From Shigella phage MK-13, in the sequence record MK509462: a stretch of DNA of 64,000 bases. One strand, written 5' to 3'. The notes beneath the pieces were generated by a model. It had not been told where the DNA came from. It was given only the letters and a program-made list of their open reading frames with translations, and did not search any database. This document shows positions 1 through 64,000 of the stretch, in pieces. Within the stretch, counting starts at the first letter, position 1. Each line of letters opens with the position of its first letter. A program made the position numbers and the translations under genes.

Positions 1-20
1 CAAGTCTAACTAATGAACAA

Positions 21-42
21 GCCCTCTTCGGAGGGCTTTTTA
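21..42 (+). terminator. GC-rich hairpin (gccctc-ttcg-gagggc) followed by TTTTTATTT; rho-independent terminator-like
   Basis: Perfect 6-bp stem, 4-nt loop, T-run on plus strand; seen directly in sequence. Confidence 0.5.
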
Positions 43-984
43 TTTGCCCATCACGTCTTGCAATATCCCCAACAGGTTTGTCTTCTCCGCCGCCGTCAGG
101 TTATCGTTGCCCATGATGTCACGAGAGATACCCACCGAGATGCGCTCGAAGTCCTGTAGGCTGATCCCAGCCAGGTTGTTTACAAGTTGGTCAAGCTGTT
201 TGTAAGCCAGGAGAGCCTCTCCTGTGAAGTTTCCTTCTTTGACTTTCCGATAAAGCTGTCCGGCTTTTGAGGCCGCAGTTTCCCAGTCACCACTGGTAAG
301 AGCGTCAGCAATACCGAGAGGAAGAAAATCGCTGGAAAGGCTGCGTGTTTCATATTCTGTCTCCGATAGCACTTTGTTGTAAGAGAAAGAGATGTTGTAT
401 TGGTTGAACTGATCTGTAGCACCTTTGTCCAACTCGATGGAACTGAAGTTGATCGGATGAGCCTCGACGATGTAGACGCGGTGGACCACCTGATCTTCAG
501 TATCAAGTTGCTCAATGCAGATGTCGGTGACGAAGTCTTCGTAATAGCCCATCTTGGTCGTGTATGGATCAAAGATCAGGCTCTTCCACTTGTCCATTAC
601 AGACTTCTCGTAATAGTCATTGGCCAACAGGAATGACAGGTCGAGGTCGACGTTGGACTTGTTGTTCGGCATCTTGATGTGGTTGCCGTTGTTCGTCATT
701 GGAGTGGTGTCGATACCAACCCCTGGCAATGAGGCAACCATACACATCATCTGAAGGGAACGGGAAGTCTGGTTTGTCCCTCCAAAGAAAGCGTTTACAA
801 TACGGGCTGACTGCTTAAACAAGTCACCGAAAGATGAATTGGTGCTGTACGCCTTTCCGTCATTAGCCAGAGTGGCATTGGAGTCAAAGATCCCTGGTGG
901 TAGAGGGATGGTCACTCTGAAGCGGTTCTTGCGTGACAAGCCCCGCTGTAACACCTGTGTGATAAAATTGCGATAGTCTTCCAC
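40..984 (-). CDS. Tail tube family protein (T4 gp19/gp48/gp54-like; size fits a gp54-type baseplate-tube initiator)
   Basis: 314 aa ORF; N-terminal 'KNRFRVTIPLPPG' resembles the tail-tube family N-terminal motif; apparent GTG start; TATAAATA late promoter about 35 nt upstream. Confidence 0.45.
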   Translation of the reverse strand: MEDYRNFITQVLQRGLSRKNRFRVTIPLPPGIFDSNATLANDGKAYSTNSSFGDLFKQSARIVNAFFGGTNQTSRSLQMMCMVASLPGVGIDTTPMTNNGNHIKMPNNKSNVDLDLSFLLANDYYEKSVMDKWKSLIFDPYTTKMGYYEDFVTDICIEQLDTEDQVVHRVYIVEAHPINFSSIELDKGATDQFNQYNISFSYNKVLSETEYETRSLSSDFLPLGIADALTSGDWETAASKAGQLYRKVKEGNFTGEALLAYKQLDQLVNNLAGISLQDFERISVGISRDIMGNDNLTAAEKTNLLGILQDVMGK

Positions 985-1018
985 GGTGAGGACTCCACTT
1001 AAATAAGATAACTGTTGT

Positions 1019-1026
1019 TATTTATA
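1019..1026 (-). promoter_or_regulatory. T4-type late promoter core TATAAATA (minus strand) upstream of the tail-tube family gene
   Basis: Plus-strand tatttata = TATAAATA on minus strand; GGAG Shine-Dalgarno about 12 nt before the start codon. Confidence 0.5.
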
Positions 1027-1037
1027 GGAGTTGACAA

Positions 1038-1742
1038 ATGGCAAAGAATGCAGCTGGCGAAGAAGATCCGTTGCTGTTTCCGGCCGAGATGGACGCCCCT
1101 GAACTCGTCAAGCGATACATCCGAAAGTACCGCCAACACTTCGGTCCAGAGGCGAAGCGCAACATCCGCCGTTCGCATGTGTGGTTCATGGAGCGTGTGT
1201 CTAAGGACGCCAACCTGACTCCCAACCATATGAAACAGGCGTTCGCTGATCACAAGCGCCCCGTACAGGGTGTGCGGTATATGGTCGGGCGCATGTTCTA
1301 TTTCAAATATGATGCTCTGACGAAGGATGAACTACCCTACTGGGATATGTACCCTCTGGTATTCTTCTTCAACTTTGCCAAGGGTGATGGTATCACCTTT
1401 GGAGAGAAGGGCGTGACATACCTCTGGGGACTGAACATGCATTACCTGCCACCGAAGCTCAGGCTGTTAGTGTTCGAAGATCTCATCAAGTTGCGCAACG
1501 AACGGGCGTACCGCTCAAAGACGCGACTGAAGCTCACTTGGGATGCTCTGAAGCGCTTCGCCAACCATCCCCTGTACAATCACTGTGTGAAATTGTACCG
1601 CGCCGACCGCTTCCGTACTCAGCTCTATGAGATCGAGCCACAGTACTGGGAGATCGTCCTCTTCATGCGCACCGCTCGCTTCCAGAAACAGAGTCAGATG
1701 TCTGTTTGGAAAGATGCGCGTCGGATGCATAAGAAGAAATAG
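1038..1742 (+). CDS. Hypothetical protein
   Basis: 234 aa ORF with AGGAG RBS 7-11 nt upstream of ATG; no recognisable motif. Confidence 0.5.
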   Translation: MAKNAAGEEDPLLFPAEMDAPELVKRYIRKYRQHFGPEAKRNIRRSHVWFMERVSKDANLTPNHMKQAFADHKRPVQGVRYMVGRMFYFKYDALTKDELPYWDMYPLVFFFNFAKGDGITFGEKGVTYLWGLNMHYLPPKLRLLVFEDLIKLRNERAYRSKTRLKLTWDALKRFANHPLYNHCVKLYRADRFRTQLYEIEPQYWEIVLFMRTARFQKQSQMSVWKDARRMHKKK

Positions 1743-1804
1743 TTCTATAACCCGTTCCGAGGGATAATTCGTGAACGGGTAATCCTAAACAATGAGGCTA
1801 TAAC

Positions 1805-2554
1805 ATGTCACAATTTTATCGTATGTTCGGGTTGGAGTTCACCCCAGCTCGCCTTGATATGAAACTCCCAAATTTTGAAAAGAGTGGATTTGAAGTCGGT
1901 TGTATTCTAGGCTTTGATCGCAAAGGCAGATCCGTCCGTGAACACAACATCTTTGACGTGCTGGGTTTGAAATCAGACAGCGAGGCGGCAATCCGCTTCG
2001 AAGAGGACATCCGTTTTGGTCATGCCGACCTGTACGATTATGTCCGTGATGTGATCGCTGGTTATGAACACGCTAAAGCACATATGAAGATGGCCACCGA
2101 TGCATGCCTGAAACTGGCGCATTGTCTGTACTTCTTTAGTCGCAAGCGTCAGAATCTCGATATGGTATTCCCATCGGAACTACTTGAACGCTTCTCTGAA
2201 ACCGAATTCCTGCTGAAGCAAGCCGACGGGGTTGCTGTCAAATCTGGTGAAGTATTCCAATACCCGATAAATCTGGTGTCTGGACATCTGCTGGTAGGGC
2301 GTGATCAGGTCGACCTGGCGATTCATCCAGATATGGAGTATGATCAGAACTCCTGTCGTGCCATCCACAACTACGTAGGTGTCATTCTAGACAACTTGTA
2401 CTCCGCCATGGAAGAAGTGATGGCGATAGAACAACAGGAAGACATAATTCGTCGGATCCGCGAAGATATCGAAGGGAAGGTGAAGCAGGATATTCTGGGG
2501 GAATGTCTACCAGAGCATTTCCCTGAAGTTCCAAACTTCTACCTGTCCAAATAA
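1805..2554 (+). CDS. Hypothetical protein
   Basis: 249 aa ORF, RBS-like GAGG upstream; no recognisable motif. Confidence 0.5.
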   Translation: MSQFYRMFGLEFTPARLDMKLPNFEKSGFEVGCILGFDRKGRSVREHNIFDVLGLKSDSEAAIRFEEDIRFGHADLYDYVRDVIAGYEHAKAHMKMATDACLKLAHCLYFFSRKRQNLDMVFPSELLERFSETEFLLKQADGVAVKSGEVFQYPINLVSGHLLVGRDQVDLAIHPDMEYDQNSCRAIHNYVGVILDNLYSAMEEVMAIEQQEDIIRRIREDIEGKVKQDILGECLPEHFPEVPNFYLSK

Positions 2555-2574
2555 CCCCACTGTGTGAGGTGTGT

Positions 2575-2862
2575 ATGAAACGTTATCTGAAGCTGACGAC
2601 TGTCCTTGAGTCGATCATAGAGTATTTCATCATGCAACACCTCCGCGCTGACAACATGCATTTAGACGGTTGCCTGACGTATGACCACAAGATCATTGTC
2701 CATTCTGTTGAAGTGCTGGATGATGATCTGATGGTCGCAAATGTAGAACACTGTCTGTTTGATGAGTCAGTTGATGCGTACTGCCAACCACGGTTCGCAA
2801 AAGTCGAGCTAACAACTTGTTGGCCACCGGAAATGGTTTTCAATATTGACGTTGAAAGTTAA
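2575..2862 (+). CDS. Hypothetical small protein
   Basis: ORF 2569..2862, start moved to the ATG preceded by GAGGTG. Confidence 0.35.
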   Translation: MKRYLKLTTVLESIIEYFIMQHLRADNMHLDGCLTYDHKIIVHSVEVLDDDLMVANVEHCLFDESVDAYCQPRFAKVELTTCWPPEMVFNIDVES

Positions 2863-2940
2863 TATTCACGCAAGTTCGCGCTCCGCTTGGCTGGGCGCGG
2901 TTTAACACTAAGGTGTAAACTTCTTTTCAATAAAAAGTGG

Positions 2941-2970
2941 TTTACATTTATGAAAAATGCAGTATATTAT
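2941..2970 (+). promoter_or_regulatory. Sigma70-like early promoter (-35 TTTACA, 16-17 nt spacer, -10 TATATT)
   Basis: ggTTTACAtttatgaaaaatgcagTATATTat in the 177-nt intergenic region upstream of the 3040 gene; approximate coordinates. Confidence 0.45.
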
Positions 2971-3039
2971 GTTCTCACTACACGGTCAGAACAGCAATAT
3001 GCCGCGAAGACGGTCTTAATAACGAAAGGGTTTTTATTA

Positions 3040-3905
3040 TGTCATATATTCTTCATGTAGATTCTGGAACCAAAATTGAAATTGAAGGCAAAGACGTTAC
3101 GGCTATCCAGGCTGAAATCAAAGAAGCAGGCCTGATGATCGGCAACGTTACCCTGCGCCGTATGGTGGAAGGCGTTCTTCAGTCTGCCAACGGCTTCGAA
3201 CTGATTGAAGGTCTGAGCGCTGAAGAGAAGGAAGAAACTCAGCAGGCTCTGGCGCAAGCCCAAGAGCAAGCCCACGCTGAAGTATCCCTGAAAGACGCTG
3301 AAACCGTTGATGCTGAAGCGCCGATCTCCGCCGACGCAACCGCTGGTGCTGGTAACGCCGACGCAGGTGAAGCCCCAGTGTCCGACGCCCCGGTAGACGC
3401 GGTTAAAGACGCAGTCAACGCAGCTCTGGAAGAAGGTAATCAGCCGTCCGACGCGAAAGTGGGTTCCCTGGCGTCTTCTATGCTGAAAGAAGCGGCGAAG
3501 GGTAAGACCCTGACCCCGCAGGCGGCGCTGGAAGAGCGTAAACGCCGCCATACCAAACGTGAAGAAATGGTTGACGCGGCTCGCGCTTCTAACCACGGTC
3601 CGGTCTTGGCTGCGATTGAAGCAGGAGTTGTCCCAGGTGTGTTCCTGAGCTACGTGAACCCAGACATGCGCTGGTTCCAGTTCCCGGTCACCGAACTGGC
3701 CAACCCTGAAAACCTGCATGCCCGCACCAACACATACGTTGACGTCGCGCCTATCGTTTCCGGTGGCTGGGGCTTCAGTCTGTACGTGAACGGCAAGTCC
3801 TTCACCAAACGCCAGAAGATCAAAGAGGCCGATGCCGAGTCTCTGGTCAAAGCAATCAACGCCTGGTTGCCTCAGGCGCTGGCCGAAGCGAAAGCTGCCG
3901 CGTAA
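3040..3905 (+). CDS. Hypothetical protein (Ala/Glu/Asp-rich central region)
   Basis: ORF 2937..3905, start placed at ATG 3040 after AAAGGG RBS; low-complexity acidic/Ala-rich middle. Confidence 0.5.
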
Positions 3906-3935
3906 TTTAAGTTCAGAAGCTGTTCAATAGATGAA

Positions 3936-3966
3936 GGGGCTGCTATAATAGCAGCTCCTTTTGTTT
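3936..3966 (+). terminator. Hairpin (ggggctgctat-a-atagcagctcc) followed by TTTTGTTTATT; terminator with a TATAAT hexamer in its loop
   Basis: About 11-bp stem and T-rich tail directly after the 3905 stop; loop sequence TATAAT. Confidence 0.5.
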
Positions 3967-3979
3967 ATTGGAGCAGTCT

Positions 3980-4642
3980 ATGTCCTACTCCCTCAAGGGG
4001 TTGCTCAAGCGCCCCGTCCACACATTCATTAAACCGCCTGTCGTAAAGGGGATCTACCCAGCACGAGGGCAACTCTATTACGTCAAAGGCTCCAATGGTA
4101 GCGGCAAATCCACCGTACCGTCTCAGCTGGCGGAGAGGGATCCTCAGGCGTATGTTGTGACACATGACGGCAAGATTATGTTGACGGTCTGCCCGTCATT
4201 CAACGTGGTGTGTATCGGCAAATATGACAAGTCAAAGTCCAAGGGGGTTGATTCCCTGAAGGATACTGAACAAATGCTCTTCGCCCTGAGCATCGCTGAT
4301 CTACCTGAATATCAGGTATACGATGTGATCTTCGAAGGCATTATCCCTTCAACTCTACTGAGTTCCTGGATCCCCCGCCTGACGCGCCCACCGCGCGAAC
4401 TGGTTGTTCTCTTCATGGACACCCCTCTTGAAACCTGCATCGCCCGTGTTAAATCACGTAACGGCGGTGCGGACTTCAATGAGAGCCTCGTGGTAGAGAA
4501 GTGGGAGCGTGTTCAAGACCATCGCCAGCGCCATAAAGGCTTGTTCCCTACGGTGGCCGCAGGTATGATGAAGTCTCACGGTCTAACAGTAGACCAGGCT
4601 GTAATGGCATTCCTCTGTCGTGATTTTGGGAGTATTGATTGA
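3980..4642 (+). CDS. P-loop kinase (Walker A GSNGSGKST); candidate nucleotide or DNA-base kinase
   Basis: ORF 3968..4642, ATG at 3980; Walker A motif near residue 40; stop overlaps the start of the ThyA-fold gene (TGATG). Confidence 0.55.
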   Translation: MSYSLKGLLKRPVHTFIKPPVVKGIYPARGQLYYVKGSNGSGKSTVPSQLAERDPQAYVVTHDGKIMLTVCPSFNVVCIGKYDKSKSKGVDSLKDTEQMLFALSIADLPEYQVYDVIFEGIIPSTLLSSWIPRLTRPPRELVVLFMDTPLETCIARVKSRNGGADFNESLVVEKWERVQDHRQRHKGLFPTVAAGMMKSHGLTVDQAVMAFLCRDFGSID

Positions 4643-5688
4643 TGGAAATCAAAGCAATTAACAACAATGACATGCTGAAGCAGGCTGTCTTGGCTATCCG
4701 CGAATACGGAATTGAATCTGATCCTGGTAATGCGGAGATCAACACCGACGGCACCCGATTCCTTGATGGTGTGACGATTACCGTGGATGATATCCGCAGC
4801 CGCTGGCTGTCTGTTGAAGGTCGTAACTCATCGGCTATCGCTGCCATCGGCGAGACCTTCTGGGTTCTGTCCGGGCGCGATGACGTTCGCTTCCTGTCCC
4901 GCGTGTTGCCCCGCGCCGCCAACTTTTCCGACAACGGCCACACATGGCGAGCCGCTTATGGTCCGCGTCTGTACGCCCATGGCCAGCTGGATAGCGTCAT
5001 CAACCGTCTGCGCAAGAACCCAAACACCCGTCAGGCGTACCTCACCATCTATGACCCGGCTCTGGATTCAGATGCTGGCCTGGCGAAGTTCAGCGAGAGC
5101 GGCGAAGCGAAGACTAAAGACATGGTGTGTAACCTGGCTCTGTTGTTCGCCATCGTTGAAGGTCGTCTGAACCTGACGGTCATCAACCGCTCACAGGATG
5201 TTCTGTGGGGTATGAGTTCAATCAACTTCATTGAGTTCTCTATTCTTCAGGAAGTGATTGCTCGGGTGCTGGGTGTTGATGTCGGCCAGTACAAGCTCTT
5301 CTCTAACAATCTTCATTACTACAACAATGAAGTCAGCCAGAAGCAGCTGGGCAAGATCACGAAGGACACCAAAGTAGAAGCTGGGTTCATCAACTCAATG
5401 ATTCACTTCAAGAACGTGACCAACCAGAACCATATCCGCAATCTGTTCACTGGTGTGCTTCATCACTGTGATATCGGTAGCCCGTGGGAAACTGTGGTCG
5501 CCCACCTGAAGGAATATGATGCTGATCGCGGCCTGATTGTACAGATGGCGTACTGCCTGTACTGCAAGCTGAACGACAAACTCATCAACATGAACCTGAT
5601 TCAGGATCATGGTTTGAACATTGCGCTCACCCATTCTCCAGTTGACCGCAAGATCGTTGATCCTAAGTTCCTGGAAGGTGTGGTATGA
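4642..5688 (+). CDS. Thymidylate synthase-fold enzyme, divergent; candidate pyrimidine (dUMP/dCMP) hydroxymethylase
   Basis: Divergent counterparts of ThyA motifs: RQAYLTIYDP (ThyA RRIIxSAWNP), Cys in DMVCNLALLF (catalytic-Cys region), NRSQDVLWGMSSINF (ThyA QRSxDxxLGxPFN); recognised from memory of family motifs. Confidence 0.6.
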   Translation: MEIKAINNNDMLKQAVLAIREYGIESDPGNAEINTDGTRFLDGVTITVDDIRSRWLSVEGRNSSAIAAIGETFWVLSGRDDVRFLSRVLPRAANFSDNGHTWRAAYGPRLYAHGQLDSVINRLRKNPNTRQAYLTIYDPALDSDAGLAKFSESGEAKTKDMVCNLALLFAIVEGRLNLTVINRSQDVLWGMSSINFIEFSILQEVIARVLGVDVGQYKLFSNNLHYYNNEVSQKQLGKITKDTKVEAGFINSMIHFKNVTNQNHIRNLFTGVLHHCDIGSPWETVVAHLKEYDADRGLIVQMAYCLYCKLNDKLINMNLIQDHGLNIALTHSPVDRKIVDPKFLEGVV

Positions 5689-6254
5689 TGTACCCGAACC
5701 TTGAATTCTTTACGGGGCGCAAGCGCTCCGGTAAGGACTTCTGTTTGGAGTCCCTCATCAGCTATCACCATCTACAGGGTGATATGGATATCCAGCGCCT
5801 TTCGTTCTCAGACGAACTGCGCCGGGTCGCCAACTACATTTACCCGTGGCTGCCAGCGGAGGTAGAGGATGCCGTGAAGGACGTTCCTTACGTCCACCCT
5901 GATAACCCCAAGGGCTTAACCCCACGGCAGATCTGGCTTCATCTCGGCAGCGATACGGGCTTGCGTTATGTACAGCCTGATCTGTTCCTGGCATTCTTTA
6001 AGCGCTTCCAGCTTCCTCTGGTGGAGCAGAACCCTCATGTACATTATATCGTGAGTGACCTGCGCACCCCTCAGGAATATGAATGGGCGCTGAGTACGAA
6101 ATGCCCTATCACCCGCATTTCAAAGGCCGACCGCGCTGGTATCATAGAGGACGATATAGAGGCTTTCATTGACAAGATGGAAGTGGACTACGAATTCCTC
6201 AATCCATTTGATGGTTGGGCACCGTTCGTTAAATTCTACGGAGAACGTAAATGA
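5685..6254 (+). CDS. Deoxynucleoside monophosphate kinase (T4 gene 1-like)
   Basis: N-terminus FFTGRKRSGKD matches T4 gp1 FLSGVKRSGKD; ATGA start/stop overlap with the upstream gene. Confidence 0.6.
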   Translation: MMYPNLEFFTGRKRSGKDFCLESLISYHHLQGDMDIQRLSFSDELRRVANYIYPWLPAEVEDAVKDVPYVHPDNPKGLTPRQIWLHLGSDTGLRYVQPDLFLAFFKRFQLPLVEQNPHVHYIVSDLRTPQEYEWALSTKCPITRISKADRAGIIEDDIEAFIDKMEVDYEFLNPFDGWAPFVKFYGERK

Positions 6255-6805
6255 TCACAGCAGGGCATATCAAAAGCCTGCTCGAACTCCAAAAGGCCAC
6301 CAACGTGGCCTACTTTGGGGAAGAGTGGAAGAATGTATGGAGTCAGAACGCAGTCATCAACTCCATCTATCGTGAATGGGCAGAGTTCCTTGACGAAACC
6401 AGCCGCGACTGGAAGGTCTATGGCAACGACGTCGGGTTTCACCATGCGAACGCAGTCTATGAACTGGTGGACGTGGTACACTTCATGCTGTGCTTCATCC
6501 TTATGGACCGCACCAAAGGCGAGATCGAAGAAGAATTCGAAATCCTCGGTGGCCGCGAATTCACCCCATCTGCTTTGGGTGCTGTTGGGCATCGCGGTGT
6601 GACGTATCGTCTTGGGCAGTTCATGAACGAACCTTGTGTCGAGACCCTCATGTTCTTCCTGTCGGCTGCGTGTTCTTACATGGAGATCGATATTGAGACC
6701 TACATGCTGGCGCACAAGCGCAAGAACGATCGCAATCGTCTGCGTGCTGCTGGCGGCGCGGATTACGACAAGTCCACAGAAACCCCTCTGACCCTGGAGT
6801 TCTAA
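6251..6805 (+). CDS. All-alpha NTP pyrophosphohydrolase-like protein (MazG/dimeric dUTPase-like); candidate dUTP/dTTP/dCTP pyrophosphatase
   Basis: Acidic motifs (REWAEFLDE, YELVDVVHF) typical of the MazG/HisE-like fold; ATGA overlap with the dNMP kinase gene. Confidence 0.4.
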   Translation: MITAGHIKSLLELQKATNVAYFGEEWKNVWSQNAVINSIYREWAEFLDETSRDWKVYGNDVGFHHANAVYELVDVVHFMLCFILMDRTKGEIEEEFEILGGREFTPSALGAVGHRGVTYRLGQFMNEPCVETLMFFLSAACSYMEIDIETYMLAHKRKNDRNRLRAAGGADYDKSTETPLTLEF

Positions 6806-7347
6806 TGTTTACAGTCGTCGTTTCATATCATGCAGACAACGCGGCGAACGCATCCGCTAATTTCGCCGAGCACATCATCGGCGGCGGTCATAATGTATTC
6901 ATCACTGAATACACCAGGCCTGTTAAACTGGGTGATGGTCTTTCGGCGACTGTCACGCATAAGATCGCCAGCGAGCAACCAGAGTCTCTGTTCAGGATGA
7001 TCGAAGAGTATGCCAGCGGTGGCGTCGAGATACCAGAGGAACTGGTGGACGTCTACTTCGAAGGTTCGATCTATTACATCCACGCCATGCCAAAGGATGT
7101 AACCATTGAACAGATGATGTATATCCTGAATATTGCGCTGAACGCTGCGTGCATCAACCGCACGAACTACAACAATCTGCGCAATATGTACCTAACCGAC
7201 CGACATAATGACGCACCGTCGCCTGTTGAGATGATGTCTCTGAAGAGCATCCAAGAGGCGATTAACATTTTGTCCCAGAAGGTTATGGGTGTAGAATTAT
7301 TAACGACGATCAACAATAAAGAGGAAGTGAAATGGCCAGTTCATTAA
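6805..7347 (+). CDS. Hypothetical protein
   Basis: 180 aa ORF; TAATG overlap with upstream gene. Confidence 0.45.
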   Translation: MFTVVVSYHADNAANASANFAEHIIGGGHNVFITEYTRPVKLGDGLSATVTHKIASEQPESLFRMIEEYASGGVEIPEELVDVYFEGSIYYIHAMPKDVTIEQMMYILNIALNAACINRTNYNNLRNMYLTDRHNDAPSPVEMMSLKSIQEAINILSQKVMGVELLTTINNKEEVKWPVH

Positions 7348-8417
7348 TGGACCGCATGCTGAAGGTTGCCAAGAAACATGACGACCAGGCTTCAGTGCTG
7401 TCCCAATCAGACGCTCTGGAACCGTCTATCATCTGTTCTACTGGTATTCCCCTGATCGACATCGCCTGGTCCGGGCGTATTGACGGCGGCCTGATCTCCG
7501 GTATCAAGATGATGGTGGGTGATTCCCGTACCTTCAAAACGATGTTCGGTCTGGTGGATGTCAAGGCGTACATGGACAAGTTCCCTGATGCTATTTGCGT
7601 CTTTGCGGACTCGGAAAAGGGTGCCAACGCCGACTACTGGACTTCCATGGGCATTGACATGGACCGCGTCCTGTACGTTCCGATTGACAACGTTGAGCAG
7701 ACCAAGATCCGCCTGCTGCAAATCCTTCAGGAAGTGAAGAAGGGTGACAAGGTCATCGTGTTTATCGACTCAATCAGCCAGTTGCCGTCTACCAAGGAAG
7801 TTGAAGATGCGATCAAAGGTAATGACACCCAAGACATGACTCGCGCCCGTGCCCTCAACAGCTTCTGGCGTGTCATCACCCCTGAAATCAACAGCAAAGA
7901 CCTCGTGTTGGTGTGGATCAACTCCTATTACGATGAGATCGGCAACCAGTATGCCGAGCCTAACATCAAAGGCGGCAAGCAGGGCTTCCTGTCGTCTAAC
8001 CTGATCTGGTTCATCACCCGTTCTCAGGTGAAGGAAGACAAAGATCTGTTGGGCTGGAACTTCAACATCGGCATCATGAAAGGCCGCCATGTCAAAGAGA
8101 AAGCCAAACTCCCTGTGACAGTGCTGTACGACGGCGGCATTGACCGTTGGAGCGGCCTGCTTGAGATCGCTCGTGCTCTGGGTTACGTTGATATGCCGTC
8201 TTCCGGCTGGTATGTGCGTACAGCCAAGGGCGGCTTCGATCCTGAGAAGGAAAAGAAATATCAGAAGCGTCAGATGGATGATGATTTCTGGTATCCGCTG
8301 CTGGAGAATGTCGACTTCGCCGATGACGTGAAGAAGATGTTCGGTGTTTCTAACGGTACTATTATGCCTGCGAACATGCTGGAGCAGATGGACCATGTTA
8401 TCAACACATCCGAGTGA
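7332..8417 (+). CDS. uvsX: UvsX RecA-like recombinase
   Basis: 361 aa; long collinear similarity to T4 UvsX (IPLIDIAWSGRIDGG..., VIVFIDSISQL..., DMTRARALNSFWRVITP..., YDGGIDRWSGLLEIARALGYV). Confidence 0.85.
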   Translation: MASSLMDRMLKVAKKHDDQASVLSQSDALEPSIICSTGIPLIDIAWSGRIDGGLISGIKMMVGDSRTFKTMFGLVDVKAYMDKFPDAICVFADSEKGANADYWTSMGIDMDRVLYVPIDNVEQTKIRLLQILQEVKKGDKVIVFIDSISQLPSTKEVEDAIKGNDTQDMTRARALNSFWRVITPEINSKDLVLVWINSYYDEIGNQYAEPNIKGGKQGFLSSNLIWFITRSQVKEDKDLLGWNFNIGIMKGRHVKEKAKLPVTVLYDGGIDRWSGLLEIARALGYVDMPSSGWYVRTAKGGFDPEKEKKYQKRQMDDDFWYPLLENVDFADDVKKMFGVSNGTIMPANMLEQMDHVINTSE

Positions 8418-8724
8418 CAACGGAGGGGGAGGCAACTCCCCCAATAACTACACAATCATCGACCCTGGTGCTGATCAGCTGGCGATCATCAAGATCACTT
8501 CTGGCAAATTCCGTGGCGTTCAATTCCGGTTCGGCAAGGTTGCCATCAACGAAGTGGACGGCGAACCCCGCCTGTCTTTCGTGACCGATATATTGAAGAA
8601 ACCATTACGTCTGATGTTTGTGAATTTGAAAGAAAATGACTTGTTCACTGAGGTGACAGGGGATATCCTTGTAACCCTCATGCAGCGTAATGCTCAGGAA
8701 TACAATAAATTTTTGGTGGGGTAG
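8395..8724 (+). CDS. Hypothetical protein (position equivalent to T4 gene 40 between uvsX and 41)
   Basis: ORF 8344..8724; start placed at ATG 8395 preceded by GGAG; overlaps the uvsX 3' end. Confidence 0.35.
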   Translation: MLSTHPSDNGGGGNSPNNYTIIDPGADQLAIIKITSGKFRGVQFRFGKVAINEVDGEPRLSFVTDILKKPLRLMFVNLKENDLFTEVTGDILVTLMQRNAQEYNKFLVG

Positions 8725-8730
8725 TTGCCA

Positions 8731-10158
8731 ATGTTACTCGAATCTGTCGTGCTTTCACAGTTGATTTACAATGAAGATTACCAAAGAAAGATCCTGCCGT
8801 ACCTGAAAGCCGATTATTTTGACAACGAAGGCGAAAAGGTCATCTTTGGCCTGATTGACAGTTATGCCTCAGAGTATAATGCCCGCCCGTCTATCGAAGC
8901 ACTGTCTATCATTCTTGAACGGACAAAGCTGAACGAATATGTGTTTGACCAGGCGGTATCTGCCCTGGAGAACATCAACGACAACACCTTCAATGAAGAG
9001 TGGCTGGCGAAGGAAACAGAGACCTGGGCGCGGCAAAAGGCTGTACATAACGCAATCAAGACCGCCGTCAACATCTATGGGGATGAGAAGCGCAAGGACG
9101 AGATGAACAACATCCCGACCCTGTTGCAGGAAGCCCTGGCGATCCGGTTTGATTCATACCTCGGCCACATCTATTGGGAGATGGCGGCAGAGCAGTATGA
9201 CCATATGAACTCCAACGAGGCCAAGATCCCGTTCGCGGTTGAGATCTTCAACAAGGCGACGCGCGGCGGCGTTGGTAAGAAGACACTGAACATCGTAACA
9301 GGCGCGATCAACGCAGGTAAGACCACAACGCTGATTGACCTGACCGCAGGGTACTCGGAGCAGGGGCTGAACGTCTTTGTATTCACCCTCGAAGTGGCCG
9401 AGAACGTCTGGCGACACCGTCTTGATGCCCGTATCATGCGTCGCGACTTTGAGTCTTTAGAGAAACTCACAAGGCACGAGTACATCGCCACGATAGAGAA
9501 GCTCCGCAGTCGCCAAGATGGTGCACCCAAGGGTGATATCGTCATCAAGGAATATCCGTCCGGCGCTGGGCACACAGGTTTATTCCGCCGCGACATCCTT
9601 GAGTATATCCAGGCGACAGGTCGCGCTCCTGATGTTATCGTTATTGACTATCTTGGTGAAGCTGCTTCCTCGCGCCTGCCTGCCCACCTGATGCAGAACA
9701 CGAACGTCTATTACACGTCTGTGGCTCGTGAGTTTCGTGCGCTGGGATTTGAGTTTGATGTTCCTGTTTGGACTGGTATGCAGTTCAACCGTGAGAATCA
9801 GAATAGCACGGATGGTGGAATCAGTGACCTGGCAGATGCTATCGGTATCCCGAAGGTGGCCGACTTCATCATGGCATTCTATGCTCCTGACGAACTGGCG
9901 GCGGTCAAGAAAGCCCGAGCCTCAATACTCAAGAACCGTTATGCCAACAAGCAAAAGCTGAAGTCATTCCTGTTTGGTATGGACCAAGACAAACAGATCC
10001 TGTTTGACCTGGACTGGAATGAAGTTAAGAAGGACCTGACTGAGGCTGAGGCCAAATATGTTGAGAATGTACACATCAAACATGACCTCAACAAGTCAGG
10101 TTCGGCGGCGAGCGATGAGCAGAAAGCCCAAACAGTCAATAATTGGAATTTCGGCTAA
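8731..10158 (+). CDS. Replicative DNA helicase (T4 gp41-like, DnaB family)
   Basis: Walker A GAINAGKTT; FDSYLGHIYWEMAAEQYDHMNSNEAKIPF closely parallels T4 gp41; ATG 8731 after a GG-rich RBS (track start 8725 is TTG). Confidence 0.85.
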   Translation: MLLESVVLSQLIYNEDYQRKILPYLKADYFDNEGEKVIFGLIDSYASEYNARPSIEALSIILERTKLNEYVFDQAVSALENINDNTFNEEWLAKETETWARQKAVHNAIKTAVNIYGDEKRKDEMNNIPTLLQEALAIRFDSYLGHIYWEMAAEQYDHMNSNEAKIPFAVEIFNKATRGGVGKKTLNIVTGAINAGKTTTLIDLTAGYSEQGLNVFVFTLEVAENVWRHRLDARIMRRDFESLEKLTRHEYIATIEKLRSRQDGAPKGDIVIKEYPSGAGHTGLFRRDILEYIQATGRAPDVIVIDYLGEAASSRLPAHLMQNTNVYYTSVAREFRALGFEFDVPVWTGMQFNRENQNSTDGGISDLADAIGIPKVADFIMAFYAPDELAAVKKARASILKNRYANKQKLKSFLFGMDQDKQILFDLDWNEVKKDLTEAEAKYVENVHIKHDLNKSGSAASDEQKAQTVNNWNFG

Positions 10159-10220
10159 ATTCAATATCGTGGGTCATAGGGTATAATTCTATGATCTGAA
10201 TGTTAAACCAGGAGCACATC

Positions 10221-10556
10221 ATGTTACACAATGATTTTATGGCTGGCCTGGTGCAGGCCACCAAACAGGTGTGCCACACCAAACAAGCGATTGAGCTGAG
10301 TCCGGAGCAGACTCTGGAGTTCTTTGACAATCGTAAAATCTGGGAGGAATATGGCATCGGCATGATCTGCCAAGAGGGTGAACTCGTACAGCTGGATCTG
10401 CCGTCATTCCCCCTTCCAGTGCGCACCAACACAGTGGAATGGTATACGACGGAAGACGGTGTAGAGATCATCCCGAAGTTCCAATATCACTCCATCGTAA
10501 ACTTCTTTTTACGCCGCCGTGGGGCTAATCTGATCCCACAAGGCATGAGATCTTAA
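10221..10556 (+). CDS. Hypothetical protein
   Basis: ORF 10200..10556, start at ATG 10221 after AGGAG. Confidence 0.4.
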   Translation: MLHNDFMAGLVQATKQVCHTKQAIELSPEQTLEFFDNRKIWEEYGIGMICQEGELVQLDLPSFPLPVRTNTVEWYTTEDGVEIIPKFQYHSIVNFFLRRRGANLIPQGMRS

Positions 10557-10571
10557 CAAGAGGAACAACAA

Positions 10572-10892
10572 ATGTCTGTAGAACAAATCGGCTTTTATGC
10601 ACTACCGTCCGATCCCGAGTCTCGCCGCAAGCTGATGGGCGCGATTGAAAACTGCCGCGCCGCCCAGGTACGCATCAAATCGGAACAGACTTTCATTACT
10701 GAGACTCTGGCCGAGCTGGCGAAAGACACGGGCATTAAGGCCAGCGACCTGCGTAAGGTTGTGTCTGACCGCGCGAACGGCACCTACCAGAAAACGATCG
10801 AAACGAGCGAGAAGTATCAGGATCTTTATGAATCCTTGTTCCCGAACGCCAAGCCGGATCGCGACCCAAACGTTGATTCTGCTGAAGAATAA
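10572..10892 (+). CDS. Hypothetical protein
   Basis: 106 aa ORF with RBS (AGAGGAA) upstream. Confidence 0.45.
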   Translation: MSVEQIGFYALPSDPESRRKLMGAIENCRAAQVRIKSEQTFITETLAELAKDTGIKASDLRKVVSDRANGTYQKTIETSEKYQDLYESLFPNAKPDRDPNVDSAEE

Positions 10893-10912
10893 ACGGACCG
10901 AACACCAAGAAG

Positions 10913-10940
10913 CCCAGTCAAGTACTGGGCTTTTTAATTT
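10913..10940 (+). terminator. Rho-independent terminator (gcccagt-caagt-actgggc + TTTTTAATTT)
   Basis: 7-bp GC stem followed by T-run, 20 nt after the 10892 stop. Confidence 0.55.
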
Positions 10941-10948
10941 CAATAACT

Positions 10949-10977
10949 TTACTTTCAAGAATAAAGCGCCTAATATT
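10949..10977 (+). promoter_or_regulatory. Sigma70-like early promoter (-35 TTTACT, 17-nt spacer, -10 TAATAT)
   Basis: aactTTTACTttcaagaataaagcgccTAATATtt about 30 nt upstream of ATG 11008; approximate coordinates. Confidence 0.4.
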
Positions 10978-11007
10978 TAATCTCTATTGAAGAGTTGTTA
11001 CTAAATC

Positions 11008-12213
11008 ATGAGGCTGGAAATGAACGCCAAAACATTCAACATTCCGATCGACAATGAAGAACTGGTCGTTGAGCGACTGAAGAAGCTCGAGCGCACTGCC
11101 GAAAGGCTGGGTGTCCCGTTCCCGACTGTGACTTATGGTGAACCCTTCAAGACCCACACCCGCGACATCACTGGTGAGATTCTCACTCACTGGTGGAAAC
11201 CCGTCGCCCTCGAAGGAGAAGGCATTGACCGCCCGGTTTCTTACGGCGGATGGAAGATTATCGGTCAGTTCAATCACGAATACCCAAAGGTCATCCTGAA
11301 CAAACTGTCTGACAACATCAATGCCGACTTCATCCGCCGCTTCGAGGGAGAGAACGTCTCTTGGTGCCAGCACTGCAATCTGCTCATCAATCGCAAGAAC
11401 ACATATGTGATTGAGAATGAGCAGACCCACACCCAGATGCTGATTGGTAGCACCTGCATGCATCACTACGTACCGCATCAGAAATCGCTTGATGCGATTA
11501 TGTCTTATTATCTGGGCATCACCGAATTCTTCATGCCGGATGAAGACGACCCAGAGGGGATCTATCGCGTCCGGAATGAACGCTTCGCGGACACCCACGG
11601 TTATTTGCGTGCATGCTTCCAGGTGCTGCTGGCTGGAGTGGACATCAAATCAGAACTGTTTGACCAGGTGCTGGGCTACCTGCGTGCTGGGCAGAAGCCA
11701 AAGGCGGGTTCTGATGCCGAGATGTTTCTGATTAAGGCTCGTGAATATCGCGAAGACGCCGAGTCAGAAATGTACCACATGAAGCTCTTCATCAGCGCGC
11801 TGTCTGAATCCAACGAATTCAATGTTCGCTTGAAACGCATGTGTGAACCTGGCTATCACCTCATCAAGGACAATAACACAGTCCGTTGGGGTGCCAAGAA
11901 GTATTACGATTACATCCATCGTCCTCGCACCGACCGCAAGACGGAGAACAAGTGGGTAGCAGAAGTCGGTGAAATGCTGGAAGTCCGCGTCACGTTTGAC
12001 AAGCGTACCTTCCTCTTCTCTAATGAATACGGCGACAGCTACCTGTTCACTTTCAAAACAGCAGAAGGTAATACAATTACCTGGAAGACCTCGTACATGG
12101 ATACCGAGTTCCTGCAGGGCGACATGATCATCCGTGGTCGTGTCAAAGAACTGACCGAGTATAATGGCGTTAAACAAACTCAGGTCACCAGAGCCAAATT
12201 GAGGAAGTTATGA
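11008..12213 (+). CDS. Hypothetical protein with a putative zinc-binding Cys/His cluster
   Basis: 401 aa; WCQHCN...STCMHH cluster; no Toprim or other recognisable catalytic motif, so not called primase. Confidence 0.5.
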   Translation: MRLEMNAKTFNIPIDNEELVVERLKKLERTAERLGVPFPTVTYGEPFKTHTRDITGEILTHWWKPVALEGEGIDRPVSYGGWKIIGQFNHEYPKVILNKLSDNINADFIRRFEGENVSWCQHCNLLINRKNTYVIENEQTHTQMLIGSTCMHHYVPHQKSLDAIMSYYLGITEFFMPDEDDPEGIYRVRNERFADTHGYLRACFQVLLAGVDIKSELFDQVLGYLRAGQKPKAGSDAEMFLIKAREYREDAESEMYHMKLFISALSESNEFNVRLKRMCEPGYHLIKDNNTVRWGAKKYYDYIHRPRTDRKTENKWVAEVGEMLEVRVTFDKRTFLFSNEYGDSYLFTFKTAEGNTITWKTSYMDTEFLQGDMIIRGRVKELTEYNGVKQTQVTRAKLRKL

Positions 12214-12326
12214 ATTTGATTGAGTTTGTTCTGAAGTCGTTCGCCTTTGGTCTGATAGCATGCGGGGTGATTACAGCTATGCTTGTCATCATAGCTCTGA
12301 TCATCCCCTTTAAGAGGAAACGTTGA
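12210..12326 (+). CDS. Small hydrophobic protein (about 38 aa, one predicted TM helix)
   Basis: ATGA overlap with the upstream stop; translation MNLIEFVLKSFAFGLIACGVITAMLVIIALIIPFKRKR; below the ORF-track size cutoff. Confidence 0.3.
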   Translation: MNLIEFVLKSFAFGLIACGVITAMLVIIALIIPFKRKR

Positions 12327-12538
12327 TGGAATGTTCATGCGGAGGGCAGGGTACAAGTGCTTACCTGCCATTCACCACCGTGAAGGAAGCCGAAGCCGCC
12401 GGATTTGCCGTGGACAAGGCTCCCTGTGTAATCGCCACGAAGGATTGCCCGTGCTGTAAGAGGCACTCTCAGGACGTCTTCTACGCCCCTGATGCGCGCC
12501 CGGCTACGGTCAACCTCCTTTCACTGATGAGGAAGTGA
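12323..12538 (+). CDS. Small Cys-rich protein
   Basis: 71 aa with CSCGG...CPCC cysteine pattern; TTG/ATG start. Confidence 0.35.
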   Translation: MMECSCGGQGTSAYLPFTTVKEAEAAGFAVDKAPCVIATKDCPCCKRHSQDVFYAPDARPATVNLLSLMRK

Positions 12539-12539
12539 C

Positions 12540-12890
12540 ATGATCAAGTTTATCAACTGGTTGTTCTGTATACCACCACTGAGCGCCGAAATCCGTTGTC
12601 TAATCGATGCCATTGACGCCGATGACGTTGAATGGAACGGAGAGCGACTGGTTGGGATCGATGCTGTGATCTATAACGGTGTCAAAGTGTATGCTTACAC
12701 GGTCAACAGCTGTTCAGGCTACACAGTCGATATTGGTTATCACACAGATTGCCTGCCTCACCATGAAGCCAAGGCTGTGTACAGAGCCCTCGTCCGACAT
12801 CATAAGCGCCGGATTGATCGCACAGAGGCTCAGAAAGAGCTGAAACACCGTGAAGAAGTCCGCAAGGCTCTGGGATTTCATAACAAATAA
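12540..12890 (+). CDS. Hypothetical protein
   Basis: 116 aa ORF immediately following the upstream stop. Confidence 0.45.
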   Translation: MIKFINWLFCIPPLSAEIRCLIDAIDADDVEWNGERLVGIDAVIYNGVKVYAYTVNSCSGYTVDIGYHTDCLPHHEAKAVYRALVRHHKRRIDRTEAQKELKHREEVRKALGFHNK

Positions 12891-12950
12891 TTCATTAAAC
12901 GATTCACCCCATATAATACATGGGAACTTACACAAACGAGGACCACACTA

Positions 12951-13559
12951 ATGTCACTGAAAAACTTTCTGAAACGCATCTTCACCACTGTTGAAGCCAA
13001 CGTCACCACGGGTCTGGATAAACTGACCGGCACCGAAAAGCGCCTGAACCTGGCCGCTCGCAAGCTGTCTGATGAAATCCGCCGCCTGGAAGAAGCCCGT
13101 GTCGCCAACGTTCGCAACGGCGTCAAGCTGAAGAAGACCGCAGAACAGAACCTGGGTGAAGCTGCCAAGCGCGAAGAAGTCCTGAAGGACGCCATCGCTC
13201 GCGGTGTCACGCCAACCCGCGCCGACGCCCTGATTGTCCTGCATCGCCGTCGTATTGGCGAAGCCCTGTTGGCTCAGGTGAAGGACATCGAAGCAAGCAG
13301 CGACAAACTGAACGGTGCGATCATTCAGCTGGGTGACAAACTGGACGAAGTGAAGTCCAACCTCGAGCTGGTTCGTGTTCAAAAAGAGACGAACGACCTG
13401 GGTCTGGTGCTCCCTGAAGATATCGATTATGCCGCTGGCATGACCACCATCGATATCGATGCCATCCTGCGCGAAACCGAAATCGCTGATTCGAGCTACT
13501 CAGCTAACAGCCCGTCGTCTATCGAAGCTGACAACTACCTCGCCAGCCTGAGCAAATAA
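12951..13559 (+). CDS. PspA/IM30-like coiled-coil protein (candidate membrane-stress or remodelling protein)
   Basis: N-terminal amphipathic FLKRIFTTVEANV resembles the PspA N-terminus (FSRFADIVNANI); rest is heptad-rich coiled coil; inference only. Confidence 0.4.
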   Translation: MSLKNFLKRIFTTVEANVTTGLDKLTGTEKRLNLAARKLSDEIRRLEEARVANVRNGVKLKKTAEQNLGEAAKREEVLKDAIARGVTPTRADALIVLHRRRIGEALLAQVKDIEASSDKLNGAIIQLGDKLDEVKSNLELVRVQKETNDLGLVLPEDIDYAAGMTTIDIDAILRETEIADSSYSANSPSSIEADNYLASLSK

Positions 13560-13601
13560 CATCGGAGGGGCTTATGCCCCTCTATCACTTCGGGGGATCT
13601 T

Positions 13602-14135
13602 ATGATCAATCTTGATTCTTTCGGCATACTCACTGGTGTTGCTGCTTTCGTTCTTTTGTGTATTGGCAGTGCCTGGCTGAGAGGTCGACTGGAGAAACGG
13701 GAAGTCTTGAAGCGAGATCGTGTTGACATCCACAAAATAATGCTGGATAGAACTTGCAAACATGGTCCCAGCGGTGACTTCCGTTTGTATTATTTGTCGG
13801 ATGAAGTCACCCCTTCGGAATTCTTCAATTATGCGATGACTGGGCTGCATTGGCCGGAGATAAATGGCGTTGTTCAGAAAAACGATTACGTGTGCGCGAA
13901 TATGTTCTATCTGAACAAGCATGGGGAACGTGACGATCTGCGGATGTGGTTCTTTGGAAGAGAGGAACAAAGAGGGTTCGTAAAAGAACTTGCTCTCTTG
14001 CTTAACACGTACGAAAAGGCTGGTTGCCCGCCACTAGAGGTGGAAGAATCAGTAGAATCCATCGTGGCTCGCGCCCGTGGTGAAACCGTGGATCTACTGA
14101 ACAAATACGGCTTTGTCTGGGCGGAGGGTTCGTGA
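13602..14135 (+). CDS. Membrane-anchored protein (N-terminal TM helix)
   Basis: 177 aa; hydrophobic N-terminus ILTGVAAFVLLCIGSAWL. Confidence 0.45.
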   Translation: MINLDSFGILTGVAAFVLLCIGSAWLRGRLEKREVLKRDRVDIHKIMLDRTCKHGPSGDFRLYYLSDEVTPSEFFNYAMTGLHWPEINGVVQKNDYVCANMFYLNKHGERDDLRMWFFGREEQRGFVKELALLLNTYEKAGCPPLEVEESVESIVARARGETVDLLNKYGFVWAEGS

Positions 14136-14326
14136 TGGATACAGAAACATTTGCGGTCATCATCAGCATAACAATCGCTCTGGCATCCATTGGTATGCTT
14201 GGGCATTTTGAATCCTTGGTAGGCGCGTTTAGGGAGTTCTTGCAAAAACGCAAGCGTGCTAGAGAATTGGACCGACTTCCACATACTGACCTCATCGTGC
14301 ATAATGCCAGGAGGAGGCGCAAATGA
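14132..14326 (+). CDS. Small membrane protein
   Basis: 64 aa, hydrophobic segment AVIISITIALASIGMLG; ATGA overlap. Confidence 0.35.
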   Translation: MMDTETFAVIISITIALASIGMLGHFESLVGAFREFLQKRKRARELDRLPHTDLIVHNARRRRK

Positions 14327-14514
14327 AGTTCATTGAGACGGTAATGTCGGTTGTTATGACAGTCGGGGCATTGTTTGGCATAGCGTTGCTGTTCTTATGG
14401 TTCTTCTACATCGGTGTACGGTACTTAGAACACAAGAAACGCCGTACTAAGAAAGGGCGTCCAAAGAACGTCGACATCATTATCAGCCAAGCAAGATCCC
14501 GCACCCGCCAATAA
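14323..14514 (+). CDS. Small membrane protein with basic C-terminus
   Basis: 63 aa; TM-like VMSVVMTVGALFGIALLFLWFFYIGV followed by a KR-rich tail; ATGA overlap. Confidence 0.4.
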   Translation: MKFIETVMSVVMTVGALFGIALLFLWFFYIGVRYLEHKKRRTKKGRPKNVDIIISQARSRTRQ

Positions 14515-14525
14515 TCTATTGAAGT

Positions 14526-14560
14526 CCCCAGGGTTATAATAGCAGCACATATAACCCTGG
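14526..14560 (+). other. Intergenic hairpin (cagggttata...tataaccctg) carrying TATAAT in its 5' arm, directly upstream of the ligase RBS
   Basis: 10-bp inverted repeat; shares the 12-mer tataatagcagc with the hairpin at 3941. Confidence 0.4.
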
Positions 14561-14569
14561 AGACACCAC

Positions 14570-15994
14570 ATGATCCCTATCCTCGAAACAGTTCACCGAC
14601 TTCGCGAGACCAAAGGTAGCAATGCGAAGAAAGCTGTACTGACCGAAGCATTCAAGAACAATCCTGACTTGGCAGACTTCCTGCAATATGTCTATGACCC
14701 AATGACGTCTTTCTATCGTACCGAGTTGAAGCTCAGCGCGTACCCTCGCATGCTCGTGCGTGAAAAGACTGACGACATCAGCGAAGTCTATGACGTCCTC
14801 GATCAGATGGCGCAGCGTCTTGTCGGCGGTCAAAAGGCTGATGCCCTGCTGGCCTCTGTTGCTCTGAAGATGGACCCACAGTACCACGAACTCATCCAGA
14901 TGATCCTGGACCGTGATATCAAGGCGGGTATCGCCGAGAAGGGTATTAACGCCGCATTCAACGCTGCTGGGGGTACAGGTCGCCTGATCAACATTCTTCC
15001 GTATCATCGTTATGACAACATGACGATTGACCTGCTGAAGAAGATGGACTTCAAGCGCGGTGTCTACAGCCAGCTGAAGTCAGACGGTATGTTCGCCAAC
15101 ATCATCTGTCGATACAATAAAGAGCCTGAGATTCGCTCGCGCTCCGGTTCCCTTATCGCAGGCGGTTCGGTCGACAATCTGTCGCTGGTATTCAAAGATC
15201 TGATCTACGATGCGGGGATTGGTGAGAGTGTGTTCCATGGTGAACTTCTCGTTGTTGACCTCAAGTCGAATGCTATCCTACCTCGTGCTGTCGGCAACGG
15301 CAAACTCAACAGTGTGATTCAGACGGGTGAACCTCTGGAAGATCGTTATCAGGTGATCTACCGGGTGTGGGACGTCGTTCCTTACGAACAATGGTTCAAT
15401 GCCGAGCGCGTGGGCACCCCGTATGAGCGCCGCTTCGATATCATCCAGCAGTTGTTTGACGAAGACGATGGTCTGGTGCAGGTGCAGGAAACTCGTGTTG
15501 TTCACTCATTTGCCGAAGCTGTCGACCACTTCAAAGACGCGCTGGCTCGTAAAGAAGAAGGCACGATCTGTAAGGCCGCCGACATGCCGTGGGAAGATGG
15601 GACTTCCTCTGAAGGTCTGAAGCTGAAAATGGAAGTGGAGTGTGACCTTGAAATTGTTGGTTTCAACGAAGCCGACAAGAAGGGCAAACACGCCAAGACC
15701 TTTGGCTCCCTGCTGTGTAAGACTTCCGATGGCTTGCTTGTTGTTGGCGTCTCAGGGATCTCGGATGAGCTGAGGCTCCGGATGTGGGAGAACCAGGGCG
15801 ACTACATTGGCAAGATTGCCGCAGTGCTCTCCAATGGCGTACAGGATAAGACAGATGATGCGCTGAAGTCATTGTTCCTGCCACGCCTTGCGGAAATCCG
15901 TATTGACAAGAAAGTGGCCAACACGCTGGATGAAGTCTATGCGATTCAAAAAGCGTACATCGAAAACATCGTGTTCCTGTTGGAGTCTGCATAA
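14570..15994 (+). CDS. ATP-dependent DNA ligase (T4 gp30-like)
   Basis: 474 aa; adenylation motif I SQLKSDGMFA (T4 AQLKADGARC) with collinear flanking similarity. Confidence 0.8.
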   Translation: MIPILETVHRLRETKGSNAKKAVLTEAFKNNPDLADFLQYVYDPMTSFYRTELKLSAYPRMLVREKTDDISEVYDVLDQMAQRLVGGQKADALLASVALKMDPQYHELIQMILDRDIKAGIAEKGINAAFNAAGGTGRLINILPYHRYDNMTIDLLKKMDFKRGVYSQLKSDGMFANIICRYNKEPEIRSRSGSLIAGGSVDNLSLVFKDLIYDAGIGESVFHGELLVVDLKSNAILPRAVGNGKLNSVIQTGEPLEDRYQVIYRVWDVVPYEQWFNAERVGTPYERRFDIIQQLFDEDDGLVQVQETRVVHSFAEAVDHFKDALARKEEGTICKAADMPWEDGTSSEGLKLKMEVECDLEIVGFNEADKKGKHAKTFGSLLCKTSDGLLVVGVSGISDELRLRMWENQGDYIGKIAAVLSNGVQDKTDDALKSLFLPRLAEIRIDKKVANTLDEVYAIQKAYIENIVFLLESA

Positions 15995-16209
15995 TGAAAG
16001 TGTATTTGCTGCAGTATCATGATGGGTGTGACGGTCTACAGGTTCAATCCGTGTCCGGGACGCCAGAGGACGCCCAAAACTCCTTTCTTGAGAAAGCAGA
16101 GGCCTGGGGATTTACCCCAAAAGTGGCGACCCAGCATTTCAGTATTGAGATCTGGGACACAGAGACGGGTTGTTATGTTGATGACCTGAAAATCGAACTG
16201 AAGGGGTGA
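15994..16209 (+). CDS. Hypothetical small protein
   Basis: 71 aa ORF, start overlaps the ligase stop. Confidence 0.35.
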   Translation: MKVYLLQYHDGCDGLQVQSVSGTPEDAQNSFLEKAEAWGFTPKVATQHFSIEIWDTETGCYVDDLKIELKG

Positions 16210-16213
16210 TCTG

Positions 16214-16471
16214 ATGGACGAGCTATTCGCATTGGTGTGTACATTAACGTTCTTGCTGTCCTTGGTTGTCAGCTCGCTTGTGATGGTGCTGGTGTGGATA
16301 GCTATTCCCGACATCAAGAATCACAGGGTTCTCATCGCCGTGATGATCCTCGGCCTGAGCGCTTCCCTTACTCTTCACTATTCCAAACAGGAGTATAATC
16401 CTGACAAACATTACAAGACATTAGCGGACAGATACCATGAGTTTAAGAATGAAAGAGCTTCCGGTAAATGA
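16214..16471 (+). CDS. Small membrane protein
   Basis: 85 aa with two hydrophobic helices. Confidence 0.35.
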   Translation: MDELFALVCTLTFLLSLVVSSLVMVLVWIAIPDIKNHRVLIAVMILGLSASLTLHYSKQEYNPDKHYKTLADRYHEFKNERASGK

Positions 16472-16691
16472 CAAGAAGTACATGTACAAGGTTCTGCTGA
16501 GCCTGGGTGTGTCACAATCTGGGCTGGCTCGTTTATTGGATTGTTCTAATGTTGTGAACCACTGGGCGAAGGGTTATCGTGTTGTCCCCCGCTCCTTCCG
16601 TCGCTTCATCCTGGTGTTACAGTTCATCAAGAAGAAAGGGCTGATGGAAGAGTTGTTGCAATTTGTCAAAGAAGAGGAACGCAAATGCTGA
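16437..16691 (+). CDS. Small protein with helix-turn-helix-like segment
   Basis: 84 aa; LSLGVSQSGLARLLDCSNVVNHWAKG resembles an XRE/Cro-type HTH. Confidence 0.35.
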   Translation: MSLRMKELPVNDKKYMYKVLLSLGVSQSGLARLLDCSNVVNHWAKGYRVVPRSFRRFILVLQFIKKKGLMEELLQFVKEEERKC

Positions 16692-17344
16692 CAGAGTGGC
16701 AGAAGATGGAATATGAACGGGCGTTCAACGTGTATTGTGTCTTCATGGCGATTAAGTTGCACTTCACCACCAAGGACTTCGACTACAGTTTGTATGGACC
16801 GATGAACTACAAGTTCGAAACCTTCTTGGCGAAGGAAGCCGTGTGCAAACAGTTTGCTCGTCTGGCTCGTCGGTTCGAAACATCCCAGGGTGAAGTGGTA
16901 GAGAACTACATCATCGCCAACTTCATCAAATCACCGAAGACCTGGGTGACAACATTGCTTACCCGCCAGGCGCAATCGAATTATGATGAATATCGCAAGC
17001 TGTACGACAACTTCACATACAACTTCCTTGAGGAGTTCGAGAGGGAGATGATCCCGGCCATCAAAGAGCGCAACCTGTCGTTCATTGATTATGTGAAGGG
17101 TACAGGCCAGGGGCACCCGGCGCTGCTGACAGACATCATCACCAAGCGGTTCCCGATGTGGTTCCTGGTTGGTCTGAACAAGATAGTGGGGTTCATCCAC
17201 CTGTATGACACCCAGCTGCGGGAGGACATCTACTGGAACTCTGAGGCTTTCCTGCTCAGGAAGACGAATGCTGTAGTTCCGGATGAGGATACAACGTACT
17301 CGAAAGTGAGACTCCGTGAGCTAATCCAAGCCCACGGAATCTGA
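16685..17344 (+). CDS. Hypothetical protein
   Basis: 219 aa ORF. Confidence 0.45.
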   Translation: MLTEWQKMEYERAFNVYCVFMAIKLHFTTKDFDYSLYGPMNYKFETFLAKEAVCKQFARLARRFETSQGEVVENYIIANFIKSPKTWVTTLLTRQAQSNYDEYRKLYDNFTYNFLEEFEREMIPAIKERNLSFIDYVKGTGQGHPALLTDIITKRFPMWFLVGLNKIVGFIHLYDTQLREDIYWNSEAFLLRKTNAVVPDEDTTYSKVRLRELIQAHGI

Positions 17345-19291
17345 TTACCATTCCCACAGGATGCGGGAATTATCTGTTTTGTTCTCAGGCTCAAGGGATG
17401 AGCTGTTGAAGTTATTGGTCGTGTTGATCTTCTTAGAAGCATCCACATTCTGCTGCACTGGCATTACGACGCTGGCTGGAGGCGGTGAATAGCCGCCTTG
17501 CACTTGTTCAATATTAGACAGCGCCCTCCCTTGTGATGGCATAGCCCCACCCAGAGTACCACCCCCAATAGAACCATACGCATCTTTCAGCTGAGAGGTG
17601 CGGTCATCAGTCACATTCTTGTAATCTGAAGACACACCAGAAGGTATCGGAGTCAGCGTTTGTGGATCAATGTTCGGTTGTGGTGGCATCTGTGGCTGCG
17701 AGGCCGCTGTCGTATTAGGAGACGGATTCTCATCAGTGCCAATCAGCATAGACTGGCGAGCCTCATCCATCTTCTGCTTCGCAGCCTGTCCACCCAGAGC
17801 GTCTGGGATGATACTGACGAATTTGTCAACGATATCGAACATCGCGTTGGTGATAGCGTTCAGCATGTTGAAGAAAGGCTTCTTCACGTTTTCAGCAAAT
17901 CCCTTCTTGATATCGTCAATGACCTTGTTGGCCACACCCATGCCCTCGTCGATCACACTACCGATACCCCCTGTGATCCAGTCGACCAGCTTCATCAATT
18001 CCGACTGAAGGTTGTCTGCCAGCTTGCCAGGGATATCCGTAAGAGACGTGCCTCTCCCGATCCCTGCAAACAAGTCGTTACTAATCCAGTCTACAATGCC
18101 ATTCAGCCAGCGAGCAGGAGCCTCAGTGAGCATGAGGGTATATTTGCGCAGGGTTTCTCCCGCCTCTGTATCGAAGCCAAAGATCTTGGACACCCAGTCA
18201 AATAGATCACCAAAGCCGCCGACCAACTCGGATATGCCCGCCCGTACTCGGTCAACTATCGTGACAGCACCTTTACCCAGGATCTCCTTCGCATCAATGA
18301 AGCCTTTACCGAAGTCCCAGATCATAGACAGAAGAGCCAGTGGACCGACTTTCAGGAACTTGAACACCTTCCCAAATGGACCCAGAAGTTTGGTGATACC
18401 TTCTCCCAGCTTGGAGAACATACCGAGGAAAGCCCCGACAACGCCACCGATGATCTTGAATGGCTTGAGCAGGAATCCCTTCAGTGCATTCAGGCCAAGC
18501 ATGGCCGCCACCGCCGCCCCGATACCGGAGGAATCGTCTTTCTGGTCATCGTCTTTGGGTATAACAGAACTCGCCTGAGGATGACCACCCGTCTCTTTGT
18601 CGGTTTCCCCACGGCGCATCTCTTCCTTCTCACGCCACTTCTGGTCTTCATCAAAGATGCGCGTCAACGCTCCAACGATATGACCACCCGTGCGCCCAAT
18701 CTTGTCTTCAATGCTAGACAAGCGAGTAAGGCTGTCATCGGAGTTCTTTTTCAGTTCAGCAACATCATCACGAACCTCGATCATCACTCCGTCGATCATG
18801 TTCAGGAATGATCCTACACGGACCAGAGACACACTCTGCTCGTCCATGCGCTTGAGGCTGTCATCATTGGCCGACTTCAACTGATCTGAGATCAGGTTCA
18901 GATACTCCAGGGACGTGTCATCTGTTGGCATGCGGGTGATCTCACCGAGGCGGTCAATTTTGCCTGCGATGTTCTCCAGTTCCCGATTGCCTTCGTTGCC
19001 CACATCGACAGTATCCTTCATCCATACGCCGAAGTCGCGGGTGAAGATCGGAGACATGCGAGCGAATCCCATGACGATCTCATTGACCGTCGGGATGCGG
19101 ATTTCAAATGGCTTGGGCTCGGCCTTGGTGTCCTGTTTAGCAGCAGATTCCAGCTTGGCCAGATTCTTGTTCATCCGGTCAAGCTGTTTGTTGGTTTCAT
19201 TCTGAGCGCGGAGTTGTTTGCGCTGCATCATCTCCGCCTTGATCTTGTCTAGAACTTTGACAACATCATTGTTCGTTGCTTCCTGTGCCAT
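17345..19291 (-). CDS. Tail tape-measure-like protein (T4 gp29-like architecture)
   Basis: 648 aa; N-terminal coiled coil, central Gly-rich hydrophobic segments, Pro/Gln-rich C-terminus; assigned by composition and position only. Confidence 0.4.
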   Translation of the reverse strand: MAQEATNNDVVKVLDKIKAEMMQRKQLRAQNETNKQLDRMNKNLAKLESAAKQDTKAEPKPFEIRIPTVNEIVMGFARMSPIFTRDFGVWMKDTVDVGNEGNRELENIAGKIDRLGEITRMPTDDTSLEYLNLISDQLKSANDDSLKRMDEQSVSLVRVGSFLNMIDGVMIEVRDDVAELKKNSDDSLTRLSSIEDKIGRTGGHIVGALTRIFDEDQKWREKEEMRRGETDKETGGHPQASSVIPKDDDQKDDSSGIGAAVAAMLGLNALKGFLLKPFKIIGGVVGAFLGMFSKLGEGITKLLGPFGKVFKFLKVGPLALLSMIWDFGKGFIDAKEILGKGAVTIVDRVRAGISELVGGFGDLFDWVSKIFGFDTEAGETLRKYTLMLTEAPARWLNGIVDWISNDLFAGIGRGTSLTDIPGKLADNLQSELMKLVDWITGGIGSVIDEGMGVANKVIDDIKKGFAENVKKPFFNMLNAITNAMFDIVDKFVSIIPDALGGQAAKQKMDEARQSMLIGTDENPSPNTTAASQPQMPPQPNIDPQTLTPIPSGVSSDYKNVTDDRTSQLKDAYGSIGGGTLGGAMPSQGRALSNIEQVQGGYSPPPASVVMPVQQNVDASKKINTTNNFNSSSLEPENKTDNSRILWEW

Positions 19292-19302
19292 GGGTCACCT
19301 CG

Positions 19303-20691
19303 TTAAACCTTCTGTGCTTGGCCTTTCTCAATCGCCTGAGGAGTAGTGGTGGAAGCAGTTGTCTGATTGGTCTGAGGTGGAAGCACCTGCTCCAGCAAAC
19401 TGTCCTTGGCAATCTCAGCGATGCACTGATAATCTTTGGTCAGGCGGGAAATCTTGTGACGTACTTTGGTCACGATATAGTGGCCTGTCGATAGCTTACT
19501 TAACTCTGCCAGGTTTTCGTTCTTCTTAGGACGGTTGGACTGGTCTTCGATGTAGAACACCTGGCCGACGTTCAGGCGGTTATCACCAACGAGCAACACG
19601 CGCATCACAGTACTGGCAAGACTGAAGTTGATAACACGACGAGCATAATCAATCTGCTCCGCTCCATCCGGTTGGGCTTCAATATAACGGACGTTCTGAC
19701 GATCGAATTCATCTGAGAACATCGGGAATGGGTCAAGGTGAGCCGTCTCTGCAAACCACTCAGTGTAGATGCGCTGTGTTGGGGTGACTGTCTTGGTCTC
19801 AAAGTCGTAGACACGCTCGTTCACCGCTAGGACATCACGGTAGTTTGCCATGAACTGGTCACGCGCCAGCTTCTTCTCTGCCTTAATGATAGTGCGCATG
19901 AAACGCTCAGAGTTGAAGTTGTTATCCTGCATGAGCGGCGCGTCCTGAGGATCACGGAATAACTTGTTCTGCTGAGCCAGTTCCTGCTTCTCTTCTGCCG
20001 TCAATGACTGGCTTCCCTGGTTGAACAACGTCGTCAGGCTCTTGAAGTGATAGCCATTGAAGTCTTCATAGAACACGAATGGCATGAACAATTCGTCATA
20101 AGAACGGCTCGCCATATAATCAATAGATCGCAGCACAGGCCAGAGAGGGGTGGCGAACCGCTCTTGAATACCATATGACGGGTCTATGTCTTCGAACTTG
20201 GTGCGCGACTCCAGCTGATTGAAGATTACCTTTGCCATGTCAGAGTACGAACCGTCAAGACCGAGGGAGCAGCGGATCATGCTGTCCTTGTAGGCATCGG
20301 TAGTCACCATGTGCAACCAGAATGCTTTCTTGGACGAGCTGTTGGACTCATCGGCCACGCGCCCTACCCGCGCCACGCGCAGAGAAAGGGTTGTGTAATC
20401 CGAGGCCGCCGGACTCTTGAATGACACCACAACTTCTTCACCACCCAAGATAGGCATTGTGTCCAGAATGTCCCACCCCTCTTTTATCAAGACATTGGCT
20501 GTGAGCGATGGAGATGACTTCCCTTCAAGACCCAGATCCTGGAAGACGTTGAACTCCTCAAACAACGCCGTCAGGTCATATGGCGTTGGTGTTCCGCCCT
20601 GGGGTGTATGAGGGAGGATCGCCATATACTTCAGGTCAAATGTTGTTGACGGTGTTACAATACCGTCTTGGGTTTCTCTGTTTTCGATCAT
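19303..20691 (-). CDS. Baseplate or tail structural protein (possibly hub-like)
   Basis: 462 aa ORF in an operon with tape-measure-like and tail-tube-like genes; no diagnostic motif. Confidence 0.35.
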   Translation of the reverse strand: MIENRETQDGIVTPSTTFDLKYMAILPHTPQGGTPTPYDLTALFEEFNVFQDLGLEGKSSPSLTANVLIKEGWDILDTMPILGGEEVVVSFKSPAASDYTTLSLRVARVGRVADESNSSSKKAFWLHMVTTDAYKDSMIRCSLGLDGSYSDMAKVIFNQLESRTKFEDIDPSYGIQERFATPLWPVLRSIDYMASRSYDELFMPFVFYEDFNGYHFKSLTTLFNQGSQSLTAEEKQELAQQNKLFRDPQDAPLMQDNNFNSERFMRTIIKAEKKLARDQFMANYRDVLAVNERVYDFETKTVTPTQRIYTEWFAETAHLDPFPMFSDEFDRQNVRYIEAQPDGAEQIDYARRVINFSLASTVMRVLLVGDNRLNVGQVFYIEDQSNRPKKNENLAELSKLSTGHYIVTKVRHKISRLTKDYQCIAEIAKDSLLEQVLPPQTNQTTASTTTPQAIEKGQAQKV

Positions 20692-21242
20692 TTCGCCAAC
20701 TCCTGCTCCAGCTGATTGACAAACGAAGACACATAATCTGGGTCGAGTACTTGGATGTTCCGTTTGGCTTCGTTCTTACTGATTGCGTCATCATGATATG
20801 AAACTGCCGTCAGGCCATAGTTAGCAATTATGGACGGCTCATCCAGGTCCAGGTTATATGCAAATTTGATAGCACGGGCGTCAGTCACATTGTTGAACTG
20901 GTCGACATAATAGGCTGTATCCCACATACCATCGATGCCATAGTCCGCAGTCAGTTCTTCAACAATACGACGTTCCGGTTTCGGCCAGTCCTTATTGATG
21001 TCCATGATGCCGTTTATCAGGCAAGGTATCCAAAACAACTCGAAGGATCCGTAAACGCGTTCTGCGAAAGACCTTGGGGTTTCCCCCTCTTGGATCGTAT
21101 ACGGCAGGAGAAGCCCTTCGATGTCCTTAATTTTCTGTAAGATCATTACCCGGCGCGTTAAGTTCTGTAACAGCACCTGATCATTCTCTTGGACATCTTG
21201 CAATTGATGCCAAACAAGGGGAAACTTCTCAAAATATTTCAT
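20688..21242 (-). CDS. Hypothetical structural-module protein
   Basis: 184 aa; ATGA-type coupling within the tail operon. Confidence 0.4.
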   Translation of the reverse strand: MKYFEKFPLVWHQLQDVQENDQVLLQNLTRRVMILQKIKDIEGLLLPYTIQEGETPRSFAERVYGSFELFWIPCLINGIMDINKDWPKPERRIVEELTADYGIDGMWDTAYYVDQFNNVTDARAIKFAYNLDLDEPSIIANYGLTAVSYHDDAISKNEAKRNIQVLDPDYVSSFVNQLEQELAK

Positions 21243-21253
21243 GGCATCCTCTC

Positions 21254-22222
21254 TTAGAAGCTATCGCCTTCGGTTTCAAAGCGCCCTTTATGCAGAGGCT
21301 CCAGTTCGATGAAGGTCATGTCAACCTGTGTAGACACGATCCCATCATCCTTGTGTACTGCATATGAACTGTCCGGCGTTTCGTTGACGAACATGTTGGA
21401 CAGCACGCAGGTGGAGATGCGGTGGAGCCATTGGTTACGCTCACCATTGACCATGAACGTGATATCAAAGGTCGATGGATGCAGATAGAAGGCACTAGAG
21501 TTCTTGTTGTACTTGTACTCAGGGTACATGTGCATCTTGAACAAACGGATGATCTCACGGACCATCTTGGCTTCCTTCTGAGATCGCGGCGTGAATTTGA
21601 ATGTAAATGGAATCTCACGGTTGCGGACGCCCTGGAAGATCATCTCCACATACGGGTTGGTCATGGTGCCTGTGAACAACTCAAGGGTGTCATGGGCGTT
21701 AATGGTCGGTAGGAATGGAATGGACTCCGACGCAGATTGGATGGCCTTGGTGGCAGCGAATCGCCCCATCTCCTTCCCGACGTTCAATGCATCACCCAGT
21801 TTAAACTGAGTCATGTCTTGGGCGGCGCGGGAAAGGAACTGTGCCCCCATTCCAGCCAGCCCCAGCTCACTGCCATTCCAGCCAACGCCATAGTTGGTTG
21901 TAATGGACTCTGGCATACACAGAACAATAGATTCGTTCGAGCGAACGTGGCGCGCCCATGCATATTTGGTGATGGAACCAGACTTGGACCCATAGACCAC
22001 AGGAGTATTCCCCAGAGGGTTCTGTATTGGGTTCTCGACAGTCTGGGTAGCCGTGTCACCGTAAGATGAACCGGAGATGCGGTTGATGTTGAATAGGACA
22101 TAGTGTCCCAGGGTCTTACCCCCAGTGACGTCCAGGGGATAGGTCAATTGCTTCTGAGCCTGGGACAATCCCTTCGTGTTCAGAACTTTGATCTTATCGA
22201 TTGTCTTTTTGAAGTCGGACAT
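21254..22222 (-). CDS. Tail-tube/baseplate family protein (gp48/gp54-like)
   Basis: 322 aa; divergent from gp4 as gene 53 is in T4; N-terminal HYVLFNINRI weakly resembles the tube family motif. Confidence 0.4.
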   Translation of the reverse strand: MSDFKKTIDKIKVLNTKGLSQAQKQLTYPLDVTGGKTLGHYVLFNINRISGSSYGDTATQTVENPIQNPLGNTPVVYGSKSGSITKYAWARHVRSNESIVLCMPESITTNYGVGWNGSELGLAGMGAQFLSRAAQDMTQFKLGDALNVGKEMGRFAATKAIQSASESIPFLPTINAHDTLELFTGTMTNPYVEMIFQGVRNREIPFTFKFTPRSQKEAKMVREIIRLFKMHMYPEYKYNKNSSAFYLHPSTFDITFMVNGERNQWLHRISTCVLSNMFVNETPDSSYAVHKDDGIVSTQVDMTFIELEPLHKGRFETEGDSF

Positions 22223-22272
22223 GGTCTCAGCCCTTAAATAGATAGAGTGTTATGGCTATTTAGGACTAAATT

Positions 22273-22887
22273 ATGAGCAACTATCTTCAGGGGAAGTATA
22301 CCCCGGTTAATCCCAAGAAGTATCAGGGGAATGTGAACAACATCATCTTCCGCTCTTCGCTGGAGTTGGTGGCTTTCAAGTTCTGTGATATGAACTCCGC
22401 GATAGTGAAGTGGTCGAGCGAGGAGACTGTAATCCCTTACATTTCCCCAGTCGACGGGCGCACCCATCGTTACTTCATGGACCTCAAGGTCTGGACGCGC
22501 CGTGAAGGGCAAGAGGAACTGCAGGTCACCCTCATTGAGATCAAGCCCAAAGACCAGATCAAGCAGCCGAAGAAGACTCCGAACATGAAGGAGTCGACAT
22601 TCAACAATGCGATGCGAACCTGGTTGGTCAACTCTGCCAAGTGGGAGGCTACCCGTGAACTGTGTGCTAAGAAGAACTGGAAGTTCATTATCTGGACTGA
22701 AGAACATCTTGTTCCAGGTGAAGATCCGGATGTCCGCAAACAGTTTGAGCTGAAGTCGAAGAAGAAACGGGATATGGAGATGCAAGATCGCCGACATGCC
22801 GAACGCGTCAGGGTGCTGAAGGAACAGATGCGGAAGGAGATTAAACCCGCCCCAACGGAGCGGGATGATGGACTTCTATTACCTTAA
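22273..22887 (+). CDS. Head completion protein (T4 gp4-like)
   Basis: N-terminus YLQGKYTPVNPKKYQGNVNNIIFRSSLEL...IPYISPVDGRTHRYF parallels T4 gp4 (LYKGKFRPKNPEKYEGDINNIIYRSSWEL...IPYRSPIDNRYHRYF). Confidence 0.75.
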   Translation: MSNYLQGKYTPVNPKKYQGNVNNIIFRSSLELVAFKFCDMNSAIVKWSSEETVIPYISPVDGRTHRYFMDLKVWTRREGQEELQVTLIEIKPKDQIKQPKKTPNMKESTFNNAMRTWLVNSAKWEATRELCAKKNWKFIIWTEEHLVPGEDPDVRKQFELKSKKKRDMEMQDRRHAERVRVLKEQMRKEIKPAPTERDDGLLLP

Positions 22888-23153
22888 CTTCTTTTGTGGC
22901 CAGGGGCGTAGCAGGTATATCTGTCACGCCCGATTTGCCAGCCGTCTGCTCGCGCCTGTTTGACACACTCACCCCAAGTCTCACCAGAGTACTGCTTGAA
23001 CCCGCATTTGGGGTGGTGTTCTTCCCAAGCCCAACTACATGATTTGCAGTCGGAGCATTCACAATACAGGTCGATGGTGTAGCCTGAAGTGATCACAATC
23101 AATCGTCCAGCTGGTCGTAGATCTTCTGGCGGAACGCATTGCCGCCAGCACAA
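22884..23153 (-). CDS. Small Cys-rich (zinc-ribbon-like) protein
   Basis: 89 aa with CxC...CxxC...C pattern. Confidence 0.35.
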   Translation of the reverse strand: MCWRQCVPPEDLRPAGRLIVITSGYTIDLYCECSDCKSCSWAWEEHHPKCGFKQYSGETWGECVKQARADGWQIGRDRYTCYAPGHKRS

Positions 23154-23506
23154 CCCGTGGCCAGCAGGCGAGTGCCGCCCGTACCGATGACACTGATGGT
23201 AGAGAAGCCCAGGATGCGACCTGTGATGGACTGGTCGACCTTCACTGTTTCCACCTTGCCGATGCGCAACTCATCAGCATCACGACGGATGAAACCACGT
23301 TTGACGATGACACGCTTGTTGGTCACAGCGAATTCAGTGGTCAGGACGTTCAGTACAGTCGGGATCAGGAACAACAGACTGATGCCGAAGGTTGGCACAA
23401 ACAGCAGCACAACCAACACATACATCCAGAAGCCGCTCCACCAAGTCGGGCGGGTGAAGGCAATAACGTGCTCGTCTTTGCCGAGCATACGATCTACATA
23501 ACGCAT
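23099..23506 (-). CDS. Membrane protein with bacterial PH-like (bPH_2/YdbS-like) domain
   Basis: Two TM helices followed by TEFAVTNKRVIVKRGFIRRDADELRIGKVETV, typical of bPH_2 domains. Confidence 0.45.
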   Translation of the reverse strand: MRYVDRMLGKDEHVIAFTRPTWWSGFWMYVLVVLLFVPTFGISLLFLIPTVLNVLTTEFAVTNKRVIVKRGFIRRDADELRIGKVETVKVDQSITGRILGFSTISVIGTGGTRLLATGCAGGNAFRQKIYDQLDD

Positions 23507-23516
23507 GATAAATTCC

Positions 23517-24026
23517 TTACTTGTCAGGGTTCACTAAAACAGGGGTGGATACCAGTTCGCCGTTCTTCACAGAATGCTGGACTACAGCACACTGATCGAC
23601 CATGCGATATACTTCAATTCCAGCAGCCAGCATTTCAATAATGCCGTCTGTGATTCGGTACGGTATATTGTAGATGACCTTCTTGATAGCGCAGCTTTTG
23701 ATTATCAGCTGAGTACAAACAGGGCATGGGCTGTGTGAGACGAACATCGTCAGATCAACGCGGTTGTCCAATGCTTCAGGGATGCGCATCAAAGCGTTCT
23801 CTTCTGCGTGGACAACCCCGACTGATACCAACTCACCGTCTACTTCCTGCTCACAGACATTAGGAGCGCCAGGAGCAGTCCCGTTCCAACCGATGGCAAC
23901 AGGTTGGTCGGTCTGTTCATCAACGATAACACAGCCGACCTTCAGGCGCCGAGCATAGCTGGACAGTGCATATGCATGAGCCGAGCGCATGTGCGCAAAC
24001 ATCATACGGGGCTTGATAGTCATCAC
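23517..24026 (-). CDS. dCMP deaminase (T4 cd-like)
   Basis: Zinc-binding cytidine/deoxycytidylate deaminase motifs HAEENA and SPCPVC. Confidence 0.75.
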   Translation of the reverse strand: MMTIKPRMMFAHMRSAHAYALSSYARRLKVGCVIVDEQTDQPVAIGWNGTAPGAPNVCEQEVDGELVSVGVVHAEENALMRIPEALDNRVDLTMFVSHSPCPVCTQLIIKSCAIKKVIYNIPYRITDGIIEMLAAGIEVYRMVDQCAVVQHSVKNGELVSTPVLVNPDK

Positions 24027-24424
24027 TCACCTCTCAGAAGACGGGCGAAACGTTCAACAATCCGGTTGCGCGGTTTCACAGGGACGACTTCATTAATTGT
24101 GATCGCCATCCTGTAATTGGTGGAAAAGTCACAATCCGATTCGAAGGTGTAAACCTTCTCACCAGAGTACCCACTTTTGTAGTAATCCTCACAGAGTTGT
24201 GAAGACTCTACGATGGAATTTGCCACCCTCCAGTGCCCTAAAAGATATTGCCCCTGCACATCATCTTTGATGACATCCAAAACTGCTTCGAATTCACCTG
24301 ACATGACGGTCCTGAACGCCACGTTCGCTTCGTCGCCCTCTGGAAGGTATGCGTGGGTTCTGGACCAAATTTCTACGCCATCATCAACTCGGACTAGGGA
24401 GAACCCCAGCAAATATCTTTTCAT
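24023..24424 (-). CDS. Hypothetical protein
   Basis: 133 aa; ATGA coupling. Confidence 0.4.
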   Translation of the reverse strand: MKRYLLGFSLVRVDDGVEIWSRTHAYLPEGDEANVAFRTVMSGEFEAVLDVIKDDVQGQYLLGHWRVANSIVESSQLCEDYYKSGYSGEKVYTFESDCDFSTNYRMAITINEVVPVKPRNRIVERFARLLRGE

Positions 24425-24735
24425 GACACCAACGCCTTTTCCAGGAAGAAGATCATATCGTCCTGGTCTGCACGACCGAAGATCTGACCCATGGCGACCA
24501 TCTGGTGAACTTCCCTGGCAATGATTTCTTTACCAGGAGTAACTTCATCCAGGTCCATGATAGTGCTGACGCGGTCTACCATGCGCGGCGGGTGATTGAT
24601 GTAGCGCTGCAGGTACTTCTCGCGAGTGGCGATCAGGTTGTTCAGCTCGGCGATTTCAGACTCATCTTCTGAGAAGCGCTTTTCCTTCGCCTGCAGTTCA
24701 GCCAGGCGCTCATACATTTCTTTTAATGGGGTCAT
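24421..24735 (-). CDS. Hypothetical protein
   Basis: 104 aa, coiled-coil-like. Confidence 0.4.
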   Translation of the reverse strand: MTPLKEMYERLAELQAKEKRFSEDESEIAELNNLIATREKYLQRYINHPPRMVDRVSTIMDLDEVTPGKEIIAREVHQMVAMGQIFGRADQDDMIFFLEKALVS

Positions 24736-24744
24736 TTCCGGTTC

Positions 24745-24779
24745 CTCTTAATAAACTAAGGGGAAGTATATACTCCCCC
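24745..24779 (-). terminator. Hairpin (ggggaag-tatata-cttcccc type) with T-rich tail on the minus strand
   Basis: GC stem with TATATAC loop between minus-strand genes; approximate coordinates. Confidence 0.4.
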
Positions 24780-24805
24780 TTCTTCAATAACCGCTGAATC
24801 TTTAT

Positions 24806-25144
24806 TCAGAGATAAGACTTACCGAGTTCAGTCAGGCGGTAGAACGTCACCTCAGTGTTCGGCCAGTTCACGTACGAGCCGTCATGAACCATTGAGCCAG
24901 CTGGTTCAATCAGCCCTTTGGCCAACAGGGAAGCCCCAGTGCGGGTATCCCACGGATCACCTTTGACGGAGGTGAAACCACCAGCGTTCGGGCATACCTG
25001 GAACGTCCAGACGGTGTTGCCCTTGTCATTGGCCCAGGATTTGGGATGCAAGTACCGTTCACCATAACGGCGATGACCTTTCTCAAAGTTCTCTATTCCG
25101 TAGAGAACCAAGAGTTGGTGCCCTGTAATACGCGGCTTTTTCAT
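24806..25144 (-). CDS. Hypothetical protein
   Basis: ORF 24806..25237; start moved to the internal ATG that forms an ATGA overlap with the upstream gene. Confidence 0.35.
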   Translation of the reverse strand: MKKPRITGHQLLVLYGIENFEKGHRRYGERYLHPKSWANDKGNTVWTFQVCPNAGGFTSVKGDPWDTRTGASLLAKGLIEPAGSMVHDGSYVNWPNTEVTFYRLTELGKSYL

Positions 25145-25458
25145 AACAATACCCCTTTCAGAGCCAAAACAGAAAGCACACCGATAATCAACCATGTCGG
25201 GATAATCGGCTTGCAATTCATGTGGGTTATCCCACATGTAATCTCTGGGCTGCCTTGTATAGAAACATGGTCGGCGGTTGCTCTTAATGTCATCACACTA
25301 CCCATCAATACGATAGGTCTGACGTAATAGCCCGTTTCTGTTCTTTTCACGATACAAGGAGAGGAGAAACGCAAGTTGGGATCTCCTCCCCGATAACCCG
25401 TGAACTCCACCTTCTCCACTTCAGAAGGCACTTTCTGACCAGGAAAATAAATTTTCAT
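25141..25458 (-). CDS. Small protein with C-terminal TM helix
   Basis: 105 aa; C-terminal [19 protein letters not shown]. Confidence 0.35.
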
Positions 25459-26033
25459 ATTTCAATCCCCAGATTGGTATAGAGCAGCTCGGCCAATGTC
25501 ACAGGGCGCTTGAATTGTTCCCAGCTGCAGTTCAGGTATTCGCGTTCTTCACGCATTTCGCCGTGAAGATGACCATGGATATTATACGCCCAGCGGTCTA
25601 ATTGATAAGGAACGTGAGTGGTCAGCACACGACCAACCGGAGTGTCACGCTCATACATGGCACCGAAGGAGCTAATCCATCCCTCTTGATACAGCTGCAT
25701 CAACATCTTGAAGCTGTCATGGTTGCCTTGCGCCACCCTGATGATAAAGTTCGGACGCCAGTCATCGGGAACTGGGCGGCGCTTGAACTCATCAATGTTC
25801 CGCTTGGCACCCTCGCGCATCAGGCGAATGAACCCCTCAGCCCCGATGAAGCAGATGTCGCCTGCAAGTTCAAGGACGTCTCGGGACTTCAGTCCCTGAT
25901 AGATACTGTCAATGACCGCAGCGTCGTGGGCTTCCTGTGTGTCGAACCCACGGGGCTTGAAGATCTTCTTGTGTCCAAGGTGGGTGTCGCCCAGATACTT
26001 TACAATTCCTGCCATTATGGTCTCCTCAACCAT
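25455..26033 (-). CDS. Calcineurin-like metallophosphoesterase
   Basis: GDTHLG, GDICF, GNHD and HGHLHG motifs in canonical order. Confidence 0.65.
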
Positions 26034-26341
26034 TCTAAAATCGGTACGTTCACAAATCCTTTATGCCAGCGATGTGGTTTGTGACCTCTGTTGTGTTCGA
26101 GCAAACACGTGTCCGGTGGGACACTGAAGTGGATGCCGTCGATGTCGTAATAATTCCCATCAATCAGAGTGTACACGTGGCCTTCAATCTGACTGTAATG
26201 GATCTCTGCTTGAGGGTACACGTGCTTCAACAACAGAGCAACCTGATAGCACTTCCCGTTCTTTCCAACATATTCGACATCCACCTGTTGTGGAAACACA
26301 TCCTTGACGAGGTTTATCAACATAGTGATGTCGTTCACCAC
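26015..26341 (-). CDS. Hypothetical protein
   Basis: 108 aa ORF. Confidence 0.4.
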
Positions 26342-26421
26342 AACAGACGGTTTTCATATCGCCTCTCCCGAGGATTCATTGGTGAAACAATGATACTCTA
26401 TCCTGGATATAGAAAAGCCCC

Positions 26422-26781
26422 TCACGGGGCTTCATCTTCTTCAGATTTGAATACTTGCCATCGGCCTATTCCACACCATTCTCCGGTGTTGTTAGAGTAG
26501 CGGGTTGTTCTGGGTCCACCGATTTCATATCCCCATTTGAAGAAACTCCATCTCTCTTTCAGGGTCGGCGGCTTGTTACCCACCGACAAGGAGCAAGCGG
26601 TGATCCAGCGCATGATACTGATGGCCTGGAACGCTGGATGAACAAACAGAGAGTACAGAACTCCCAACGTCACCACGAGGAATACTGTCACTGTTATGAC
26701 GCCGACGAATTCGAAGAATGCGCTCATCCTACCACCTCCAGACCCATCAAGTCTTCCATAGTCTTTTGAATGCGCAGCCAA
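26422..26781 (-). CDS. Membrane protein
   Basis: 119 aa with hydrophobic helix VGVITVTVFLVVTLGVLYSLFV; true start may be the internal Met. Confidence 0.35.
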   Translation of the reverse strand: MAAHSKDYGRLDGSGGGRMSAFFEFVGVITVTVFLVVTLGVLYSLFVHPAFQAISIMRWITACSLSVGNKPPTLKERWSFFKWGYEIGGPRTTRYSNNTGEWCGIGRWQVFKSEEDEAP

Positions 26782-27356
26782 TCAAGCGCGGCGTCATAAC
26801 GAGGATCATGATAGACCATGCCTTCCAGTTCCCACGCCTTGATGCCAGCGTAGCGATCCTGTTGCCCGACACCCTTCACCCAGCTCACGATGTCGAAGGT
26901 GTGGTGGTAATCCCATGGCTCGTTGGAGTCCTGCTTGCACGTCACCTCAATGATGTGCTGAGCCTTGCGCAGATCGAACAAGTTACGGTCACACCAGTCA
27001 ACCGAGCGCGGGTCTACCCCAAGACGATGGCATCCCTTGCGGATTTCATCGGCCAGCTGGAAGATAGAGATGTCCTGCTCAGTCGGGTATAGACTGACGG
27101 CGCGAGCCGCATCACACGGGTTGCGTTTACCCGTCCCCAACCACCATTCTACCGTCCCCTGGTCCTTCACGCGACCGAGTTCGATCTGCTCTTTGACATT
27201 CAGCTTGATGAACGTCGTGCGCTCCTCAACCAGTTGCTGAAGAGTATAACGCTTGGTCAGGTCGGCGATGGTATGTGCCCAGGACAACACGACTGCATCA
27301 TCCCAGCGACCCAGAGTCTCGCTGTCGGCCACTGCCAAGAAGTTAGACTTGTACAT
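26724..27356 (-). CDS. Hypothetical protein (possible DEDD-type 3'-5' exonuclease)
   Basis: 210 aa; weak DxE (ADSET), H..FD and Y...D spacing reminiscent of DnaQ-like exonucleases; low confidence. Confidence 0.3.
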   Translation of the reverse strand: MYKSNFLAVADSETLGRWDDAVVLSWAHTIADLTKRYTLQQLVEERTTFIKLNVKEQIELGRVKDQGTVEWWLGTGKRNPCDAARAVSLYPTEQDISIFQLADEIRKGCHRLGVDPRSVDWCDRNLFDLRKAQHIIEVTCKQDSNEPWDYHHTFDIVSWVKGVGQQDRYAGIKAWELEGMVYHDPRYDAALDWLRIQKTMEDLMGLEVVG

Positions 27357-27971
27357 TTACGCCTCCTCGTCGATGATTTCTTGTTCATCTTCGACAATCA
27401 TGATACCATCTTCAATCAGATCCGACAGATCCATCAGATCATCATCGAACCCGTCTCCTTCCCTGATATAGAAGACTGGGACGACACGACGGCGGGTCTC
27501 TTCATACACGCTTTCAGCGATCCGGTTAATATGGCGCACTACGCTGTAGAGGTTCAGACCACCGATGCCACAGCCGATAGCAGGCAGGCCGACATAGACG
27601 GTTTCGTCTTTAGTTGCTTCCACAATTTCGTGAACCTGCTCAAACAGGGTCTGAACAGAACTGATGACAGACGGCATGCGGGCATTCGGACCTGGATAGA
27701 ACTGAGTGTAGAGGTTCGCGCCCCAAACGCCCTTGCTGTGGTCGAATGCATAGGACATGCCACCCAGGCGTTGCTCTGGACCACGAGGGTCGTTCGCATC
27801 GGCTTCACGCAGGGCGGGGAAGTTGTTGCCGATATGCAGAGCAATACCCGCGCCCATGGTAGACCAGCAGTTGGCACCATGGGCAAAGATGTTGATCAGA
27901 TTAAAGCTGCAGGCGGCTTTCAGTAAATCACCACCGTTGATTACATATGTGGTCATGCGTACTGTCTCCAT
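27357..27971 (-). CDS. Macro domain protein (ADP-ribose binding/processing)
   Basis: HGANCWSTMGAGIALHI matches the macro N-x(4)-GGG-VxxAI region and VGLPAIGCGIGGLN matches the PAISTG-VYGYP region. Confidence 0.5.
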   Translation of the reverse strand: METVRMTTYVINGGDLLKAACSFNLINIFAHGANCWSTMGAGIALHIGNNFPALREADANDPRGPEQRLGGMSYAFDHSKGVWGANLYTQFYPGPNARMPSVISSVQTLFEQVHEIVEATKDETVYVGLPAIGCGIGGLNLYSVVRHINRIAESVYEETRRRVVPVFYIREGDGFDDDLMDLSDLIEDGIMIVEDEQEIIDEEA

Positions 27972-28195
27972 TCAATAATGCTGTTGTCAATGCATTTAAC
28001 GTAGAAGATGCCAGAACGATGACGACAGTCGGACATCTGTATGATGAAGTTGTCACCGTTGCGCACAAGCGTACCAACATGGATACCCCGCGCTGCCAAA
28101 CGAGAGATGATCTCTTTGCTCAGTCTGTCCATGTAACCCGCAACAGACGCAGGCTCAAAACAACGCTCAAACAGGTTTTCAAATTCTGGGTTCAT
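27953..28195 (-). CDS. Hypothetical small protein
   Basis: 80 aa ORF. Confidence 0.4.
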   Translation of the reverse strand: MNPEFENLFERCFEPASVAGYMDRLSKEIISRLAARGIHVGTLVRNGDNFIIQMSDCRHRSGIFYVKCIDNSIIEWRQYA

Positions 28196-28220
28196 TTTGT
28201 CTTACCAAACAAGGGGTCAA

Positions 28221-28238
28221 GGCGGTAATGATACCGCC
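28221..28238 (-). other. Intergenic hairpin ggcggtaatgataccgcc flanked by T-runs
   Basis: 6-bp GC stem; TTTTTCTTC on plus strand; TATTGAAGAA motif adjacent on the minus strand. Confidence 0.4.
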
Positions 28239-28245
28239 TTTTTCT

Positions 28246-28656
28246 TCAATAGAGGTCTTCGGAAAAGAGTTCACGGAATGGGGTTGTCTTCAGGCGCACC
28301 TGATTGATTTGTCCGGCTTCACGGGCTACGACGCAAGCCTCTTCACGAGTGAGGAAGTTGCCCTGATTGTCGATAAAGCCCTGTTCACGGGTATGGGTGG
28401 ATTTAATCACACCAGCCTCTTTCAGGATCTTGAGCTGGCTGTTCATGAATTTGCTGTGGTGACGGTCGGCAACGACGATCACGTCACCATATTTGTTGGC
28501 GGCAGCGACCACACGGCGCTCCCAGGCACCTTCGGCAGGAAGGTCACGGGTGTACAATGGAACCATCGTATCACCGATGTCATTCCCCTTCACCTGTGAG
28601 AACAACTTGCCTTCAGTGCCCGTTGGGAGTTCGCGAAAATAACCTAGTAATTTCAT
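28246..28656 (-). CDS. Hypothetical protein
   Basis: 136 aa ORF. Confidence 0.45.
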   Translation of the reverse strand: MKLLGYFRELPTGTEGKLFSQVKGNDIGDTMVPLYTRDLPAEGAWERRVVAAANKYGDVIVVADRHHSKFMNSQLKILKEAGVIKSTHTREQGFIDNQGNFLTREEACVVAREAGQINQVRLKTTPFRELFSEDLY

Positions 28657-28659
28657 AAT

Positions 28660-28977
28660 CTATTCAATCCAAATTTCAGGTTCAGGGATGTCGACCATAT
28701 CCACTGTCTGGTTCTTCAGATCATGGAAACAGTCGCCGAGGAATTGTATTTTGCCGTCGGTCAGGAACAGATGGCAACGTGATGCTGGATCAGATGCATC
28801 CACCAGCAGGCTCGGCGTGAACGTAGGAGCAACGACATTGTTGTTCCACGACCACATCGGACCTTGGGCATCACCCTTCACGCGATATGGGTGAAGCATA
28901 TCACATCCAGGGCAGTGAAAATACAGGGAATCACCCATAGACAGAAGTTTAGGACTCAGAAGCTGTGACATGGTCAA
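28660..28977 (-). CDS. Hypothetical protein with Cys/His cluster
   Basis: 105 aa; HCPGCD...H...CH pattern. Confidence 0.4.
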   Translation of the reverse strand: MTMSQLLSPKLLSMGDSLYFHCPGCDMLHPYRVKGDAQGPMWSWNNNVVAPTFTPSLLVDASDPASRCHLFLTDGKIQFLGDCFHDLKNQTVDMVDIPEPEIWIE

Positions 28978-29261
28978 CCCTCTACAGTAGCATCAGGATC
29001 GTATGGGCGCAATTCACCAACCAGCTTCGGAAAGAGTGCAAGCCCAAACAGGTTGAAAGAACGCATGGTGCCGACCATTGCAACATCTTCTCCTTCCTCG
29101 ATATCTTTCAGGGCGCACATTGGGTAATATTCATCGACCTCTGGGTCTTCCGTCTCACCATAGAGACCAAACGCCACCTCTTCTTTGATAAAGCGAGGAA
29201 CCAGGAAATCAAATAGGAAAATGATGAATACCACAGGTGCCGCAGAACGGAGATAGAACAT
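28974..29261 (-). CDS. Hypothetical protein
   Basis: 95 aa ORF; ATGA coupling. Confidence 0.4.
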   Translation of the reverse strand: MFYLRSAAPVVFIIFLFDFLVPRFIKEEVAFGLYGETEDPEVDEYYPMCALKDIEEGEDVAMVGTMRSFNLFGLALFPKLVGELRPYDPDATVEG

Positions 29262-29303
29262 AGCACAACCCTCGCAGGTGAGGAGGGGCGAACCCCTCCT
29301 ATG

Positions 29304-30635
29304 TTATAGGCCAAGAGCCTTTTCAAGGTCATCAAGGTCTTCAGTGTAAAGATCGATGTCCTCTTTCTTACTTAATTCCTTGTGCTGTGCTTCAAGGTTC
29401 TCAATCTGCTTGAGTAGGCGCTCACGGGCGTCCAGGGTGATGGATGACAGCGGCATCTTGAACAACTCGTCAAGATCACCGCCAAAGTCCGGGTAGTCCT
29501 GCATGAACAGAGACTTCAGCACGTCAATCTTTTGGCGGAGATCAACACGCGTCGCCCATTCAATGAACACCGCCCGGTCACCCAGCTTGCGGATCCTGTC
29601 TGCCATGTCCTTCAACAGATACTGGCGACGATCTTCATACCGCGACAGGCGATAATTGAAGAACGGCAGCAACATATCCTGCCAACCCGCATAACGATGG
29701 ATTACCCCGTCTTCATCCCATGCTGTCCAAACAGGCTTGTTAGCAGAGTACAACTTGAACATCTGCTCAACCTGTTCATCACTCAGCTTAGAGAGTTCAC
29801 CCCGCTTGAATACAACCGTGATATCCCAGCCGTCTTCGGTCGTGTCGTTGGCGTACTCGGTCAGGATACCAGCCTTGTACAGAGGCAGCAACACCTTGGT
29901 CTCATAGGTCTTGGCGAACCAACCCACTGGGACTTCGGTGATATGCAGGGTGGTGGCATTGACGCGACGGAAGATGCCGCGACTGTATGCTCTTCCTTCC
30001 TCAGTATAGCCTGTCTCCCCTTTGTAGCCGTTCCAGTACGGTTTTAAGTCTTTCGGGTCTTCGCCACGGAGAAGCGCTCTCAGGGCACTGAGCACGGACT
30101 TAACGCAATGACACGGGGTGTCGGTGGAATATCCGGTGCCGATACCATTGATCCCATTCACCAGGAACATAGGGAGGATAGGCAGGAAGAACTTCGGTTC
30201 CAGTCTTTCTTCACCAAGGTAATTGTATTCTAAAATACCCTCATCCTCCTTGCGGAAGATCTTGCGGATAACATCAGATATAGCCACCGAAATGTATCGG
30301 GCAGATGAAGCATCACGCCCCATGATAGAACCAAACTGGCCGTCGCGGTCAAAGTACGGGATGTTGTTCGTACCTGGGAACCCCTGAGCCATGTTCACGA
30401 TAGTGCCGCTCATGTTCTCACCACCAGACTTGTAGTTGGTCCGGGCGGCGGCGAACATACCAAGGCGGTCAACGATCTCCTCCTTGTTGTACTCAAGAGC
30501 AGCGAAAAGGATCTTGCGCTGGCTCGGCTTGAGGCTGTCAATCAGCTGAGGAATTTGACGGATGCTGTTGACCACAGAAAACTGCTTATGGTCAGTGTTG
30601 ACAAAGTCCGTTACAGTAATGCTCTTGGCAACCAT
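29304..30635 (-). CDS. DNA topoisomerase II medium subunit (T4 gp52-like, GyrA-like)
   Basis: Lies immediately downstream of the GyrB-like large subunit gene; start moved to the internal ATG preceded by AGGA just after the upstream stop. Confidence 0.6.
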   Translation of the reverse strand: MVAKSITVTDFVNTDHKQFSVVNSIRQIPQLIDSLKPSQRKILFAALEYNKEEIVDRLGMFAAARTNYKSGGENMSGTIVNMAQGFPGTNNIPYFDRDGQFGSIMGRDASSARYISVAISDVIRKIFRKEDEGILEYNYLGEERLEPKFFLPILPMFLVNGINGIGTGYSTDTPCHCVKSVLSALRALLRGEDPKDLKPYWNGYKGETGYTEEGRAYSRGIFRRVNATTLHITEVPVGWFAKTYETKVLLPLYKAGILTEYANDTTEDGWDITVVFKRGELSKLSDEQVEQMFKLYSANKPVWTAWDEDGVIHRYAGWQDMLLPFFNYRLSRYEDRRQYLLKDMADRIRKLGDRAVFIEWATRVDLRQKIDVLKSLFMQDYPDFGGDLDELFKMPLSSITLDARERLLKQIENLEAQHKELSKKEDIDLYTEDLDDLEKALGL

Positions 30636-30636
30636 C

Positions 30637-32550
30637 TTATTCATCCTCAGTTTCAAACAGGCAAACATCGCTAAACCAGGTTTTGCGGTAATCGGCGGCC
30701 TCATCACCGAAGCCATTCTTCAGTGACTGTTGATAGCCATCGTCCAGCGTGACCGTCGTAGTATACGCATCCAGGTTGTTTAGAATACGTTTGAAGTCTT
30801 CAGTGCTGTTACCGCCAAGACCTTTCAGATATTTCTTCTTCGTGATCTTCTTGGCATCAGGCGTCTTCAGGAACTCCTCATACTCGGCGTTGTTCATGAA
30901 CTCATGCATCACCTTACCACACCATACACGCATGTAAGGGGTGCGCAGGAGCTTCAGCCTGCCCTGACGGACGTACTCCGGCCAGTAGGTGCAATACAGG
31001 GTGATCAACAACCCACGGATGTGAATACCGTCATCGTCCGCATCGGTAGCCACAACAGTCTGTGGGTAGCGGCTGATGTCAAGTGGCTGACCGGGCACTG
31101 CGCCGCCGTGAATCGTACACAGGTTCTTGAACTCTTCATTGTTCATCACCTTTGTGCGCGGGGCGTTCAGGCAGTTGATGAACTTACCACGAAGCGGGAA
31201 CAATCCGATCTTTTTGGTGTCACGGGCGTTCAGGATAGGATTGGAGGCGCTATCACCCTCGGTCAGTAGCAGGGAGCATCCGCTGCGGTCACCACGGGCG
31301 GTCGCCGGGTAATACTTCTCAATCTCACGATAATCCCGCTTGCTGATATCCTTCTTGGCCTTTTCAAACTCAGCATCATCCTGCTCATTGCGCAGGGAAG
31401 CCAGTTCTTTGCTCAGACCAGCCATAACGAACTCAAGCGCCTTGCGGATGAGTTTGTCACTCGGTTTGTACGACGTACCGAACTGGCTTACAGGAGTGGT
31501 CATGCGCTCCTTGGTCTGGCTGTCAAAGCGCGGGTTGTTGATGTCGACGGCAATGAACAAGGACATGTGGTTCTTGATCATGGCAGGTTTCAGCTCGGTC
31601 TTGAACTTCTTCACCAGCTGAGGACGAATCGCAGCCACGATCTGGTCGGCGACATAATCAACGTGAGGACCACCGATGTGGGTGGCAATAGAGTTCACGT
31701 ATGATGCGTGCATGAACGTACCGGATGAAGGGGCTACAGCAACCGACCATTCACCAGATTCATCAACAGCGGAACCAGCATGGAAGTAATCAACGAAGTG
31801 ACCAAAGCGGTCAATCCGGATTTGCTTCCCGTTCAGCACAACCTTCAGGCGCGGGTTACACGCAGCCACTTCAAACGCGCGGCGATAGATCATCAGCAGG
31901 TTGTTCTGGTCAAGCCCTTTGACGCCCAGGCGAGCATAGTCAGGAATCCAGGCGATGGTGGTGCCGAACTCTTTCGGTGTATTGCTGATGACCGGATTAG
32001 ACTTCTTGCTCATGTTGTCTTCAAACAGCTGGGCATAAGACTTCTTGCCGTCGCTGGTAGCAACACGGAACCACTTTGAGAACACGTTGACGAGCGAAGC
32101 CCCTTCACCGTTCTGGCCACCAGACTTCTGGTTGTTGTACTCTTCGTCTTCGTCGTTGAAGTTGCTGCCTGCATACAGGGAGCCGAAGAGCATCTCAGGC
32201 AACCACTCGTTGGTAACACCGTGCTTCACAACAGGGATGCCCCCGTTATCGGCCACGATGATTTGACCGTTCATCGGGGAAACCGTGACAGTGATTTCCG
32301 TCAGGGATTTACCCTCAGGCGTCTTGCTGTGGTCAACACAGTTGGTGATGATTTCATCAAACTGTTTGATCAGGGCGGGGGAGTACTCAAAGTTGTCACG
32401 GAAAATGACTTGGTCTTTGGTTGGGTCGTACACCCACACCGTACCAACAGACGAACGGATGCTGCCCAGATGACGCTCTGGGCGAAGGAGGATATGCTCG
32501 ACGTGAGTGAGCTTCTTGTACTTGCGTTCAATATCAATTTTATCAGACAT
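30637..32550 (-). CDS. DNA topoisomerase II large subunit (T4 gp39-like, GyrB-like ATPase + Toprim), single unsplit ORF
   Basis: 637 aa; N-terminal GHKL region (HILLRPERHLGS, FDEIITNCVDH, VADNGGIPV) as in T4 gp39; continuous reading frame. Confidence 0.75.
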   Translation of the reverse strand: MSDKIDIERKYKKLTHVEHILLRPERHLGSIRSSVGTVWVYDPTKDQVIFRDNFEYSPALIKQFDEIITNCVDHSKTPEGKSLTEITVTVSPMNGQIIVADNGGIPVVKHGVTNEWLPEMLFGSLYAGSNFNDEDEEYNNQKSGGQNGEGASLVNVFSKWFRVATSDGKKSYAQLFEDNMSKKSNPVISNTPKEFGTTIAWIPDYARLGVKGLDQNNLLMIYRRAFEVAACNPRLKVVLNGKQIRIDRFGHFVDYFHAGSAVDESGEWSVAVAPSSGTFMHASYVNSIATHIGGPHVDYVADQIVAAIRPQLVKKFKTELKPAMIKNHMSLFIAVDINNPRFDSQTKERMTTPVSQFGTSYKPSDKLIRKALEFVMAGLSKELASLRNEQDDAEFEKAKKDISKRDYREIEKYYPATARGDRSGCSLLLTEGDSASNPILNARDTKKIGLFPLRGKFINCLNAPRTKVMNNEEFKNLCTIHGGAVPGQPLDISRYPQTVVATDADDDGIHIRGLLITLYCTYWPEYVRQGRLKLLRTPYMRVWCGKVMHEFMNNAEYEEFLKTPDAKKITKKKYLKGLGGNSTEDFKRILNNLDAYTTTVTLDDGYQQSLKNGFGDEAADYRKTWFSDVCLFETEDE

Positions 32551-32599
32551 CGGTCTATCCCGTCAATGGTAAACACACAAGATTATGTATGGGCTTGGG

Positions 32600-33184
32600 T
32601 TATAGACCAAATTTAGTACGCCACTTTTCAACTTTGTGTTCAATAGCGTGCTCTACCTTAACAATAGTGCTTTTGAGATTATTGTTATGGTCGCAAGCCA
32701 ATTTGGCTGTGTGTTTGATGACACCGTTCACCAACTCGACCAGATTATCATCTGTTCTTTGTGGTTGATTGAGCAACCTGGTAATGCGACCTTTGTAGTG
32801 GTTGATCATCGCCATTTGCTTGTCGAGACTATCAACCCCACCACAGAACCAGTAATCTTCCAGGGTGTGTTGTGTAAGATCACTTGTTCGGTTAGCCTGT
32901 GACAGAGAGAATATCAATGAATCGAATATCTCGTCTTTGGTCATAGAACCGTGTTGTTGAGTATGCTGGTAGTCGCAAACATACAGCAAGTCCAGAGCAG
33001 AGATAATAACGTCAGCCACTTCACCGTTTAAAGGTTCTGACCCAGCGATACCATACAACACATCAGACAGTTCGCAAGTTTCTTCAACGAGTTTGCAATA
33101 CACAAAAAAGGATGGTCGATTTGGCGTAATCTGGCTCAGTTCGTATGATGTTTCTAACACACGACGAATAAAATTCATTTTCAT
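32600..33184 (-). CDS. MazG-like nucleotide pyrophosphohydrolase domain protein
   Basis: KLVEETCELSDV ... GEVADVIISALDLLYV resembles the MazG EExxEL / DxxxxL signature. Confidence 0.4.
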   Translation of the reverse strand: MKMNFIRRVLETSYELSQITPNRPSFFVYCKLVEETCELSDVLYGIAGSEPLNGEVADVIISALDLLYVCDYQHTQQHGSMTKDEIFDSLIFSLSQANRTSDLTQHTLEDYWFCGGVDSLDKQMAMINHYKGRITRLLNQPQRTDDNLVELVNGVIKHTAKLACDHNNNLKSTIVKVEHAIEHKVEKWRTKFGL

Positions 33185-33684
33185 TTCAGAGTTCCTTGTA
33201 TACGGATACGATTAATGTGTGCAATGATATAGTCCATAGAGGTTTGAAAACTATATTTCCCGTTCCGAACGTATGCATGGATCAGAGGGAGTCGACTGTA
33301 CGCCAATCTGATCTTCAGCAGGTCGGGCATTGTCTGGAGTTTCATGCTGGTGGCAAACAGAATGTCCCGCTTGAATTCTTCGGATGATGGATCAAGGACA
33401 GCGATGCGAGTGGCCGCCAACCCCTGCCCATATTGCTTGGCTTCGTAGCCGTCGAGCAAGCGCAGGTTGTCATCCCTGTACTTTAGCCAATACCAGTAGC
33501 CTTCCATGGAGTTGAACACGCCGTGCTCATAGGTAGTCACTGGATGATGGGCAAAATGCGAGAGGAAGCGCCCGAGTTCCGTTTGGCTCTGGCTGTAGAT
33601 GTTGAAGTGATTCTTACCCTCTGTTTCAGGGGTCATCTTGTTCTGTGGAACGCTCATTAACAGCATCATGATGTAGTTTCTCAA
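33181..33684 (-). CDS. NADAR-like (YbiA-like) domain protein
   Basis: FNIYSQSQTELGRFLSHFAHHPV...G.FNSMEGYW parallels YbiA INFYSTSDDYGDFSNFAAWPI...SEHYF; C-terminal part diverges. Confidence 0.4.
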   Translation of the reverse strand: MRNYIMMLLMSVPQNKMTPETEGKNHFNIYSQSQTELGRFLSHFAHHPVTTYEHGVFNSMEGYWYWLKYRDDNLRLLDGYEAKQYGQGLAATRIAVLDPSSEEFKRDILFATSMKLQTMPDLLKIRLAYSRLPLIHAYVRNGKYSFQTSMDYIIAHINRIRIQGTLK

Positions 33685-33711
33685 ATCAAAGTATTGCTGT
33701 GTGCAGCCAGT

Positions 33712-33909
33712 TTATTTCTTCACACACCCCAAATAGGAGCAGAGTAAACCGACAGCAGAAAATATAATGGCAAGTAGGTAACGAGTCACCTGCATTTGTG
33801 ATGTTGTAAGCAGGCTGACAACGCTTTCGAGCGCCAGGAACAAACAAACTCCAGCGACTACACCGAACTTGAACGAATTACGTTCTCTGTTAATTCTGAA
33901 CTTGTACAT
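33712..33909 (-). CDS. Small membrane protein
   Basis: 65 aa with two hydrophobic helices. Confidence 0.35.
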   Translation of the reverse strand: MYKFRINRERNSFKFGVVAGVCLFLALESVVSLLTTSQMQVTRYLLAIIFSAVGLLCSYLGCVKK

Positions 33910-33958
33910 TGTGCGCCTCCTGTTAGGGAAATAGGGGAGTTTCCTCCCCTGTAACTAT

Positions 33959-34459
33959 CTAGCCCAGAAACACTACTAAAGTCAAATTTGTGAAAGCACT
34001 GCGGCTATTGCGCAACATTTCATGGGCGGCAGCCAAGCGTTTCGGATCATGAAGTGTATCAGAGAACACGATGATGTTTGCTTTATCGATACCCGTGCCC
34101 ATGTAATGGGAGATGGTTGTCGTGTGCTGTTTCTTGTCTACATCGGGTGGCGGTACATCCGCGCCTGCTCGGGAGTGGAAGAAATAATCGCGTTCACGAA
34201 CGCTATGGAAGACGCCCATGATGTTGAGGTTGTTCTCTGTCTGGAAATCATAGGACAGAATCTTCTTCAGCGCGGCGGTATGCCCAGTCTGGCGCAGCAT
34301 GCGATAGTACAGTATGTTTCCAGGACAGGTGGGGTCCGTCACGCCTCCCCTCGATTGGCGATCTTTCTGGATTTCATACGCATCCAGGATAAGTTGTTGG
34401 ACCATTCCAATATGGGCAGTCAGGGAGATTTCTACTTTACGCTTGATCATGGATTTCAT
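33959..34459 (-). CDS. Hypothetical protein
   Basis: 166 aa ORF. Confidence 0.45.
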   Translation of the reverse strand: MKSMIKRKVEISLTAHIGMVQQLILDAYEIQKDRQSRGGVTDPTCPGNILYYRMLRQTGHTAALKKILSYDFQTENNLNIMGVFHSVRERDYFFHSRAGADVPPPDVDKKQHTTTISHYMGTGIDKANIIVFSDTLHDPKRLAAAHEMLRNSRSAFTNLTLVVFLG

Positions 34460-34530
34460 TTGGTGTATCCTCAGTTAGGTTCCGCTCATGGGGAACGGGT
34501 CCATTATACACCGAATACTGGAAATGAAAA

Positions 34531-34546
34531 AGAGGCCGGAGCCTCT
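34531..34546 (-). terminator. Hairpin agaggc-cgga-gcctct with T-runs on both sides
   Basis: 6-bp stem; TTTGTT on plus, TTTTTC on minus; downstream of minus gene 34578..34811. Confidence 0.45.
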
Positions 34547-34577
34547 TTTGTTAACCCATGATGATCGCGTTCATGAC

Positions 34578-34811
34578 TTATTCCTCTTCATATTTGCCTG
34601 TCCTGAAGTTCCACCTTCGTGCATTCTTCAGGTCGAGGTCTTTGAAGATATTCCCAAAGATCTTTTGGAAGTCGGTCTGCTCTTGTTCTTCCTCAAGATC
34701 CTTGGGTTTCTTGACAGGCTCTTTCACCATACCACCTTCGGGTTTCCCCACATCGGTGGTAGTGGTGCCAGGGGCTGCCGAGTCTTCAAGAAAGTCCTGG
34801 AAGCCCTTCAT
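34578..34811 (-). CDS. Hypothetical small protein
   Basis: 77 aa ORF. Confidence 0.35.
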   Translation of the reverse strand: MKGFQDFLEDSAAPGTTTTDVGKPEGGMVKEPVKKPKDLEEEQEQTDFQKIFGNIFKDLDLKNARRWNFRTGKYEEE

Positions 34812-34813
34812 GA

Positions 34814-35635
34814 TTAGACCACAGCCATTTCACAACGGGTGGAGGCCACAGAGTGGCCGTCGGCGTCTTCAACAACACACCAGTACTCACCCTCGTCTGC
34901 GGCATCAACTGCAGTGATAACCAGGCTCGCAGTTGCAGCAGTGGCGTTGGCGCCAGCATCGATCACCACACCTTCACCGCCAGGGACATCAGAGAAGTAC
35001 CAAGCATATGTGTATGGGGTAGTGCCGCCTGTAGCAGCGATGGTGAAGGTTGCGTCTTCACCTGCTGTTACATCCTGAGAAGCAGCCAGATCAGTAGACA
35101 GAGCCAGCGCACCCGCCACTGTGATGACGGTAGAGTCAGTGTGACCACCTTCGATGGTAACACCGTACACAGTCACAGAACCAGGAGCCAGCAGCTTGAA
35201 TTTACCACCGCCGATGTGTACAGCTTTGGTGATGTCACCAGAGTACCAGTTGACACCCTGGTAGGTCGCGTTCGCCGGAGCGACGGTCGCCAGCAGTTCA
35301 ACAACCTGACCGACTTCACCACCAGCAGTCGCAGGGGTGATGGTCAGGCCAGTGGTCAGCACGGCGCTTGGGTCGTGGATTTCGTAAGAGATCTCGAAGC
35401 CGATAGGCTTGGTTGGATCAACTTTGGTCACGCCATCAGCCTGAAGATTGCTCTTGGTCAGAAGTGCATCCAGGCCTTTACACTCGGTCAGGATCTCGTC
35501 AGGGTCTTGGTTAAGACTGGTCTTTTCCCAACCCTTGGCAGTGCCTGTCACGGTGTGCAGACGCTCGGTTTCCGGTTTGTTGCGAACAACTTCCGGTGCT
35601 ACTAATACAGTGATTGTTGGCATGGTTTCCTCCAC
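34814..35635 (-). CDS. Ig-like domain protein (Big_2 plus I-set-like domains; Hoc-like surface decoration candidate)
   Basis: 273 aa; Big_2-like APANATYQGVNWYSGDITKAVHIGGGKFKLLAPGSVTVYGV and Ig-like ...ASLVITAVDAADEGEYWCVVEDADGH... Confidence 0.55.
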   Translation of the reverse strand: MEETMPTITVLVAPEVVRNKPETERLHTVTGTAKGWEKTSLNQDPDEILTECKGLDALLTKSNLQADGVTKVDPTKPIGFEISYEIHDPSAVLTTGLTITPATAGGEVGQVVELLATVAPANATYQGVNWYSGDITKAVHIGGGKFKLLAPGSVTVYGVTIEGGHTDSTVITVAGALALSTDLAASQDVTAGEDATFTIAATGGTTPYTYAWYFSDVPGGEGVVIDAGANATAATASLVITAVDAADEGEYWCVVEDADGHSVASTRCEMAVV

Positions 35636-35994
35636 TCGCCCAAATCGTTGTTCAGAGCCATTAATAGCTCGTTATCTGGTTCGTATGAACCGGAACATAA
35701 ATCATCACGCCATACGCCTAACGTCAACAAAGCAGCCTTGAGGCGCGGAAGCTGAGACTTATCCGTTTTCAACACAAGCATACGACAGACTGCTTCTGCT
35801 TCGAACGTATTGAAGAGAGTGATCAGCTGATTCAATATGAGCCTTGGACTCTTGCCAGGCACAAATCTCTTCAATGATTGGTTAATTAGCGAAATTCGCT
35901 GTATGTCTGTCAGCAACTCATCCCGTGAGATAGAATCAACAATGTAATGCCTCAAGGCATACTCTATCAGATTGCTTTCGTCAACGATAACCAT
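35602..35994 (-). CDS. Hypothetical protein
   Basis: 130 aa ORF. Confidence 0.4.
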   Translation of the reverse strand: MVIVDESNLIEYALRHYIVDSISRDELLTDIQRISLINQSLKRFVPGKSPRLILNQLITLFNTFEAEAVCRMLVLKTDKSQLPRLKAALLTLGVWRDDLCSGSYEPDNELLMALNNDLGEWRKPCQQSLY

Positions 35995-36023
35995 ATAGAT
36001 TAATTCAGCTGTTGTACACTGCT

Positions 36024-36449
36024 TTATTTAATCTGCAATTTTTCGATCAGTTGAGCAATCAACGTAATGCGATCTTCTACTGTGATACCCAAAGGTTCAG
36101 CCAGCAGCTTCAGGTCGTCCATACCCAGAAGGTTCAGAGTATCTGCTGTAATGTTGGTGGAGATGACAGCGCCCTTCTCAAACGGCTTGCCATACTTGTC
36201 GCGACCATAACGCTTCAGCGTGGACGCCAACCCTGGAAGCTCCTGGAGGAGTTCTTTGGTGCCGTCTTGGTATTCGCACACCCAACCGTACCCGCCAGCG
36301 TAGACGACGCCTCCATCCCCGCCTGTAGGCATGTTGTCTACAGCGCGTTGCAGGTAGGTAGGTAACACACCTTCCTCCTTCGCCTGGATGTCATCAACGG
36401 GGGCTGCAGTTGCGGTTTCAACTTTCTTGGTTTCGGGTTTCTTCGCCAT
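36024..36449 (-). CDS. Hypothetical protein
   Basis: 141 aa ORF with basic N-terminus. Confidence 0.4.
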   Translation of the reverse strand: MAKKPETKKVETATAAPVDDIQAKEEGVLPTYLQRAVDNMPTGGDGGVVYAGGYGWVCEYQDGTKELLQELPGLASTLKRYGRDKYGKPFEKGAVISTNITADTLNLLGMDDLKLLAEPLGITVEDRITLIAQLIEKLQIK

Positions 36450-36723
36450 GATTGGTTCTCCTATAGACTGTTATGTATTTACCACAGCAATTGCAGCAGT
36501 ATACGTGCATTGCATACCCATCATCTGTGAAGTCACAACCACCACAGCGACAGAACAACTTCACGAACTGGTCGCCATGCACTTCACGGGGAGGGAATTG
36601 TTTGTGGGAGTATTCCCTGGTCTCTCCTTCGAATTGGAAAGAGTCAATCAGGAACTTCGTTATCCGGCGGTGTGGTCCATATGCTTGCTGGGCATATTTG
36701 AAGTAGACATCAGTGGTTAACAT
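36418..36723 (-). CDS. Cys-rich small protein
   Basis: 101 aa; CRCGGCD...CCNCCGK pattern. Confidence 0.35.
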   Translation of the reverse strand: MLTTDVYFKYAQQAYGPHRRITKFLIDSFQFEGETREYSHKQFPPREVHGDQFVKLFCRCGGCDFTDDGYAMHVYCCNCCGKYITVYRRTNHGEETRNQES

Positions 36724-36740
36724 ATCGACCTCAAAGAAAA

Positions 36741-36756
36741 GGAGGCCGAAGCCCCC
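36741..36756 (-). terminator. Hairpin (ggaggc-cgaa-gccccc) with minus-strand T-run
   Basis: GC stem between minus genes; TTTTCTTTG follows on the minus strand. Confidence 0.4.
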
Positions 36757-36774
36757 TTGCAGGTTTACTGAAGA

Positions 36775-38337
36775 TTACTTGTACAGGCCAGTGACGTCAA
36801 TAGACTTGTGCTGGCGGTTGTACTCAGCAGTGTAGTCATCCAACACCAGGTATTCGCAGCAGCGGATTTTACTGGAGCCATAATCGTTGGTGATAGACAC
36901 GATATCTTTCGGGTTCAGCTTACAGCGAACAACGCGCTGGCCAACAGAACCGAAACACTGTTTCAGGTAGGCCAGGGAGCACACATGCAGACCGTATGAA
37001 CACAGGTCGGAGTTGTTGTCGTTCACGAATGAGCGAGCCATGCGCACGATAGTGCCTGGTGCGTTGCTGATCGTGTTGCTGTGTTTGTCCATGTAGTTGC
37101 CGCGCACCGATTTGTAGAGGATGATGTCACCATCGTCGTCAATTTCGATGTCGGAGTACGCCATGAACTCATAGATGCGCCCAGACTGAACCAGAGCAGC
37201 CGACGGGTTCTGGAACATTTTGTCCATAAACTTCGCCATGCGGTCCAGGTTGTGGAAGTCACCCTTCAGCATCAGCGCCAGTACACGCTTGGCGATGGAT
37301 GTGCCTGTGATGTCATGGCCAGACCAGCGGACACGGTTGTCAGACACGTCTACCAGACCTTCAGCGTACTTCGCGATGGCATCACGAGGGCGCATCAGCG
37401 AGTATGCCAGCTTCACGTCTTTGTCTTTGATCGCCTGTACGATGCGGTCATATGCTGGATGTGAAGTGGTGATCGTTTCCGGCTTGCCGTCAATTGCGAT
37501 AACAACGCTGTCAGGCAGAATCAGGATCTGGTGTTCGTTCAGGAACACGTCCAGGTCTTTCGCGCCGAAGTCCTGCTTGGTCTTCTTGTCATCAGCCACT
37601 TCTTCAACTTCTTTGATAGCGACAGCGAATTCCACAGAAGACAGAGCCAGGCGCAGGGTGCGGCCGAGGATGGCATCGAAGTAACCAACACGACGACGGG
37701 CATCCAAGGATCCACGAATAGGATAGGTTTCCCCGTCAACCACAACGCTGATTTCAACGTTGCTCGGAACTTTATCCGCACCTTCTGACAGCGCCACAGA
37801 AATTTCTGCCATCTTACCGATAGCTTCAACGCCGAAAGCGCGGCTGTTTCCTTCAACAGGAGTCAGTTCGGATTTTTCAAAGAAAGCCCCTTTGAAATTG
37901 CCGTCGTTAGTGAGACACAGATACTTGTTGTGGTTCGGTAGATATGCCCCAACATACCATTCTGAGTCATCTTTGTCTTTGGCCGTGCCGCCCGGTTGCA
38001 CCTCGAACACTTCCTGCTCTTCCTGCTTGATAGGAGAGATCACAGTTACCTTGTTTTCCTCCTCAGTAATCCGGACCAGCAGAGCGCGAGCAATGGTCTT
38101 GGCGCTTACAGCAAAGAACTCAGCCAGGGCGCGGTTGCTTTCGCCAGCCTTGCTCTTCACCTGAATCTGCTGAATCTCTTCAGTGGTCAGAGATTTCAGC
38201 GATAACGGGTTAACACCGAGTTCCGTGTCTGCAACACGTTGTACAGTCGAGCGGGGTATGCCCAACAGAGTGGCAATTGCGCTCTGGCTCATGCCTGCCT
38301 TCAAATGCTTGAGGATCTTTTCGTCAATCTTGTTCAT
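36775..38337 (-). CDS. Protein with tandem N-terminal helix-turn-helix motifs, in the rIIB position downstream of rIIA
   Basis: ORF 36775..38424; start moved to the internal Met to avoid overlap with rIIA; two HTH-like segments (MSQSAIATLLGIPRSTVQRV; SNRALAEFFAVSAKTIARAL); rIIB identity not established. Confidence 0.4.
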   Translation of the reverse strand: MNKIDEKILKHLKAGMSQSAIATLLGIPRSTVQRVADTELGVNPLSLKSLTTEEIQQIQVKSKAGESNRALAEFFAVSAKTIARALLVRITEEENKVTVISPIKQEEQEVFEVQPGGTAKDKDDSEWYVGAYLPNHNKYLCLTNDGNFKGAFFEKSELTPVEGNSRAFGVEAIGKMAEISVALSEGADKVPSNVEISVVVDGETYPIRGSLDARRRVGYFDAILGRTLRLALSSVEFAVAIKEVEEVADDKKTKQDFGAKDLDVFLNEHQILILPDSVVIAIDGKPETITTSHPAYDRIVQAIKDKDVKLAYSLMRPRDAIAKYAEGLVDVSDNRVRWSGHDITGTSIAKRVLALMLKGDFHNLDRMAKFMDKMFQNPSAALVQSGRIYEFMAYSDIEIDDDGDIILYKSVRGNYMDKHSNTISNAPGTIVRMARSFVNDNNSDLCSYGLHVCSLAYLKQCFGSVGQRVVRCKLNPKDIVSITNDYGSSKIRCCEYLVLDDYTAEYNRQHKSIDVTGLYK

Positions 38338-38368
38338 CTTGTAGTTCCCACGTTGGTTAACAGGACTA

Positions 38369-41125
38369 TTATGCCCTGATGATGGAATTTGAAATAACGT
38401 CCAAGTAATCCGAAGAATTTTCAATCGGGTTCAGAGCGCTTGGTTTGTAGTTCTCTTTCAAGAACCGGATAACACGGTGGCGCTCGATGGTCAATCGGTT
38501 TTCCCGCCTTGCTTTCAATGACGGAGTCCTCGATATATCAAACGGCGTAAATCCATGAGACCGCAACACATCCGAAGCGTAGCCAAAGATCTGTAGCATC
38601 TGATGTTCTGAACGGAAGATCTTTTCGTCACGCTCGTTGGCGTACAAATTCACGTTAAGAGAATGTATTGTGTCCTGGAAATGGCTAAAGCGGCGCTTGT
38701 CATTGATTGAAACCGGGGCTTTCGCCAGGCTTTGGTAATGACGTACAGTCTGCTCATCCAAGATATCGTCCACGACTTTCATTAACTTGTTGTAACGGCT
38801 GACCAATTTGCCATAACGATCGTCTTCAACATCACCAAACGCCTGGTGAACCAGACGGCTCCCGTATTTTAAACGATCCGCCCCAAGGCGCATGCGGCGG
38901 TATGATTCCAGTATGCGCCTGGCGCTATCGCGCTCCAACATAGGCTTCACGTTTTCCAACATGATCTTCAGGATTTCATCGATCGGGATGAAGACTTCTG
39001 GGAACTTCTTCATCATTGGCACGGATTTACGGCGAGCCAGGAAGATCCTTCTGTGAACGTTCAGTATGTCGCTGATATACACTGGCTTGCCTTCATCGTC
39101 AACACTGACTGCGTGCTCGTACAGAGATTTACGAATACCCCGAGCCGCCGCCGTCGTCAACGTTCTGTCCATCACCTGATGGATACACTCATGGCCGGAC
39201 ACCTCAATGTAGACGATGCGCTCGCCCTTGTTGATAATATCTGAGATCTGGTCGCCCGTCAGTTCTTCTTGCAGGCAGATATCGAAGTTGCTGGATGTGA
39301 ACGGAAACAGGCCAGGGTCTTTGGTGACCGGAGGCGTGACATACGTCAGTTCGTTCATGAACTTGACTTCAGCAGGCTCCAGCACCGCACTCAGCCAATC
39401 GACGAACTTGTCAGCGAAGCACAGATAATCAACCGTCGTTTCTTCTTTACCAATCCAAGTTTCAAAGAAATCATAGAGAGCCTGAGAATTATTGAACGCA
39501 GGGTTGTCCTTAGATTGGTTGCGCTTGGTGACATAGGATGTGTTCGGCTTGGCCACGATGACCATCGTTCCTGTATCTTTCAGCTGCTTGATCTTCAGAT
39601 TACGTGCACGAACACTATCTTCGATCACCACAGTAACGTGCTGTCCACGATCAATCCACTTCTGGATTTCTGAAATGGTCAGGGTACTGGACTCACCCCA
39701 GTCATAGAAGATCTCCATAGAGAACGGCGATGACAGCTCATTGAACGGCGCGGTATGGCCATAATCGCGATCAATCTCAACAGGCAGCGGGTAACGGTAA
39801 TATGAATCATGGAAGCGCTTGTCCGCCGGGTATTCCTTTTCAACCATCTTACGGAACCCGCTACCGAACATTTCGCTCAGTCTTGCCTTCTCCATATACA
39901 GGGCAAGAGGACCACGCTTACACGCCAACTCCAGGTCGCGCATCTTTTCTGCCAAGATTGCATTGGCGGTGCCCTTAAACTCCTCAGAGAGCGTCTCACG
40001 CGTGAATTCGTCATACGACAGGTCTTCACGCGACGGCGGTACGTTCAGGGAACCGAGTTCGAAGAACGTATAGGACGACGGGAACTTGCTCATGATGGAA
40101 GCAGTGTCCGGGTCCAGCTGGTCCAGGTCAATCGGGTACGACACACCACCCATCACAGCATAATGGGTGTTCCCCTGGCCTTTCGGCTGGATGTACGTAT
40201 TGTTGACCTTGAAATCATAACTGATATCTTCCCAGCTGAAGCGGTATGAAGCGTTCTCAACAATTGGGCGTTGTTCAGGGCGCATAACACGACCAAGACG
40301 GACCAGTTCATCGGAGAATGCAGAGAAACGAGCGTTCTTCACCGGGATCTTCACCGTCATACCGTTGAACTCATCAGTGTCTTCCGGCTTTGGATCACGG
40401 GTTTCAAGATCTTTGGTGATCAGATCAACAGTCGGGATGCGCTTGGCGTTCAGGTACATCAGGAAGCGATGGAGTTTACCGTTCATGCGGCTTTCCACAG
40501 TGAACGAATCCGATACCGCAAATGGTGATTTGGAGCCAAGACCGAATGCCCCAATCTGATCATCATCTTCTTCCTTCGTACTGTGGAAGAGGGTGGTGTA
40601 CAATCCAGGCGTACGAATGATCTCGCCGTCTTCACGACGGAACACCAAAGACCCATTGTAGAACCCTGGAATACCGATGACTTCGGCCGAATCGGGGATC
40701 TCGTCTTCCTTCACGACCATGTTGCCTTCCAGCAGCACCTCATCTTCCTGCGCTGGGATGGCTTCACCGATGATCTTCTCAAGCGGCAGACCGATACCGT
40801 AATCACGGATTTCCAGCCATGGCTCAAAGTCATCAGGCAAATGCACAACAACTCGTGTGCCCTTCGGTGCCAGGTATTTGCTGTGGCGGGCAGGAGGGGG
40901 AGTGAGAGGCGCGTAGTGGGATGCTACCATGCGGTGCATACGATCACGCATGCCATGGGAGTCGATGGCGTTACAGGTGGTTTCACGCAGGGCTGCAGCC
41001 TCTTTGTAACGATACAATGATGAGAACAGAGTCTCAAACATCTTGTCGTTCATTTTGACGTTAAACGCCTGCCCCTGAATGGAAGACGACGAGCGGATGA
41101 AGTGCTCGGACTTGCGCATTTTCAT
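38369..41125 (-). CDS. rIIA: rIIA-like protein with N-terminal GHKL (HATPase_c) ATPase domain
   Basis: 918 aa; N-box ETTCNAIDS, G1 box DYGIGLP, G2 box GAFGLGSKS; within 6 kb of the topoisomerase genes, as in the T4 rII-60-39 region. Confidence 0.55.
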   Translation of the reverse strand: MKMRKSEHFIRSSSSIQGQAFNVKMNDKMFETLFSSLYRYKEAAALRETTCNAIDSHGMRDRMHRMVASHYAPLTPPPARHSKYLAPKGTRVVVHLPDDFEPWLEIRDYGIGLPLEKIIGEAIPAQEDEVLLEGNMVVKEDEIPDSAEVIGIPGFYNGSLVFRREDGEIIRTPGLYTTLFHSTKEEDDDQIGAFGLGSKSPFAVSDSFTVESRMNGKLHRFLMYLNAKRIPTVDLITKDLETRDPKPEDTDEFNGMTVKIPVKNARFSAFSDELVRLGRVMRPEQRPIVENASYRFSWEDISYDFKVNNTYIQPKGQGNTHYAVMGGVSYPIDLDQLDPDTASIMSKFPSSYTFFELGSLNVPPSREDLSYDEFTRETLSEEFKGTANAILAEKMRDLELACKRGPLALYMEKARLSEMFGSGFRKMVEKEYPADKRFHDSYYRYPLPVEIDRDYGHTAPFNELSSPFSMEIFYDWGESSTLTISEIQKWIDRGQHVTVVIEDSVRARNLKIKQLKDTGTMVIVAKPNTSYVTKRNQSKDNPAFNNSQALYDFFETWIGKEETTVDYLCFADKFVDWLSAVLEPAEVKFMNELTYVTPPVTKDPGLFPFTSSNFDICLQEELTGDQISDIINKGERIVYIEVSGHECIHQVMDRTLTTAAARGIRKSLYEHAVSVDDEGKPVYISDILNVHRRIFLARRKSVPMMKKFPEVFIPIDEILKIMLENVKPMLERDSARRILESYRRMRLGADRLKYGSRLVHQAFGDVEDDRYGKLVSRYNKLMKVVDDILDEQTVRHYQSLAKAPVSINDKRRFSHFQDTIHSLNVNLYANERDEKIFRSEHQMLQIFGYASDVLRSHGFTPFDISRTPSLKARRENRLTIERHRVIRFLKENYKPSALNPIENSSDYLDVISNSIIRA

Positions 41126-41204
41126 AGTATAGAAATCCTATCAATGTCAAAGGGAAACATATTGATTGAGTGGGTATGATACTGTGGTGGGCTTCAATTG
41201 AAAA

Positions 41205-41222
41205 AGCCCTCGGCTGAGGGCT
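41205..41222 (-). terminator. Hairpin gccctc-ggct-gagggc with flanking T/A runs
   Basis: 6-bp GC stem; TTTTTC on the minus strand downstream of gene 41232..41579. Confidence 0.45.
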
Positions 41223-41231
41223 TTGTTCAGA

Positions 41232-41579
41232 TCAATCTTCGGTGGCAAATCGTGCCTGGAAGTTGAATGTCGGTCGGGTTGCCCCAGGCTCAAGGGTTTC
41301 CTCAAGATAGCCCACGACGGTGCGGGTGACTGACACAGGCTCTTTGCGAGGGTTGACCGGAGTGGCCAGTGCGATGATAGAGGACTGCTGCTCTTCTACA
41401 CGCGTGTAGTCCACATTGAAGTGATAACGGCTACCGAACGCGGCCACTTCAACTTCAGTGATCTGTAGATCTTTCAGGTCAGTGCTGCTCAGGGTTCCCA
41501 CGTTCAACTGTGAGCGCAGATGCTCAACAATGTTGGAGTACACATACTGTGGGGTGATCAGCTGTTCAATAGAACTCAT
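41232..41579 (-). CDS. Hypothetical protein
   Basis: 115 aa ORF. Confidence 0.4.
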   Translation of the reverse strand: MSSIEQLITPQYVYSNIVEHLRSQLNVGTLSSTDLKDLQITEVEVAAFGSRYHFNVDYTRVEEQQSSIIALATPVNPRKEPVSVTRTVVGYLEETLEPGATRPTFNFQARFATED

Positions 41580-41931
41580 AACATATCCTCTACTTTTTGG
41601 GTTCGGTTTTACTTAATCGAGCGACCTCTGCTCGAAGGAAGATGATCTCGTCGGCCATCATCTTACCTTCTTCAAACATCACCCATGATCTGGCTAACTT
41701 GGGATTGCCAACGGACAAATCCTTCAGGCGCTCCTCACTTACGTTTGCGCTTGTTCTTTCCATTGGTCTTCGCCTTCTTCTTGCGGGTTACAGATGGACG
41801 GCCATGTCCCGGTTCGCCGGGTGTGCCACCCTGAGTGTAACGACGCCCCCACATGTCATCACCACGATGCGCGGCGACGATTTCCATTTCTGACAGCGCT
41901 AGCATAGCAGCAACAGCCGCAGATGATTTCT

Positions 41932-42384
41932 TCATTTCGTTTCCCCCTTGGCAGCATAGGACAGCGCCTGAACAATCATCACAGCCAGGCCAATAGAAGC
42001 CTCCAGCCCTTCGCGAACGCTCTGCTCGATTTCATAATCAGACTGAACTTCAGGGCAGTTCTTTTCCTGGCGTCGGCGTTCTGCGTTGATCATATCACGC
42101 AGGAGCAGGTCGGTGAAGGAGTACTCATCAAAGTTCTCCAGATAATTCTGAATCCCCGTGGATACAGGGGCTGGCTCCGGCTCCGGTTCCTGTACCCCAG
42201 GATCTTTCAGGGCAGCAACAGTGGCATCAATATCCCACAGAGGGTTCAGCAGTAACAGAAGATTGACTGTGTTGCCTGACTCCGAAGTCGGGTTATTCCC
42301 CAGCACCTTGTACAGATTCTTCAGCGTCTTGTCAAAGGTCAGAACCACCTGAACGAGTTCTTCATAAGTTGGTTTGGTAGTCAT
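41932..42384 (-). CDS. Hypothetical protein
   Basis: 150 aa ORF. Confidence 0.4.
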   Translation of the reverse strand: MTTKPTYEELVQVVLTFDKTLKNLYKVLGNNPTSESGNTVNLLLLLNPLWDIDATVAALKDPGVQEPEPEPAPVSTGIQNYLENFDEYSFTDLLLRDMINAERRRQEKNCPEVQSDYEIEQSVREGLEASIGLAVMIVQALSYAAKGETK

Positions 42385-42761
42385 TTGCGTTTGCTCCGGC
42401 GTTTATTCTTCATTTTAGCGGCCTGACGTTTGTGAGCAGCGGCTCCACGCAGGCGTGTGGGTTCTTGATAGCGGCGGTCGGCGTAAAATTCACGCATGCT
42501 GGCCTCGGCTGGTAATTCTCTTTCATCCAGTCGTTTCAGCTTGGCGATCAATTCCTTGGTGTCTGGCATCTGTTGTAGCTCGTCACAGATGATCATACGC
42601 TCACCAGGCTCACTCCGACGCTTCGGAATATCGTCGGGAGTGATGTGTACAACCTCAACTCCTGGTAGCTTCTCTTCCAGTAGAACTTTGATCAACCGAG
42701 AGCCCAGTCCGGCTCCAATAATCGCAATCTTTCTTGGCTTGTCTGTCATGTTCCTGTCCAC
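42381..42761 (-). CDS. Hypothetical protein with Gly-rich dinucleotide-binding-like N-terminus and basic C-terminus
   Basis: KIAIIGAGLGSRL (GxGxxG-like) and a lysine/arginine-rich tail. Confidence 0.4.
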   Translation of the reverse strand: MDRNMTDKPRKIAIIGAGLGSRLIKVLLEEKLPGVEVVHITPDDIPKRRSEPGERMIICDELQQMPDTKELIAKLKRLDERELPAEASMREFYADRRYQEPTRLRGAAAHKRQAAKMKNKRRSKRK

Positions 42762-42762
42762 G

Positions 42763-42800
42763 AAAAAGGGGATAGAGCAATAATACCCTATCCCCTTTTA
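42763..42800 (-). terminator. Bidirectional terminator-like hairpin (ggggatag...ctatcccc) flanked by A-run and T-run
   Basis: 8-bp stem; AAAAA upstream and TTTTATTGAAGAA downstream on the plus strand. Confidence 0.5.
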
Positions 42801-42811
42801 TTGAAGAACGA

Positions 42812-43243
42812 TTAGTCTTCAGATTCTACAACCCCACCGCGCAAATCCTGAACAGGCTTTCCGTCAGGTGCCATAATATAGATGGTGTTGATAGTCTCAA
42901 ACCAAGACAGCTGGTCGATCCCTTCAGTATACGGCGTTACTGGAACAGAAGTCTTGACCTCTTTGCCTTTCGTGTTCGGATGTTCAACCACATCCAAGAA
43001 CGCACAGTTCCCGCTCGGGTGGATCACACCATCAGTAAACAGCACGATCTTCTTGCGAGGGTTGCTGGCCTCACCCAGGCACACCACCAGATGATGAATC
43101 ATCTCGGGGCGGGTAATCAACGTGTCGTCACGGATGATACCTTGCTTGATAGCAGAGATCACCACTTCGTCTAACAGCGCCTGCTGCTGGTCCAGCGTCA
43201 GTGATTCAGTAAGTTTCAGAGCCATTATTCGTACCCCAAACAT
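42812..43243 (-). CDS. Hypothetical protein
   Basis: 143 aa ORF. Confidence 0.4.
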   Translation of the reverse strand: MFGVRIMALKLTESLTLDQQQALLDEVVISAIKQGIIRDDTLITRPEMIHHLVVCLGEASNPRKKIVLFTDGVIHPSGNCAFLDVVEHPNTKGKEVKTSVPVTPYTEGIDQLSWFETINTIYIMAPDGKPVQDLRGGVVESED

Positions 43244-43357
43244 TTGTTTAAGAAAGTCAGAACGTCATCCATGTTCTTGACTTCAATTTCAATGCCAAGC
43301 TCCTTTGCCAGCGTGTTGGCGTGCTTGACGATTTCTTTATCACGTTCTGACATGATA

Positions 43358-43933
43358 TCAGCCTTTGAAGTTGATCGGTTTCTGAACCCCAGCGTCGAAC
43401 GCGGCCTGGGTACGGGTATCGCTCACCACCTGACAGGTCTTGTCAAGATCGATGCGCGGGTAGCCAAACATGCCAGCGATCAACGAACCAGGGAACTGAG
43501 CCAGCTTGGTTTCGTACATTGCGCAGATATCCAGCTTCTTGGTCTGACTGATGCGGAATTCATCACGCCCAGAACTGATCACCACCTGGATCTCTTTGTA
43601 CAGGCTGGAATCGAACTGAATGTTCTGCTCCTGGATCCACTGCATAACAGCCTTGGAACCATCAGCGCCATAACGCCCTTCGAACGTGCCTTTGATCACT
43701 TCCTTCAGGCCGTCTTTGTACATGTCAGGAATCTGCGCCGTCTCCTGAACTTTGAGCGTGTAGTTGCTCAGGTAGTTCTCTGAGTCTTTGTTGAACTTCT
43801 TGACCTGTTGCTCAGTGCGGTTGAAGTCGTTGAAGTAGCTGATGACTGTGCCGATGCCGACAATCACCATGCCCAGCAAAGCCAAACCAACGATCCAACC
43901 TGTTGCAATACCCTTAGATTGAGACATTCTCAC
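43358..43933 (-). CDS. LemA-like membrane protein
   Basis: N-terminal TM helix then YFNDFNRTEQQVKKFNKDSENYLSNY...; overall resemblance to the LemA family; inference. Confidence 0.35.
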   Translation of the reverse strand: MRMSQSKGIATGWIVGLALLGMVIVGIGTVISYFNDFNRTEQQVKKFNKDSENYLSNYTLKVQETAQIPDMYKDGLKEVIKGTFEGRYGADGSKAVMQWIQEQNIQFDSSLYKEIQVVISSGRDEFRISQTKKLDICAMYETKLAQFPGSLIAGMFGYPRIDLDKTCQVVSDTRTQAAFDAGVQKPINFKG

Positions 43934-43945
43934 TTCCTCTTTTGA

Positions 43946-45061
43946 TTAAAAATTAAACGGATAACGACGACGGCCACCATTGTACTCCATTCGCTGCAAT
44001 ATGAAAATTGCGGTGAACGGCAAGCAGCCCAGCAGAACAACAACCACAACTTCCCAGGTCTTGAGTTCCCGCCACTTCAGGTACTCCATTTCCTTCATCT
44101 CAACGCGGTTGTAGCCTTTGGTGATGTTGGCGACAACGTCTGTCATGACGCCGATACCCATATCATGTCCAATCAGGTCCATACCGTTGCGGGAGTGAAG
44201 TTCACGGTTGTGCATACCATCAGCGAACGAAGTGCTCTTACCCCAATTGATCTTCAGGTCTTTGCTGATGTCGGTGACGACAATGACGTCGTTCTTTTTA
44301 CCGCCATCCCATGCATAGACCAAGCCCTGGAAATATTCAACTGGCTGACCGGATGTCACAACCCAGACGATGTTCACCTGCTTGGCCGCGCCCAGCTTCT
44401 TCAGAACATCATTCAGATAGTCGTTCCAGTATGTGGTTGGCAAAGCCAGGCCGGACACGTTCAGGACACGAGTGACACGATAGTAGTCATAGACCTCAGG
44501 GTACTTGGGAATCTTGTCTTTGAAGCGCTCAGCAAACTGCTGGTCTGAGCGGGAGAACAGAGAGTCCTTGTTGCCCAGCACATAGTTCATGTAGGAGTGC
44601 TCACGGGCGGCTGGCTCACCAATCTGAACCTGCGCCCAGCGCGGCGGCTGGCCAAGACCACGGCGATCAATGCGGTCAATCGTCAGATTACCAACAGTCG
44701 TCAGCACATCCCAGTCCACGTCATACGAATGCTCATAGCAGGTGCTGCAATGGCGAGTACGGGTACAGGACTTGCTGCTACCGGAACCGGAGCATGATGT
44801 GGTGTAGTAGCAGTTGCACTGATACGAGTGCTCGCAGCTCACCTTATTGCGCTCCTTGCCAGTGACGTATCCGTTCAGGATCTCAACGTCCCCTGAACTG
44901 CCGAGGGAGAACGCAGCATAAGCCCCGACCTGAATCAGACAGGACAGCACCACCACAATCGCCGTCGCAATCAGAGTCTCTTTCGGCTCATGGGTCTTGC
45001 GGTGGTAGACCACAAACAGGATGGCCAGTATCAATGGCACACCAAACAGGAGATAGATCAT
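43946..45061 (-). CDS. Cys-rich membrane protein (TM helices at both ends)
   Basis: 371 aa; N-terminal TM segments, Cys-rich block SCEHSYQCNCYYTTSCSGSGSSKSCTRTRHCSTCYEH, C-terminal TM helix. Confidence 0.45.
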   Translation of the reverse strand: MIYLLFGVPLILAILFVVYHRKTHEPKETLIATAIVVVLSCLIQVGAYAAFSLGSSGDVEILNGYVTGKERNKVSCEHSYQCNCYYTTSCSGSGSSKSCTRTRHCSTCYEHSYDVDWDVLTTVGNLTIDRIDRRGLGQPPRWAQVQIGEPAAREHSYMNYVLGNKDSLFSRSDQQFAERFKDKIPKYPEVYDYYRVTRVLNVSGLALPTTYWNDYLNDVLKKLGAAKQVNIVWVVTSGQPVEYFQGLVYAWDGGKKNDVIVVTDISKDLKINWGKSTSFADGMHNRELHSRNGMDLIGHDMGIGVMTDVVANITKGYNRVEMKEMEYLKWRELKTWEVVVVVLLGCLPFTAIFILQRMEYNGGRRRYPFNF

Positions 45062-45444
45062 AACTCACCATCCACGAGTTGTGCCTTGGTCATCCCAAGG
45101 AGTTGATCTTTGTACTCAGGCTTGGCACCGTTCTTTAACAACAGATCCCAACGCTCTTCATGGTACTGTGGGTCCAGCGCTTCATCAAATGTGATGTGAT
45201 GGCGGAACATAACAGTTGCCACTGAATGGACGCAGTGAGCGATTGCGCGCTTCAGAGTGCGTTCTGGCGTAATGTGCTTTTTATATTCAATGCCCATCAG
45301 ATCCAATTCTTTGAAAAGATAGGAGAATGACAGGGCGCCTTGTGAATGCAGCACGACGATAGTGGCTTTCTTAGGGTGGAGTGTACCATCCGTTTCTTTC
45401 ATGAACAGATCGTACAGGTACTGTTTGTATTCGGACTGTGTCAT
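45058..45444 (-). CDS. Hypothetical protein
   Basis: 128 aa; ATGA coupling with the upstream gene. Confidence 0.4.
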   Translation of the reverse strand: MTQSEYKQYLYDLFMKETDGTLHPKKATIVVLHSQGALSFSYLFKELDLMGIEYKKHITPERTLKRAIAHCVHSVATVMFRHHITFDEALDPQYHEERWDLLLKNGAKPEYKDQLLGMTKAQLVDGEL

Positions 45445-45653
45445 TTAGATTCACCCATGACGATAACGGAAGCGCCATTACGGAAGCGCCCATATTCAGG
45501 CGGAAGACCTTCGCGAACTTTCTGTGCGAACGCTTCAGAAACCACCAGACGGCCAACCAGAGGGTCTTTTTGTTTCGGAGTGGACTCAAAGTAATCACCA
45601 AAAGTCGCTTCCATATCCAGTAGGGACATATCTTCAATTCGTTTCATTGCCAT
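45441..45653 (-). CDS. Hypothetical small protein
   Basis: 70 aa ORF. Confidence 0.35.
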   Translation of the reverse strand: MAMKRIEDMSLLDMEATFGDYFESTPKQKDPLVGRLVVSEAFAQKVREGLPPEYGRFRNGASVIVMGESK

Positions 45654-45677
45654 GATGTATTTCCTTGCAAAAAGAAA

Positions 45678-45712
45678 GGGGAACGGGCTAATATTAACCC
45701 ATTCCCCTTTAT
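45678..45712 (-). terminator. Hairpin (ggggaacggg...cccattcccc) with T-runs
   Basis: Long GC-rich stem; TTTCTTTTT follows on the minus strand. Confidence 0.45.
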
Positions 45713-45736
45713 TGAAGAACGCAATCGCAATCAGAT

Positions 45737-45903
45737 TACTTTTTCTTCAGCTCGTCCAGTTTGGCTTCGATTTGTTCCAGGATGTCTTTACCCTTCTGAA
45801 CAATCACTTCACCGTCTTGCGCGTGTTTGCGGAATACCAGAGCGCCAGCTACGAAGCCGACAACCACACCAGGAAGCGCATAAACCAGCAGATCTTGTAA
45901 CAT
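45737..45903 (-). CDS. Small membrane protein (about 55 aa)
   Basis: Hand translation MLQDLLVYALPGVVVGFVAGALVFRKHAQDGEVIVQKGKDILEQIEAKLDELKKK; below the track size cutoff. Confidence 0.3.
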
Positions 45904-45939
45904 GATAATATCCTCACTTTATAGGTGAGGATATTTATA

Positions 45940-47172
45940 TCAGCGTTTCAAGAGTGCCATGAGGTTGACGCTGCTGGGCTTCGACTTGTCTTCAGGCTTG
46001 ACAGCTGTCTTCGGGCGTTCACACACCTCAGATGGTTCCCAGCGCGTACCCTTTTGCAGGTGCCAAATGTGCAGAGGGATGCCAGTATCAAAGAACACAG
46101 GCATCTTCCACTTCTGGACGCCTGGAACGTGCCCTGCAGGAGCCTTTTCGCATAACAGGGTATCTGGTAACCAGAGTGAACGGGCTTCCCAGAGCGCTGC
46201 ACAGGAGTACTCCGGCCAGATGCGTTCCATGTAGTCGATCTCATCCCAGGTACGCTCGGCATCCCACCCAATGTAACGGGTATTCTTCTCACGGAAGAAC
46301 TTCTTCAGCCAGCATGCACCGGAGGTTTCAAAGTTCAGGCGATTGATGAACGTCAGATGCCCGAACTCAGCCACGCATTCCTTGAACGCCTGTTCAAGGT
46401 CGGCCTCAAGGATGTCACACTCTTCATCAGTGATAGGACAACCATTGATCTTTTTCTTCCCATGCTTGGTCACCCAATCATCACGGTTGGACAAGAACGC
46501 CGCGCCGTTGCGGTTGGACTCGCTGCCATCACGATCACGCAGCATGAAGCCAGGGACGTCGATATCCCACATATTGCCAAACACCATGTTCAGAGCTTCC
46601 AGGAAGTTCCAGGCGCTCAGGCGGCCGAAGTATTTCCAGGACATCGCCGTTTCCCACAACTTAGTGAACTGGTCGCCCTGGGGCTTGGTCTCCAACATCG
46701 GTCGGAATGCTTCCATCTGGGAGCGCCCTGCCAGCCAGTCAATGTAGGACTGAACACATGGGATCATCTTCGACTTGCGATAGCGGCAGTCGGTATCGAA
46801 GCGCATGCGCTCAAAGTTCAGGTTGTACCAATCAGAGAAGCGCTGCATCTCTTCTTTGGACTGAGGGGGTACAGGGAACTCACTGTAGATTGTCCATGGA
46901 CCGATGGCGTTGTAACAGCAGCCCCAAAGGAATGCCATCCAGATTTTGCGCTCGATCTTCTCAAGCTGCGTGATGCCTTCTGTGACTTCGATCGCATAAT
47001 CCATCAGACGCATCTGCTGGTTGTGCTCTTCGGTGTAGGACAGCGCCTCCACCCAAGCCTTGAGCAGGTACATGCGATTCTCAGGCTTGCGATAATCAAC
47101 AGCCAGGTCAATCGGGTACTTCCATTCAGCCGGGGGTGTATAGCCCGTCGGCATTTTAGATAGATGCGTCAT
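45940..47172 (-). CDS. Large conserved-looking hypothetical protein (Trp/Cys-rich); candidate enzyme of the nucleotide/DNA-modification module
   Basis: 410 aa with no recognisable motif; sits between the kinase/HAD genes and the small-protein cluster. Confidence 0.45.
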   Translation of the reverse strand: MTHLSKMPTGYTPPAEWKYPIDLAVDYRKPENRMYLLKAWVEALSYTEEHNQQMRLMDYAIEVTEGITQLEKIERKIWMAFLWGCCYNAIGPWTIYSEFPVPPQSKEEMQRFSDWYNLNFERMRFDTDCRYRKSKMIPCVQSYIDWLAGRSQMEAFRPMLETKPQGDQFTKLWETAMSWKYFGRLSAWNFLEALNMVFGNMWDIDVPGFMLRDRDGSESNRNGAAFLSNRDDWVTKHGKKKINGCPITDEECDILEADLEQAFKECVAEFGHLTFINRLNFETSGACWLKKFFREKNTRYIGWDAERTWDEIDYMERIWPEYSCAALWEARSLWLPDTLLCEKAPAGHVPGVQKWKMPVFFDTGIPLHIWHLQKGTRWEPSEVCERPKTAVKPEDKSKPSSVNLMALLKR

Positions 47173-47647
47173 CTTTCGCTTCCTCTTCAGGAGCCAGCTG
47201 AATATCTTCCGGTTTCACGAACCCCATCGGGCGTTCCCACATATCGATAAAGCGACGGTCAGCGGTCACGAACCACAGACGGGCTGCAGTGTGGGTCTTA
47301 CCCGAGATGAACATCTGGGCATTCGTCTGGGTGCGGAACGGAGCCGCTTGCAGCCACTGACCGAAGTCTTTGGACGACGGGTTGGCGTTCAGCTGGAACT
47401 GAGGGATGACACAGTTCTTTTCAGGGATCAGGCGCACAGCCGTAATGTGCTGGGCGTTTCCGGTGTAGTCAATTGCAACGGCCACAGCATTGCGAGGGAT
47501 TTCGATTTTCATTTTGGTTCCTTGAATATTTTGTAACCAGCAGCGCCGATAGACATCACCGCGCCAATACAGTACATCACAGTCACGTTCAACTTCTCTG
47601 AGGTTGTTAAGTCCAGAGGGGTGAAATGATAGGCCAGGGCAGCGCAC
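47156..47647 (-). CDS. Hypothetical protein
   Basis: 163 aa ORF; true start may be the internal MKIEIP. Confidence 0.35.
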   Translation of the reverse strand: MRCPGLSFHPSGLNNLREVERDCDVLYWRGDVYRRCWLQNIQGTKMKIEIPRNAVAVAIDYTGNAQHITAVRLIPEKNCVIPQFQLNANPSSKDFGQWLQAAPFRTQTNAQMFISGKTHTAARLWFVTADRRFIDMWERPMGFVKPEDIQLAPEEEAKDDASI

Positions 47648-47708
47648 ATTGAAACGGCTGCCATAACCAGACCGACGAATAACAGATAATTAGACAACCG
47701 TTTCATGA

Positions 47709-48626
47709 TCACCCCTTCTTCATCAGGTCAAGGAGAGAGCGCGACGCTGCCTTCGGTGCTTCCGGCTGGGCACTCGCCTTGGTTTTAGTTTTAGATGCCT
47801 TCTGCGGCTTCTCAGGCACTCTGTGCGCCAAAGGATCATTACCGCCGACCTCACGGGTCATCGGATTGGTTTCGCAGTAGGCGTAGAAGTCTTTGGTGTG
47901 CATGTCAACATCGCGCAGTTCAGAGCGTGTCTGATGACAAATCGCATTACCCACAACCCACAGCGGGGCGTCGTATGGGAGCACCGCCAACTCGGACTGC
48001 TGTTTGGTCGTGAACTCCTGGGTGTTGGCCTCTGGTGCTTTATACAGGATATCCTGTCCGCTGTAATCATCAACAGCCACAGTGAAGCCCAGCGTCAACA
48101 TTTCGGTCTTCGATTTCTCAAACTCCTTGGAGTAAGATTCGTTGCGCGACCAGCCGGAGTCCCCTGCTTCTTTACCAGAGCGACCACGGATGCGGGCATC
48201 GTACTGATAGCGGTCGGGGTACGCAAAGTACAGCAGCGCCAATGATTCAATCGGATAATTCTTGAACATCCACTCAGGACGCCATTTGTCCGACAGCATG
48301 AGGGGTTCGCCCTCGCACACCAGAGTGTAACCCTGCGCCAGCCAGCCCTTGACCAGATCACGGGCGATATCACCCGAGCCTGTGGCAGCATGAATGGCGT
48401 CCATGGAAGTCCAGGAAGCCAGGCCGGATTTGTTGGACACAGTGTACTGGCCGACGAAGATCAACTTCAGCTCTTCGAATTTCAGGCCAAACGGGCGCGT
48501 CTTATCACCAATGGTGTAGGTGAGTTCGGTAGGCTCCAGCTTCGTACGGAGCCATTCGATGAACTGTACAACACGAGTACCCTTACCCGTGCCGCTGGTT
48601 CCTTTGATTACGATGATCTTTGCCAT
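47709..48626 (-). CDS. P-loop kinase with adenylate/NMP-kinase-type Walker A (GTSGTGKGT)
   Basis: N-terminal KIIVIKGTSGTGKGTRV resembles the GxPGxGKGT P-loop of NMP kinases; 305 aa. Confidence 0.45.
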   Translation of the reverse strand: MAKIIVIKGTSGTGKGTRVVQFIEWLRTKLEPTELTYTIGDKTRPFGLKFEELKLIFVGQYTVSNKSGLASWTSMDAIHAATGSGDIARDLVKGWLAQGYTLVCEGEPLMLSDKWRPEWMFKNYPIESLALLYFAYPDRYQYDARIRGRSGKEAGDSGWSRNESYSKEFEKSKTEMLTLGFTVAVDDYSGQDILYKAPEANTQEFTTKQQSELAVLPYDAPLWVVGNAICHQTRSELRDVDMHTKDFYAYCETNPMTREVGGNDPLAHRVPEKPQKASKTKTKASAQPEAPKAASRSLLDLMKKG

Positions 48627-48931
48627 TATACAGCATCCTCAATACGCCAGCTCACGCCGCCCATCCATGGTGCCCAGAATACAGCAACCTGTGGGCGGCC
48701 ATTCTCTTCAAACTTCACTTTATACTGGTCGTCGAAGTTATAGAAGATTTCATCCGCTTCAGAGCGCTGACCGATCTCCACCAGTACGTCATGAAGAGCC
48801 TTGGCTGCGCCGATAGGAGTCGGAGTCTCCTGCTGGCGAATGAAGTTGTTGACATGGATAATCACGCCATCCATATCGCTATCACCGGAACGCTTGTCTG
48901 GGGTTTCCCCAAACTTGGATTGTTCTTGCAC
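48626..48931 (-). CDS. Hypothetical protein
   Basis: 101 aa ORF. Confidence 0.35.
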   Translation of the reverse strand: MQEQSKFGETPDKRSGDSDMDGVIIHVNNFIRQQETPTPIGAAKALHDVLVEIGQRSEADEIFYNFDDQYKVKFEENGRPQVAVFWAPWMGGVSWRIEDAV

Positions 48932-48940
48932 GATGTCCTC

Positions 48941-49720
48941 CTATCGGACGTATTGATAATGACCAATCAAGCGGTTCACCACTTCAACAATATTGTGATT
49001 CAGGAAGTCGAAGTGGTTCTGGCCTTCTACTGGTTTAATATAAAGCATATCTTCCGAGTTCGAAAGATCCAGTTTTTCATAATTGCCCTGAGGAACAAAG
49101 ATGACGAAGATATTGTTCAGGCCGCACGGCTCAACATACTTCGGATTGTCATCAATCAAGACATCGCCTGCCAGCAGATGCTTTTCGTCAGTACTGACAA
49201 ATCCGTTGAAGATACCAGGGAACTTGTCGTAGACAAACTGGCGCTTGCTGCGCTCGTGTTCCGGCTCACACTTGGACACTGCGATGAATTCAACATTGTC
49301 AAAGTCTTCGAGCAGAATCTTCTTCAGATTCACCAGGAACTCGTAAGCACCAGGAAGCGGGTTCATCTTGGCGTACAGGTCAGGGCGACGCCACCAGTCC
49401 ATAGGATCACGCCCTGTAGGAGCATACATCCATTGCCCAGCGAGGTACACGCGGCGTATCAACCACGCCGGATGTGCACGTTCTCGCATCAGAATAGCCA
49501 GGTCGCCAGCATGAGCCATATAGCACTCTTTGGTGATCGGCTGGAACTGATATGACTTATGTTCCCCCGTAGCAATAGCAGCGGCAGCGATGTTCTCTTC
49601 GTTGAACCACTGCACCCAAGGGGAGAGGCTGTCGACCAGCGTCAGGTCAACATCCACGAGGACGCGATACAGACCACCGACCTTTGATTTCATATCATAG
49701 AGACAGACCAGGTTGTTCAT
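48941..49720 (-). CDS. HAD-superfamily phosphatase-like protein (possible 5'(3')-deoxyribonucleotidase or polynucleotide phosphatase)
   Basis: HAD motif I-like VLVDVDLTLVDS near the N-terminus. Confidence 0.4.
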   Translation of the reverse strand: MNNLVCLYDMKSKVGGLYRVLVDVDLTLVDSLSPWVQWFNEENIAAAAIATGEHKSYQFQPITKECYMAHAGDLAILMRERAHPAWLIRRVYLAGQWMYAPTGRDPMDWWRRPDLYAKMNPLPGAYEFLVNLKKILLEDFDNVEFIAVSKCEPEHERSKRQFVYDKFPGIFNGFVSTDEKHLLAGDVLIDDNPKYVEPCGLNNIFVIFVPQGNYEKLDLSNSEDMLYIKPVEGQNHFDFLNHNIVEVVNRLIGHYQYVR

Positions 49721-50067
49721 TTGTCTTCCTCAACTTTGTCGTAGCCCGTAGCAACGCACTGTTCTTCGGTACAATCCGCATACAGAACAACAGACGCCTG
49801 CTTCACGTAGGTGGTGCAGTGGTAGGTTTCGTCTTCCTGGATGGAATCGTCATAGTTGCAGACAGTTTGGAGCGGACCTGGGGTGGTGTTATCCAGCGCT
49901 GCATGTGCCTTGATGGTGTCTTCCATCTTGGCCACGGCTTGTTCGTTGGTGAACGTCGGCGCGTCGAGGTCAGGGGTTGACACGACGTCCGCCAGGGTAG
50001 AGCATGCGGTGGTAGAGAAAGCCAGAGCGCACACCAGAAGAATCTTATTGAGTTTCATTTCAATCAC
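49717..50067 (-). CDS. Putative lipoprotein
   Basis: Signal peptide with lipobox-like LAFSTTAC; 116 aa. Confidence 0.45.
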   Translation of the reverse strand: MIEMKLNKILLVCALAFSTTACSTLADVVSTPDLDAPTFTNEQAVAKMEDTIKAHAALDNTTPGPLQTVCNYDDSIQEDETYHCTTYVKQASVVLYADCTEEQCVATGYDKVEEDK

Positions 50068-50094
50068 CTGTTTGTCAAAGGGTTAACAGGGGGA

Positions 50095-50124
50095 ATTATA
50101 TCCCCCTTTGGTTTATTGAATCAA
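50095..50124 (-). promoter_or_regulatory. Sigma70-like promoter (-35 TTGATT, 18-nt spacer, -10 TATAAT inside a GGGGG/CCCCC hairpin) upstream of the lipoprotein gene
   Basis: Minus strand aaggTTGATTcaataaaccaaagggggaTATAATtccccc; overlaps the polymerase stop; approximate coordinates. Confidence 0.45.
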
Positions 50125-53120
50125 CCTTTCTTCTTTTGCATCATGGCAAGAAGGTTCACACGACGCTTGTGTGACCAGCCGACCACGTCAAGGATGGACT
50201 GAATCGGGTCGATGAAGGACTTCTCAAAGGCTGTGTGGTAATCCACCCATTTACCCATACCCAGTTCCTCGGGGAAGAACTCAGGATATGCGAAGTAATT
50301 CTGGCCAAACGGGTTGCCATTCTTCAGCAGTACCATGTTGACCTTATCACCCGACTCAATCATTGGCAGGCCGAGGTCTTCGTTCTTCTCAACCAGACGG
50401 TTGTAACCCACACAAGCCTTGGCAGCGTAGTGAGCACCAGAGATGAACGAGCCGTCGGCGGCCACACACTTCTCTATGTCGGACACACCGGATGCCTTGG
50501 CGATATCGTCTACAGAGAGCTTCATGTACTCCTCTTTGTACTGGGAGATGAGCGTCTGTACTTCCTCTTCTGTGCCGAGCAGGATCTTCTCATAGCACTT
50601 GACAAGGCGCTCACGACACCATTCCGGCGTGGTGGACTTACGGGCTTCCAGACCTTTGAACTTGATCTTCGGCTTCTCGTACTTGATACCCTCACTGTCG
50701 TACACGGCCATGGCATACATCTTCTTGGCTCGCCAGACGGCAGCTGATGCAATTACTTCACGCTCCCACACCATGCGCTGTTCAAATCCGTTCATGGTGT
50801 TACACAGAAGCTGTGCCCACTCATTGGTCTTCGGCTGGTAGTTGTCTTTGATCCATTGGTCGATATTATCAACCATAGCATGATGGTCAGTAACATCAGG
50901 CCACAACTGCTTGACAAGACGCTCAATGCAGATGTAGTTGGAGTCGGTATCACCCGCGATGACGAAGTCCTGGCCTGTCGTGCCGCACAGCTTGTTCAGA
51001 TAGTCATCGGTGTAGCGCTTGTTCCACTTGTTGATCAGCTGACCGGACGTTGTGATGGCTTCGGCGATGTTGAGGTTGAAGTACTCTTTGAACCAGACGT
51101 TTGAGATCGCGCCATAGCCCGCGTTCATCAAGATCTTCAGACCTTGCTGTAGGGTCTCTTGAGCAACGCCCAGATCTTCCCACTTCTTCATCACTTCGGT
51201 CAGTGCATCAAGATCGATGTTCTTGTGCTCTTCATACCACTCTGGATCGTAGTAGCGGGACTTCATCGCAGACTCAAGATGGAAGTCACCCTTCGACATC
51301 TCTTTACACCATCCAGCCCACTGCTCGTACTTCAGCCCCTTGGCTTTCTCTACTTTACGGTCGCTGTAGATGCCGCGCATGATTTCAGACAGGAACGACA
51401 TCTTCTCGTTGCTGAAGAACTGAACGTTCGGCGTGAAGGACACGTTGTAGCGGCGCAGGGTTTCAAAGTGGAACTCACCCAGGGCAACCAGTTCATCAAC
51501 AACCTGCAGGCGTTCGTCAATCGCACGCAACAGCTTATCGTGAAGGGCTTTCATCAACCGACGTTTGTGCATCGGTGTTGCCATGTTATTCATCTGAGCA
51601 GCCAGCTCTTCACACATAGCCTCAATGATCTCACGGCGCTGGTGTTTGTCGCCAACGATAGTCTCAGGACCGAGGTTGTATTGCTGGATGATGTGAGGGT
51701 AGAGGGAGTTCAAGTCCTCAGAGAAGACCCAGAAGTAGATTCCTGGTGTCACCTCCATGACGTATGCGCCCTCAAAATCGGTCGGACCATCGTATACACG
51801 CTGGATCTTAGGCACTATCCCCTTCTCATACAGACGATAGTAGCACATGGCCAGCCACGGAGCCACAGTTCCCAGGCCGTCTTCATAGTTGGACTTGGTG
51901 CGGTACGCAAGGACGAACATCAGCTGAAGCAAACGCAGCTTCTGTTCTAGACGCCACACCAGCTTGACGTCCTTGATACCATATCGGGTGTGTTTGGCAT
52001 AGTCGTTGAAGTACAGGTCAAAGAGCGACTTGCTCTCACTGTAGTCCATCTTCTTCTCACCCAGCTCACAGTAAGCAATCCAGTCAAGAGAGTAGCGCTC
52101 ACGGGTGGTGTACGTGTGCTTCTTGTAGATCTGCATATAATCGAGCATAGGACAGCCCACGAACTGATACGTCGTGATATCGCCCTTCTTATCGCGAATG
52201 ATACGCTTCTTGATGACACCCCATGGGCTGAGGCGGTTGGTTTCGGCTTCGCCCAGTACCTGGTTCATGCGCTCAACAAGATACGGGCTATCGAACGTTT
52301 CAATGTTCCAGCCTGTCCAGCCGTCGAACTGACGCTGTGACCAGAAGTCAAGGAAAGATCGCAGCAGATCCTGCTCGGTGACAAACTCCTTGTACTCCAC
52401 CTCAAGTCCACCGATCTCCGCGTCTTCTGGATCGTATCTGAACTTCGCACGATCCTTCGCGCACGGCATACCCCACACCATGAACTTATTGGTCGCCATG
52501 TCCTGAAGCTGGATAAGCGTGATAGGGAACGCCGCATTCATGTCCTGGGTGATCTTGCCATTGCTATCAATGATAGGGAACTGGTCGGTCACGTTGTTGC
52601 TGATAAAGGAACTGGGGAAGTGCTCACGGATGAAGTCATGGTTGGCCAGTACCTGCTGATGGAAGCGGCGGATGCGTGCCTCGCTACCTTTGAACGTCTG
52701 CTGCTCAATAGTCGGATGAGGGAATGGACCCTTGGTCATCTCCCCATCTTTCCACCCGGCGGTGAACACTTCGATATCGAGGTTGGCGATATGGATATTG
52801 GAGTAATCCGGCTCGATCTTCCCAGGAAAGCTGTGGGCGATGAACTGGTATGCATAATCGGTCTGCCCGTAAATGGCTGCACCCTGGACTTCCTTATACT
52901 CCTCAAGGTAGTTGTCGGCAGTGCGCATGTCAGGGAACTTCTTAGAGACCAGGGGTTCGTTGAGCAAGCCGACCTTTTCAACATTTGAATAATCAGCCGT
53001 GGGTAAATAGAGAGTGGGTTCGAATTTCTTTTTCAACAGACGGCGATTACCCATGTCATCTGCGATTCGAATCAACAGGTCATTGCCCCGGCGGGCAACG
53101 TTCGTATAGAAAACGGTCAT
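50121..53120 (-). CDS. DNA polymerase, family B (T4 gp43-like)
   Basis: 999 aa; motif C IAGDTDSNYI, exonuclease and polymerase regions collinear with T4 gp43. Confidence 0.9.
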   Translation of the reverse strand: MTVFYTNVARRGNDLLIRIADDMGNRRLLKKKFEPTLYLPTADYSNVEKVGLLNEPLVSKKFPDMRTADNYLEEYKEVQGAAIYGQTDYAYQFIAHSFPGKIEPDYSNIHIANLDIEVFTAGWKDGEMTKGPFPHPTIEQQTFKGSEARIRRFHQQVLANHDFIREHFPSSFISNNVTDQFPIIDSNGKITQDMNAAFPITLIQLQDMATNKFMVWGMPCAKDRAKFRYDPEDAEIGGLEVEYKEFVTEQDLLRSFLDFWSQRQFDGWTGWNIETFDSPYLVERMNQVLGEAETNRLSPWGVIKKRIIRDKKGDITTYQFVGCPMLDYMQIYKKHTYTTRERYSLDWIAYCELGEKKMDYSESKSLFDLYFNDYAKHTRYGIKDVKLVWRLEQKLRLLQLMFVLAYRTKSNYEDGLGTVAPWLAMCYYRLYEKGIVPKIQRVYDGPTDFEGAYVMEVTPGIYFWVFSEDLNSLYPHIIQQYNLGPETIVGDKHQRREIIEAMCEELAAQMNNMATPMHKRRLMKALHDKLLRAIDERLQVVDELVALGEFHFETLRRYNVSFTPNVQFFSNEKMSFLSEIMRGIYSDRKVEKAKGLKYEQWAGWCKEMSKGDFHLESAMKSRYYDPEWYEEHKNIDLDALTEVMKKWEDLGVAQETLQQGLKILMNAGYGAISNVWFKEYFNLNIAEAITTSGQLINKWNKRYTDDYLNKLCGTTGQDFVIAGDTDSNYICIERLVKQLWPDVTDHHAMVDNIDQWIKDNYQPKTNEWAQLLCNTMNGFEQRMVWEREVIASAAVWRAKKMYAMAVYDSEGIKYEKPKIKFKGLEARKSTTPEWCRERLVKCYEKILLGTEEEVQTLISQYKEEYMKLSVDDIAKASGVSDIEKCVAADGSFISGAHYAAKACVGYNRLVEKNEDLGLPMIESGDKVNMVLLKNGNPFGQNYFAYPEFFPEELGMGKWVDYHTAFEKSFIDPIQSILDVVGWSHKRRVNLLAMMQKKKG

Positions 53121-53181
53121 GTAATTCTCCAGGTTATCCGTGCCGTTAGCACGTGAGCATATTTAACCATAGAGCCATTCA

Positions 53182-53772
53182 TTGACCAAGGAGTTTATTA
53201 TGGCAATCCCCCTCGTTGGTATGATCCCAGGGGCGCTCAAGCAACTCTGGAACCTCGGGACTGATTTGATCCAATATAAGCGGGAAGTTGTTCAAGCCAA
53301 ACACGACGTCAAGCTGGAGGCCATCAAGTCCTCCTCAGATTGGGAGCTGTCTAAGATCACCGAAGTCGGCGGATCTTGGAAAGACGAATTCTGGACTATC
53401 GTGTTAGCCGTACCCGCTATCCTCGTCATGACTGCTCCGGTTGTGGAACTGATTTTGTTCCCTGGTGAGTATCATAAAGGGGATTTCATCAAAGCAGTAA
53501 TCGGTGGCCTCCAGGCGCTCGATACCGCACCTGAATGGTATACCTATTCATTATTGACAGCAATTAGTGCATCATTCGGTATCAAAGGCTACAACCACTA
53601 CAAAAGCAACGGGCGAAAAGCCCAGGCTGTGGATGCTCTCAAGCAGTTTGGGGTCAGGGTCGTACAAAAAGATCCCACTGTTGTTACTCAGTCGGGTGCT
53701 CCCGATCTTGAGTCTGCTCCCCCAGCTGGGTCTACTGCGACCTCTGGTGCGTGGCCTAATCTGAAGAAATAA
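53182..53772 (+). CDS. Membrane protein
   Basis: 196 aa with hydrophobic helices; start may be the second Met. Confidence 0.4.
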   Translation: MTKEFIMAIPLVGMIPGALKQLWNLGTDLIQYKREVVQAKHDVKLEAIKSSSDWELSKITEVGGSWKDEFWTIVLAVPAILVMTAPVVELILFPGEYHKGDFIKAVIGGLQALDTAPEWYTYSLLTAISASFGIKGYNHYKSNGRKAQAVDALKQFGVRVVQKDPTVVTQSGAPDLESAPPAGSTATSGAWPNLKK

Positions 53773-53777
53773 GTTCA

Positions 53778-53805
53778 AGGGGAGGAAACTCCCCTTTCTT
53801 TTGGT
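53778..53805 (+). terminator. Rho-independent terminator (aggggag-gaaa-ctcccct + TTCTTTTGGTGTTT)
   Basis: 7-bp stem with T-rich tail directly after the 53772 stop. Confidence 0.55.
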
Positions 53806-53814
53806 GTTTAGGGA

Positions 53815-54027
53815 ATGAAAGTGGTAAACAAGAGATTGCTCGTCACCCAAGGCGGGGCGACGATAGTGCGCGGAAGGATCTATGAACAGACACAGCTGGG
53901 TGATCACAAGACACGCCTGACTGTTAAGGCTCCCGATGGTGGTTGGCCGACAAAGGTGATTGTCCCAGACGGTCTCATAGAACGAGGGTCGGCAACGTAC
54001 AAGGGAGCAGAGTTCAAAATTTATTAA
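53815..54027 (+). CDS. Hypothetical small protein
   Basis: 70 aa ORF. Confidence 0.3.
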   Translation: MKVVNKRLLVTQGGATIVRGRIYEQTQLGDHKTRLTVKAPDGGWPTKVIVPDGLIERGSATYKGAEFKIY

Positions 54028-54044
54028 AATATTTATTGAATAAA

Positions 54045-54073
54045 GTTTACTTCTTCAATAACTGGCGTATACT
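54045..54073 (+). promoter_or_regulatory. Sigma70-like early promoter (-35 GTTTAC, 17-nt spacer TTCTTCAATAACTGGCG, -10 TATACT)
   Basis: Intergenic 54028..54119 upstream of ATG 54120; approximate coordinates. Confidence 0.45.
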
Positions 54074-54119
54074 TCTAATTGTAGTACGAGCAAACAACAA
54101 TCTGAAGAGAAGGAAATAC

Positions 54120-54680
54120 ATCATGGCAATCGAAATTATCGCTCAATCCAAATCAGGCAAGACTGTAATGTACGGTACTGAAGAAGGCCGCTGCATCATC
54201 AACTACGGCACCATCACTGGCGAGTCTCCAGAGAAAGGCGGTCGCTACCTGGTTGAGTACGGTTCACGCCTGCTGATGGTAAGCAAAGTCGATGGCCGTG
54301 AAATCATGATCCCTCGTAAAGAATACTTTGATTCACGCATTGAAGCCATGCAGTTCTTTTTCTTCCAGAAACGTCACGAACTCTTCGTTGAAGCGAAAGA
54401 CGCAGGTCTGGACGATGCCACTGCCGAACTGATTGCCGAAGGTAAAATGACTCTTGAGGCTGCTCTGGGTGACATGGATTGCGAAGCCGAAGCCCATTAT
54501 ATCGAATATTCCGCTTACCAGAATGAATGTGAAGACGATCCTGAAGACGACGGCTTCGACCCTGACCTTCACGGCGGCGAGGACGACAATACTCCTTCCC
54601 TGGAAGTGATCATGGCAGGCGGTCAGGCCGCTTGGGAGTGGCAGAACGAAAAGAACGCCTGGCTGGATTCCCGTCTTTAA
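54120..54680 (+). CDS. Hypothetical protein with strongly acidic C-terminal half
   Basis: ORF 53943..54680, start placed at ATG 54120 after AGAAGGAAA; C-terminus rich in D/E (EDDPEDDGFDPDLHGGEDD). Confidence 0.45.
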   Translation: MMAIEIIAQSKSGKTVMYGTEEGRCIINYGTITGESPEKGGRYLVEYGSRLLMVSKVDGREIMIPRKEYFDSRIEAMQFFFFQKRHELFVEAKDAGLDDATAELIAEGKMTLEAALGDMDCEAEAHYIEYSAYQNECEDDPEDDGFDPDLHGGEDDNTPSLEVIMAGGQAAWEWQNEKNAWLDSRL

Positions 54681-54727
54681 TATGATGAAGCCCCTGTGGG
54701 GGCTTACTTTGAACTGAAGGACTATAT

Positions 54728-54893
54728 CATGGCAATCGAATATACCGAATCAGAGCACCGGAAGGTGGGCGCGAAATTGGAAGAATTGGCCAAACTCCTC
54801 CGCGAGTACCCATTCTCCGCTGATGTCAAAGAAGAACTCACTCGTGCCATGATGTCTATGGTGACCCTGTTGGCATTTGAAGTATCTGAATGA
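54728..54893 (+). CDS. Hypothetical small protein
   Basis: Start placed at the ATG following the repeated AAGGACTATATC context. Confidence 0.35.
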
Positions 54894-54904
54894 AGGACTA
54901 TATC

Positions 54905-55456
54905 ATGAGCATTCCAAAAACTCCTGTCCGTATCGCTGTTGAGCCTCTGTTGTCGCAGGCCGAAGAAGCTGCCGAGCAGTACGCGAACAAAATCATCAAG
55001 AACGTGATGGACGACCTGGCCGCCAACGGCTGGGATCTTCAGAAGTGCGCTCCTTGGCCATCAACTGTCGGCATCCGAATGGGGCATCACGATTACCATC
55101 GCATGAAGGCAAAGCAGTCTTTGTATATGAGCCTGACTGCCGACAATAACCCACCAACCCGCTCTTATCGACCAGGTGCACCGAACATCGTCAAGGCCGA
55201 TCCAGAGCGCCAACGTCTGTTCATCAAGGAAGCCCGTCGCAACGCTGCACATCAGTATGAGTCTTTCATCTGCAAACTGGAAGACAAGATTGGCGGTCAC
55301 AGCGCGGCTGTGCTGGACGGTTCCCATATTTGGGGGCATTCAATTCTGACCGTGACTACTCCGGAAGGGATCCAGCGCTGGAAGACCCAGACTATCATCA
55401 ACGTGTCGAAGCTGGGTAAACTCTTTAACCAATATCCAACTCGGAAGGTGAAATGA
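54905..55456 (+). CDS. Hypothetical protein
   Basis: Start placed at the ATG following the second AAGGACTATATC context. Confidence 0.45.
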   Translation: MSIPKTPVRIAVEPLLSQAEEAAEQYANKIIKNVMDDLAANGWDLQKCAPWPSTVGIRMGHHDYHRMKAKQSLYMSLTADNNPPTRSYRPGAPNIVKADPERQRLFIKEARRNAAHQYESFICKLEDKIGGHSAAVLDGSHIWGHSILTVTTPEGIQRWKTQTIINVSKLGKLFNQYPTRKVK

Positions 55457-55827
55457 TGAACAACTTCGCACAGGAACTACAAGCAACCATAACCCAGGCT
55501 CAGGCCTGGAATGCTATGAGCAAAGTTGAAAAAGCCGTCGACATCTTTGTCAAGGAAGTGAAGAAAAACCTTATGCTCGAGGCGTCACGAGGCGTTGAAA
55601 TTGACGATATGGCATACGTCGTTTGTGGGCATACCTTTGACAATATGTTCACGGCATTCCACCAGGCTTACAGATGTTCACACTATCCGTCAGAGCACGA
55701 AATGAAAAAGTTCAAGAAGTTGCTGGGAGAAAGGATGCTCCAGGAAGGTCTGAAATTCGAATTCCGAAAGAATGAGCGAACCGAAATCGTTACCATGAGA
55801 TTCACAGCCCACACGGGCGAGATTTAA
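55453..55827 (+). CDS. Hypothetical protein
   Basis: 124 aa; ATGA coupling. Confidence 0.45.
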   Translation: MMNNFAQELQATITQAQAWNAMSKVEKAVDIFVKEVKKNLMLEASRGVEIDDMAYVVCGHTFDNMFTAFHQAYRCSHYPSEHEMKKFKKLLGERMLQEGLKFEFRKNERTEIVTMRFTAHTGEI

Positions 55828-55832
55828 AAGAA

Positions 55833-55853
55833 AGGGGCTTAATGCCCCTTTTG
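55833..55853. terminator. Bidirectional terminator (aggggc-ttaat-gcccct) between convergent genes
   Basis: 6-bp GC stem flanked by A-run and T-run, between the + gene ending 55827 and the - gene ending 55854. Confidence 0.55.
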
Positions 55854-56312
55854 TTATTCTTCCCAGAAGTCGTCATCGTCCCCGACGGCGGCCAGTTCCG
55901 TGTCCAGGTCTTCATCAGTGAACGGCGGTAGTACCCCATTCTGAATCAGATAATCCATTTCATCGTCTTCCAGCTGCAGGTCAGTGGCAATATACAGCGC
56001 TCCGCTGCCCTCTTCGTCCGTCTCGATACTGTACGAAGTGTATGGCACCCCATTCACTGTAATGATGATAGACGTTGGATCCTCGGGATCTACGTGCGCC
56101 TCGAACGGCACACCATCAATCGGCGCATCTTCCAGGAAGGTGGCAAGGGCTACAGCGGCGCGAACAACATCAGTGCCTTCAACGCCTGCATAGATCTCTT
56201 CCGCGCCCGTCTCTTCACGATCAAACAGCTCAATCGTGATACCGTCTTGAACACCAGTCCATACGGGGATGTCATTGGTGTATTCTGATTCAAACAATTT
56301 GGAGGTTGGCAT
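55854..56312 (-). CDS. Highly acidic protein (candidate DNA-mimic-type anti-restriction protein)
   Basis: 152 aa with very high Asp/Glu content throughout; function inferred only from composition. Confidence 0.4.
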   Translation of the reverse strand: MPTSKLFESEYTNDIPVWTGVQDGITIELFDREETGAEEIYAGVEGTDVVRAAVALATFLEDAPIDGVPFEAHVDPEDPTSIIITVNGVPYTSYSIETDEEGSGALYIATDLQLEDDEMDYLIQNGVLPPFTDEDLDTELAAVGDDDDFWEE

Positions 56313-56457
56313 GTTGGGTTCCTCAGTGGGTTAGCCATATGGGGTATTTAGGCTTCCCGCACCGCCAGGCCTGGTTTGTACAGGACGATCTCACGGAAAT
56401 ATTCAAGAAAGGTTTCATAGATACCCCACACGGGTTGTATGGGGTATTTAGAAGGGA

Positions 56458-57756
56458 TCAGGAAGGGGTGAAGCCGTTTACGGGTACTGTTTCAGGGATA
56501 GCCAGCTCAGGGCATGCAGCCTTCATTGGCTCGATGTACGGCTTGCTACCCACAATCCAGAACAGAGTGTTCTCATTGAGCAACTCGGGCTTGTTCTGCT
56601 GGATCCAGGTCATGACCTTGCCTTCATAGCGAGGGTGCAACTCAATATCACCCCACTGATAATCCATCAGGTCATTGTAACGAACCCAGTTGGTGGTGTG
56701 AAGATCCCAATGGTGTACCTCAAAACGAGGAAGCGTTATCTCTGGCTCGTCCTTCTGCCTGATACCACTTAGGAGGCCAGCCAGCGAAACGCTCTTAGAG
56801 GCATGCTGAAGCTCCTTCTTGCCGTGGACATAGTCTGGGTTGTCGTGATAACGGCGGGTGAAGTCGACAATGTGAGGCAGATTGGCTTGCTTACCAATGA
56901 TACGCAGGCGGCTCTCAATGAAGTCCAGGCGGTTTGGTCCAATCCCAATCAGATAAACACGCTTCAGATTAGGCTTAGGATGCATCGCCAGCCCGGTCAG
57001 GATGCTTGTGCATGAGTTGCATGATCCAGCAGGGATGATCAGATCGGTGATGTGGTCTGGGATGTTAGCAACCTGCTCGCCACCCAGCATATGGAAGCCA
57101 GCGATGCGCTCTGGGGAGTGAGCCGTGTGGTCCAGGGTGATACCATATTCCAGGTAGTACGCCTTTGGATTCACCTGCTCAATGAGTTTCTTACAGCGCG
57201 GCTGGATCGTGCTGTTGTAACCCGAGCCGACGAAGTTGAACTCACTGCCGAACCAGGCGCTCATCTCAACCATCCCATGGTTCATGCAAGTGGTTGGTTT
57301 GGTCGCGCCGAGTACAGTGGTTGTCTTTCCGCCGAAGTGCCGAGAGACTGCCGTCGCCATAGGGGATTGCGGACTACCAACGACAGTACCGTGGATGATG
57401 TCAGGGGAACCTCCGGCCTTCAGGTGCTCAACCATCAGCCAGATGGCCTGGCGCAACTTACTGCCATTGATGCCCTGCTGACCATTTGCGTAATTGGACA
57501 GCGGTGCAAAGTAATCTTCACGCTTGAACCAGACCTGCTGATTGGTTTCGGGGTTGGCAACGAGTTCGCACGGGGTGTGCTTGTAGAGATAGTCTTCCCA
57601 GTGGATGACATTGCGGTCAAGCGAGAGAGCATTGAAGATAGTTTTGCGGTCGCCCATAAGGGCATCCGGGGTATATGGAGCAAAGATAAAAGGGCTGGCG
57701 TTTTCTTCTATCGCCTGTTTGGTGATATCTATAAGTTTCTGAGTTTTGTCGTTCAT
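56458..57756 (-). CDS. PLP-dependent enzyme, fold type II (tryptophan synthase beta / ACC deaminase-like superfamily)
   Basis: WFKREDYFAPLSNYANGQQGINGSKLRQAI parallels the KRDDL...GGNKxRKLE lysine motif region of ACC/D-cysteine desulfhydrase-type enzymes; 432 aa. Confidence 0.5.
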   Translation of the reverse strand: MNDKTQKLIDITKQAIEENASPFIFAPYTPDALMGDRKTIFNALSLDRNVIHWEDYLYKHTPCELVANPETNQQVWFKREDYFAPLSNYANGQQGINGSKLRQAIWLMVEHLKAGGSPDIIHGTVVGSPQSPMATAVSRHFGGKTTTVLGATKPTTCMNHGMVEMSAWFGSEFNFVGSGYNSTIQPRCKKLIEQVNPKAYYLEYGITLDHTAHSPERIAGFHMLGGEQVANIPDHITDLIIPAGSCNSCTSILTGLAMHPKPNLKRVYLIGIGPNRLDFIESRLRIIGKQANLPHIVDFTRRYHDNPDYVHGKKELQHASKSVSLAGLLSGIRQKDEPEITLPRFEVHHWDLHTTNWVRYNDLMDYQWGDIELHPRYEGKVMTWIQQNKPELLNENTLFWIVGSKPYIEPMKAACPELAIPETVPVNGFTPS

Positions 57757-57825
57757 TCTATTTCTCCTGTAGACATTGGCTTATCATAGCGTATCTACAG
57801 GAGTATAGAAAAGGAGAATCTCGGC

Positions 57826-58524
57826 TTACTTCTTGAACAGACGAAGGAACTTCATCATGTTTTCCATGAAAGTCGGCTTCTTGACCTTTTGTTTTACCGG
57901 AGCACCCTGATCATTCAGAACACGACTGGCCGGAGGGGTAGGAGCCACAGGTGGCTCTACATATTTTCGATTCAGGCTTTCTTCAATCTCGCCCAATGAG
58001 GCGTCCTTCGTAGCCGGAACGATATTCACTGTATGACGCGGGGATTCAGCGACGTATTTGTTGTCAACCACAGTGACAGGCTTGACGAGATTCTTTTCGT
58101 ACTCGCGAGCCATGGCCTGGTACTTCCGATTCTCTGCGTCGAAGTCCATAGAAACGGCTTTACGACAACGGCGGGTTGCGCTTTCATCACCATAGAAATA
58201 GAAGAAGTTTTTGACCAGCCAATGGATTGCCTGTTCACGCGTATAGAATACTTTGAACGGCTGACCGTCGCCCTCTTCGGCGGCGGTAATACTAGAGTAA
58301 CCCATAAGGACAACCTGCCCCTTCACGCCGAGATCAAAGGGTGTGCATTCGCCAGGCTGGTTGAGATCACGCGGAGCGAGCTGGGAGCCGCGATGGATAT
58401 AATTCGGCGACAAGAACTCGTTCAGAGTACGCTTGTTGCCTTTGTATTGGAACATACGGATTATAGTTGGGGTGGACTGCAATTCCCATTCTTCAGTATT
58501 TTCCCAGATAGAAACATTACGCAT
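57826..58524 (-). CDS. Hypothetical protein
   Basis: 232 aa ORF. Confidence 0.45.
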   Translation of the reverse strand: MRNVSIWENTEEWELQSTPTIIRMFQYKGNKRTLNEFLSPNYIHRGSQLAPRDLNQPGECTPFDLGVKGQVVLMGYSSITAAEEGDGQPFKVFYTREQAIHWLVKNFFYFYGDESATRRCRKAVSMDFDAENRKYQAMAREYEKNLVKPVTVVDNKYVAESPRHTVNIVPATKDASLGEIEESLNRKYVEPPVAPTPPASRVLNDQGAPVKQKVKKPTFMENMMKFLRLFKK

Positions 58525-58546
58525 TGGTGTATCCTCAAATCAATGA

Positions 58547-58579
58547 TAGGGGTTTAACGGTTAAATTTTAAACCCCTAT
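58547..58579 (-). other. Intergenic AT-rich hairpin (taggggttt...aaacccctat)
   Basis: About 10-bp inverted repeat between minus-strand genes. Confidence 0.35.
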
Positions 58580-58594
58580 TGGTTGTTGAACAAA

Positions 58595-59113
58595 TTAGAT
58601 GGTGCTCATGTAGAGAGGAACCACCTGCTCTGCGATCAGAACGATCTCATTAATGGTGAAGTCGCCACCATAAGAATACAGCTTCATCTGCGCCCCGTTG
58701 GTTGCGAGGTTCCCTGCCTTGTCAACACTGAAGAACGTGATAAAGGAGAGAACGTCTGGGGGCGGTACGCTGGAATCTCGACTCTTAGACAATTGGTTGC
58801 CTGTAGAGCCAACAAAGTCCAGCAACATCGTCCTGTTGGATGTCGAACCAGACCATGTTCCGATGATGTTCACCTTGACAGGCAAGATAGAATCGACCGG
58901 AAATGCATGGAACTTATGGTCGGACAATTTGAAGAAAGGGGCTAACCCAGTCACAGACGAAGGATGCGGTGTTTTACCGTCCAACAACGTTAAGAGATCA
59001 ACACCAGTCGCTCCAGCAGGCAAAGCCGCTGTGAGGCCAGAGAACCTCACTTCAACTTTGATGCGGTGCGTCTGGAGCATATTGCCCAGGTAAGGAGAAG
59101 GTAGAATGGCCAT
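58595..59113 (-). CDS. Hypothetical protein (late-transcribed, possibly virion-associated)
   Basis: 172 aa; immediately downstream of a gene with a TATAAATA late promoter. Confidence 0.4.
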   Translation of the reverse strand: MAILPSPYLGNMLQTHRIKVEVRFSGLTAALPAGATGVDLLTLLDGKTPHPSSVTGLAPFFKLSDHKFHAFPVDSILPVKVNIIGTWSGSTSNRTMLLDFVGSTGNQLSKSRDSSVPPPDVLSFITFFSVDKAGNLATNGAQMKLYSYGGDFTINEIVLIAEQVVPLYMSTI

Positions 59114-59121
59114 GGCTCCTC

Positions 59122-59357
59122 CTAGGAAACGATAACAGAGGAAGCAGAAGACGCGCTCTTAACCCACCCAACAGTCGGCGGGGTGAGCACAACGATATTA
59201 CCTTGATAGAGAGTATGAGCCGGAGAGGAAGCACTCGGCGTGGTTGGACTATCACACAAATACACAGAACCTTGAGTCACTTGTATTGTTTTCAATGATG
59301 TGCCATCTGAGACTTGCGTCCATGTACTTGCATCCAGAGTAAACTTGGCTGTTGCCA
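59122..59357 (-). CDS. Hypothetical small protein (late gene)
   Basis: ORF 59122..59376; start placed at the ATG preceded by AGGAGG; TATAAATA about 30 nt upstream. Confidence 0.4.
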
Positions 59358-59386
59358 TGATACACCTCCTGTACAAGTTCAGATCT

Positions 59387-59394
59387 ATTTATAC
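59387..59394 (-). promoter_or_regulatory. T4-type late promoter core TATAAATA (minus strand)
   Basis: Plus-strand tatttata = TATAAATA on minus, followed by an AGGAGG RBS and ATG. Confidence 0.5.
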
Positions 59395-59786
59395 CGGACA
59401 AAAGAAAGCCGGATATCCTTATCCGGCTATACCACATCGATGGGATGGGTGGAAAGACTACACACTTTGCACTGGTACTGCCCTATGGGAGAGCGCGTCA
59501 GGAGTCGAACCTGAAGTCGTCGGCGTAGAGAAAGCTATTTGCATTTCACTATCCTCGCCGCGATTTTCTTAACTTCCTAAACACCCGATTACGAGAGAGT
59601 CGGCATGCACACCTTCTAACTCTTCAGGAAGTCACGCCCACAATTTGGTGCCCGTTAGAGGGGTTGAACCTCAGCACTCTGGTGATCAACCCAGAGAGTC
59701 GCGCCTCATCCGTTTGTTAGTCAGATTTGGGTCTTGCAAAACCTTAACCGACCGTCTACAAACAGACTGCTTGACCGAGCGTAATT

Positions 59787-59870
59787 TGGAGCGGGAGAGC
59801 AGGATTCGAACCTGTCCAGTGATCGTCGCCGATGATCAGTCGGCTACTGTCCAACCCCTATGGCTCCCGC
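59787..59870 (-). tRNA. tRNA-like gene, atypical (anticodon unresolved; GAT if the central hairpin is the anticodon arm)
   Basis: Hand-folded: 7-bp acceptor gcgggag/ctcccgc, T-loop TTCGAAT, encoded CCA, 5-bp hairpin gccga-ctGATca-tcggc; one extra nucleotide between T-stem and acceptor and a long variable region. Confidence 0.35.
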
Positions 59871-60093
59871 GAAATAAGGACGGGCTTCACACCCGATTGA
59901 GCATTTGATCTGCCGTAGCCCAACTCCCCGCGCTTCTCAGCGCCGATTGGTTAACTGGCGACCAGTGCCTTCTGGTTCGATCTCCTGGAACTTTACAGGC
60001 TTTGCGCCCGACCATTTCTGGAAGTTGGGGCATCGTTTCCGATGTGGAGTCACCCCATTTTATACACAGCGTGGCTGCAACGCTTACTGTGTT

Positions 60094-60177
60094 TGGTGTG
60101 AGTGGATGGATTCGAACCACCGCGCTGTTACGGGGAGATTTACAGTCTCCTGCATTCGACCGCTCTGCCACACTCAC
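60094..60177 (-). tRNA. tRNA-Tyr (anticodon GTA), class II with long variable arm
   Basis: Hand-folded: acceptor gtgagtg/cactcac, anticodon arm ggaga-ctGTAaa-tctcc, T-arm ggtgg-TTCGAAT-ccatc, encoded CCA; anticodon loop matches E. coli tRNA-Tyr from memory. Confidence 0.7.
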
Positions 60178-60187
60178 ATTTGGTCTA

Positions 60188-60251
60188 CCGCTGCGTGCTG
60201 GGCCACGCTCGAGGACATCGGCCATCCTTCCTCAGCTAATCCACGCAGCGG
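60188..60251 (-). other. Long hairpin (10-bp inverted repeat ccgctgcgtg / cacgcagcgg, about 44-nt loop) adjacent to tRNA-Tyr
   Basis: Inverted repeat seen directly; possible processing signal or small RNA. Confidence 0.35.
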
Positions 60252-60434
60252 CAGATTTGTTTCAGAGTGTCCGGTGTAGCAACCCGTGAGGTGCGCACTA
60301 CTGTAGCCTCTACACTCTGAATTTGGTGGGCGTTACTATCGTCGTCTTCGGATTCCGTTCGGCTATTGGACAGAGGCTTGGAGCTTGTCGGTCGCGTACT
60401 TCGTGCCTATTCACTTTCGTTCACACCCATTGTC

Positions 60435-60510
60435 TGGCGACGATGACAGGACTTGAACCTGTGACATATGGATTAACAGTCCACCGTTCTACCGACTGAA
60501 CTACATCGTC
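60435..60510 (-). tRNA. tRNA-Asn (anticodon GTT)
   Basis: Hand-folded canonical cloverleaf: acceptor gacgatg/catcgtc, D-arm gttc/gaac, anticodon loop ctGTTaa, T-arm acagg-TTCAAGT-cctgt, encoded CCA; near-identical core to E. coli tRNA-Asn from memory. Confidence 0.75.
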
Positions 60511-60939
60511 TTTATCCGTGCTTGTTCGCTTCAATCGCCCTTAATTGGGCATCAGCGTCAGCTTTGGTGTCATGTGTACCAAGAACCTTCGTCTTGGTGT
60601 GGTCAAGGACAACCCACTTGTCACCTCGCTTTTCAACAAACTCGACAATCTCTTTGTTGTCGGTAGCGAGGCCATCCCACTCAGCAATAAAATCACCGAA
60701 CGTTTTCATCATACTCACCAATTGTTTATTGAACAACTGGTTTATTTAGGTGCTCCCAAGGCGGTATTTGAATCCCGCGATCCCATCACACCTGCCGTAG
60801 ACCGGAGCTTGCTGGCAGTCCAACAATGTTTGGCGGGGTTTGAGGATTTTCACCTCACCTGCTGGGTTTGGCCGCCCAGCCGTTCTCTATGAGGATTCGC
60901 TGTCCGGACAACTATCCCTTAAACTATCGCCCCTCAATT

Positions 60940-61019
60940 TGGTTGGAGGAGAAGGATTCGAACCTTCAACGGCTGCCGCCATCCCCTCAGGGAATGTCTA
61001 CCCCTTCCATCATCCTCCA
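60940..61019 (-). tRNA. tRNA, isotype uncertain (possible anticodon TGA)
   Basis: Perfect 7-bp acceptor tggagga/tcctcca, perfect T-arm gaagg-TTCGAAT-ccttc, encoded CCA; D and anticodon arms fold ambiguously by hand. Confidence 0.45.
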
Positions 61020-62540
61020 AATTATTGTGTGACCAACCAAGGACTGTCAACCCTTTATCCCGTTTGTGCATGATCAGTTCATGCAGGCCTGTTTGTGCGC
61101 CTCACAGCATGCGCTTCTGTTGGTCATTGGCTTGCACCGTAGCCTCGCAACAGGCGTTTATTTTTCCAGGGCTTTCCACTTGCAAGTCTTAACCATACAG
61201 GGATACGGGCTTGCAAGATCGGGTTGGTCACAACTCTGATGGCTCTCGCCTTTCCGCTCATTTACCTGTCATCCACAACCGATATACATTATGGAATCTT
61301 GAGAGCCATCAGAGTTGCAGCCATGCTACAACCCGCACCTGGGAGAGGACAAGGTGATCGACCCCAGATACTTGCCTGCTTTCGCCAGGCCAAACGGTTT
61401 AGCGTCGGGTGCCTCCCGATGCCATTATCATGGCGAATAATGGCGTTGACTTATCCTCAGGTGGTTCTTGCCACTCAACCCTTGCGCTTAGCAGGATTCA
61501 CTAAACAACCCGCACTTCAGTGTCTTCGTCACACTTCAGCACTTGTCCTCTAACGTTCAGACCAAACGAGGCTGGCCGATAGCAAACTTGTTCTCTGGTA
61601 TTTTGTGACCCGCCAGAACGGTATGGGTTGATAGCCCGAACTCAGTTTGTATCGTAGAGTGATCACACTTGTCAGGATGATCACTATTTTGCGAACTCGA
61701 GAATACTGCACCTGTCTCGGGTTTCCCCTTAGTACGGTCACTCATTGTTCGAAGCAGTCAGGGAGCTACCCTTGATGACCGCGCTTATCTTGAGCTGTTC
61801 CTGGTGCCCACCAGTGTCCGGAATGTATAGGCATCGCAGCTTTACAAGGCAATGGTCTATTTCACCCATCGCTCTCCCAAGTTCGCAAAGTAGAGTTCTC
61901 TGAACTTCAATGACCCCTCATCTTGTACTATCGCCGCCGGGAACGTTCACCATGTGAATCAACCCTTGGGTTAAGTTCAACGTCCAGAGGACTCTACTTT
62001 GCGTTGTGGGGGCTGACCCCCACACGGCTACTTCTTTAACAGGGATTGCCAGCCCTGGGGATTCCACTGTTTAAGGCTTCATCCCATAACGCCTTAGGCG
62101 TGTTCTCAAATTATTGAGCTTGCTTAACTGCAAACTGATGCGCTGTGAGACACATCTTTGAGGGCACTCAGTGTGCAACAGGCTCCGATATTTCATAGGG
62201 CATTACTGCCTCGGATTTGAGTTGCCTTTCTCCTGAAACTCCATGCAGTCTCGCGTCTGACGCGGAATGCCCTCAAAGATGTGGAGCCGCTTTAGGGAGT
62301 CGAACCCAAGTGATTGGCCAGCGCTGACCTCACACCCCACCTGATATGTTCACCGGAACTTGCCTACTCAGGAGCTTATCCCCTTTTGACAATCAGGTAT
62401 AGCGGCATTGTAAATCTGTTTGGGCGGAGGCCTGTAACCAGCAGGCATCTCCTAGCGAACTTCTGAACACCAGGCTCGGGTGCGCCTGTCGCTGTGGTGA
62501 GTTCGACTTAACTCCTGAGCGGTTATTCCCAGTCGTCGAC

Positions 62541-62624
62541 ACCCCCCAAACAGATTTTAGTCGGCGGGAGCTTATTAATCACACCCCCCAAACAGATTTT
62601 AGTCGGCGGGAGCTTATTAATCAC
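62541..62624. repeat. Perfect tandem duplication of a 42-bp unit (accccccaaacagattttagtcggcgggagcttattaatcac x2)
   Basis: Two identical adjacent copies; a partial inverted copy (aaatctgtttggg) lies about 120 nt upstream. Confidence 0.7.
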
Positions 62625-63357
62625 ACCCTCCCGCCTATTGTAGTGCGCCGAATTTTGTTATGAGGAGTCGGAAGACCTCACTGACTTATAGGCTATTACG
62701 CCGCCATCAGAACTACATCATCGTTTGCATTTATTTTTGTGGTCTGTTTCTTAAAACCCGCAAAGTCACGCACAACGAAAACGAAAACCTGTTTGAGCAC
62801 AAGACGCCATGTCCTGGGTTCACATCGAAGTGTTTGTCTAATGCCCAAACAGCTTTTCGTTCAATGGGTTAACTATACTCTGCAACCCGTTATTGACAAA
62901 ACTTTAAATCTGCCGGAACTTACGCATCCGGCCTCGCCTGTTGGTGCTCCTTCGAATCCGGGAAGATCAGCAGGAACTATGAATCAAGTTAATTCAACCA
63001 ACAGGAACCTTTGTGTTGCCCTTTGACGCAACATTATGAACCCTCTGTGAAGATCCATAATGTTGTCGGCGTGATGGAACCTGGCAGATCCGTCCTCCCC
63101 TATATGTTGGTGTCGACTTGCCAACGGGGTGCTCTCAAGCATCTGAGCTAATCACGCTACAACAGGGAGTTTCGTTCTCCGACGGTCAGTGCGTCCACTA
63201 ACACCATGCAAGGTGGATGTCACGCCTCTATTCACGCATGCCCCTGAGACTGGGATTAGTGAGGTCGGCTTTAGATGCCTAACTCAATGCGCTGTTCGCC
63301 TCACGTTTAATACTTTACCACAGCCCAGCTAATTTGAAAAGTCCTCTCCTCTTTGAG

Positions 63358-63504
63358 TTACACTGCCCACAGCAGTGCGGACGAACCTTCACTCAAAACC
63401 GGATGCACCGAAGTGGGCGACTGTTTACCGGACTGATCGGGTAGACCCAGGAGAGTAAAGGTAATCCCGATCAGGAGGATGAGGAGTAACATCATGTAAA
63501 ACAT
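63358..63504 (-). CDS. Small hydrophobic protein (about 48 aa)
   Basis: Hand translation MFYMMLLLILLIGITFTLLGLPDQSGKQ... preceded by a strong GGAGGG RBS; approximate coordinates. Confidence 0.3.
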   Translation of the reverse strand: MFYMMLLLILLIGITFTLLGLPDQSGKQSPTSVHPVLSEGSSALLWAV

Positions 63505-63561
63505 AGTGTTCCCTCCCTTCCATGCAACTAACTTTACTGCAATTCTTTATTGAATAAAGCG

Positions 63562-64000
63562 TTATTTTACCACTTTTAACTTCACATCACGCTCGAGCAG
63601 ATACACATATTCACGGGCGGCTGCGAGCGACATATAATGGGTGGATGGGGTGCTGTGTTTGTTCAGCGTCTCTTTTAATTCAACTCGCTCAGCCCACCCA
63701 TTGATGGAGGTGCCGTAGAAGCCGATGATAGCAGCGAAATAAATGCGTTGAGTTTCCGGCTCCAGGATGTAGTTCACGGTGAAGCAAACTTCAGAGCGAA
63801 TGCCAGAAGGTTTGATACCAATACGAAAATATGGCATCTCATTGCTAACACACAAATGGCGAAAACGATCACGACGGGCTTGTGTTGACTCCGTAAGTTC
63901 TTTACGCAGATGTATATCGTCGATGTTAAAAGAGAATGTGTTGTTGCTCTTTAGATCTGATTTAGCCAGGTCGATAGCAGAAGGAAGGACACGGCGGAAA
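63562..64000 (-). CDS. Hypothetical protein, partial (5' end beyond the window)
   Basis: Track ORF 63562..63855 starts at TTG, but the frame stays open upstream to position 64000 with no stop. Confidence 0.4.
   Translation of the reverse strand, partial: FRRVLPSAIDLAKSDLKSNNTFSFNIDDIHLRKELTESTQARRDRFRHLCVSNEMPYFRIGIKPSGIRSEVCFTVNYILEPETQRIYFAAIIGFYGTSINGWAERVELKETLNKHSTPSTHYMSLAAAREYVYLLERDVKLKVVK

Follow-up and report, generated by a model that had tools for sequence, protein, structure and literature searches.

The two genes at positions 36775-41125 of the sequence analysed here, a 64,000-nucleotide stretch of Shigella phage MK-13 (record MK509462; hereafter the window), form an ordinary rIIA-rIIB counter-defence pair of an Ag3-like phage, one that is already annotated. 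The window is an Agtrevirus (Ackermannviridae) genome, and the 4351 bases of the locus share 97% nucleotide identity over the full span with Shigella phages Ag3 and ChubbyThor, where the counterpart genes are annotated as RIIA and RIIB. Compared with gp001 RIIA and gp002 RIIB of Ag3 (phiSboM-AG3), the two proteins have identical lengths (918 aa and 520 aa), and the gene order and neighbours are alike. The genes are also present in ChubbyThor, P46FS4 and SKML-39 (Agtrevirus, Ackermannviridae), and the locus differs from these Ag3-group relatives by point differences only. Near-identical genes are annotated, the core genome of the Ackermannviridae includes both rIIA and rIIB (PMC10892097), and the locus itself is already known. 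The analysis established the identity of the genes, their domain structure, the conservation of their motifs and the conserved gene order; that the locus as a whole represents an rII module of the Ag3-like Ackermannviridae kind, working as a joint counter-defence unit, is highly probable. Both open reading frames of the initial annotation are present on the minus strand:

38369..41125, minus strand: rIIA gene, 918 aa, ATG start (phrog_3661, T4 rIIA homology, Ag3/ChubbyThor annotation)
36775..38337, minus strand: rIIB gene, 520 aa from the first ATG; 36775..38424 from an alternative TTG start at 38424 (PHROG, T4 homology, relatives' annotation)

The 918-aa protein is rIIA. It matched phrog_3661 ('RIIA') with E=0 over aa 1-918 and phrog_612, the T4 family, with E 2.8e-78; in BLASTP, aa 17-396 aligned with T4 rIIA at 25% identity (E 4e-28). 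The ~400 N-terminal aa make up the conserved GHKL ATPase region, the C-terminal half is lineage-specific, and homologues outside the Ackermannviridae-like set align with only ~22-48% of the query. The window protein shares the GHKL N-domain and the next ~200 aa with T4 rIIA (725 aa), but it is 193 aa longer, carries an insertion of ~55 aa that lies between G1 and G2, and is unrelated in its C-terminal half. The insertion is also absent from a distant metagenomic rIIA (L005:2745-4937).

40952..40996, minus strand: GHKL N box (AALRETTCNAIDSHG; E48, N52, D55; E48-x3-N52-x2-D55), from conservation and profile-to-PDB alignment
40778..40816, minus strand: GHKL G1 box (IRDYGIGL; D108, G110, G112), from the same two sources
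40604..40768, minus strand: ~55-aa insertion between G1 and G2 (aa ~120-174), seen as a gap in BLASTP alignments
40514..40564, minus strand: GHKL G2 box (IGAFGLGSKSPF; G192, G195, L196, G197, K199), from conservation and profile-to-PDB alignment

The N, G1 and G2 boxes had been recognised in the initial annotation of this rIIA-like protein, and they follow the GHKL patterns ExxxNxxD, DxGxG and GxxGxG. Across 35 homologues, some as distant as 20% identity, their residues proved invariant or almost invariant. E48, N52 and D55 were invariant in all 35 and aligned to the N box of HtpG/TRAP1 in the profile-to-PDB alignment. A Pfam search with the window rIIA alone gave no match, and the GHKL assignment thus needed the conservation analysis and a family profile. 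A search of the PDB with the rIIA sequence gave no match either, and the NCBIfam sacsin/HtpG ATP-binding matches at aa 178-216 were below cut-off; the family profile found HtpG in the PDB (2ior_A, E 1.8e-7) and, more weakly, TRAP1 and Hsp90, with the motifs aligned. The likeness to the N-terminal ATPase domain of Hsp90, HtpG and TRAP1 (GHKL superfamily), in which N, G1 and G2 boxes align with those of rIIA, is confined to ~130-140 residues, and neither the middle nor the C-terminal domain of Hsp90 was detected in the window protein. Judged from these alignments, rIIA has the domain structure of a GHKL ATPase of the Hsp90/HtpG type in which the catalytic N box is intact, and its C-terminal half is specific to the lineage.

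The 520-aa protein encoded downstream is a true rIIB. It was matched end to end by phrog_3803 ('RIIB'; aa 1-520, 6.7e-285), and its last 250 aa aligned with aa 88-311 of T4 rIIB at 35% identity over 230 residues (E 5e-46). Pfam family PF26926 (Phage_T4_rIIB) was found on all 52 homologues, from 92% identity down, and it is through these homologues that the window protein is assigned to it. These results decide a question that the initial annotation had left between a divergent rIIB and an inserted DNA-binding regulator, in favour of the former; alignment to the T4 proteins, which it had proposed as a check, recovered both rIIA and rIIB. A sequence search of rIIB against the PDB gave nothing useful, with one marginal HTH match (E 0.7). 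The start codon differs among relatives: the ATG, used in Ag3, agrees with the RefSeq annotation of that phage and with the N-terminus of every close homologue, while the upstream TTG, annotated in ChubbyThor, leads to a 56-nt overlap with rIIA. The protein is modular, with two helix-turn-helix (HTH) segments, a beta-rich insert and the family-defining rIIB core of ~230 aa:

38212..38337, minus strand: HTH1 (aa 1-42), extra N-terminal module not found in T4 rIIB (Pfam HTH_23, HTH_24, HTH_28)
38062..38208, minus strand: HTH2 (aa 44-92), counterpart of the T4 rIIB N-terminal HTH (Pfam HTH_38, HTH2-only profile)
37528..38061, minus strand: middle beta-rich insert (aa ~93-270; AF2 strands 88-241, pLDDT mostly about 90)
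36778..37527, minus strand: rIIB core domain (aa 271-520), Phage_T4_rIIB type (alignment to T4 rIIB)

T4 rIIB (312 aa) has one N-terminal HTH, corresponding to HTH2, and a core with the same CS-x-GLHVC...C residues as in the window, whereas the window protein has in addition HTH1 and the ~180-aa insert between HTH and core. The full-length rIIB homology that, according to the initial annotation, would make the HTH resemblance incidental is essentially there for HTH2 and the whole core, but not for HTH1 and the insert.

Both HTHs in rIIB are real, and an HTH is normal in rIIB proteins, including that of phage T4. HTH_23 scored 35.4 bits at aa 8-38 (Pfam gathering cut-off 24.6, E 8.5e-9) and HTH_38 43.7 bits at aa 48-84 (cut-off 27, E 2.3e-11), which bears out the two N-terminal HTHs initially described; HTH1 forms three helices in the AF2 model. 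The accompanying statement that an HTH is not expected from T4 rIIB was mistaken. Weak Pfam HTH matches were found at aa 7-50 of the T4 protein, and an HTH2-only profile of Ackermannviridae segments matched its aa 4-45 (21.3 bits, E 2.2e-6); this profile was built without T4, whereas a first iterated HTH profile had T4 in its seed. The HTH1-only profile did not match T4 rIIB. When the isolated HTH segments were compared one by one with the N-terminus of T4 rIIB in BLASTP, no alignment resulted; hence the kinship of the HTH with T4 rIIB is visible only through profiles. An N- or C-terminal HTH was detected in about a third of the rIIB family representatives (51 of 143) and in 100 of the 203 core-bearing proteins, about half of which have no detectable HTH, and HTH families were the commonest Pfam partners among 113 rIIB representatives. 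A stand-alone HTH regulator or transposase-type protein (IS630/IS21, Cbp1) was considered and rejected: the NCBIfam matches HTH_Cbp1 (aa 3-80) and IS21 (aa 10-93) were far below cut-off (17-21 bits versus 100-160) and confined to aa 3-93. The useful outcome is a correction: rIIB proteins, that of T4 among them, regularly carry the HTH as a mobile accessory module, and its presence does not point to a foreign regulator.

The middle insert is present in the long rIIB-family proteins (P0001-P0043, alignment A1, ~500-590 aa) and absent from the short ones (P0044-P0052). It had no match in a Pfam search, and Foldseek with the full-length rIIB model found nothing in the PDB at E <= 1e-3; the insert was only weakly similar to tandem Tudor/Agenet/KOW barrels (E ~1e-2, TM <= 0.16). 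The similar strings 'VVVDGETY' and 'IAIDGKPET' prompted a test of whether the insert duplicates the first core subdomain, and this was rejected, as an HMM of aa 268-345 searched against the inserts gave E > 0.1.

The core is the widespread part of the protein, with 7367 cluster representatives at E<=1e-3, and its AF2 model has a pLDDT of 87.5. Its BFVD matches were rIIBs from many phage groups. No credible match was obtained with the core-only model in a Foldseek search of the PDB (best E 0.08), and matches to CNFy (prob 0.21) and NADase (prob 0.02) were too weak to use. The invariant Cys/His residues of the core and its lack of a structural relative in the PDB are traits of the whole family and not specific to this locus. 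As the initial annotation had noticed, the C-terminal part contains cysteines, six of the seven lying within the last 75 residues (446, 453, 461, 472, 493 and 494).

36979..37002, minus strand: conserved motif C446-S-Y-G-L-H451-V-C453, from conservation in 113 diverse family members
36856-36858, minus strand: C494, invariant in alignments A1/A3; at least 90% of the 113 diverse sequences have it

The family residues C-S-x-G-L-H ... K-x-R-x-C-x-Y are present in the window protein, as are all positions invariant in the 113 diverse members (C446, G449, H451, Y457, P476, D485, K490, R492 and Y496). A tentative proposal, which we regard as rather unlikely, is that the core is a phage-specific fold without a solved relative, that the Cys446/His451/Cys494 cluster is catalytic or metal-binding, and that the HTHs (a pair here, a single one in T4, at the C-terminus in some phages) bring the core activity to DNA together with the rIIA ATPase. 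In that case the Ackermannviridae rIIB, which has two HTHs and folds well, would be a good handle on the 70-year-old question of rII biochemistry, and the trait would be one of the rIIB family at large, with nothing new about the locus. The domain map marks the GHKL ATPase, the HTH tether(s) and the Cys/His core without known fold as targets for mutagenesis.

The genes lie on the same strand, with rIIB directly downstream of rIIA and a gap of 31 nt from the rIIA stop codon to the rIIB ATG. Gene order is the same in T4, and rIIA is likewise followed by rIIB in the distant metagenomic phage loci L005 and L006. Escherichia phage RB43 carries a natural RIIA-RIIB fusion of 1049 aa (Q56C47) that combines the N-domain of rIIA with the core of rIIB (matched by the core model in Foldseek at E 7.8e-24), so that a single polypeptide there takes the place of the two genes of the window. 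The phrog_609 profile, which spans rIIA and rIIB, matched both window proteins. The RB43 fusion suggests that rIIA and rIIB work as a complex. The divergent rII modules of five phages, from groups other than Ackermannviridae, were dispensable without RexAB and needed in its presence (PMC11879866), and rIIB on its own is toxic in E. coli and sets off a gasdermin/CARD defence (PMC10312443). Literature searches turned up no experimental work on the rII module of any Ackermannviridae phage. By homology with T4 and the other tested phages, rIIA and rIIB most likely act jointly as a conditionally required counter-defence unit, which would let the phage grow on hosts with Rex-like abortive-infection systems. 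In such a unit, the rIIA ATPase may drive a conformational cycle, and the HTH modules may tether the rIIB core, and through the core rIIA, to DNA or a DNA-protein complex. In T4 genetics, growth on K12(lambda) does not require the extreme N-terminus of rIIB (r1589 deletion, Crick-Brenner B1 segment). A literature search on r1589 and the dispensability of the rIIB N-terminus found no usable paper; if the N-terminus is indeed dispensable, Rex relief can do without the HTH.

The HTHs also allow rIIB to be viewed primarily as a transcription factor with sequence specificity, which would act negatively and adjust phage transcription to the physiology of the host. In the Ackermannviridae version the tandem HTHs would read a bipartite operator, and rIIA would be a separate counter-defence ATPase. 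Iyer et al. 2021 list rIIB orthologues as phage-specific transcription factors and not as a tether (PMC7824862), the HTH1-HTH2 tandem is similar to the two-part DNA-binding regions seen in transposases and Cbp1 (far below cut-off), and HTHs recur across the family. Nevertheless, we consider this doubtful: the core is kept in all family members, including the roughly half that lack a detectable HTH, and this non-HTH part with its invariant Cys/His is the most conserved one. Furthermore, the RB43 fusion and the constant A-B adjacency (L005, L006) argue for one joint function, and a search for repeats or palindromes as a candidate operator in 36600-41400 yielded only short two-copy matches, as by chance. 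An inner-membrane location, where rIIA/rIIB would be 'membrane integrity protectors' that block a RexB-type channel or keep the membrane potential and the HTH-like segments would serve protein-protein contacts, is improbable. The T4 RefSeq note 'membrane integrity protector', the name 'membrane-associated' of the RB43 fusion and the action of RexAB through membrane depolarisation (PMC11879866) agree with it, but the secondary structure predicted by AF2 for rIIB contains no long hydrophobic helix, and a GHKL ATPase and HTHs are typical of soluble nucleic-acid or chaperone machinery. That an unrelated HTH regulator was inserted at the rIIB position is refuted, since its two strong Pfam HTH matches and the NCBI names of its relatives ('helix-turn-helix domain-containing protein' at 92% identity, 'DNA-binding protein' for a 56%-identical Serratia phage protein) are outweighed by the T4 rIIB alignment, the end-to-end phrog_3803 match, PF26926 on every homologue, the invariant family motif and the HTH of T4 rIIB itself.

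The rII module is a two-gene unit, rIIA then rIIB, bounded by terminator-like hairpins:

41199..41229, minus strand: strong hairpin and U-run ending the upstream gene and marking the 5' boundary of the rIIA-rIIB unit (fold -17.3 kcal/mol)
41176..41204, minus strand: putative sigma-70-like promoter (TTTTCA-17-TATCAT) upstream of rIIA, a consensus match only
36739..36758, minus strand: terminator-like hairpin and U-run, 17 nt past the rIIB stop codon (fold -13 kcal/mol, z only -1.76)

Seven sigma-70-like sites were found versus 4.7 expected, and thus the promoter match is no evidence on its own. For the hairpin at 41199..41229, none of 200 shuffles was as stable (z -5.07).

On the minus strand we identified an rIIA-rIIB gene pair and established what the two genes are, their order, the domain layout of their products and the conservation of the motifs. 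The initial annotation had described a GHKL ATPase of 918 aa and, downstream of it, a protein with two N-terminal helix-turn-helix (HTH) segments. Both reading frames and their motifs were confirmed; the rIIA identification stood, as did the option of a divergent rIIB, whereas the view that HTHs are not expected in T4 rIIB and the alternative option of an inserted regulator did not. The pair and its surroundings comprise the following features.

38369..41125, minus strand: rIIA ORF, 918 aa
40604-40768: insertion of ~55 aa between the G1 and G2 boxes of rIIA (aa ~120-174)
36775..38337, minus strand: rIIB ORF from the first ATG, 520 aa (36775..38424 if read from a TTG)
41199-41229: strong hairpin with U-run at the end of the gene preceding rIIA (-17.3 kcal/mol, z -5.07)
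36739-36758: weaker terminator-like hairpin, 17 nt past the rIIB stop codon

The hairpins on both sides bound the pair, and 31 nt separate the rIIA stop codon from the rIIB ATG. Annotations of the rIIB start conflict among relatives: in phage ChubbyThor the gene is read from the TTG further upstream, which gives 549 aa and a 56-nt overlap with rIIA (the additional region corresponds to 38338-38424), while the Ag3 RefSeq annotation starts at the ATG (520 aa). The ATG is supported because the N-termini of all close homologues agree with it. Upstream of rIIA, the segment 41126-41175 contains a near-consensus TTGACA only ~25 nt 5' of the ATG, followed at short spacing by TATACT/TACTAT; this TTGACA element is too close to the ATG to serve the annotated start. 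The rIIA N-terminus reads M-K-M, the third codon being an alternative start.

Shigella phages ChubbyThor, Ag3 and Gloob and Salmonella phage P46FS4 match the 4351-base region at 97.2-97.4% identity, and Dickeya Limestone-like phages at ~90%; single matches spanning at least 80% of the query occur in 43 phage records. Almost all records listed annotate both genes as RIIA/RIIB, and from this identity and annotation the window represents an Agtrevirus-type Ackermannviridae genome. In published genome comparisons RIIA and RIIB are numbered 1 and 2 among the core gene products of the Ackermannviridae (PMC10892097) and are placed in phrog_3661 and phrog_3803 (PMC9409062). The pair is an ordinary module that had been annotated before.

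The rIIA protein is matched along its entire length by phrog_3661 'RIIA' and, at 2.8e-78, by the T4-type phrog_612; T4 rIIA itself shares 25% identity with it over aa 17-396 (E 4e-28). The three GHKL boxes noticed initially are present (E48-x3-N52-x2-D55, D108-x-G110-x-G112 and G192-x2-G195-L-G197), and their residues are invariant or nearly so among 35 homologues with identity down to 20%. The profile of this alignment retrieved HtpG (2ior_A, E 1.8e-7), TRAP1 and Hsp90 through their ATPase N-domains, with all three motifs aligned. Precomputed Pfam matches place HATPase_c_3 on several distant homologues, and in T4 rIIA the same match lies below threshold. The GHKL assignment of rIIA has been published, and that description fits the window protein (Iyer et al.). 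Homologues outside the Ackermannviridae-like group cover ~22-48% of the query. The ~55-aa G1-G2 insertion is lacking in T4 rIIA and in one distant metagenomic rIIA. The G1-G2 region of GHKL ATPases forms the ATP lid.

The downstream protein is rIIB. It matches phrog_3803 'RIIB' end to end (6.7e-285), its residues 278-506 are 35% identical to residues 88-311 of T4 rIIB (E 5e-46), and PF26926, named Phage_T4_rIIB in Pfam, was present on all 52 homologues retrieved, whose identities are 92% and below. This homology excludes a DNA-binding regulator inserted at the rIIB position. The two HTHs are real, HTH_23 (aa 8-38) and HTH_38 (aa 48-84) both exceeding the Pfam gathering thresholds, and in the AlphaFold model (pLDDT 80.6) the helical HTH units extend as far as residue ~85, followed by a beta-rich part at 88-241 and a core from ~261.

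HTHs are not unexpected in this family. T4 rIIB carries sub-threshold Pfam HTH matches at aa 7-50 (HTH_7 5.6e-5, HTH_28 7.8e-5), and a profile of the second HTH alone, built from Ackermannviridae-type segments with T4 left out, matched T4 rIIB at aa 4-45 (21.3 bits, E 2.2e-6); a profile of the first HTH gave no match to T4 rIIB. An exhaustive HMMER search with the rIIB core returned 7367 cluster representatives at E <= 1e-3. HTH families were the commonest Pfam partners among 113 representatives (HTH_23 in 19, HTH_28 in 12, HTH_7 in 8, HTH_38 in 7), and a family-specific profile detected an HTH in 51 of 143 unbiased representatives. Since both the second HTH and the core match T4 rIIB, these parts constitute a T4-type rIIB; for the first HTH and the ~180-aa middle insert no counterpart was found in T4 rIIB, and they are additions in the window protein. 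Clear full-length rIIB homology of the downstream protein, which by the initial annotation would refute its reading by making the HTH resemblance incidental, is in substance what we found.

Applied to all 203 proteins with a core, the family-specific profile found one N-terminal HTH in 46, two in another 46, and an HTH C-terminal to the core in 8. Such C-terminal HTHs, 8 of the 100 HTH-bearing proteins, are seen in the homologues P0045 and P0047 (columns ~860-960 of alignment A1); given this placement in some homologues, the HTH behaves as a mobile module. Other partners are rarer: a phosphopantetheine-binding domain occurs in 2 and KTSC in 1 of 113 representatives. In P0049, a distant rIIB-family protein (positions 5001-6251 of the metagenomic contig L005), this acyl-carrier domain is C-terminal, and an AAA ATPase gene comes after it at 6282-7409.

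The point that reaches beyond this phage concerns the whole family: the fold of the rIIB core is uncharacterised, and its cluster of Cys and His residues is invariant. Nine residues are invariant in 113 diverse members (C446, G449, H451, Y457, P476, D485, K490, R492 and Y496), and C494 is found in at least 90% of them. The core-only model is confident (pLDDT 87.5), yet a PDB search with it yielded nothing credible (best E 0.08). In a viral structure library it matched rIIBs of several phage groups, among them T4-like, N4-like, Caulobacter and PhiW-14-like phages, and the RB43 RIIA-RIIB fusion (E 1e-28 to 1e-9). For the C-terminal half of the core, weaker matches in fold were obtained to DUF7666 proteins of phages and to one 'pentapeptide' protein (BFVD; probability ~1.0 but E ~1e-2, 110-130 aligned columns).

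The two genes also stay together far from this group. On two distant metagenomic phage contigs the rIIB-family gene is directly preceded, in the same orientation, by a gene for a 730-758-aa protein; the L005 protein is homologous to the window rIIA (E 8e-20), and that of the second contig, L006, has a weak HATPase_c_3 match. Escherichia phage RB43 encodes a natural 1049-aa RIIA-RIIB fusion (BFVD Q56C47). The existence of this fusion explains why the phrog_609 profile (1055 positions) matches both window proteins: the N-terminal end of the profile corresponds to rIIA and the C-terminal end to rIIB.

Together, the GHKL ATPase and rIIB probably act as one complex, with the HTHs as its likely tether to DNA or to a complex of DNA and protein. 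In classical T4 genetics (r1589 deletion, B1 segment), growth on K12(lambda) does not require the extreme N-terminus of rIIB, so the HTH may be accessory. A true transcription-factor role for rIIB (Iyer et al.) and the classical membrane model of rIIA/rIIB action are rival readings, each of low probability. Divergent rII modules of five phages were needed in the presence of RexAB and dispensable in its absence (PMC11879866). On its own, rIIB sets off a gasdermin/CARD defence of bacteria, and it is toxic to E. coli (PMC10312443).

Elsewhere in the window, four tRNA genes (Ile-GAT, Tyr-GTA, Asn-GTT and Ser-TGA) are clustered on the minus strand at 59787-61019.

Follow-up and report, generated by a model that had tools for sequence, protein, structure and literature searches.

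The window analysed in this study, a stretch of 64,000 nucleotides from the Ackermannviridae genome of Shigella phage MK-13 (MK509462), carries two adjacent genes for putative membrane proteins. As the preliminary description had it, a gene for a LemA-like protein lies directly downstream of a 371-aa gene, hereafter referred to as the partner gene, and both open reading frames were recovered on the minus strand (Table 1). With E-values of 1e-86 and 9e-164 against their PHROG families, and with homologues numbering in the hundreds, both genes are far beyond chance. Over the 2.5 kb that surround the pair, identity to the genomes of Salmonella phage SW16-7 and Shigella phage Ag3 (genus Agtrevirus) is 97-98%. 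The neighbours include genes for 5-hmdU DNA kinase, amino-acid:DNA transferase and RIIA, the pair lying on the strand of rIIA and just upstream of it, and the GC content of the pair (0.50) is the same as that of the remaining window.

The end of the partner gene and the start of the LemA-like gene are separated by 12-18 nt. The true start of the latter is likely ATG 43927, which gives a protein of 189 aa. This codon is favoured by the RBS AAGAGGAA in front of it, by a Met that is near-invariant in the family, and by its use in deposited records. Together with the two small genes on its 5' side, the pair forms a four-gene string with overlapping stop and start codons, in which the pair stands last. 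The two small genes, for 70-aa and 128-aa products, are specific to Ackermannviridae and lie outside the conserved cassette described below; they are probably included in the same transcript as the pair. Scanning around the pair for sigma-70 promoters and terminators gave results at chance level, except for one strong terminator.

Table 1. Positions of the gene pair, its domains and flanking elements in the MK-13 window
Feature	Position	Strand	Basis or remark
Intrinsic-terminator-like hairpin, strong	45675..45710	-	16-bp stem and T-run; immediately 5' of the four-gene string
Two small genes (70 aa, 128 aa; PHROG 5047), 5' of partner gene	45058..45653	-	ATGA stop/start overlaps with each other and with the partner gene
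Partner gene, 371 aa (PHROG 2087)	43946..45061	-	ORF call; three TM helices and large ectodomain (Cys/His-rich beta domain plus TPM-like domain)
Partner TM helix 1 (aa 2-20), N-terminus predicted outside	45002..45058	-	Hydropathy; AF2 helix 2-20; N-terminus without basic residues, family mean 0.09 K/R
Partner TM helix 2 (aa 26-54)	44900..44986	-	Hydropathy, AF2; preceding loop YHRKTHEPKE basic, inferred cytoplasmic
Partner beta-hairpin-rich ectodomain (aa 57-160), contains Cys/His cluster	44582..44893	-	AF2
Partner cluster C76-x-H78-x3-C82-x-C84-x5-C90-x8-C99-x5-C105-x2-C108-x2-H111	44729..44836	-	Column conservation 83-100%
Partner TPM-like alpha/beta domain (about aa 178-330), with invariant W-x-G-G-K-K-N-D-V	44072..44530	-	
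Partner TM helix 3 (aa 335-358)	43988..44059	-	Hydropathy, AF2; followed by basic cytoplasmic tail …GGRRRYPFNF
RBS AAGAGGAA of LemA-like gene	43934-43941	-	Right distance from ATG 43927
LemA-like gene (PHROG 1383)	43358..43933	-	Listed ORF from GTG 43933, 191 aa
Single N-terminal TM anchor of LemA-like protein (about aa 12-33), predicted N-in/C-out	43835..43900	-	One TM in 57/57 members
LemA-homologous region (aa 26-162), all-helical, ends in shared Y…FP…FG(Y/F) motif	43448..43858	-	hhalign, PDB profile search, LemA HMM
Invariant GRYGADGSKA motif (aa 86-95), family-specific, not in canonical LemA	43649..43678	-	57 sequences; aligned LemA segment unconserved

Identity and topology of the two proteins

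The reading of the small protein as LemA-like was upheld by comparison of profiles and failed the Pfam check. In the single-sequence scan, Pfam LemA (PF04011) gave a partial match (127-160) of 13.7 bits and E 0.055, below the gathering cut-off of 26.2 bits. The single-sequence scans of the pair against Pfam, NCBIfam and PADLOC returned sub-threshold noise only, a precomputed Pfam domain was absent from all 120 homologues of the LemA-like protein, and HMMER alone gave no above-threshold link between the phage family and canonical LemA. When the phage family was aligned by hhalign with a set of 39 PF04011 proteins, which served as the reference for genuine LemA, the match, with Prob 96.0% and E 4.1e-9, spanned 137 columns and thereby almost all of the soluble domain. 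Three further searches pointed in the same direction. LemA was the most recurrent family in a Pfam scan of 57 family members (8/57 at E<=1, best 3.1e-4); the profile of these 57 sequences, run against 177,635 PDB sequences, had LemA structure 2ETD as its top match (E 0.016, two collinear stretches); and a LemA HMM placed 37 of the 57 members above the best of 1140 shuffled sequences, with a top score of 28.3 bits.

The architecture agrees as well. LemA consists of one N-terminal TM helix followed by a helical domain of ~150 aa, and the phage protein matches this arrangement, its AF2 model being all-helical with a pLDDT of 84.7. The phage proteins are 180-200 aa and true LemA proteins 186-208 aa in length. 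Fold searches did not confirm a 2ETD-like fold, such searches being uninformative for this all-helical protein. At the level of residues, canonical LemA is marked by the invariant YN after the TM helix, LQRR..LIPNLV, GTENRI, AR..YN and FP…F. Of these, the phage family shares the N behind the TM helix and the C-terminal Y…FP…FG and no more; QRR, GTENR and R..YN are replaced in this family, in which R87, G89, G92, S93 and A95, together with E102, are invariant among the 57 sequences. Since the LemA signature residues have given way to an invariant motif of its own, the biochemical activity of the phage protein may differ from that of LemA. A resemblance of GADGSKA to cytochrome c-553 (E 0.93) was discarded as chance, as the CXXCH motif is missing. 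Judged from the profile comparisons, the small protein is a diverged member of the LemA superfamily, and not a PF04011 member by the criterion of Pfam. An exhaustive HMMER search (E<=1e-3) collected 1,456 clusters at 50% identity, indicating that the LemA-like family is large and discrete.

For the partner protein, TM helices had been proposed at both ends. Both hydropathy and the AF2 model support this placement, with the correction that there are three helices, two N-terminal and one C-terminal. The combination of three TM helices, a basic loop between the first two (mean 2.0 K/R across the family) and a basic C-tail (mean 4.0 K/R) was found in 47 of 52 partners, suggesting that the ectodomain is periplasmic. 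In its first part, a beta domain, AF2 strands are located at 57-74, 79-91, 98-109, 114-121, 124-128 and 150-158; no Pfam or PDB sequence match and no detectable homologue was found for this region (aa 57-160). It includes the dense Cys-rich block of the preliminary description, which was borne out as seven Cys (76, 82, 84, 90, 99, 105 and 108) and two His (78 and 111) within 36 residues, with all nine positions kept in 41 of the 52 members. Where positions are lost, C84/C105, C90/C99 and H78/H111 disappear jointly. In divergent relatives, the cluster is absent or reduced and the remaining architecture is kept, implying that the cluster is dispensable. The most divergent loci (L122-L126), which were sought as bridge sequences, gave no match to Pfam LemA or TPM. 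As judged from the paired losses and the relatives devoid of the cluster, it looks structural and not like a catalytic centre; the Cys and His residues probably form disulfide and/or metal staples of a beta hairpin. This Cys/His-stapled beta domain may represent a new periplasmic domain.

A TPM domain was also expected in the partner. The 371-aa protein of the window itself gave no match with Pfam TPM (PF04536; gathering threshold 22.1 bits). Among the 52 family members, TPM was the most recurrent weak match, hitting the correct region in 13 at E<=1 (best 1.8e-4); one member, P0157, scored 18.1 bits at residues 207-263. An HMM built from four bacterial TPM sequences, too shallow for this purpose, gave no signal above shuffles in the partner family, and hhalign against the four bacterial TPM partners, a reference set of the same shallowness, gave Prob 10% and E 0.003. 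The alpha-beta-alpha sandwich fold of solved TPM domains is found in the partner domain. Some members of the TPM family (TPM_phosphatase in Pfam) are reported to have phosphatase or ATPase activity. Even across solved TPM domains the metal- and phosphate-binding sites are not conserved (PMC13456599). Taken together, the presence of a TPM-fold domain in the partner is strongly supported, by its fold and with weak sequence evidence.

The orientation of the LemA-like protein was deduced from the flanks of its TM helix. The N-flank carries 2.6 positive and 0.1 negative charges, and the C-flank 0.9 and 1.4, respectively; this bias was observed in all 57 LemA-like proteins and is the same in canonical LemA. 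Two Cys residues are both present in 23 members and both absent in 34, and never occur one alone. This all-or-none behaviour suggests a disulfide and thereby a periplasmic location. From the charge bias and the co-variation of Cys, we infer that the soluble domains of both proteins face the periplasm.

Conservation of the pair and comparison with the bacterial operon

Conservation of the pair was assessed on 119 loci retrieved by the partner protein alone, consisting of the best 80 of 202 confirmed IMG/VR loci and 39 loci from 185,579 species genomes, mostly MAGs. The LemA-like protein was also encoded, always on the same strand, in 109 of the 119; four of the ten loci without it end at a contig edge. 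The gap between the two genes has a median of about 19 nt and is <=60 nt in 95 of the 109 pair loci, three of which have the LemA-like gene first and a few an inserted gene. At 55% identity the partners make up 58 lineages, and no third gene was conserved within 3 kb in more than three of these lineages, so that the pair is a self-contained two-gene cassette. Travel of the two genes together through at least 58 phage lineages is thus strongly supported. One metagenomic protein of 553 aa can be read as a fusion of partner and LemA, an arrangement that the topology would allow; it possibly reflects a lost stop codon instead of a true fusion.

By tblastn, the small gene was detected in at least 500 isolated phages, including Ackermannviridae, Aeromonas T4-like phages, Vibrio phage ICP1, Rak2-like and Agrican jumbo phages, Acinetobacter phages, Delftia phage phiW-14, Sinorhizobium phage phiM12, the Lak megaphages and Bacillus phage G. 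The presence of the pair was confirmed with HMMs in ViI, Ea35-70, ICP1, CBB and phage G. Many of the invariant residues are kept in phages of Gamma-, Beta- and Alphaproteobacteria, Bacteroidota and Bacillus. The pair, in its diverged LemA-TPM form, ranges from Ackermannviridae to ICP1, Rak2-like phages, Lak phages and Bacillus phage G, and is among the more widely distributed accessory cassettes that large virulent and jumbo phages carry. Around a copy on a Variovorax replicon, no phage genes could be recognised.

The pair had been proposed to be a captured two-gene module. The module part of this proposal is well founded, as seen from the 109 paired loci, and its capture in recent times is unsupported, because the GC content equals that of the surroundings and the family is large, old and phage-centred (1456 clusters, with only 39 loci in the 185,579 species genomes). 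The absence of both a LemA profile match and a conserved pairing had been named beforehand as grounds against the idea; a profile match and a conserved pairing were both obtained.

Bacterial LemA had been described as paired with a membrane-anchored partner, and all four sampled loci (Thermotoga, Thermincola, Sporosarcina and Thermoanaerobacterium) carry the gene for a TPM membrane protein immediately after LemA. These bacterial partners are 238-268 aa long. Their TPM domain is unmistakable (E 1e-28 to 1e-47); they begin with a signal or TM segment, have a further TM helix, and carry a tail rich in Gly. As in the phages, the bacterial operon, for example Thermotoga TM0961 (2ETD) with the TPM gene downstream, sets a single-TM helical protein beside a membrane-anchored TPM-fold protein, tightly and on the same strand, with both soluble domains predicted to be extracytoplasmic and the TPM domain between two membrane anchors. 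Several differences were noted. LemA comes first in bacteria and in phage G, whereas the partner comes first in 103 or more of the 109 pair loci. The phage partner has gained an extra N-terminal TM hairpin and the Cys/His beta domain of ~100 aa, and lacks the Gly-rich tail. Unlike the bacterial LemA and TPM proteins, both phage proteins stay below the Pfam thresholds, with GRYGADGSKA in place of the LemA signature residues, and the phage family is carried almost only by phages. On the order LemA to TPM in all four bacterial loci, the phage pair is recognised as the phage version of a known operon, and as far as identity and anatomy are concerned we are highly confident that it represents a phage-lineage form of the bacterial LemA-TPM membrane module. 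A neighbour in phage CBB annotated 'metallopeptidase', considered as an echo of the bacterial LemA-HtpX pairing, turned out to be an Rv2179c-like exoribonuclease.

In ICP1, the cassette is present in 8 of 82 genomes, as an insertion together with a resolvase-like gene. From this limited distribution, the cassette is, on genome comparison, accessory and horizontally mobile. All genes of the ICP1 block (gp28-gp52) that holds the insertion site belong to the early class (PMC7567579 Table S1); the strain used for that transcriptome, ICP1_2006_E, is devoid of the cassette, and the early class refers to the surrounding block. Among 112 distinct loci, T4-type late promoters were not enriched upstream of the pair (one locus, against a background of 0.7%).

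Possible roles during infection

LemA and most TPM proteins are widespread and have no established function. The TPM proteins that have been characterised are described either as adaptors or assembly factors for complexes in the membrane, or as partners in stress systems of the PspA type (PMC13456599, PMC11237479), and in F. columnare, perturbation of the membrane induces lemA jointly with a TPM gene (PMC13236525). On these adaptor, assembly and PspA-partner roles of TPM proteins, we tentatively propose, at somewhat less than even chances, that the pair maintains a membrane or envelope function during infection. In this proposal, the two proteins, made in the infected cell, would probably assemble into a heteromeric complex at the outer side of the cytoplasmic membrane, and this complex would keep in working order either that host membrane or its complexes for energy transduction or the envelope. 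Meanwhile the infected cell no longer makes host proteins, and a large phage depends on a latent period that is long and rich in energy. The pair would then be an accessory fitness module, and not a gene set essential for replication or the virion. As one statement joining identity, anatomy and the maintenance function, the account has in our estimate an even chance of being right. A more specific form casts the pair as an adaptor in the periplasm that, once the host is shut off, would preserve the assembly of host respiratory or envelope complexes and the energised state of the membrane; this form is doubtful, and we would not expect it to hold in this detail.

An analogue of this more specific role is cyanophage psbA, which sustains photosystem II. 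The phage TPM domain differs from the known TPM adaptor and assembly proteins (AtTLP18.3/Psb32 of photosystem II, mycobacterial AscF, B. subtilis YdjH with PspA, and C. elegans MOLO-1) in being fused to a novel Cys-rich domain and in being paired with a LemA-like protein. To our knowledge LemA has no established function, so that the statement that the pair works like LemA-TPM transfers little mechanism. If the more specific reading, that of an adaptor in the periplasm, is true, the pair would be a device serving large phages of Gram-negative and of Gram-positive hosts alike, and would provide the first tractable phenotype for the LemA family, of which the function has been unknown since 1996. 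The presence/absence polymorphism in ICP1, together with the tractable genetics of these phages, offers a direct route to a LemA-TPM phenotype.

The same anatomy could serve in superinfection exclusion or another form of protection from outside, in which a periplasm-facing complex blocks DNA injection or wall penetration by a second phage, or counters membrane-acting abortive infection. Periplasm-facing inner-membrane proteins are the classic exclusion anatomy of virulent phages, as exemplified by Imm and Sp, the small inner-membrane or periplasm-facing superinfection-exclusion proteins of the virulent myovirus T4. The accessory nature of the cassette and its mobility in ICP1 (8 of 82 genomes), its location in an early-gene block there, and its position just upstream of rIIA on the same strand in MK-13 would also suit such a role. 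Exclusion proteins are, however, usually small, fast-evolving and confined to one phage group, whereas many residues of the pair are invariant across phages of unrelated hosts, and the pair has its homologue in an operon of bacterial chromosomes. A relationship to T4 Imm or Sp was found neither in sequence nor in fold, and the pair is far more conserved and taxonomically widespread than these, with homologues in bacteria. Among the PADLOC defence models, the LemA-like protein matched only LeoBC (E 2.7e-4, 18 bits), within its TM/helical N-terminus only, which is not a meaningful similarity, and the partner gave no match. Exclusion is thus regarded as an unlikely role, and conservation this deep, in phages whose hosts are unrelated, suits membrane homeostasis better than a typical fast-evolving exclusion protein.

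Involvement in the timing of lysis, as part of a holin/antiholin or lysis-inhibition apparatus, is suggested by the record of phage ViI, in which the partner gene is named 'host lysis protein'; no evidence behind this label could be traced. A membrane protein with a large periplasmic domain does recall holin T and antiholin RI of T4, and rIIA is close by. Nevertheless, holin families gave no match save one weak Phage_holin_3_2 in 1 of 52 members, no lysis gene recurs beside the pair, and 111 of the 112 distinct loci are without an upstream T4-type late promoter. ICP1 has teaA and arrA (gp137/138) as its holin and antiholin genes, and most of its isolates lyse without the pair. Control of lysis timing is considered very unlikely.

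The small protein appears in databases as 'hypothetical', 'LemA', 'LEMA protein' or 'virion structural protein'. In RefSeq, the last of these names is attached to it in ViI, LIMEstone1, CBB, Ea35-70 and phage G among many others, and PHROG 1383, to which its membership is clear (E 1.4e-86), is placed in the category 'head and packaging'. Our literature search on LemA found nothing on a phage-encoded LemA, and the papers on AG3, LIMEstone1, Agrican357virus, phAPEC6 and Sajous1 hold no primary evidence for the structural label. Correction of these labels matters for the curation of phage-therapy genomes, as Ackermannviridae are therapy candidates.

The structural name in so many records and the PHROG category would be accounted for if the LemA-like protein were packaged in the particle, which we consider highly improbable. 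The LIMEstone1 proteome lists no ORF beyond 174, and the gene is located near the end of this 201-ORF genome. For AG3 only six bands were analysed, none of them being the LemA-like protein, and LemA is not included in the paper on the proteome of CsCl-purified Sajous1, though the records of the same group use that name. The TM anchor, the putative periplasmic disulfide, the partner with three TM helices and the absence from most ICP1 isolates are all unlike a structural protein, and detection in virion preparations could reflect contamination by membrane vesicles.

A possible fusion and bacterial forms of the pair

The partner and the LemA-like protein may also occur joined in a single polypeptide. 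The metagenomic protein P0260 (553 aa) seems to combine them in one natural fusion, with the partner part at residues 1 to about 365 and the LemA-like part at 368-552. The joined form could be a Rosetta-stone fusion or could have arisen by loss of a stop codon.

Among the bacterial loci, that of Thermincola (locus L134, 4001-7812) continues beyond the LemA-TPM pair with NfeD and a FloA flotillin-like gene on the same strand, a membrane-organisation context. A copy of the phage pair was found on a large bacterial replicon of Variovorax sp. WDL1 (L003/L098, 4772-6591), with T5orf172 and HTH genes nearby. No PHROG match was detected among its neighbours, and this copy may sit in an uncharacterised mobile island rather than in a prophage.

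The cassette in other phages

In ICP1 isolate 2017_DRC_87 (L127, 2950-5377), comparison with ICP1_2006_E (L137) identified an insertion between ORF40 and ORF39, consisting of the cassette and a resolvase-like gene (PF00239, E 7e-10). Of 82 ICP1-type genomes, only 8 have the insertion, and these are all DRC-2017-type records. In Bacillus phage G (L129, 2992-4951), the genes of the module are arranged as in bacteria, with LemA-like gp142, small gp143 and partner gp144, indicating that the hosts of cassette-bearing phages include a Gram-positive bacterium. In Pectobacterium phage CBB (L128, 1-3555), the second gene upstream of the pair belongs to the TelA family ('toxic anion resistance'); the intervening gene, annotated as 'putative metallopeptidase', actually encodes an Rv2179c-like 3'-5' exoribonuclease.

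Annotation labels and a chance resemblance to a cytochrome

In the record of Salmonella phage ViI (L132, 3733-5427), the partner gene is named 'host lysis protein' and the LemA-like gene is labelled 'virion structural protein'. The latter label was spread by RefSeq to many phages, and no supporting evidence for it could be traced. The invariant GADGSKA segment of the LemA-like protein (window 43649-43678, minus strand) is found with identical residues in cytochrome c-553 of Desulfovibrio (2DVH; E 0.93). As no CXXCH motif is present, this likeness was judged a chance resemblance.

Surroundings of the pair in the window

Transcription signals and DNA-modification genes upstream of the pair are listed below. 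Only 21 nt separate the terminator hairpin from the start of the next gene.

Features upstream of the pair in the window
Feature	Position	Strand	Remark
T4-type late promoter motif TATAAATA	45932-45939		Ahead of 55-aa ORF
55-aa ORF, single TM	45736-45903	-	Between promoter motif and hairpin
Very strong terminator hairpin	45675-45710	-	After 55-aa ORF
Amino-acid:DNA transferase	45940-47172	-	PF18724, E 2e-61
5-hmdU DNA kinase	47709-48626	-	PF18747, E 7e-161

The transferase and kinase genes, located just upstream of the pair, represent the pathway for thymidine hypermodification that characterises ViI-like phages.

Follow-up and report, generated by a model that had tools for sequence, protein, structure and literature searches.

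The closest described system is the 5-NeOmdU pathway of Salmonella phage ViI (Kuttervirus), made up of the kinases gp243 and gp67 together with gp247, gp226 and gp160 (Lee et al. 2018, 2021). The first of these, gp243, phosphorylates 5-hmdU within DNA, yielding 5-PmdU, and gp226 converts O-serinyl-T to 5-NeOmdU (PMC8989533); gp247 has been purified as a serine:DNA transferase. The mechanism of such transferases resembles that of DNMT1 (PMC11472151). We analysed a 64,000-nt stretch of DNA (hereafter the window) from Shigella phage MK-13 (record MK509462). This phage differs from ViI in subfamily (Aglimvirinae, close to Agtrevirus) and shares approximately 95% DNA identity with Shigella phage Gloob. 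Its counterparts of the ViI pathway enzymes are 86-91% identical at the protein level, with identical catalytic residues and C-terminal tails, and from PolB through to the transferase the genes come in one order in both phages. A previous sequence-only reading had drawn attention to three minus-strand ORFs adjoining a family-B polymerase, and all three were found at exactly the coordinates it gave. They belong to an operon wider than the span originally flagged: eight packed genes running from 50067 to 45739, separated by gaps of -17 to +36 nt and bracketed by a sigma70-like promoter (50124->50095) and a terminator with a 16-bp stem (45710->45675). The polymerase and the operon genes are as follows.

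50121..53120, minus strand: family-B DNA polymerase (PolB), 999 aa, adjoining the three-gene module
49717..50067, minus strand: operon gene 1, putative DUF7292 lipoprotein (Pfam PF23964, E = 1.5e-54; ViI orf237, 91% identity)
48941..49720, minus strand: 259-aa ORF, NT5C-type HAD 5'(3')-deoxyribonucleotidase-like phosphatase, lacking the clamp tail
48626..48931, minus strand: DUF7254 protein, 101 aa, conserved in the operon (Pfam PF23912, E = 6e-54; ViI orf240, 75% identity)
47709..48626, minus strand: 305-aa ORF, 5-hmdU DNA kinase 2 (HMUD2), orthologue of ViI gp243
47509..47706, minus strand: orf244 homologue, 65 aa, small and hydrophobic, poorly conserved and diverged from ViI (34% identity)
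47156..47512, minus strand: orf245 homologue, 118 aa (phrog_4163)
45940..47172, minus strand: 410-aa ORF, amino-acid:DNA transferase (ADDT, formerly aGPT-Pplase2), orthologue of ViI gp247
45739..45903, minus strand: orf248 homologue, 55 aa, final gene ahead of the terminator (ViI orf248, 91% identity)

Since the three flagged proteins have full-length homologues in more than 270 Ackermannviridae genomes, at 79-96% identity, the ORFs are real genes and not chance occurrences. The module as first flagged is already known and is a textbook feature of Ackermannviridae genomes. The practical value of the assignments given below lies in correct annotation, many GenBank records reading "hypothetical", "guanylate kinase", "homing endonuclease" or "thioredoxin". 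The last of these labels, borne by the DUF7254 protein in phage Gloob, is unfounded because the protein contains no Cys residue. Searches with NCBIfam and PADLOC returned no match for any of the three flagged proteins, and a defence or anti-defence role for the module was rejected on the PADLOC result.

The 410-aa protein, correctly described as rich in Trp and Cys (21 W, 5.1%; 11 C, 2.7%), had been put forward as a candidate for an undescribed component. It is instead an ADDT-family transferase, 90% identical to ViI gp247, in agreement with the alternative proposed at the time, namely the transferase half of a base-modification pathway. The recommended search against aGPT-Pplase-type families yielded a match to PF18724 (ADDT / aGPT-Pplase2) over residues 49-296 (E = 2e-61), its score of 208 bits lying far above the curated cut-off, 26.2. 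Of the 40 substitutions separating the protein from gp247, most fall at surface positions or in the C-terminal linker. The active site maps as follows.

46312..46329, minus strand: transferase catalytic motif E282-T283-S-G-A-C287, with the metal-binding Glu/Thr and the Cys nucleophile

Residues E282, T283 and C287 show no variation across 31 diverse homologues and correspond to Glu243, Thr244 and Cys247 of PaMx11 gp46 (PMC11472151). The E-T-x-x-C motif is kept, hhalign setting these residues on the "ET..C" of M6 gp51. The modelled fold is all-alpha and HhH DNA-glycosylase-like, and among solved structures it comes closest to the PaMx11 gp46 transferase, 8z2m; this structure was reached by fold search only, a PDB sequence search having given no match for the transferase and none for kinase 2. 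A five-sequence HMM did not detect M6 gp51, and MAFFT misplaced this short protein when aligning it with the Ackermann-type transferases; its position was settled with hhalign, with the coordinates of its Pfam domain and from the 8z2m paper. Identity to the two glycine:DNA transferases, PaMx11 gp46 and M6 gp51, is only about 11%. The MK-13 enzyme is some 120 aa longer, with an extra C-terminal helical region, a linker and a tail, and M6 gp51 has no such tail. Whereas the PaMx11 and M6 enzymes use glycine and form an N-linked product, the predicted donor in MK-13 is serine, O-linked; the resemblance to gp247 indicates that the 410-aa protein probably moves free serine onto 5-PmdU in DNA.

The P-loop previously noticed in the 305-aa protein is present at residues 9-17.

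48576..48602, minus strand: kinase 2 Walker A motif (P-loop) GTSGTGKGT, from direct translation

The protein matches Pfam PF18747 (HMUD2) with E = 7e-161 and 534.7 bits, residues 1-304 aligning to positions 1-298 of the 298-position profile. Its identity to ViI gp243 (86%) argues for ATP-dependent phosphorylation of 5-hmdU in DNA. Nearly the whole 5-NeOmdU pathway is in fact encoded in the window, the additional genes being those listed here.

3980..4642, plus strand: 5-hmdU DNA kinase 1 (HMUDK_HMUD1), ViI gp67 orthologue, no tail (Pfam PF18748, E = 3e-107; 88% identity)
4642..5661, plus strand: thymidylate-synthase-family enzyme, presumed dUMP hydroxymethylase (Pfam PF00303, E = 9e-16; ViI orf66, 76%); role as in PMC5889632
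5685..6251, plus strand: dNMP kinase (tblastn against ViI orf65, 92%)
6251..6802, plus strand: dUTPase_2-family NTP pyrophosphohydrolase (tblastn against ViI orf63, 62%; Pfam dUTPase_2)
56458..57756, minus strand: PLP-dependent decarboxylase, ViI gp226 orthologue, no tail (91% identity to gp226)

The 259-aa protein has HAD motif I where it had been noted, as DVDLT at residues 23-27. It scores 34.9 bits against NT5C (PF06941; cut-off 24.8), and the residues of motifs I-IV (D23, D25, T27, K159, K180, D190 and D191) are unchanged in 17 homologues. The fold is nearer to known deoxyribonucleotidases than to other HAD classes: it shares its HAD core, the topology of its cap and every catalytic motif with 3bwv and with the human mitochondrial (mdN) and cytosolic (cdN) enzymes (Pfam NT5C). 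Identity to these proteins is about 20%, and the phage protein differs from them by a cap insertion of approximately 40 residues that includes a beta-hairpin at 88-101. A "KCEPEHERSK" motif is invariant in the phage clade only. The protein is therefore classed as an NT5C-type 5'(3')-deoxyribonucleotidase-like phosphatase and not as a polynucleotide-kinase phosphatase. The preferred substrates of mdN and cdN are dUMP and dTMP, and the phage enzyme probably takes dTMP (or dUMP) out of the nucleotide pool.

These assignments suggest the following route, whose steps from 5-hmdUMP to the finished base are taken from published work on the orthologues. The thymidylate-synthase homologue would make 5-hmdUMP; after its phosphorylation, the phage PolB would insert it into DNA where T would otherwise stand. 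In the polymer, kinase 2 and kinase 1 would convert 5-hmdU to 5-PmdU. The transferase would flip the base out, Cys287 attacking C6 and the phosphate leaving, and O-serinyl-T would form as the hydroxyl of free L-serine joins the exocyclic methylene. This product would be turned into 5-(2-aminoethoxy)methyl-dU by the PLP decarboxylase. On the strength of the 86-91% identity to the ViI enzymes, this is likely to be the final base in MK-13 as well. We further propose that the NT5C-type protein acts on free nucleotides, most likely destroying dTMP. Once the phage dUTPase/dTTPase-like enzyme had hydrolysed dTTP, recycling would then be blocked, favouring incorporation of 5-hmdU; this would give the HAD protein a specific role, open to testing, as the step that makes dTTP exclusion irreversible. 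Finally, kinase 2, the transferase and, in relatives, a PF18723 partner would each carry the polymerase's clamp-binding peptide on a flexible linker. Taken as a whole, a ViI-type thymidine hypermodification core, combined with a HAD protein that most likely removes dTMP and a putatively clamp-tethered kinase 2 and transferase, is the best explanation of the locus, with a probability of roughly 0.9. The sequence-only reading was thus half right: its base-modification transferase stands, while the "undescribed" status of the 410-aa protein and the polynucleotide kinase/phosphatase do not.

That other proposal, a split enzyme healing broken DNA or RNA ends in the manner of T4 Pnk, drew on the presence of both motif types in the module, T4 PNKP being a P-loop kinase and a HAD phosphatase in one enzyme. 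It is effectively refuted, as neither domain matches the PNK kinase or PNKP phosphatase families, and we consider it extremely improbable. Somewhat less remote, yet still improbable, is a role for the HAD protein at the DNA level, stripping phosphate from unused 5-PmdU or another phosphorylated intermediate and so setting the modified-thymine fraction (about 40%). This would suit the genetic linkage seen in three divergent lineages, where the gene stays with those for kinase 2 and the transferase even if PolB has been relocated, and its translational coupling within their operon. The fold and motifs, however, are typical of closed-cap 5'(3')-deoxyribonucleotidases acting on mononucleotides, and the C-terminal tail by which the DNA-acting enzymes can be recognised is missing from the protein in every lineage examined. 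Moreover, its ViI counterpart is not among the five proteins that sufficed for in-vitro reconstitution. The linkage is also not universal, since the neighbourhoods examined around two distant homologues (P0062 and P0063) hold no linked hmdU genes and neither a kinase nor a transferase; in PhiW-14, g35, whose gene takes the place of the HAD gene, flanked by PolB and the kinase, has no Pfam match. A donor other than serine, and hence a final base differing from that of ViI, appears a little less probable again: a few pocket residues set the donor, clades use glycine, serine, putrescine or diaminopropane, and the substitutions relative to gp247 leave room for a switch. Against this stand the overall identity to gp247, with most changes in the linker and on the surface, the 91% identity of the partner decarboxylase to gp226 and, according to the 2024 family review, the family-wide conservation of the modification genes.

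Both kinase 2 and the transferase end in a short hydrophobic peptide placed at the extreme C-terminus behind an unstructured linker. The relevant features in the window are listed below.

50124..50159, minus strand: PolB C-terminal tail VNLLAMMQKKKG, the reference for comparisons
45943..46017, minus strand: transferase C-terminal appendage, disordered linker 386-401 RPKTAVKPEDKSKPSS followed by VNLMALLKR 402-410, putative clamp-binding motif
47712..47834, minus strand: kinase 2 C-terminal appendage, Lys/Pro/Ala-rich linker followed by SLLDLMKKG, putative clamp-binding motif
12326..12538, plus strand: 70-aa Cys-rich ORF (CxCGG...CPCC) with the PolB-type ending VNLLSLMRK (ViI orf53, 86% identity)

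In the transferase model, pLDDT falls below 50 at residues 388-399, and a short helix is predicted at 404-408. A PolB-type ending occurs in only 4 of the 797 six-frame segments of the window, the transferase among them, against 0.27 matches expected by chance; the corresponding values for the KLW tail of Vibrio phage D509 are 3 and 0.16. With the PolB tail as query, the transferase ranks third in the window, and kinase 2 only fifth to eighth (tied). The peptide varies among eight lineages, yet within each it is common to several proteins: the kinase 2 tail covaries by lineage with those of PolB and the transferase, and the kinase 2/transferase tail is the C-terminus of the phage's own polymerase in the window, ViI, D509, PhiW-14, L024 and L027. 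In relatives, the PF18723 partner likewise ends like the polymerase after a disordered linker. Derivation of the tails from a DNA repeat was rejected because the codons differ. No tail was found on kinase 1 or the PLP decarboxylase, though both act on DNA; in Cygsa01, PolB was not found in the approximately 89 kb examined.

The clamp-binding motifs of T4 and RB69 (C-termini of gp43, gp33, gp55 and DNA ligase) are likewise hydrophobic, end-placed, linker-borne and common to the polymerase and other clients. This likeness suggests that the shared tail is a sliding-clamp-binding motif coupling hypermodification to replication. The clamp gene and the gp33 and sigma-factor genes lie outside the window. 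The tail could also be real and serve as a degradation tag, a localisation signal or a recognition element for a different component of the replisome (SSB, helicase loader), an idea we regard as possible but doubtful. It would accommodate the basic character of the enterobacterial form VNLLxxMxKK, the T4 motif being acidic, as well as the ViI sigma factor, whose C-terminus does not match; the ViI gp33-like tail (..LLKGELKSKKLI) resembles the lineage tail loosely. It accounts less well for the tail ending a family-B polymerase, which is the position of the clamp-binding peptide in the polymerases of T4 and RB69, for the near-canonical ..SLFDF and ..VFDLF forms in some lineages, and for the absence of the tail from a phage having PolA and no annotated T4-type clamp. 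In addition, T4 gp33 binds the sliding clamp, and its homologues share the lineage tail in D509 (..KTRKLF) and PhiW-14 (..TTSLGGFAAT). Judging from these C-termini, the balance tips toward the kinase, the amino-acid:DNA transferase and the PF18723 helical partner being sliding-clamp clients in T4-like/Ackermann-type phages. Unlike those of T4 and RB69, such clients would be base-modifying enzymes, and we found no report of these as phage clamp clients in the literature searched; that DNA-acting enzymes share the polymerase's terminal peptide appears undescribed and is possibly the new element here.

Through this peptide, kinase 2 and the transferase would be drawn to clamps remaining on newly made DNA, and modification would trail the replication fork; with one peptide per enzyme, up to three could ride a single trimeric clamp behind it as a mobile assembly line. 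If so, clamp riding would account for the ability of a multi-step, "post-replicative" hypermodification to match the pace of replication, may shape the partial, patterned replacement of about 40% of thymines, and would offer a testable mechanism for finishing a complex modification fast enough to evade host nucleases. In eukaryotes, the DNMT1-PCNA interaction couples maintenance methylation to replication. There too a Cys-dependent C5-pyrimidine enzyme is brought to the clamp by a short linear motif, and the phage arrangement might be its prokaryotic-virus counterpart, by analogy only, as both proteins and clamps are unrelated. It could also supply a sequence rule for uncharacterised phage modification clusters, the DNA-acting enzymes being those that end like the polymerase. 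As a side observation, an analogous Cys-rich ORF of 99 aa in Vibrio phage D509 bears the D509 lineage's own tail.

The module pointed out by the sequence-only reading, three ORFs next to a DNA polymerase, is confirmed: it lies at just the coordinates given there, on the minus strand downstream of PolB, a family-B enzyme. The motifs on which that reading relied are in place: the P-loop GTSGTGKGT spans residues 9-17 of the 305-aa protein, the HAD motif DVDLT residues 23-27 of the 259-aa protein, and the 410-aa protein is rich in Trp and Cys (21 W, 11 C). The flagged span is one part of an eight-gene operon, all on the minus strand, in the order DUF7292 lipoprotein, HAD protein, DUF7254 protein, kinase, two small ORFs, transferase and 55-aa ORF, with intergenic gaps of -17 to +36 nt.

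Features of the operon and of the hypermodification pathway in the window
50121..53120, PolB, 999 aa
50124->50095, sigma70-like promoter, one boundary of the eight-gene unit
48941..49720, minus strand, HAD protein, 259 aa
47709..48626, minus strand, kinase 2, 305 aa
45940..47172, minus strand, transferase, 410 aa
45710->45675, terminator with a 16-bp stem, other boundary of the unit
56458..57756, gp226 orthologue (PLP enzyme), 91% identity to ViI gp226
3980..4642, kinase 1 (PF18748)
4642..5661, thymidylate-synthase-family enzyme
5685..6802, dNMP kinase and dUTPase_2-family enzyme

The 410-aa protein, which had been proposed as an undescribed component, is a described enzyme. A Pfam match places it in PF18724 (E = 2e-61), the amino-acid:DNA transferase family ADDT, once named aGPT-Pplase clade 2, and BLASTP showed 90% identity over the full length to gp247 of Salmonella phage ViI, a phage with a characterised 5-NeOmdU pathway. 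Purified gp247 transfers L-serine onto 5-PmdU, yielding O-serinyl-T, and requires a conserved Cys and a neighbouring Glu (Lee et al., PMC8989533, PMC5889632). Among 31 diverse homologues the invariant residues are E282, T283, C287, W288, K290 and K291; E282, T283 and C287 align with the 'ET..C' of phage M6 gp51 (hhalign). The 305-aa protein matches PF18747 (HMUD2, 5-hmdU DNA kinase 2) end to end (E = 7e-161) and is 86% identical to ViI gp243. The interpretation in the sequence-only reading is thus upheld in part: of the two alternatives offered for the module, that of the base-modification pathway holds, and that of a split polynucleotide kinase/phosphatase repair system does not.

Most of the remaining pathway genes are in the window, including a dCMP deaminase and MazG; the one exception is the gp160 homologue (PF18723), which is located outside it. 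In ViI, gp243 and gp67 phosphorylate 5-hmdU in DNA, and the PLP enzyme gp226 decarboxylates O-serinyl-T to 5-NeOmdU (Lee et al., PMC8989533, PMC5889632). The module is already known: the same annotation is in print for a near relative, SW16-7 (PMC10458263), and a 2024 review describes the modification genes as conserved family-wide (PMC11721090). The region is matched in 276 phage records and shares 90-95% DNA identity with Aglimvirinae phages (Ackermannviridae; 94.8% for Shigella phage Gloob, with SKML-39, Ag3 and EspM4VN also in this group). Between PolB and the transferase, its genes follow the ViI order.

The 259-aa protein scores over the curated cut-off of PF06941 (NT5C deoxyribonucleotidase) and is 79% identical to ViI orf239. 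Vibrio phage D509 and Pseudomonas phage Cygsa01 both keep its gene linked to kinase 2 and the transferase, the latter despite a PolB gene that is located elsewhere; more distant homologues are found without these neighbours. We infer that the HAD protein has a putative role in removing dTMP (or dUMP) from the pool. It would thereby complete a dTTP exclusion of which a dTTPase/dUTPase performs the first step, as PMC13458397 describes in PhiW-14 and in a related hypermodifying phage.

Inspection of the C-termini revealed a feature common to the polymerase, kinase 2 and the transferase. In the window, PolB ends in ..RRVNLLAMMQKKKG, kinase 2 in ..SRSLLDLMKKG and the transferase in ..SSVNLMALLKR. 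Such endings occur in 4 of 797 stop-to-stop segments in six frames (mean 0.27, maximum 3 in 1000 shuffles), namely the three just listed plus a Cys-rich ORF of 70 aa. In the complete ViI genome (1794 segments), nothing but the counterparts of these four matches (shuffle mean 0.81; at most 5 in any of 500 shuffles), and ViI gp160 (PF18723) ends in ..GSVNLLDRLKKPE. An origin of the tails as a DNA repeat was ruled out, since different synonymous codons are used. The peptide varies across lineages, yet is common to the proteins inside each one.

C-terminal endings by lineage
D509: PolB ..ARKLW, kinase 2 ..TKKLW, transferase ..TRKLW, PF18723 protein ..TKRLW, Cys-rich 99-aa ORF ..TKRLW, gp33 homologue ..TRKLF
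Cygsa01: kinase 2 ..TTKNVFDLF, transferase ..TTNDLMGFFQ, PF18723 protein ..TTKSVLDLF
PhiW-14: PolB ..KLGAFFV, gp33-like ..SLGGFAAT, kinase gp37 ..GLGGFFKG, transferase gp109 ..GLGSFFR, gp72 ..TLAQFAP
L027, metagenomic: PolB ..SALW, two kinases ..NDLW and ..SSLW, transferase ..NALW, PF18723 protein ..NSLW
L024, metagenomic: acidic tails ..SLFDF, ..SLEDFFS, ..EFFDIFH
L025 and L026, metagenomic: ..FF / ..FD variants

Three KLW endings were observed in D509 against 0.16 expected, and the Cygsa01 tails are the only ones in 1222 segments (3/1222) of the 89 kb examined. With the PolB tail as sole query, hypermodification proteins ranked at or near the top in each genome (ranks 2-5 of 1490 in D509). 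The nucleotide-pool enzymes (HAD, thyA-like, dUTPase, dNMP kinase) never carry a tail in the lineages compared. Shared tails were looked for and not seen in M6, a PolA siphovirus, and the most distant transferase homologues have none.

In T4, gp43, gp33 and gp55 have 'highly similar' C-termini, in which a flexible linker carries a sliding-clamp-binding motif that can be exchanged among the three (PMC2988020, PMC7892883). By this precedent, sequence likeness suggests that putative clamp-binding tails may dock the kinase and the transferase, together with their PF18723 partner, on the phage clamp. The clamp gene is located outside the window. An AlphaFold model of the transferase, built from the homologue alignment, is confident (pLDDT 90.6, pTM 0.87); in it, residues 388-399 are disordered and the tail peptide forms a terminal helix. 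In ViI, the end of the gp33-like protein bears no more than a loose likeness to the tail, and that of the sigma factor is not a match. Neither kinase 1 nor the PLP decarboxylase is tailed. Kinase 1 may work jointly with the PF18723 protein, which has a tail, given that SP10 gp186 is a fusion of the two, as is a protein of 615 aa in L026; the latter fusion is itself tailless. No mention of clamp docking of hypermodification enzymes was found in the hypermodification papers or in the other literature searched, and the tail on these enzymes appears to be undescribed. Its conservation on DNA-acting enzymes suggests a testable coupling between hypermodification and the sliding clamp.

The 70-aa ORF of the window (12326..12538, plus strand; MECSCGG...CPCC...) ends in VNLLSLMRK, is 86% identical to ViI orf53 and has no Pfam family; the analogous 99-aa CxCGG ORF of D509, upstream of the ligase, has the D509-type ..KRLW tail. 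In PhiW-14, a PD-(D/E)XK exonuclease (L018, 26496..27356; ..TTTQGLGGFFA) and a DUF4326 / NrdA.1-like protein (L019, 31188..31487; ..PRGLGAFFT) have polymerase-type tails and are candidates for further clamp clients. ViI orf176, a 'GTP-binding domain' protein (NC_015296, 97862..98284, minus strand; L016/L017), ends in ..KPKTKRLL, which resembles D509 (..KTKRLW) and not the VNLL type of ViI. Inside the D509 PolB, an RVNLFAL stretch precedes the KLW end, a hint that the motif is bipartite or shifts. In L027 (8531..9988), the two HMUD2 kinases are tandem paralogues, each with the ..LW tail of the lineage.

In L024 (8616..11734), where the tails are T4-like, the transferase comes immediately after a Tet/JBP-family dioxygenase and ahead of a Ploopntkinase3-type kinase. 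Gene calling gave no thymidylate-synthase-like gene within the 21-kb locus examined. This gene content is consistent with 5-hmdU being made by oxidation of T in DNA. In Mycobacterium phage Heath (L007, 1..2826), a distant ADDT-family protein (25% identity) is encoded at the end of the genome, beside genes for a ParB-like protein and a DpdA-like queuine tRNA-ribosyltransferase, a context unlike that of the hmdU pathway.

Some labels in the public records of Gloob, SKML-39, ViI, M6 and PhiW-14 are misleading. Kinase 2 is recorded as 'putative homing endonuclease' (Gloob) or 'guanylate kinase', and the HMUD1-type kinases ViI gp67, M6 gp54 and PhiW-14 gp37 as 'terminase small subunit'. DUF7254 goes under 'putative thioredoxin', yet its orthologue in the window is free of cysteine. 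The C-terminal part of phrog_15209 ('endonuclease', 497 aa) matches kinase 2, and this group may include endonuclease-kinase fusion calls. A SegD-like homing endonuclease sits between DUF7254 and the kinase in Ag3, P46FS4, RPN242, AV101 and D509, and is absent from this junction in the window (~48626), Gloob and SKML-39. The RPN242 polymerase is annotated as two CDSs with an inserted ORF between them (L001, 9220..13402); that of the window is one intact ORF. Between kinase 2 and orf245, a small hydrophobic ORF (47509..47706, minus strand) is 34% identical to its ViI counterpart, against 60-91% for its neighbours; the kinase-to-transferase interval of D509 has no ORFs. The segment 3' of the operon (43358..45061, minus strand) encodes two proteins that are conserved in Ackermannviridae. 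One, of 371 aa, is Cys-rich and hydrophobic at both termini (phrog_2087; ViI label 'host lysis protein'); the other, of 191 aa, has a counterpart in RPN242 that bears the label LemA.

Follow-up and report, generated by a model that had tools for sequence, protein, structure and literature searches.

The locus considered here encodes two strongly acidic proteins, ORF E and ORF A (Table 1), and the question it raises is whether either of them is a mimic of DNA that inhibits restriction or other DNA-binding defence proteins, as a preliminary description had proposed. The window, which is the whole 64,000-nucleotide stretch of Shigella phage MK-13 (MK509462) that was analysed, is an Agtrevirus-like Ackermannviridae genome. 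Phages of this family are widely used in biocontrol and therapy against Salmonella, E. coli O157, Klebsiella, Shigella and Dickeya, and half of their genes are without known function.

Two unrelated acidic genes

Both ORF E and ORF A are real genes, since dN/dS of ORF E against its orthologues is 0.02-0.09, which points to strong purifying selection, and each protein matches its own PHROG family end to end (E-values of 3.5e-82 for ORF E and 1.7e-119 for ORF A). Searches of Pfam, NCBIfam, PHROGs and PDB sequences returned no functional annotation for either, the matches being only to PHROGs of unknown function. A comparison of the two by hhalign finds no relation; they are unrelated, and for this reason are to be treated as two separate findings.

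ORF E is indeed rich in Asp and Glu throughout, as had been described. Forty residues are acidic (26.3%) and only three are Lys or Arg (2.0%), giving a net charge of -37 and a pI of 4.05 (Biopython), and the charge is negative in every 20-residue window along the protein. It is the most acidic of the 98 non-overlapping ATG ORFs of the window, with a net charge per residue of -0.243 against an ORF mean of -0.003 (sd 0.060), and thus lies about 4 sd out. The acidity is kept in the family, with net charges of -33 to -40 in 23 of the 24 sequences counted in the alignment (22 homologues and the window protein); only the Vi01 entry, in which ~25 residues are divergent, falls outside this range. An AF2 model (pLDDT 76.4, pTM 0.72) predicts a small alpha/beta domain followed by a disordered acidic tail (pLDDT <50 for residues 132-152), and the fold of the model has no likeness to any known DNA mimic or enzyme.

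Among the ORFs of the window, only ORF E surpasses ORF A in acidity (ORF A, 21.6% Asp and Glu; net charge -23, computed on 54120..54680, where the extra Ile is uncharged). The acidic C-terminal half noted previously is present, with the negative charge concentrated in residues ~95-160 (-4 to -9 per 20-residue window); the start placed at 54120 falls on an Ile codon, however, and the ATG is at 54123. The model gives pLDDT <50 for residues 118-153, and the alignment has many insertions and deletions at this position, such that the acidity of ORF A is predicted to reside in a variable-length disordered linker between conserved modules and not in a folded DNA-like surface. The promoter-like motif upstream has one mismatch to TTCAAT-N14-TATAAT, a class with 18 occurrences in the window against 3.6 expected; it is of the early/middle type, and the motif is named in PMC7283392. 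In other phages the relatives of ORF A are among small early genes beside DNA methyltransferases. ORF A itself is an accessory protein that the phages can dispense with.

Table 1. Coordinates of features in the window.
Feature	Position	Strand	Description
Promoter-like motif TTCAATAA-N-TCTAAT	54054..54079	plus	Upstream of ORF A; early/middle type
ORF A	54123..54680	plus	185 aa, phrog_4823; modular, with a beta domain that varies at the N-terminus, then a conserved helical module, the acidic linker and a C-terminal helix that is near-invariant
Acidic linker of ORF A, codons 118-153	54474..54581	plus	Predicted disordered, length varies; source of the acidic C-terminal half
Bidirectional intrinsic terminator hairpin	55830..55852	both	Between ORF D (plus) and ORF E (minus)
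ORF E	55854..56312	minus	152 aa, strongly acidic; phrog_3852; orthologue of LIMEstone1 ORF174 and CBA120 orf230
C-terminal tail of ORF E, codons 132-152	55857..55919	minus	Predicted disordered, acidic, ends DDDDFWEE; invariant D148-F149-W150
N-terminal peptide of ORF E, codons 1-10	56283..56312	minus	MPTSKLFESE; conserved, L-x-E motif; candidate capsid-targeting and protease-cleavage peptide
CTAAATACCCC motif	56341..56351	minus	Late-promoter-type element with TAAATA core, ~30 nt upstream of ORF E start codon
Deletion scar of ART-PolyVal gene	56348..56418	minus	Retains ~25 nt from the 5' end and the final ~55 nt, fused in different reading frames
Second CTAAATACCCC motif	56441..56451	minus	Putative orphaned promoter of the deleted ART gene

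Conservation and expression signals of ORF E

The gene is found by tblastn in 276 phage records, compared with 277 records that have the DNA polymerase at ≥60% identity. Klebsiella phages of the Taipeivirus group carry it at ~80% identity, and no syntenic copy was found in distant Vibrio phages, whose polymerase is 50% identical. An exhaustive profile search of 1.8 billion representative proteins gave eight proteins at E-values ≤0.001, five of them full-length homologues of ~150 aa, and no family members beyond Ackermannviridae-like phages; one 559-aa match is a repeat protein in which only 30 residues align. ORF E is thus a core gene of the enterobacterial Ackermannviridae and restricted to the family. 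We note that such universal conservation is unlike that of typical anti-defence genes, which are patchy in distribution. As to selection, the ORF E product has the same sequence in Gloob, where the ART gene is intact, as in Ag3 and the window, from which that gene has been lost.

The CTAAATACCCC motif, which is present in only two copies in the window and is named in PMC7283392, has a counterpart ~30 nt 5' of the ORF E start codon in ten of ten genomes compared, from at least five genera and including the divergent Bue1. In LIMEstone1 this element is annotated as a putative late promoter, and its TAAATA core recurs there in the late promoters annotated for baseplate and scaffold genes and for other virion genes confirmed by mass spectrometry, suggesting that ORF E is transcribed late from a promoter of the T4 late type. 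The terminator hairpin 3' of the gene is likewise kept in all ten genomes and is annotated on both strands in Ag3. An orthologue of ORF169, a confirmed virion protein, is encoded in the operon of ORF E as well. A gene for a PLP-dependent enzyme, which may belong to the hypermodification pathway, lies 145 bp upstream of ORF E.

These features bear on whether ORF E, and perhaps ORF A, is a classical mimic of the Ocr/ArdA type, made from the incoming genome and blocking restriction or BREX, a reading that we consider very unlikely. Known DNA mimics, whose range of size, acidic content and net charge serves for comparison here, are small and rich in Asp and Glu with a large net negative charge, and the composition of both proteins is in keeping with this; the size of ORF E, its 26% of acidic residues and its net charge of -37 all fall within the range. 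The early/middle-type motif of ORF A and the genes among which its relatives are found also fit. However, the motif at ORF E is of the late and not the early type, the gene is conserved universally and not patchily, neither its sequence nor its predicted fold resembles that of any solved mimic, and the acidic segment of ORF A is the disordered linker. Moreover, phiHS2, a Taipeivirus, is still moderately sensitive to BREX (bioRxiv 10.64898/2026.05.19.726188); the presence of ORF E was established here for Klebsiella phages of the Taipeivirus group and would apply to phiHS2 by extension. An ordinary enzyme fold with a defined active site, which the preliminary description had named as evidence against mimicry, was not found for ORF E, yet no positive evidence of mimicry was obtained either; the DNA-mimic reading of ORF E is neither refuted nor positively supported. 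Because the gene is core, appears to be expressed late and has been detected once in purified virions, its product is more likely to be carried in the phage head than to be made early as a restriction blocker, and a mimic or decoy could be delivered ready-made in the virion.

Virion detection, N-terminal peptides and the ADP-ribosyltransferase neighbour

The virion proteins listed for LIMEstone1 include both ORF174 (ORF E) and ORF173 (ART) (PMC3296691). ORF174 was identified in purified virions from one peptide with 12.50% coverage (PMC3296691), which corresponds exactly to the tryptic peptide 33-51. This single peptide is less weak than it seems, because ORF E with its three Lys and Arg residues offers at most two tryptic peptides of usable size. 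Neither ORF E nor ART (gp115 and gp116) is in the published virion protein table of Sajous1 or in those of its supplementary files that were examined, and the trypsin-poor sequence may account for the omission of ORF E from the table; nor does ORF E figure in the small sets of gel bands that were analysed for Ag3, EspM4VN and phiD3. The 'structural protein' labels in GenBank trace to the single LIMEstone1 data set and were rejected as independent evidence.

The N-terminal peptide of ORF E is well conserved, with M1, S4, L6 and F7 invariant and E8 near-invariant in the family alignment, and the motif persists in homologues at 40-48% identity. In the model no secondary structure precedes residue 16, and the mean pLDDT is 66 over residues 1-10. 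The peptide resembles the N-termini of the LIMEstone1 scaffold (MKPELQKLFEG) and T4 Alt (MELITELFDE) and carries the invariant L-F-E; its likeness to the T4 sequence MKTYQEFIAE is only loose (M, T, F and E at positions 1, 3, 7 and 10). A role in capsid targeting is suggested by these similarities. ORF080 (MKPFIQYFNE) and ORF082 (SFLQFMQE), both confirmed virion proteins, and the scaffold protein (LQKLFEG) likewise have N-termini resembling those of T4 IPI, IPII, IPIII, Alt and gp22. A 65-aa ORF of the window (60512..60709) that begins MKTFGDFIAE has the look of a T4-type targeting-sequence protein, but it is preceded by an early-type promoter motif and for this reason was not used as support.

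In most relatives ORF E is adjoined by an intact gene of ~150 aa coding for an ART-PolyVal ADP-ribosyltransferase, with matches to PF18760 of 46.6 bits in Gloob, 42.7 in N6 and 38.4 in RCIP0012 (gathering cut-off, 31.2 bits). Its N-terminus, MKTFLQYLQE, closely resembles the T4 targeting sequence (MKTYQEFIAE / MKTFKEF), and ADP-ribosyltransferases of this type are commonly packaged in the heads of myoviruses (PMC5512222, PMC9503650). In the window and in Ag3 the gene has been lost by a ~388-nt deletion with the same breakpoints in both. An alternative interpretation of the remnant as an in-frame mini-gene of 23 codons was rejected, as the alignment and the ORF listing show the two ends to be out of frame. 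An ART match in a Limnohabitans phage lies inside a giant polyvalent protein and is uninformative on ORF E.

The proximity of the two genes raises the possibility that ORF E is a dedicated partner of the ADP-ribosyltransferase, acting as its chaperone, packaging adaptor or inhibitor, much as small acidic chaperones serve type III secretion effectors. The class I chaperones CesT, ShcA and ExsC share with ORF E a length of ~130-150 aa, an acidic character and a similar beta-beta-beta-alpha-beta-beta-alpha order, and ORF E is in most relatives likewise encoded beside a putative delivered effector. We regard a dedicated partner as unlikely.

Possible roles and comparison with known systems

The best explanation that we can offer, and one that we hold tentatively, is that ORF E encodes a head-internal protein, core, late-transcribed, small and strongly polyanionic, which exits the capsid along with the DNA. 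The CTAAATACCCC promoter would fire when the structural genes are expressed, and the N-terminal M-x-x-S-K-L-F-E-S-E would act like a T4 capsid-targeting sequence, directing the protein to the core of the prohead for cleavage after L-F-E by the prohead protease. The protein would then stay in the filled head, as the one mass-spectrometry identification in LIMEstone1 virions suggests, and in most relatives would share it with the ADP-ribosyltransferase. In the weakest and wholly conjectural step, the acidic alpha/beta domain and the acidic D-F-W tail would, after ejection, most likely fill the basic surface with which some host or phage protein binds nucleic acid.

A somewhat unlikely alternative is that ORF E is an accessory of the prohead core or scaffold, like the acidic core proteins gp67, gp68 and gp22 of T4, and serves head assembly or DNA packaging with no function in the next host. 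Presence in 276 genomes against 277 and very low dN/dS are typical of morphogenetic and not of arms-race genes, the late-promoter motif and the K-L-F-E common to the N-termini of ORF E and the scaffolding protein also fit, and T4 core proteins are also extremely acidic (e.g. the C-terminus of gp67). However, a long distance separates the gene from the cluster of head genes, no relation to T4 gp68 or Inh emerges from hhalign, and the invariant D-F-W tail of docking type and the adjoining ART of injected-effector type suggest that the protein works together with a partner. We also note that universal conservation fits a role in assembly at least as well as that of a decoy acting after ejection.

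As it stands, ORF E is a probable virion accessory protein, uncharacterised and ordinary-looking. If it and ART are packaged in the head and ejected, the Ackermannviridae would have a T4-style capsid-targeting system with its own cargo, which would provide a handle for finding other cargo proteins and a means of loading these capsids with foreign proteins. Likewise, an injected polyanion with universal conservation would be a candidate for passing host DNA-binding defences.

The tail of ORF E has some similarity to those of E. coli SSB (DDDIPF) and T7 gp2.5 and gp4 in being predicted to be disordered, rich in Asp and with an invariant terminal aromatic motif (D-F-W). The SSB, gp2.5 and gp4 tails dock into basic pockets of partner proteins and compete with DNA. 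ORF E differs in having no OB fold or DNA-binding domain, in its motif, and in the two further acidic residues after the aromatic pair. No similar tail was found in any other ORF of the window or of three LIMEstone1 loci (112 of 152 kb), and the idea that it mimics the tails of phage gp32, gp33, gp55 or polymerase was rejected, as those tails differ. With T7 Ocr, ArdA and T4 Arn the protein shares small size, ~25-30% acidic residues, almost no basic residues and a non-enzymatic character; it differs in the want of homology or a fold match, in its late and not early expression signal, and in being predicted as a monomeric alpha/beta domain with a disordered tail and not as an elongated DNA-shaped dimer.

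The closest parallels of a head-internal ORF E are with T4 IPI*, IPII, IPIII and Alt. ORF E is small, has a late expression signal and was detected in virions of a T4-related myovirus; its N-terminal peptide is conserved, lies outside the predicted secondary structure and has an (L/I)-x-E motif; the adjoining gene encodes an ADP-ribosyltransferase with an N-terminus very near the T4 targeting sequence; and its phage, like T4, has hypermodified DNA. It differs in being far more acidic and in having no sequence homology to any of the T4 internal proteins. These have in common only a ~10-aa targeting sequence, cut off by the head protease (PMC3012670, PMC7697877). Diversity is high among the T-even internal proteins (PMC3012670), whereas ORF E is universally conserved in its family, and its cleavage and ejection are putative. 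T4 IPI* counters a modification-dependent nuclease (PMC3012670). It is improbable that ORF E is, in every enterobacterial Ackermannviridae capsid, an injected polyanionic DNA-like decoy that neutralises host DNA-binding defence as the DNA enters; a candidate target of such a decoy is a nuclease recognising the 5-NeOmdU-hypermodified phage DNA, and if ORF E acts on a nuclease of this kind it would be the functional counterpart of T4 IPI* against GmrSD.

Acidity and genomic context of ORFs E and A

The region is 96-97% identical at the DNA level to the Agtrevirus phages Gloob, P46FS4, SKML-39 and Ag3 (Ackermannviridae), with ORF E (152 aa) at the 3' end of an operon and ORF A (185 aa) in a block of small genes (see table). 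The PLP-dependent enzyme gene of the operon encodes 432 aa with a weak PALP match, and may supply the PLP enzyme for the pathway by which ViI-like phages hypermodify thymidine to 5-NeOmdU; in LIMEstone1 it is annotated as a threonine ammonia-lyase and has a homing endonuclease gene immediately upstream.

The preliminary description of both proteins as strongly acidic is borne out by charge counts. Of the 152 residues of ORF E, 40 are acidic and 3 basic (net -37), and the protein ranks first for acidity among the 98 window ORFs, ~4 sd off the mean, with ORF A second. The acidity of E is kept in its family (net -33 to -40 in 23 of 24 aligned sequences). One family entry, from Vi01 (P0027, 'phage associated protein'), is fully divergent over ~25 residues (columns ~55-80 of the E-family alignment) and then resumes the family sequence, as if two frameshifts or sequencing errors in the record compensated for each other. 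The negative charge of A is located at residues ~95-160, in keeping with the acidic C-terminal half reported for 54120..54680, and the start is corrected to the ATG at 54123.

Features of the window and of related loci, with N-terminal sequences
Feature	Position	Strand	Remarks
Family B DNA polymerase	50121..53120	minus	
TTCAAT(AA)-N14-TATAAT copy	50095..50120	minus	
Six small genes, one block	53200..55827	plus	includes ORF A
70-aa ORF	53815..54027		
TTCAAT-N14-TATAAT-class motif	54054..54079	plus	upstream of A
ORF A	54123..54680	plus	
A N-terminal beta domain	residues 1-69		model
A helices	residues 72-115		model
A disordered acidic linker	residues 118-153		model
A C-terminal helices	residues 160-184		model
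183-aa ORF	54905..55456		
Bidirectional terminator	55830..55852		
ORF E	55854..56312	minus	operon 3' end; MPTSKLFESE
CTAAATACCCC copy	56341..56351	minus	~30 nt upstream of E start codon
ART-PolyVal scar	56348..56418	minus	~71 nt, frameshifted
CTAAATACCCC copy	56441..56451	minus	upstream of scar; orphaned promoter motif
PLP-dependent enzyme	56458..57756	minus	operon
Operon gene	57826..58524	minus	
Operon gene	58598..59113	minus	
65-aa ORF	60512..60709	minus	MKTFGDFIAE
TTCAAT(AA)-N14-TATAAT copy	60708..60733	minus	
ART, Gloob gp182	L001 4719..5177		MKTFLQYLQESE
ART, LIMEstone1 ORF173	L008 5191..5649		
ART, Kuttervirus			MKTFLEFYRES
LIMEstone1 ORF176	L008 6545..7105		fusion
LIMEstone1 ORF080	L015 8789..9358		confirmed virion protein; MKPFIQYFNE
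LIMEstone1 ORF082	L015 10520..11011		confirmed virion protein; MSKPSFLQFMQE
LIMEstone1 scaffolding protein			MKPELQKLFEG
LIET2 gp064	L016 2384..2815		A relative
T4 IPII, IPIII			MKTYQEFIAE
T4 IPI			MKTFKEF...
T4 Alt			MELITELFDE

ORF A and its relatives

ORF A belongs to phrog_4823, a PHROG of unknown function, and has no relationship to E. Its predicted structure (pLDDT 70) has four parts, and across the aligned family the N-terminal domain varies, the linker is rich in insertions and deletions, and high conservation is seen in two segments (AKDAGL..ALGDMD and GGEDDNTPxLEVIMAGG..W..QNEKNAWLD). As modelled, the acidity of A is that of a flexible spacer. The motif upstream of A is of a type, TTCAAT(AA)-N14-TATAAT, that has 18 window matches with ≤2 mismatches against 3.6 expected, often just before gene starts, and this type probably represents the class of early/middle promoters in these phages.

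ORF A is absent from all of the Dickeya phages, and LIMEstone1 ORF176 is a deletion fusion relative to window 53815..55456, in which the first 38 codons of the 70-aa ORF are joined to the body of the 183-aa ORF with the loss of A and a 54-aa ORF. A is thus dispensable, as, from the deletion, is the 54-aa ORF. There is a full-length relative in the unrelated 75-kb Pantoea phage LIET2, and its near-identical C-terminal 35 residues are a sign of horizontal transfer and of an interaction motif under strong constraint. Coliphage LF82-40 has a shorter relative, and both of these lie among small genes with DNA methyltransferases close by. Our best guess for A is an accessory protein made early that contacts a conserved partner through its invariant C-terminal helix.

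Conservation, expression signals and virion association of ORF E

In the sequence libraries E is assigned only to phrog_3852, a PHROG of unknown function, and its homologues are restricted to Ackermannviridae contigs of ~150-160 kb; when 1.8 billion representative proteins were searched with a profile, eight came back at E ≤0.001, five of which are full-length homologues of ~150 aa. By tblastn, E is present in 276 phage records and the adjacent DNA polymerase (≥60% identity) in 277, which places E in the core gene set of enterobacterial Ackermannviridae. Its dN/dS against orthologues is 0.02-0.09. This universality favours a role in assembly or the core, and the reading with the best support is a late core protein associated with the head.

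In the whole 64-kb window there are only two copies of the 11-mer CTAAATACCCC. The motif lies at a constant distance from the E start in the ten genomes compared, the divergent Bue1 and RCIP0012 keeping it though the flanking sequence has diverged, and a terminator hairpin follows E in 10 of 10. Sites of this type are annotated as putative late promoters in the LIMEstone1 record, where a TAAATA core is common to the E-type sites and those before baseplate, scaffold and other virion genes. The motif has been given as a family-specific regulatory motif (PMC7283392); the T4 late promoter, for comparison, is TATAAATA (PMC3184105). The preliminary description had proposed E and A as DNA mimics acting against restriction or other DNA-binding defence proteins. 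For E, a classical early mimic is the poorest fit, given the late-type motif before the gene, and the context does not favour the proposal in that form; indirectly, a Taipeivirus (phiHS2), presumably an E carrier, is still partly BREX-sensitive.

The AlphaFold2 model of E (pLDDT 76, pTM 0.72) has an N-terminal peptide (residues 1 to ~15) for which no secondary structure is predicted, a compact domain ordered beta1-3, alpha1, beta4-7, alpha2, and a disordered acidic tail (residues 132-152) with an invariant D-F-W at its end. Its fold-match list contains no enzyme fold and no entry known as a solved DNA mimic, and a BFVD search returned its own family only. The acidic tail with its aromatic tip would suit an injected polyanionic decoy, for which there is a precedent in T4 IPI*.

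Some E orthologues are labelled 'putative structural protein' in GenBank, and the source of the label is the LIMEstone1 virion proteome, where the identifications of ORF174 (the E orthologue, 16.62 kDa; 12.50% coverage) and ORF173 (17.33 kDa; 11.84% coverage) rest on a single unique peptide apiece (PMC3296691). The 12.50% value exactly matches tryptic peptide 33-51, and as E has only three K/R residues and only two tryptic peptides of measurable size, one peptide is near the obtainable maximum. The Sajous1 E and ART products (gp115 and gp116) are not listed in its trypsin virion data set, perhaps because they yield few usable peptides; for other Ackermannviridae proteomes only a few gel bands were analysed. 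The evidence that E is present in virions is real but thin.

The ART-PolyVal neighbour and T4-like N-termini

Between the PLP enzyme gene and E in Gloob, LIMEstone1, Kuttervirus and RCIP0012 is a ~150-aa gene scoring above the gathering threshold for Pfam ART-PolyVal (PF18760). About 229 phage records contain this ADP-ribosyltransferase (ART) gene, and intact copies are carried by Gloob, Limestonevirus, Kuttervirus and many Klebsiella phages; the Gloob product, gp182, matches the ADP-ribosyltransferase model although its annotation reads N-acetyltransferase. In the window a ~388-nt deletion has left 5' and 3' stubs out of frame; its breakpoints coincide with those in Shigella phage Ag3, and both scars retain the CTAAATACCCC promoter motif. 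The literature treats members of this ART clade, and T4 Alt likewise, as effectors that are packaged in the head and injected, above all in myoviruses (PMC5512222, PMC9503650); having such an effector gene as neighbour also favours an injected decoy. E could instead be a partner of the ART beside which it lies in most relatives, but this is weakened by its persistence in about 47 genomes where the ART gene is absent. Ag3 and the window, both without ART, encode exactly the same E protein as Gloob, in which ART is present, and Bue1 has E with neither an ART nor a PLP gene nearby; E is independent of ART.

ART and several LIMEstone1 virion proteins confirmed by mass spectrometry start MK(T/P)F-x-Q-(Y/F)-x-x-E, close to T4 MKTYQEFIAE, and these sequences suggest that Ackermannviridae heads carry a set of cargo proteins so far unrecognised. 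We also note that the 65-aa ORF matches the T4 capsid-targeting sequence at 7 of 10 residues; it lies directly behind an early-type motif (TTCAATAA...TATGAT), and its match to phrog_3684 is limited to positions 121-186 of 262.

E is best supported as a new, uncharacterised protein of the phage virion-internal class. The internal proteins of T4 have in common only a targeting peptide of ~10 residues that is cut off by the head protease (PMC3012670, PMC7697877). The ART N-terminus is strikingly like this peptide, and the N-terminal peptide of E has L6 and F7 in every aligned sequence and E8 in nearly all. From these N-termini we infer that ART, and less securely E, would be targeted to the prohead core as in T4, with cleavage, ejection and any post-ejection function of E presumably following.
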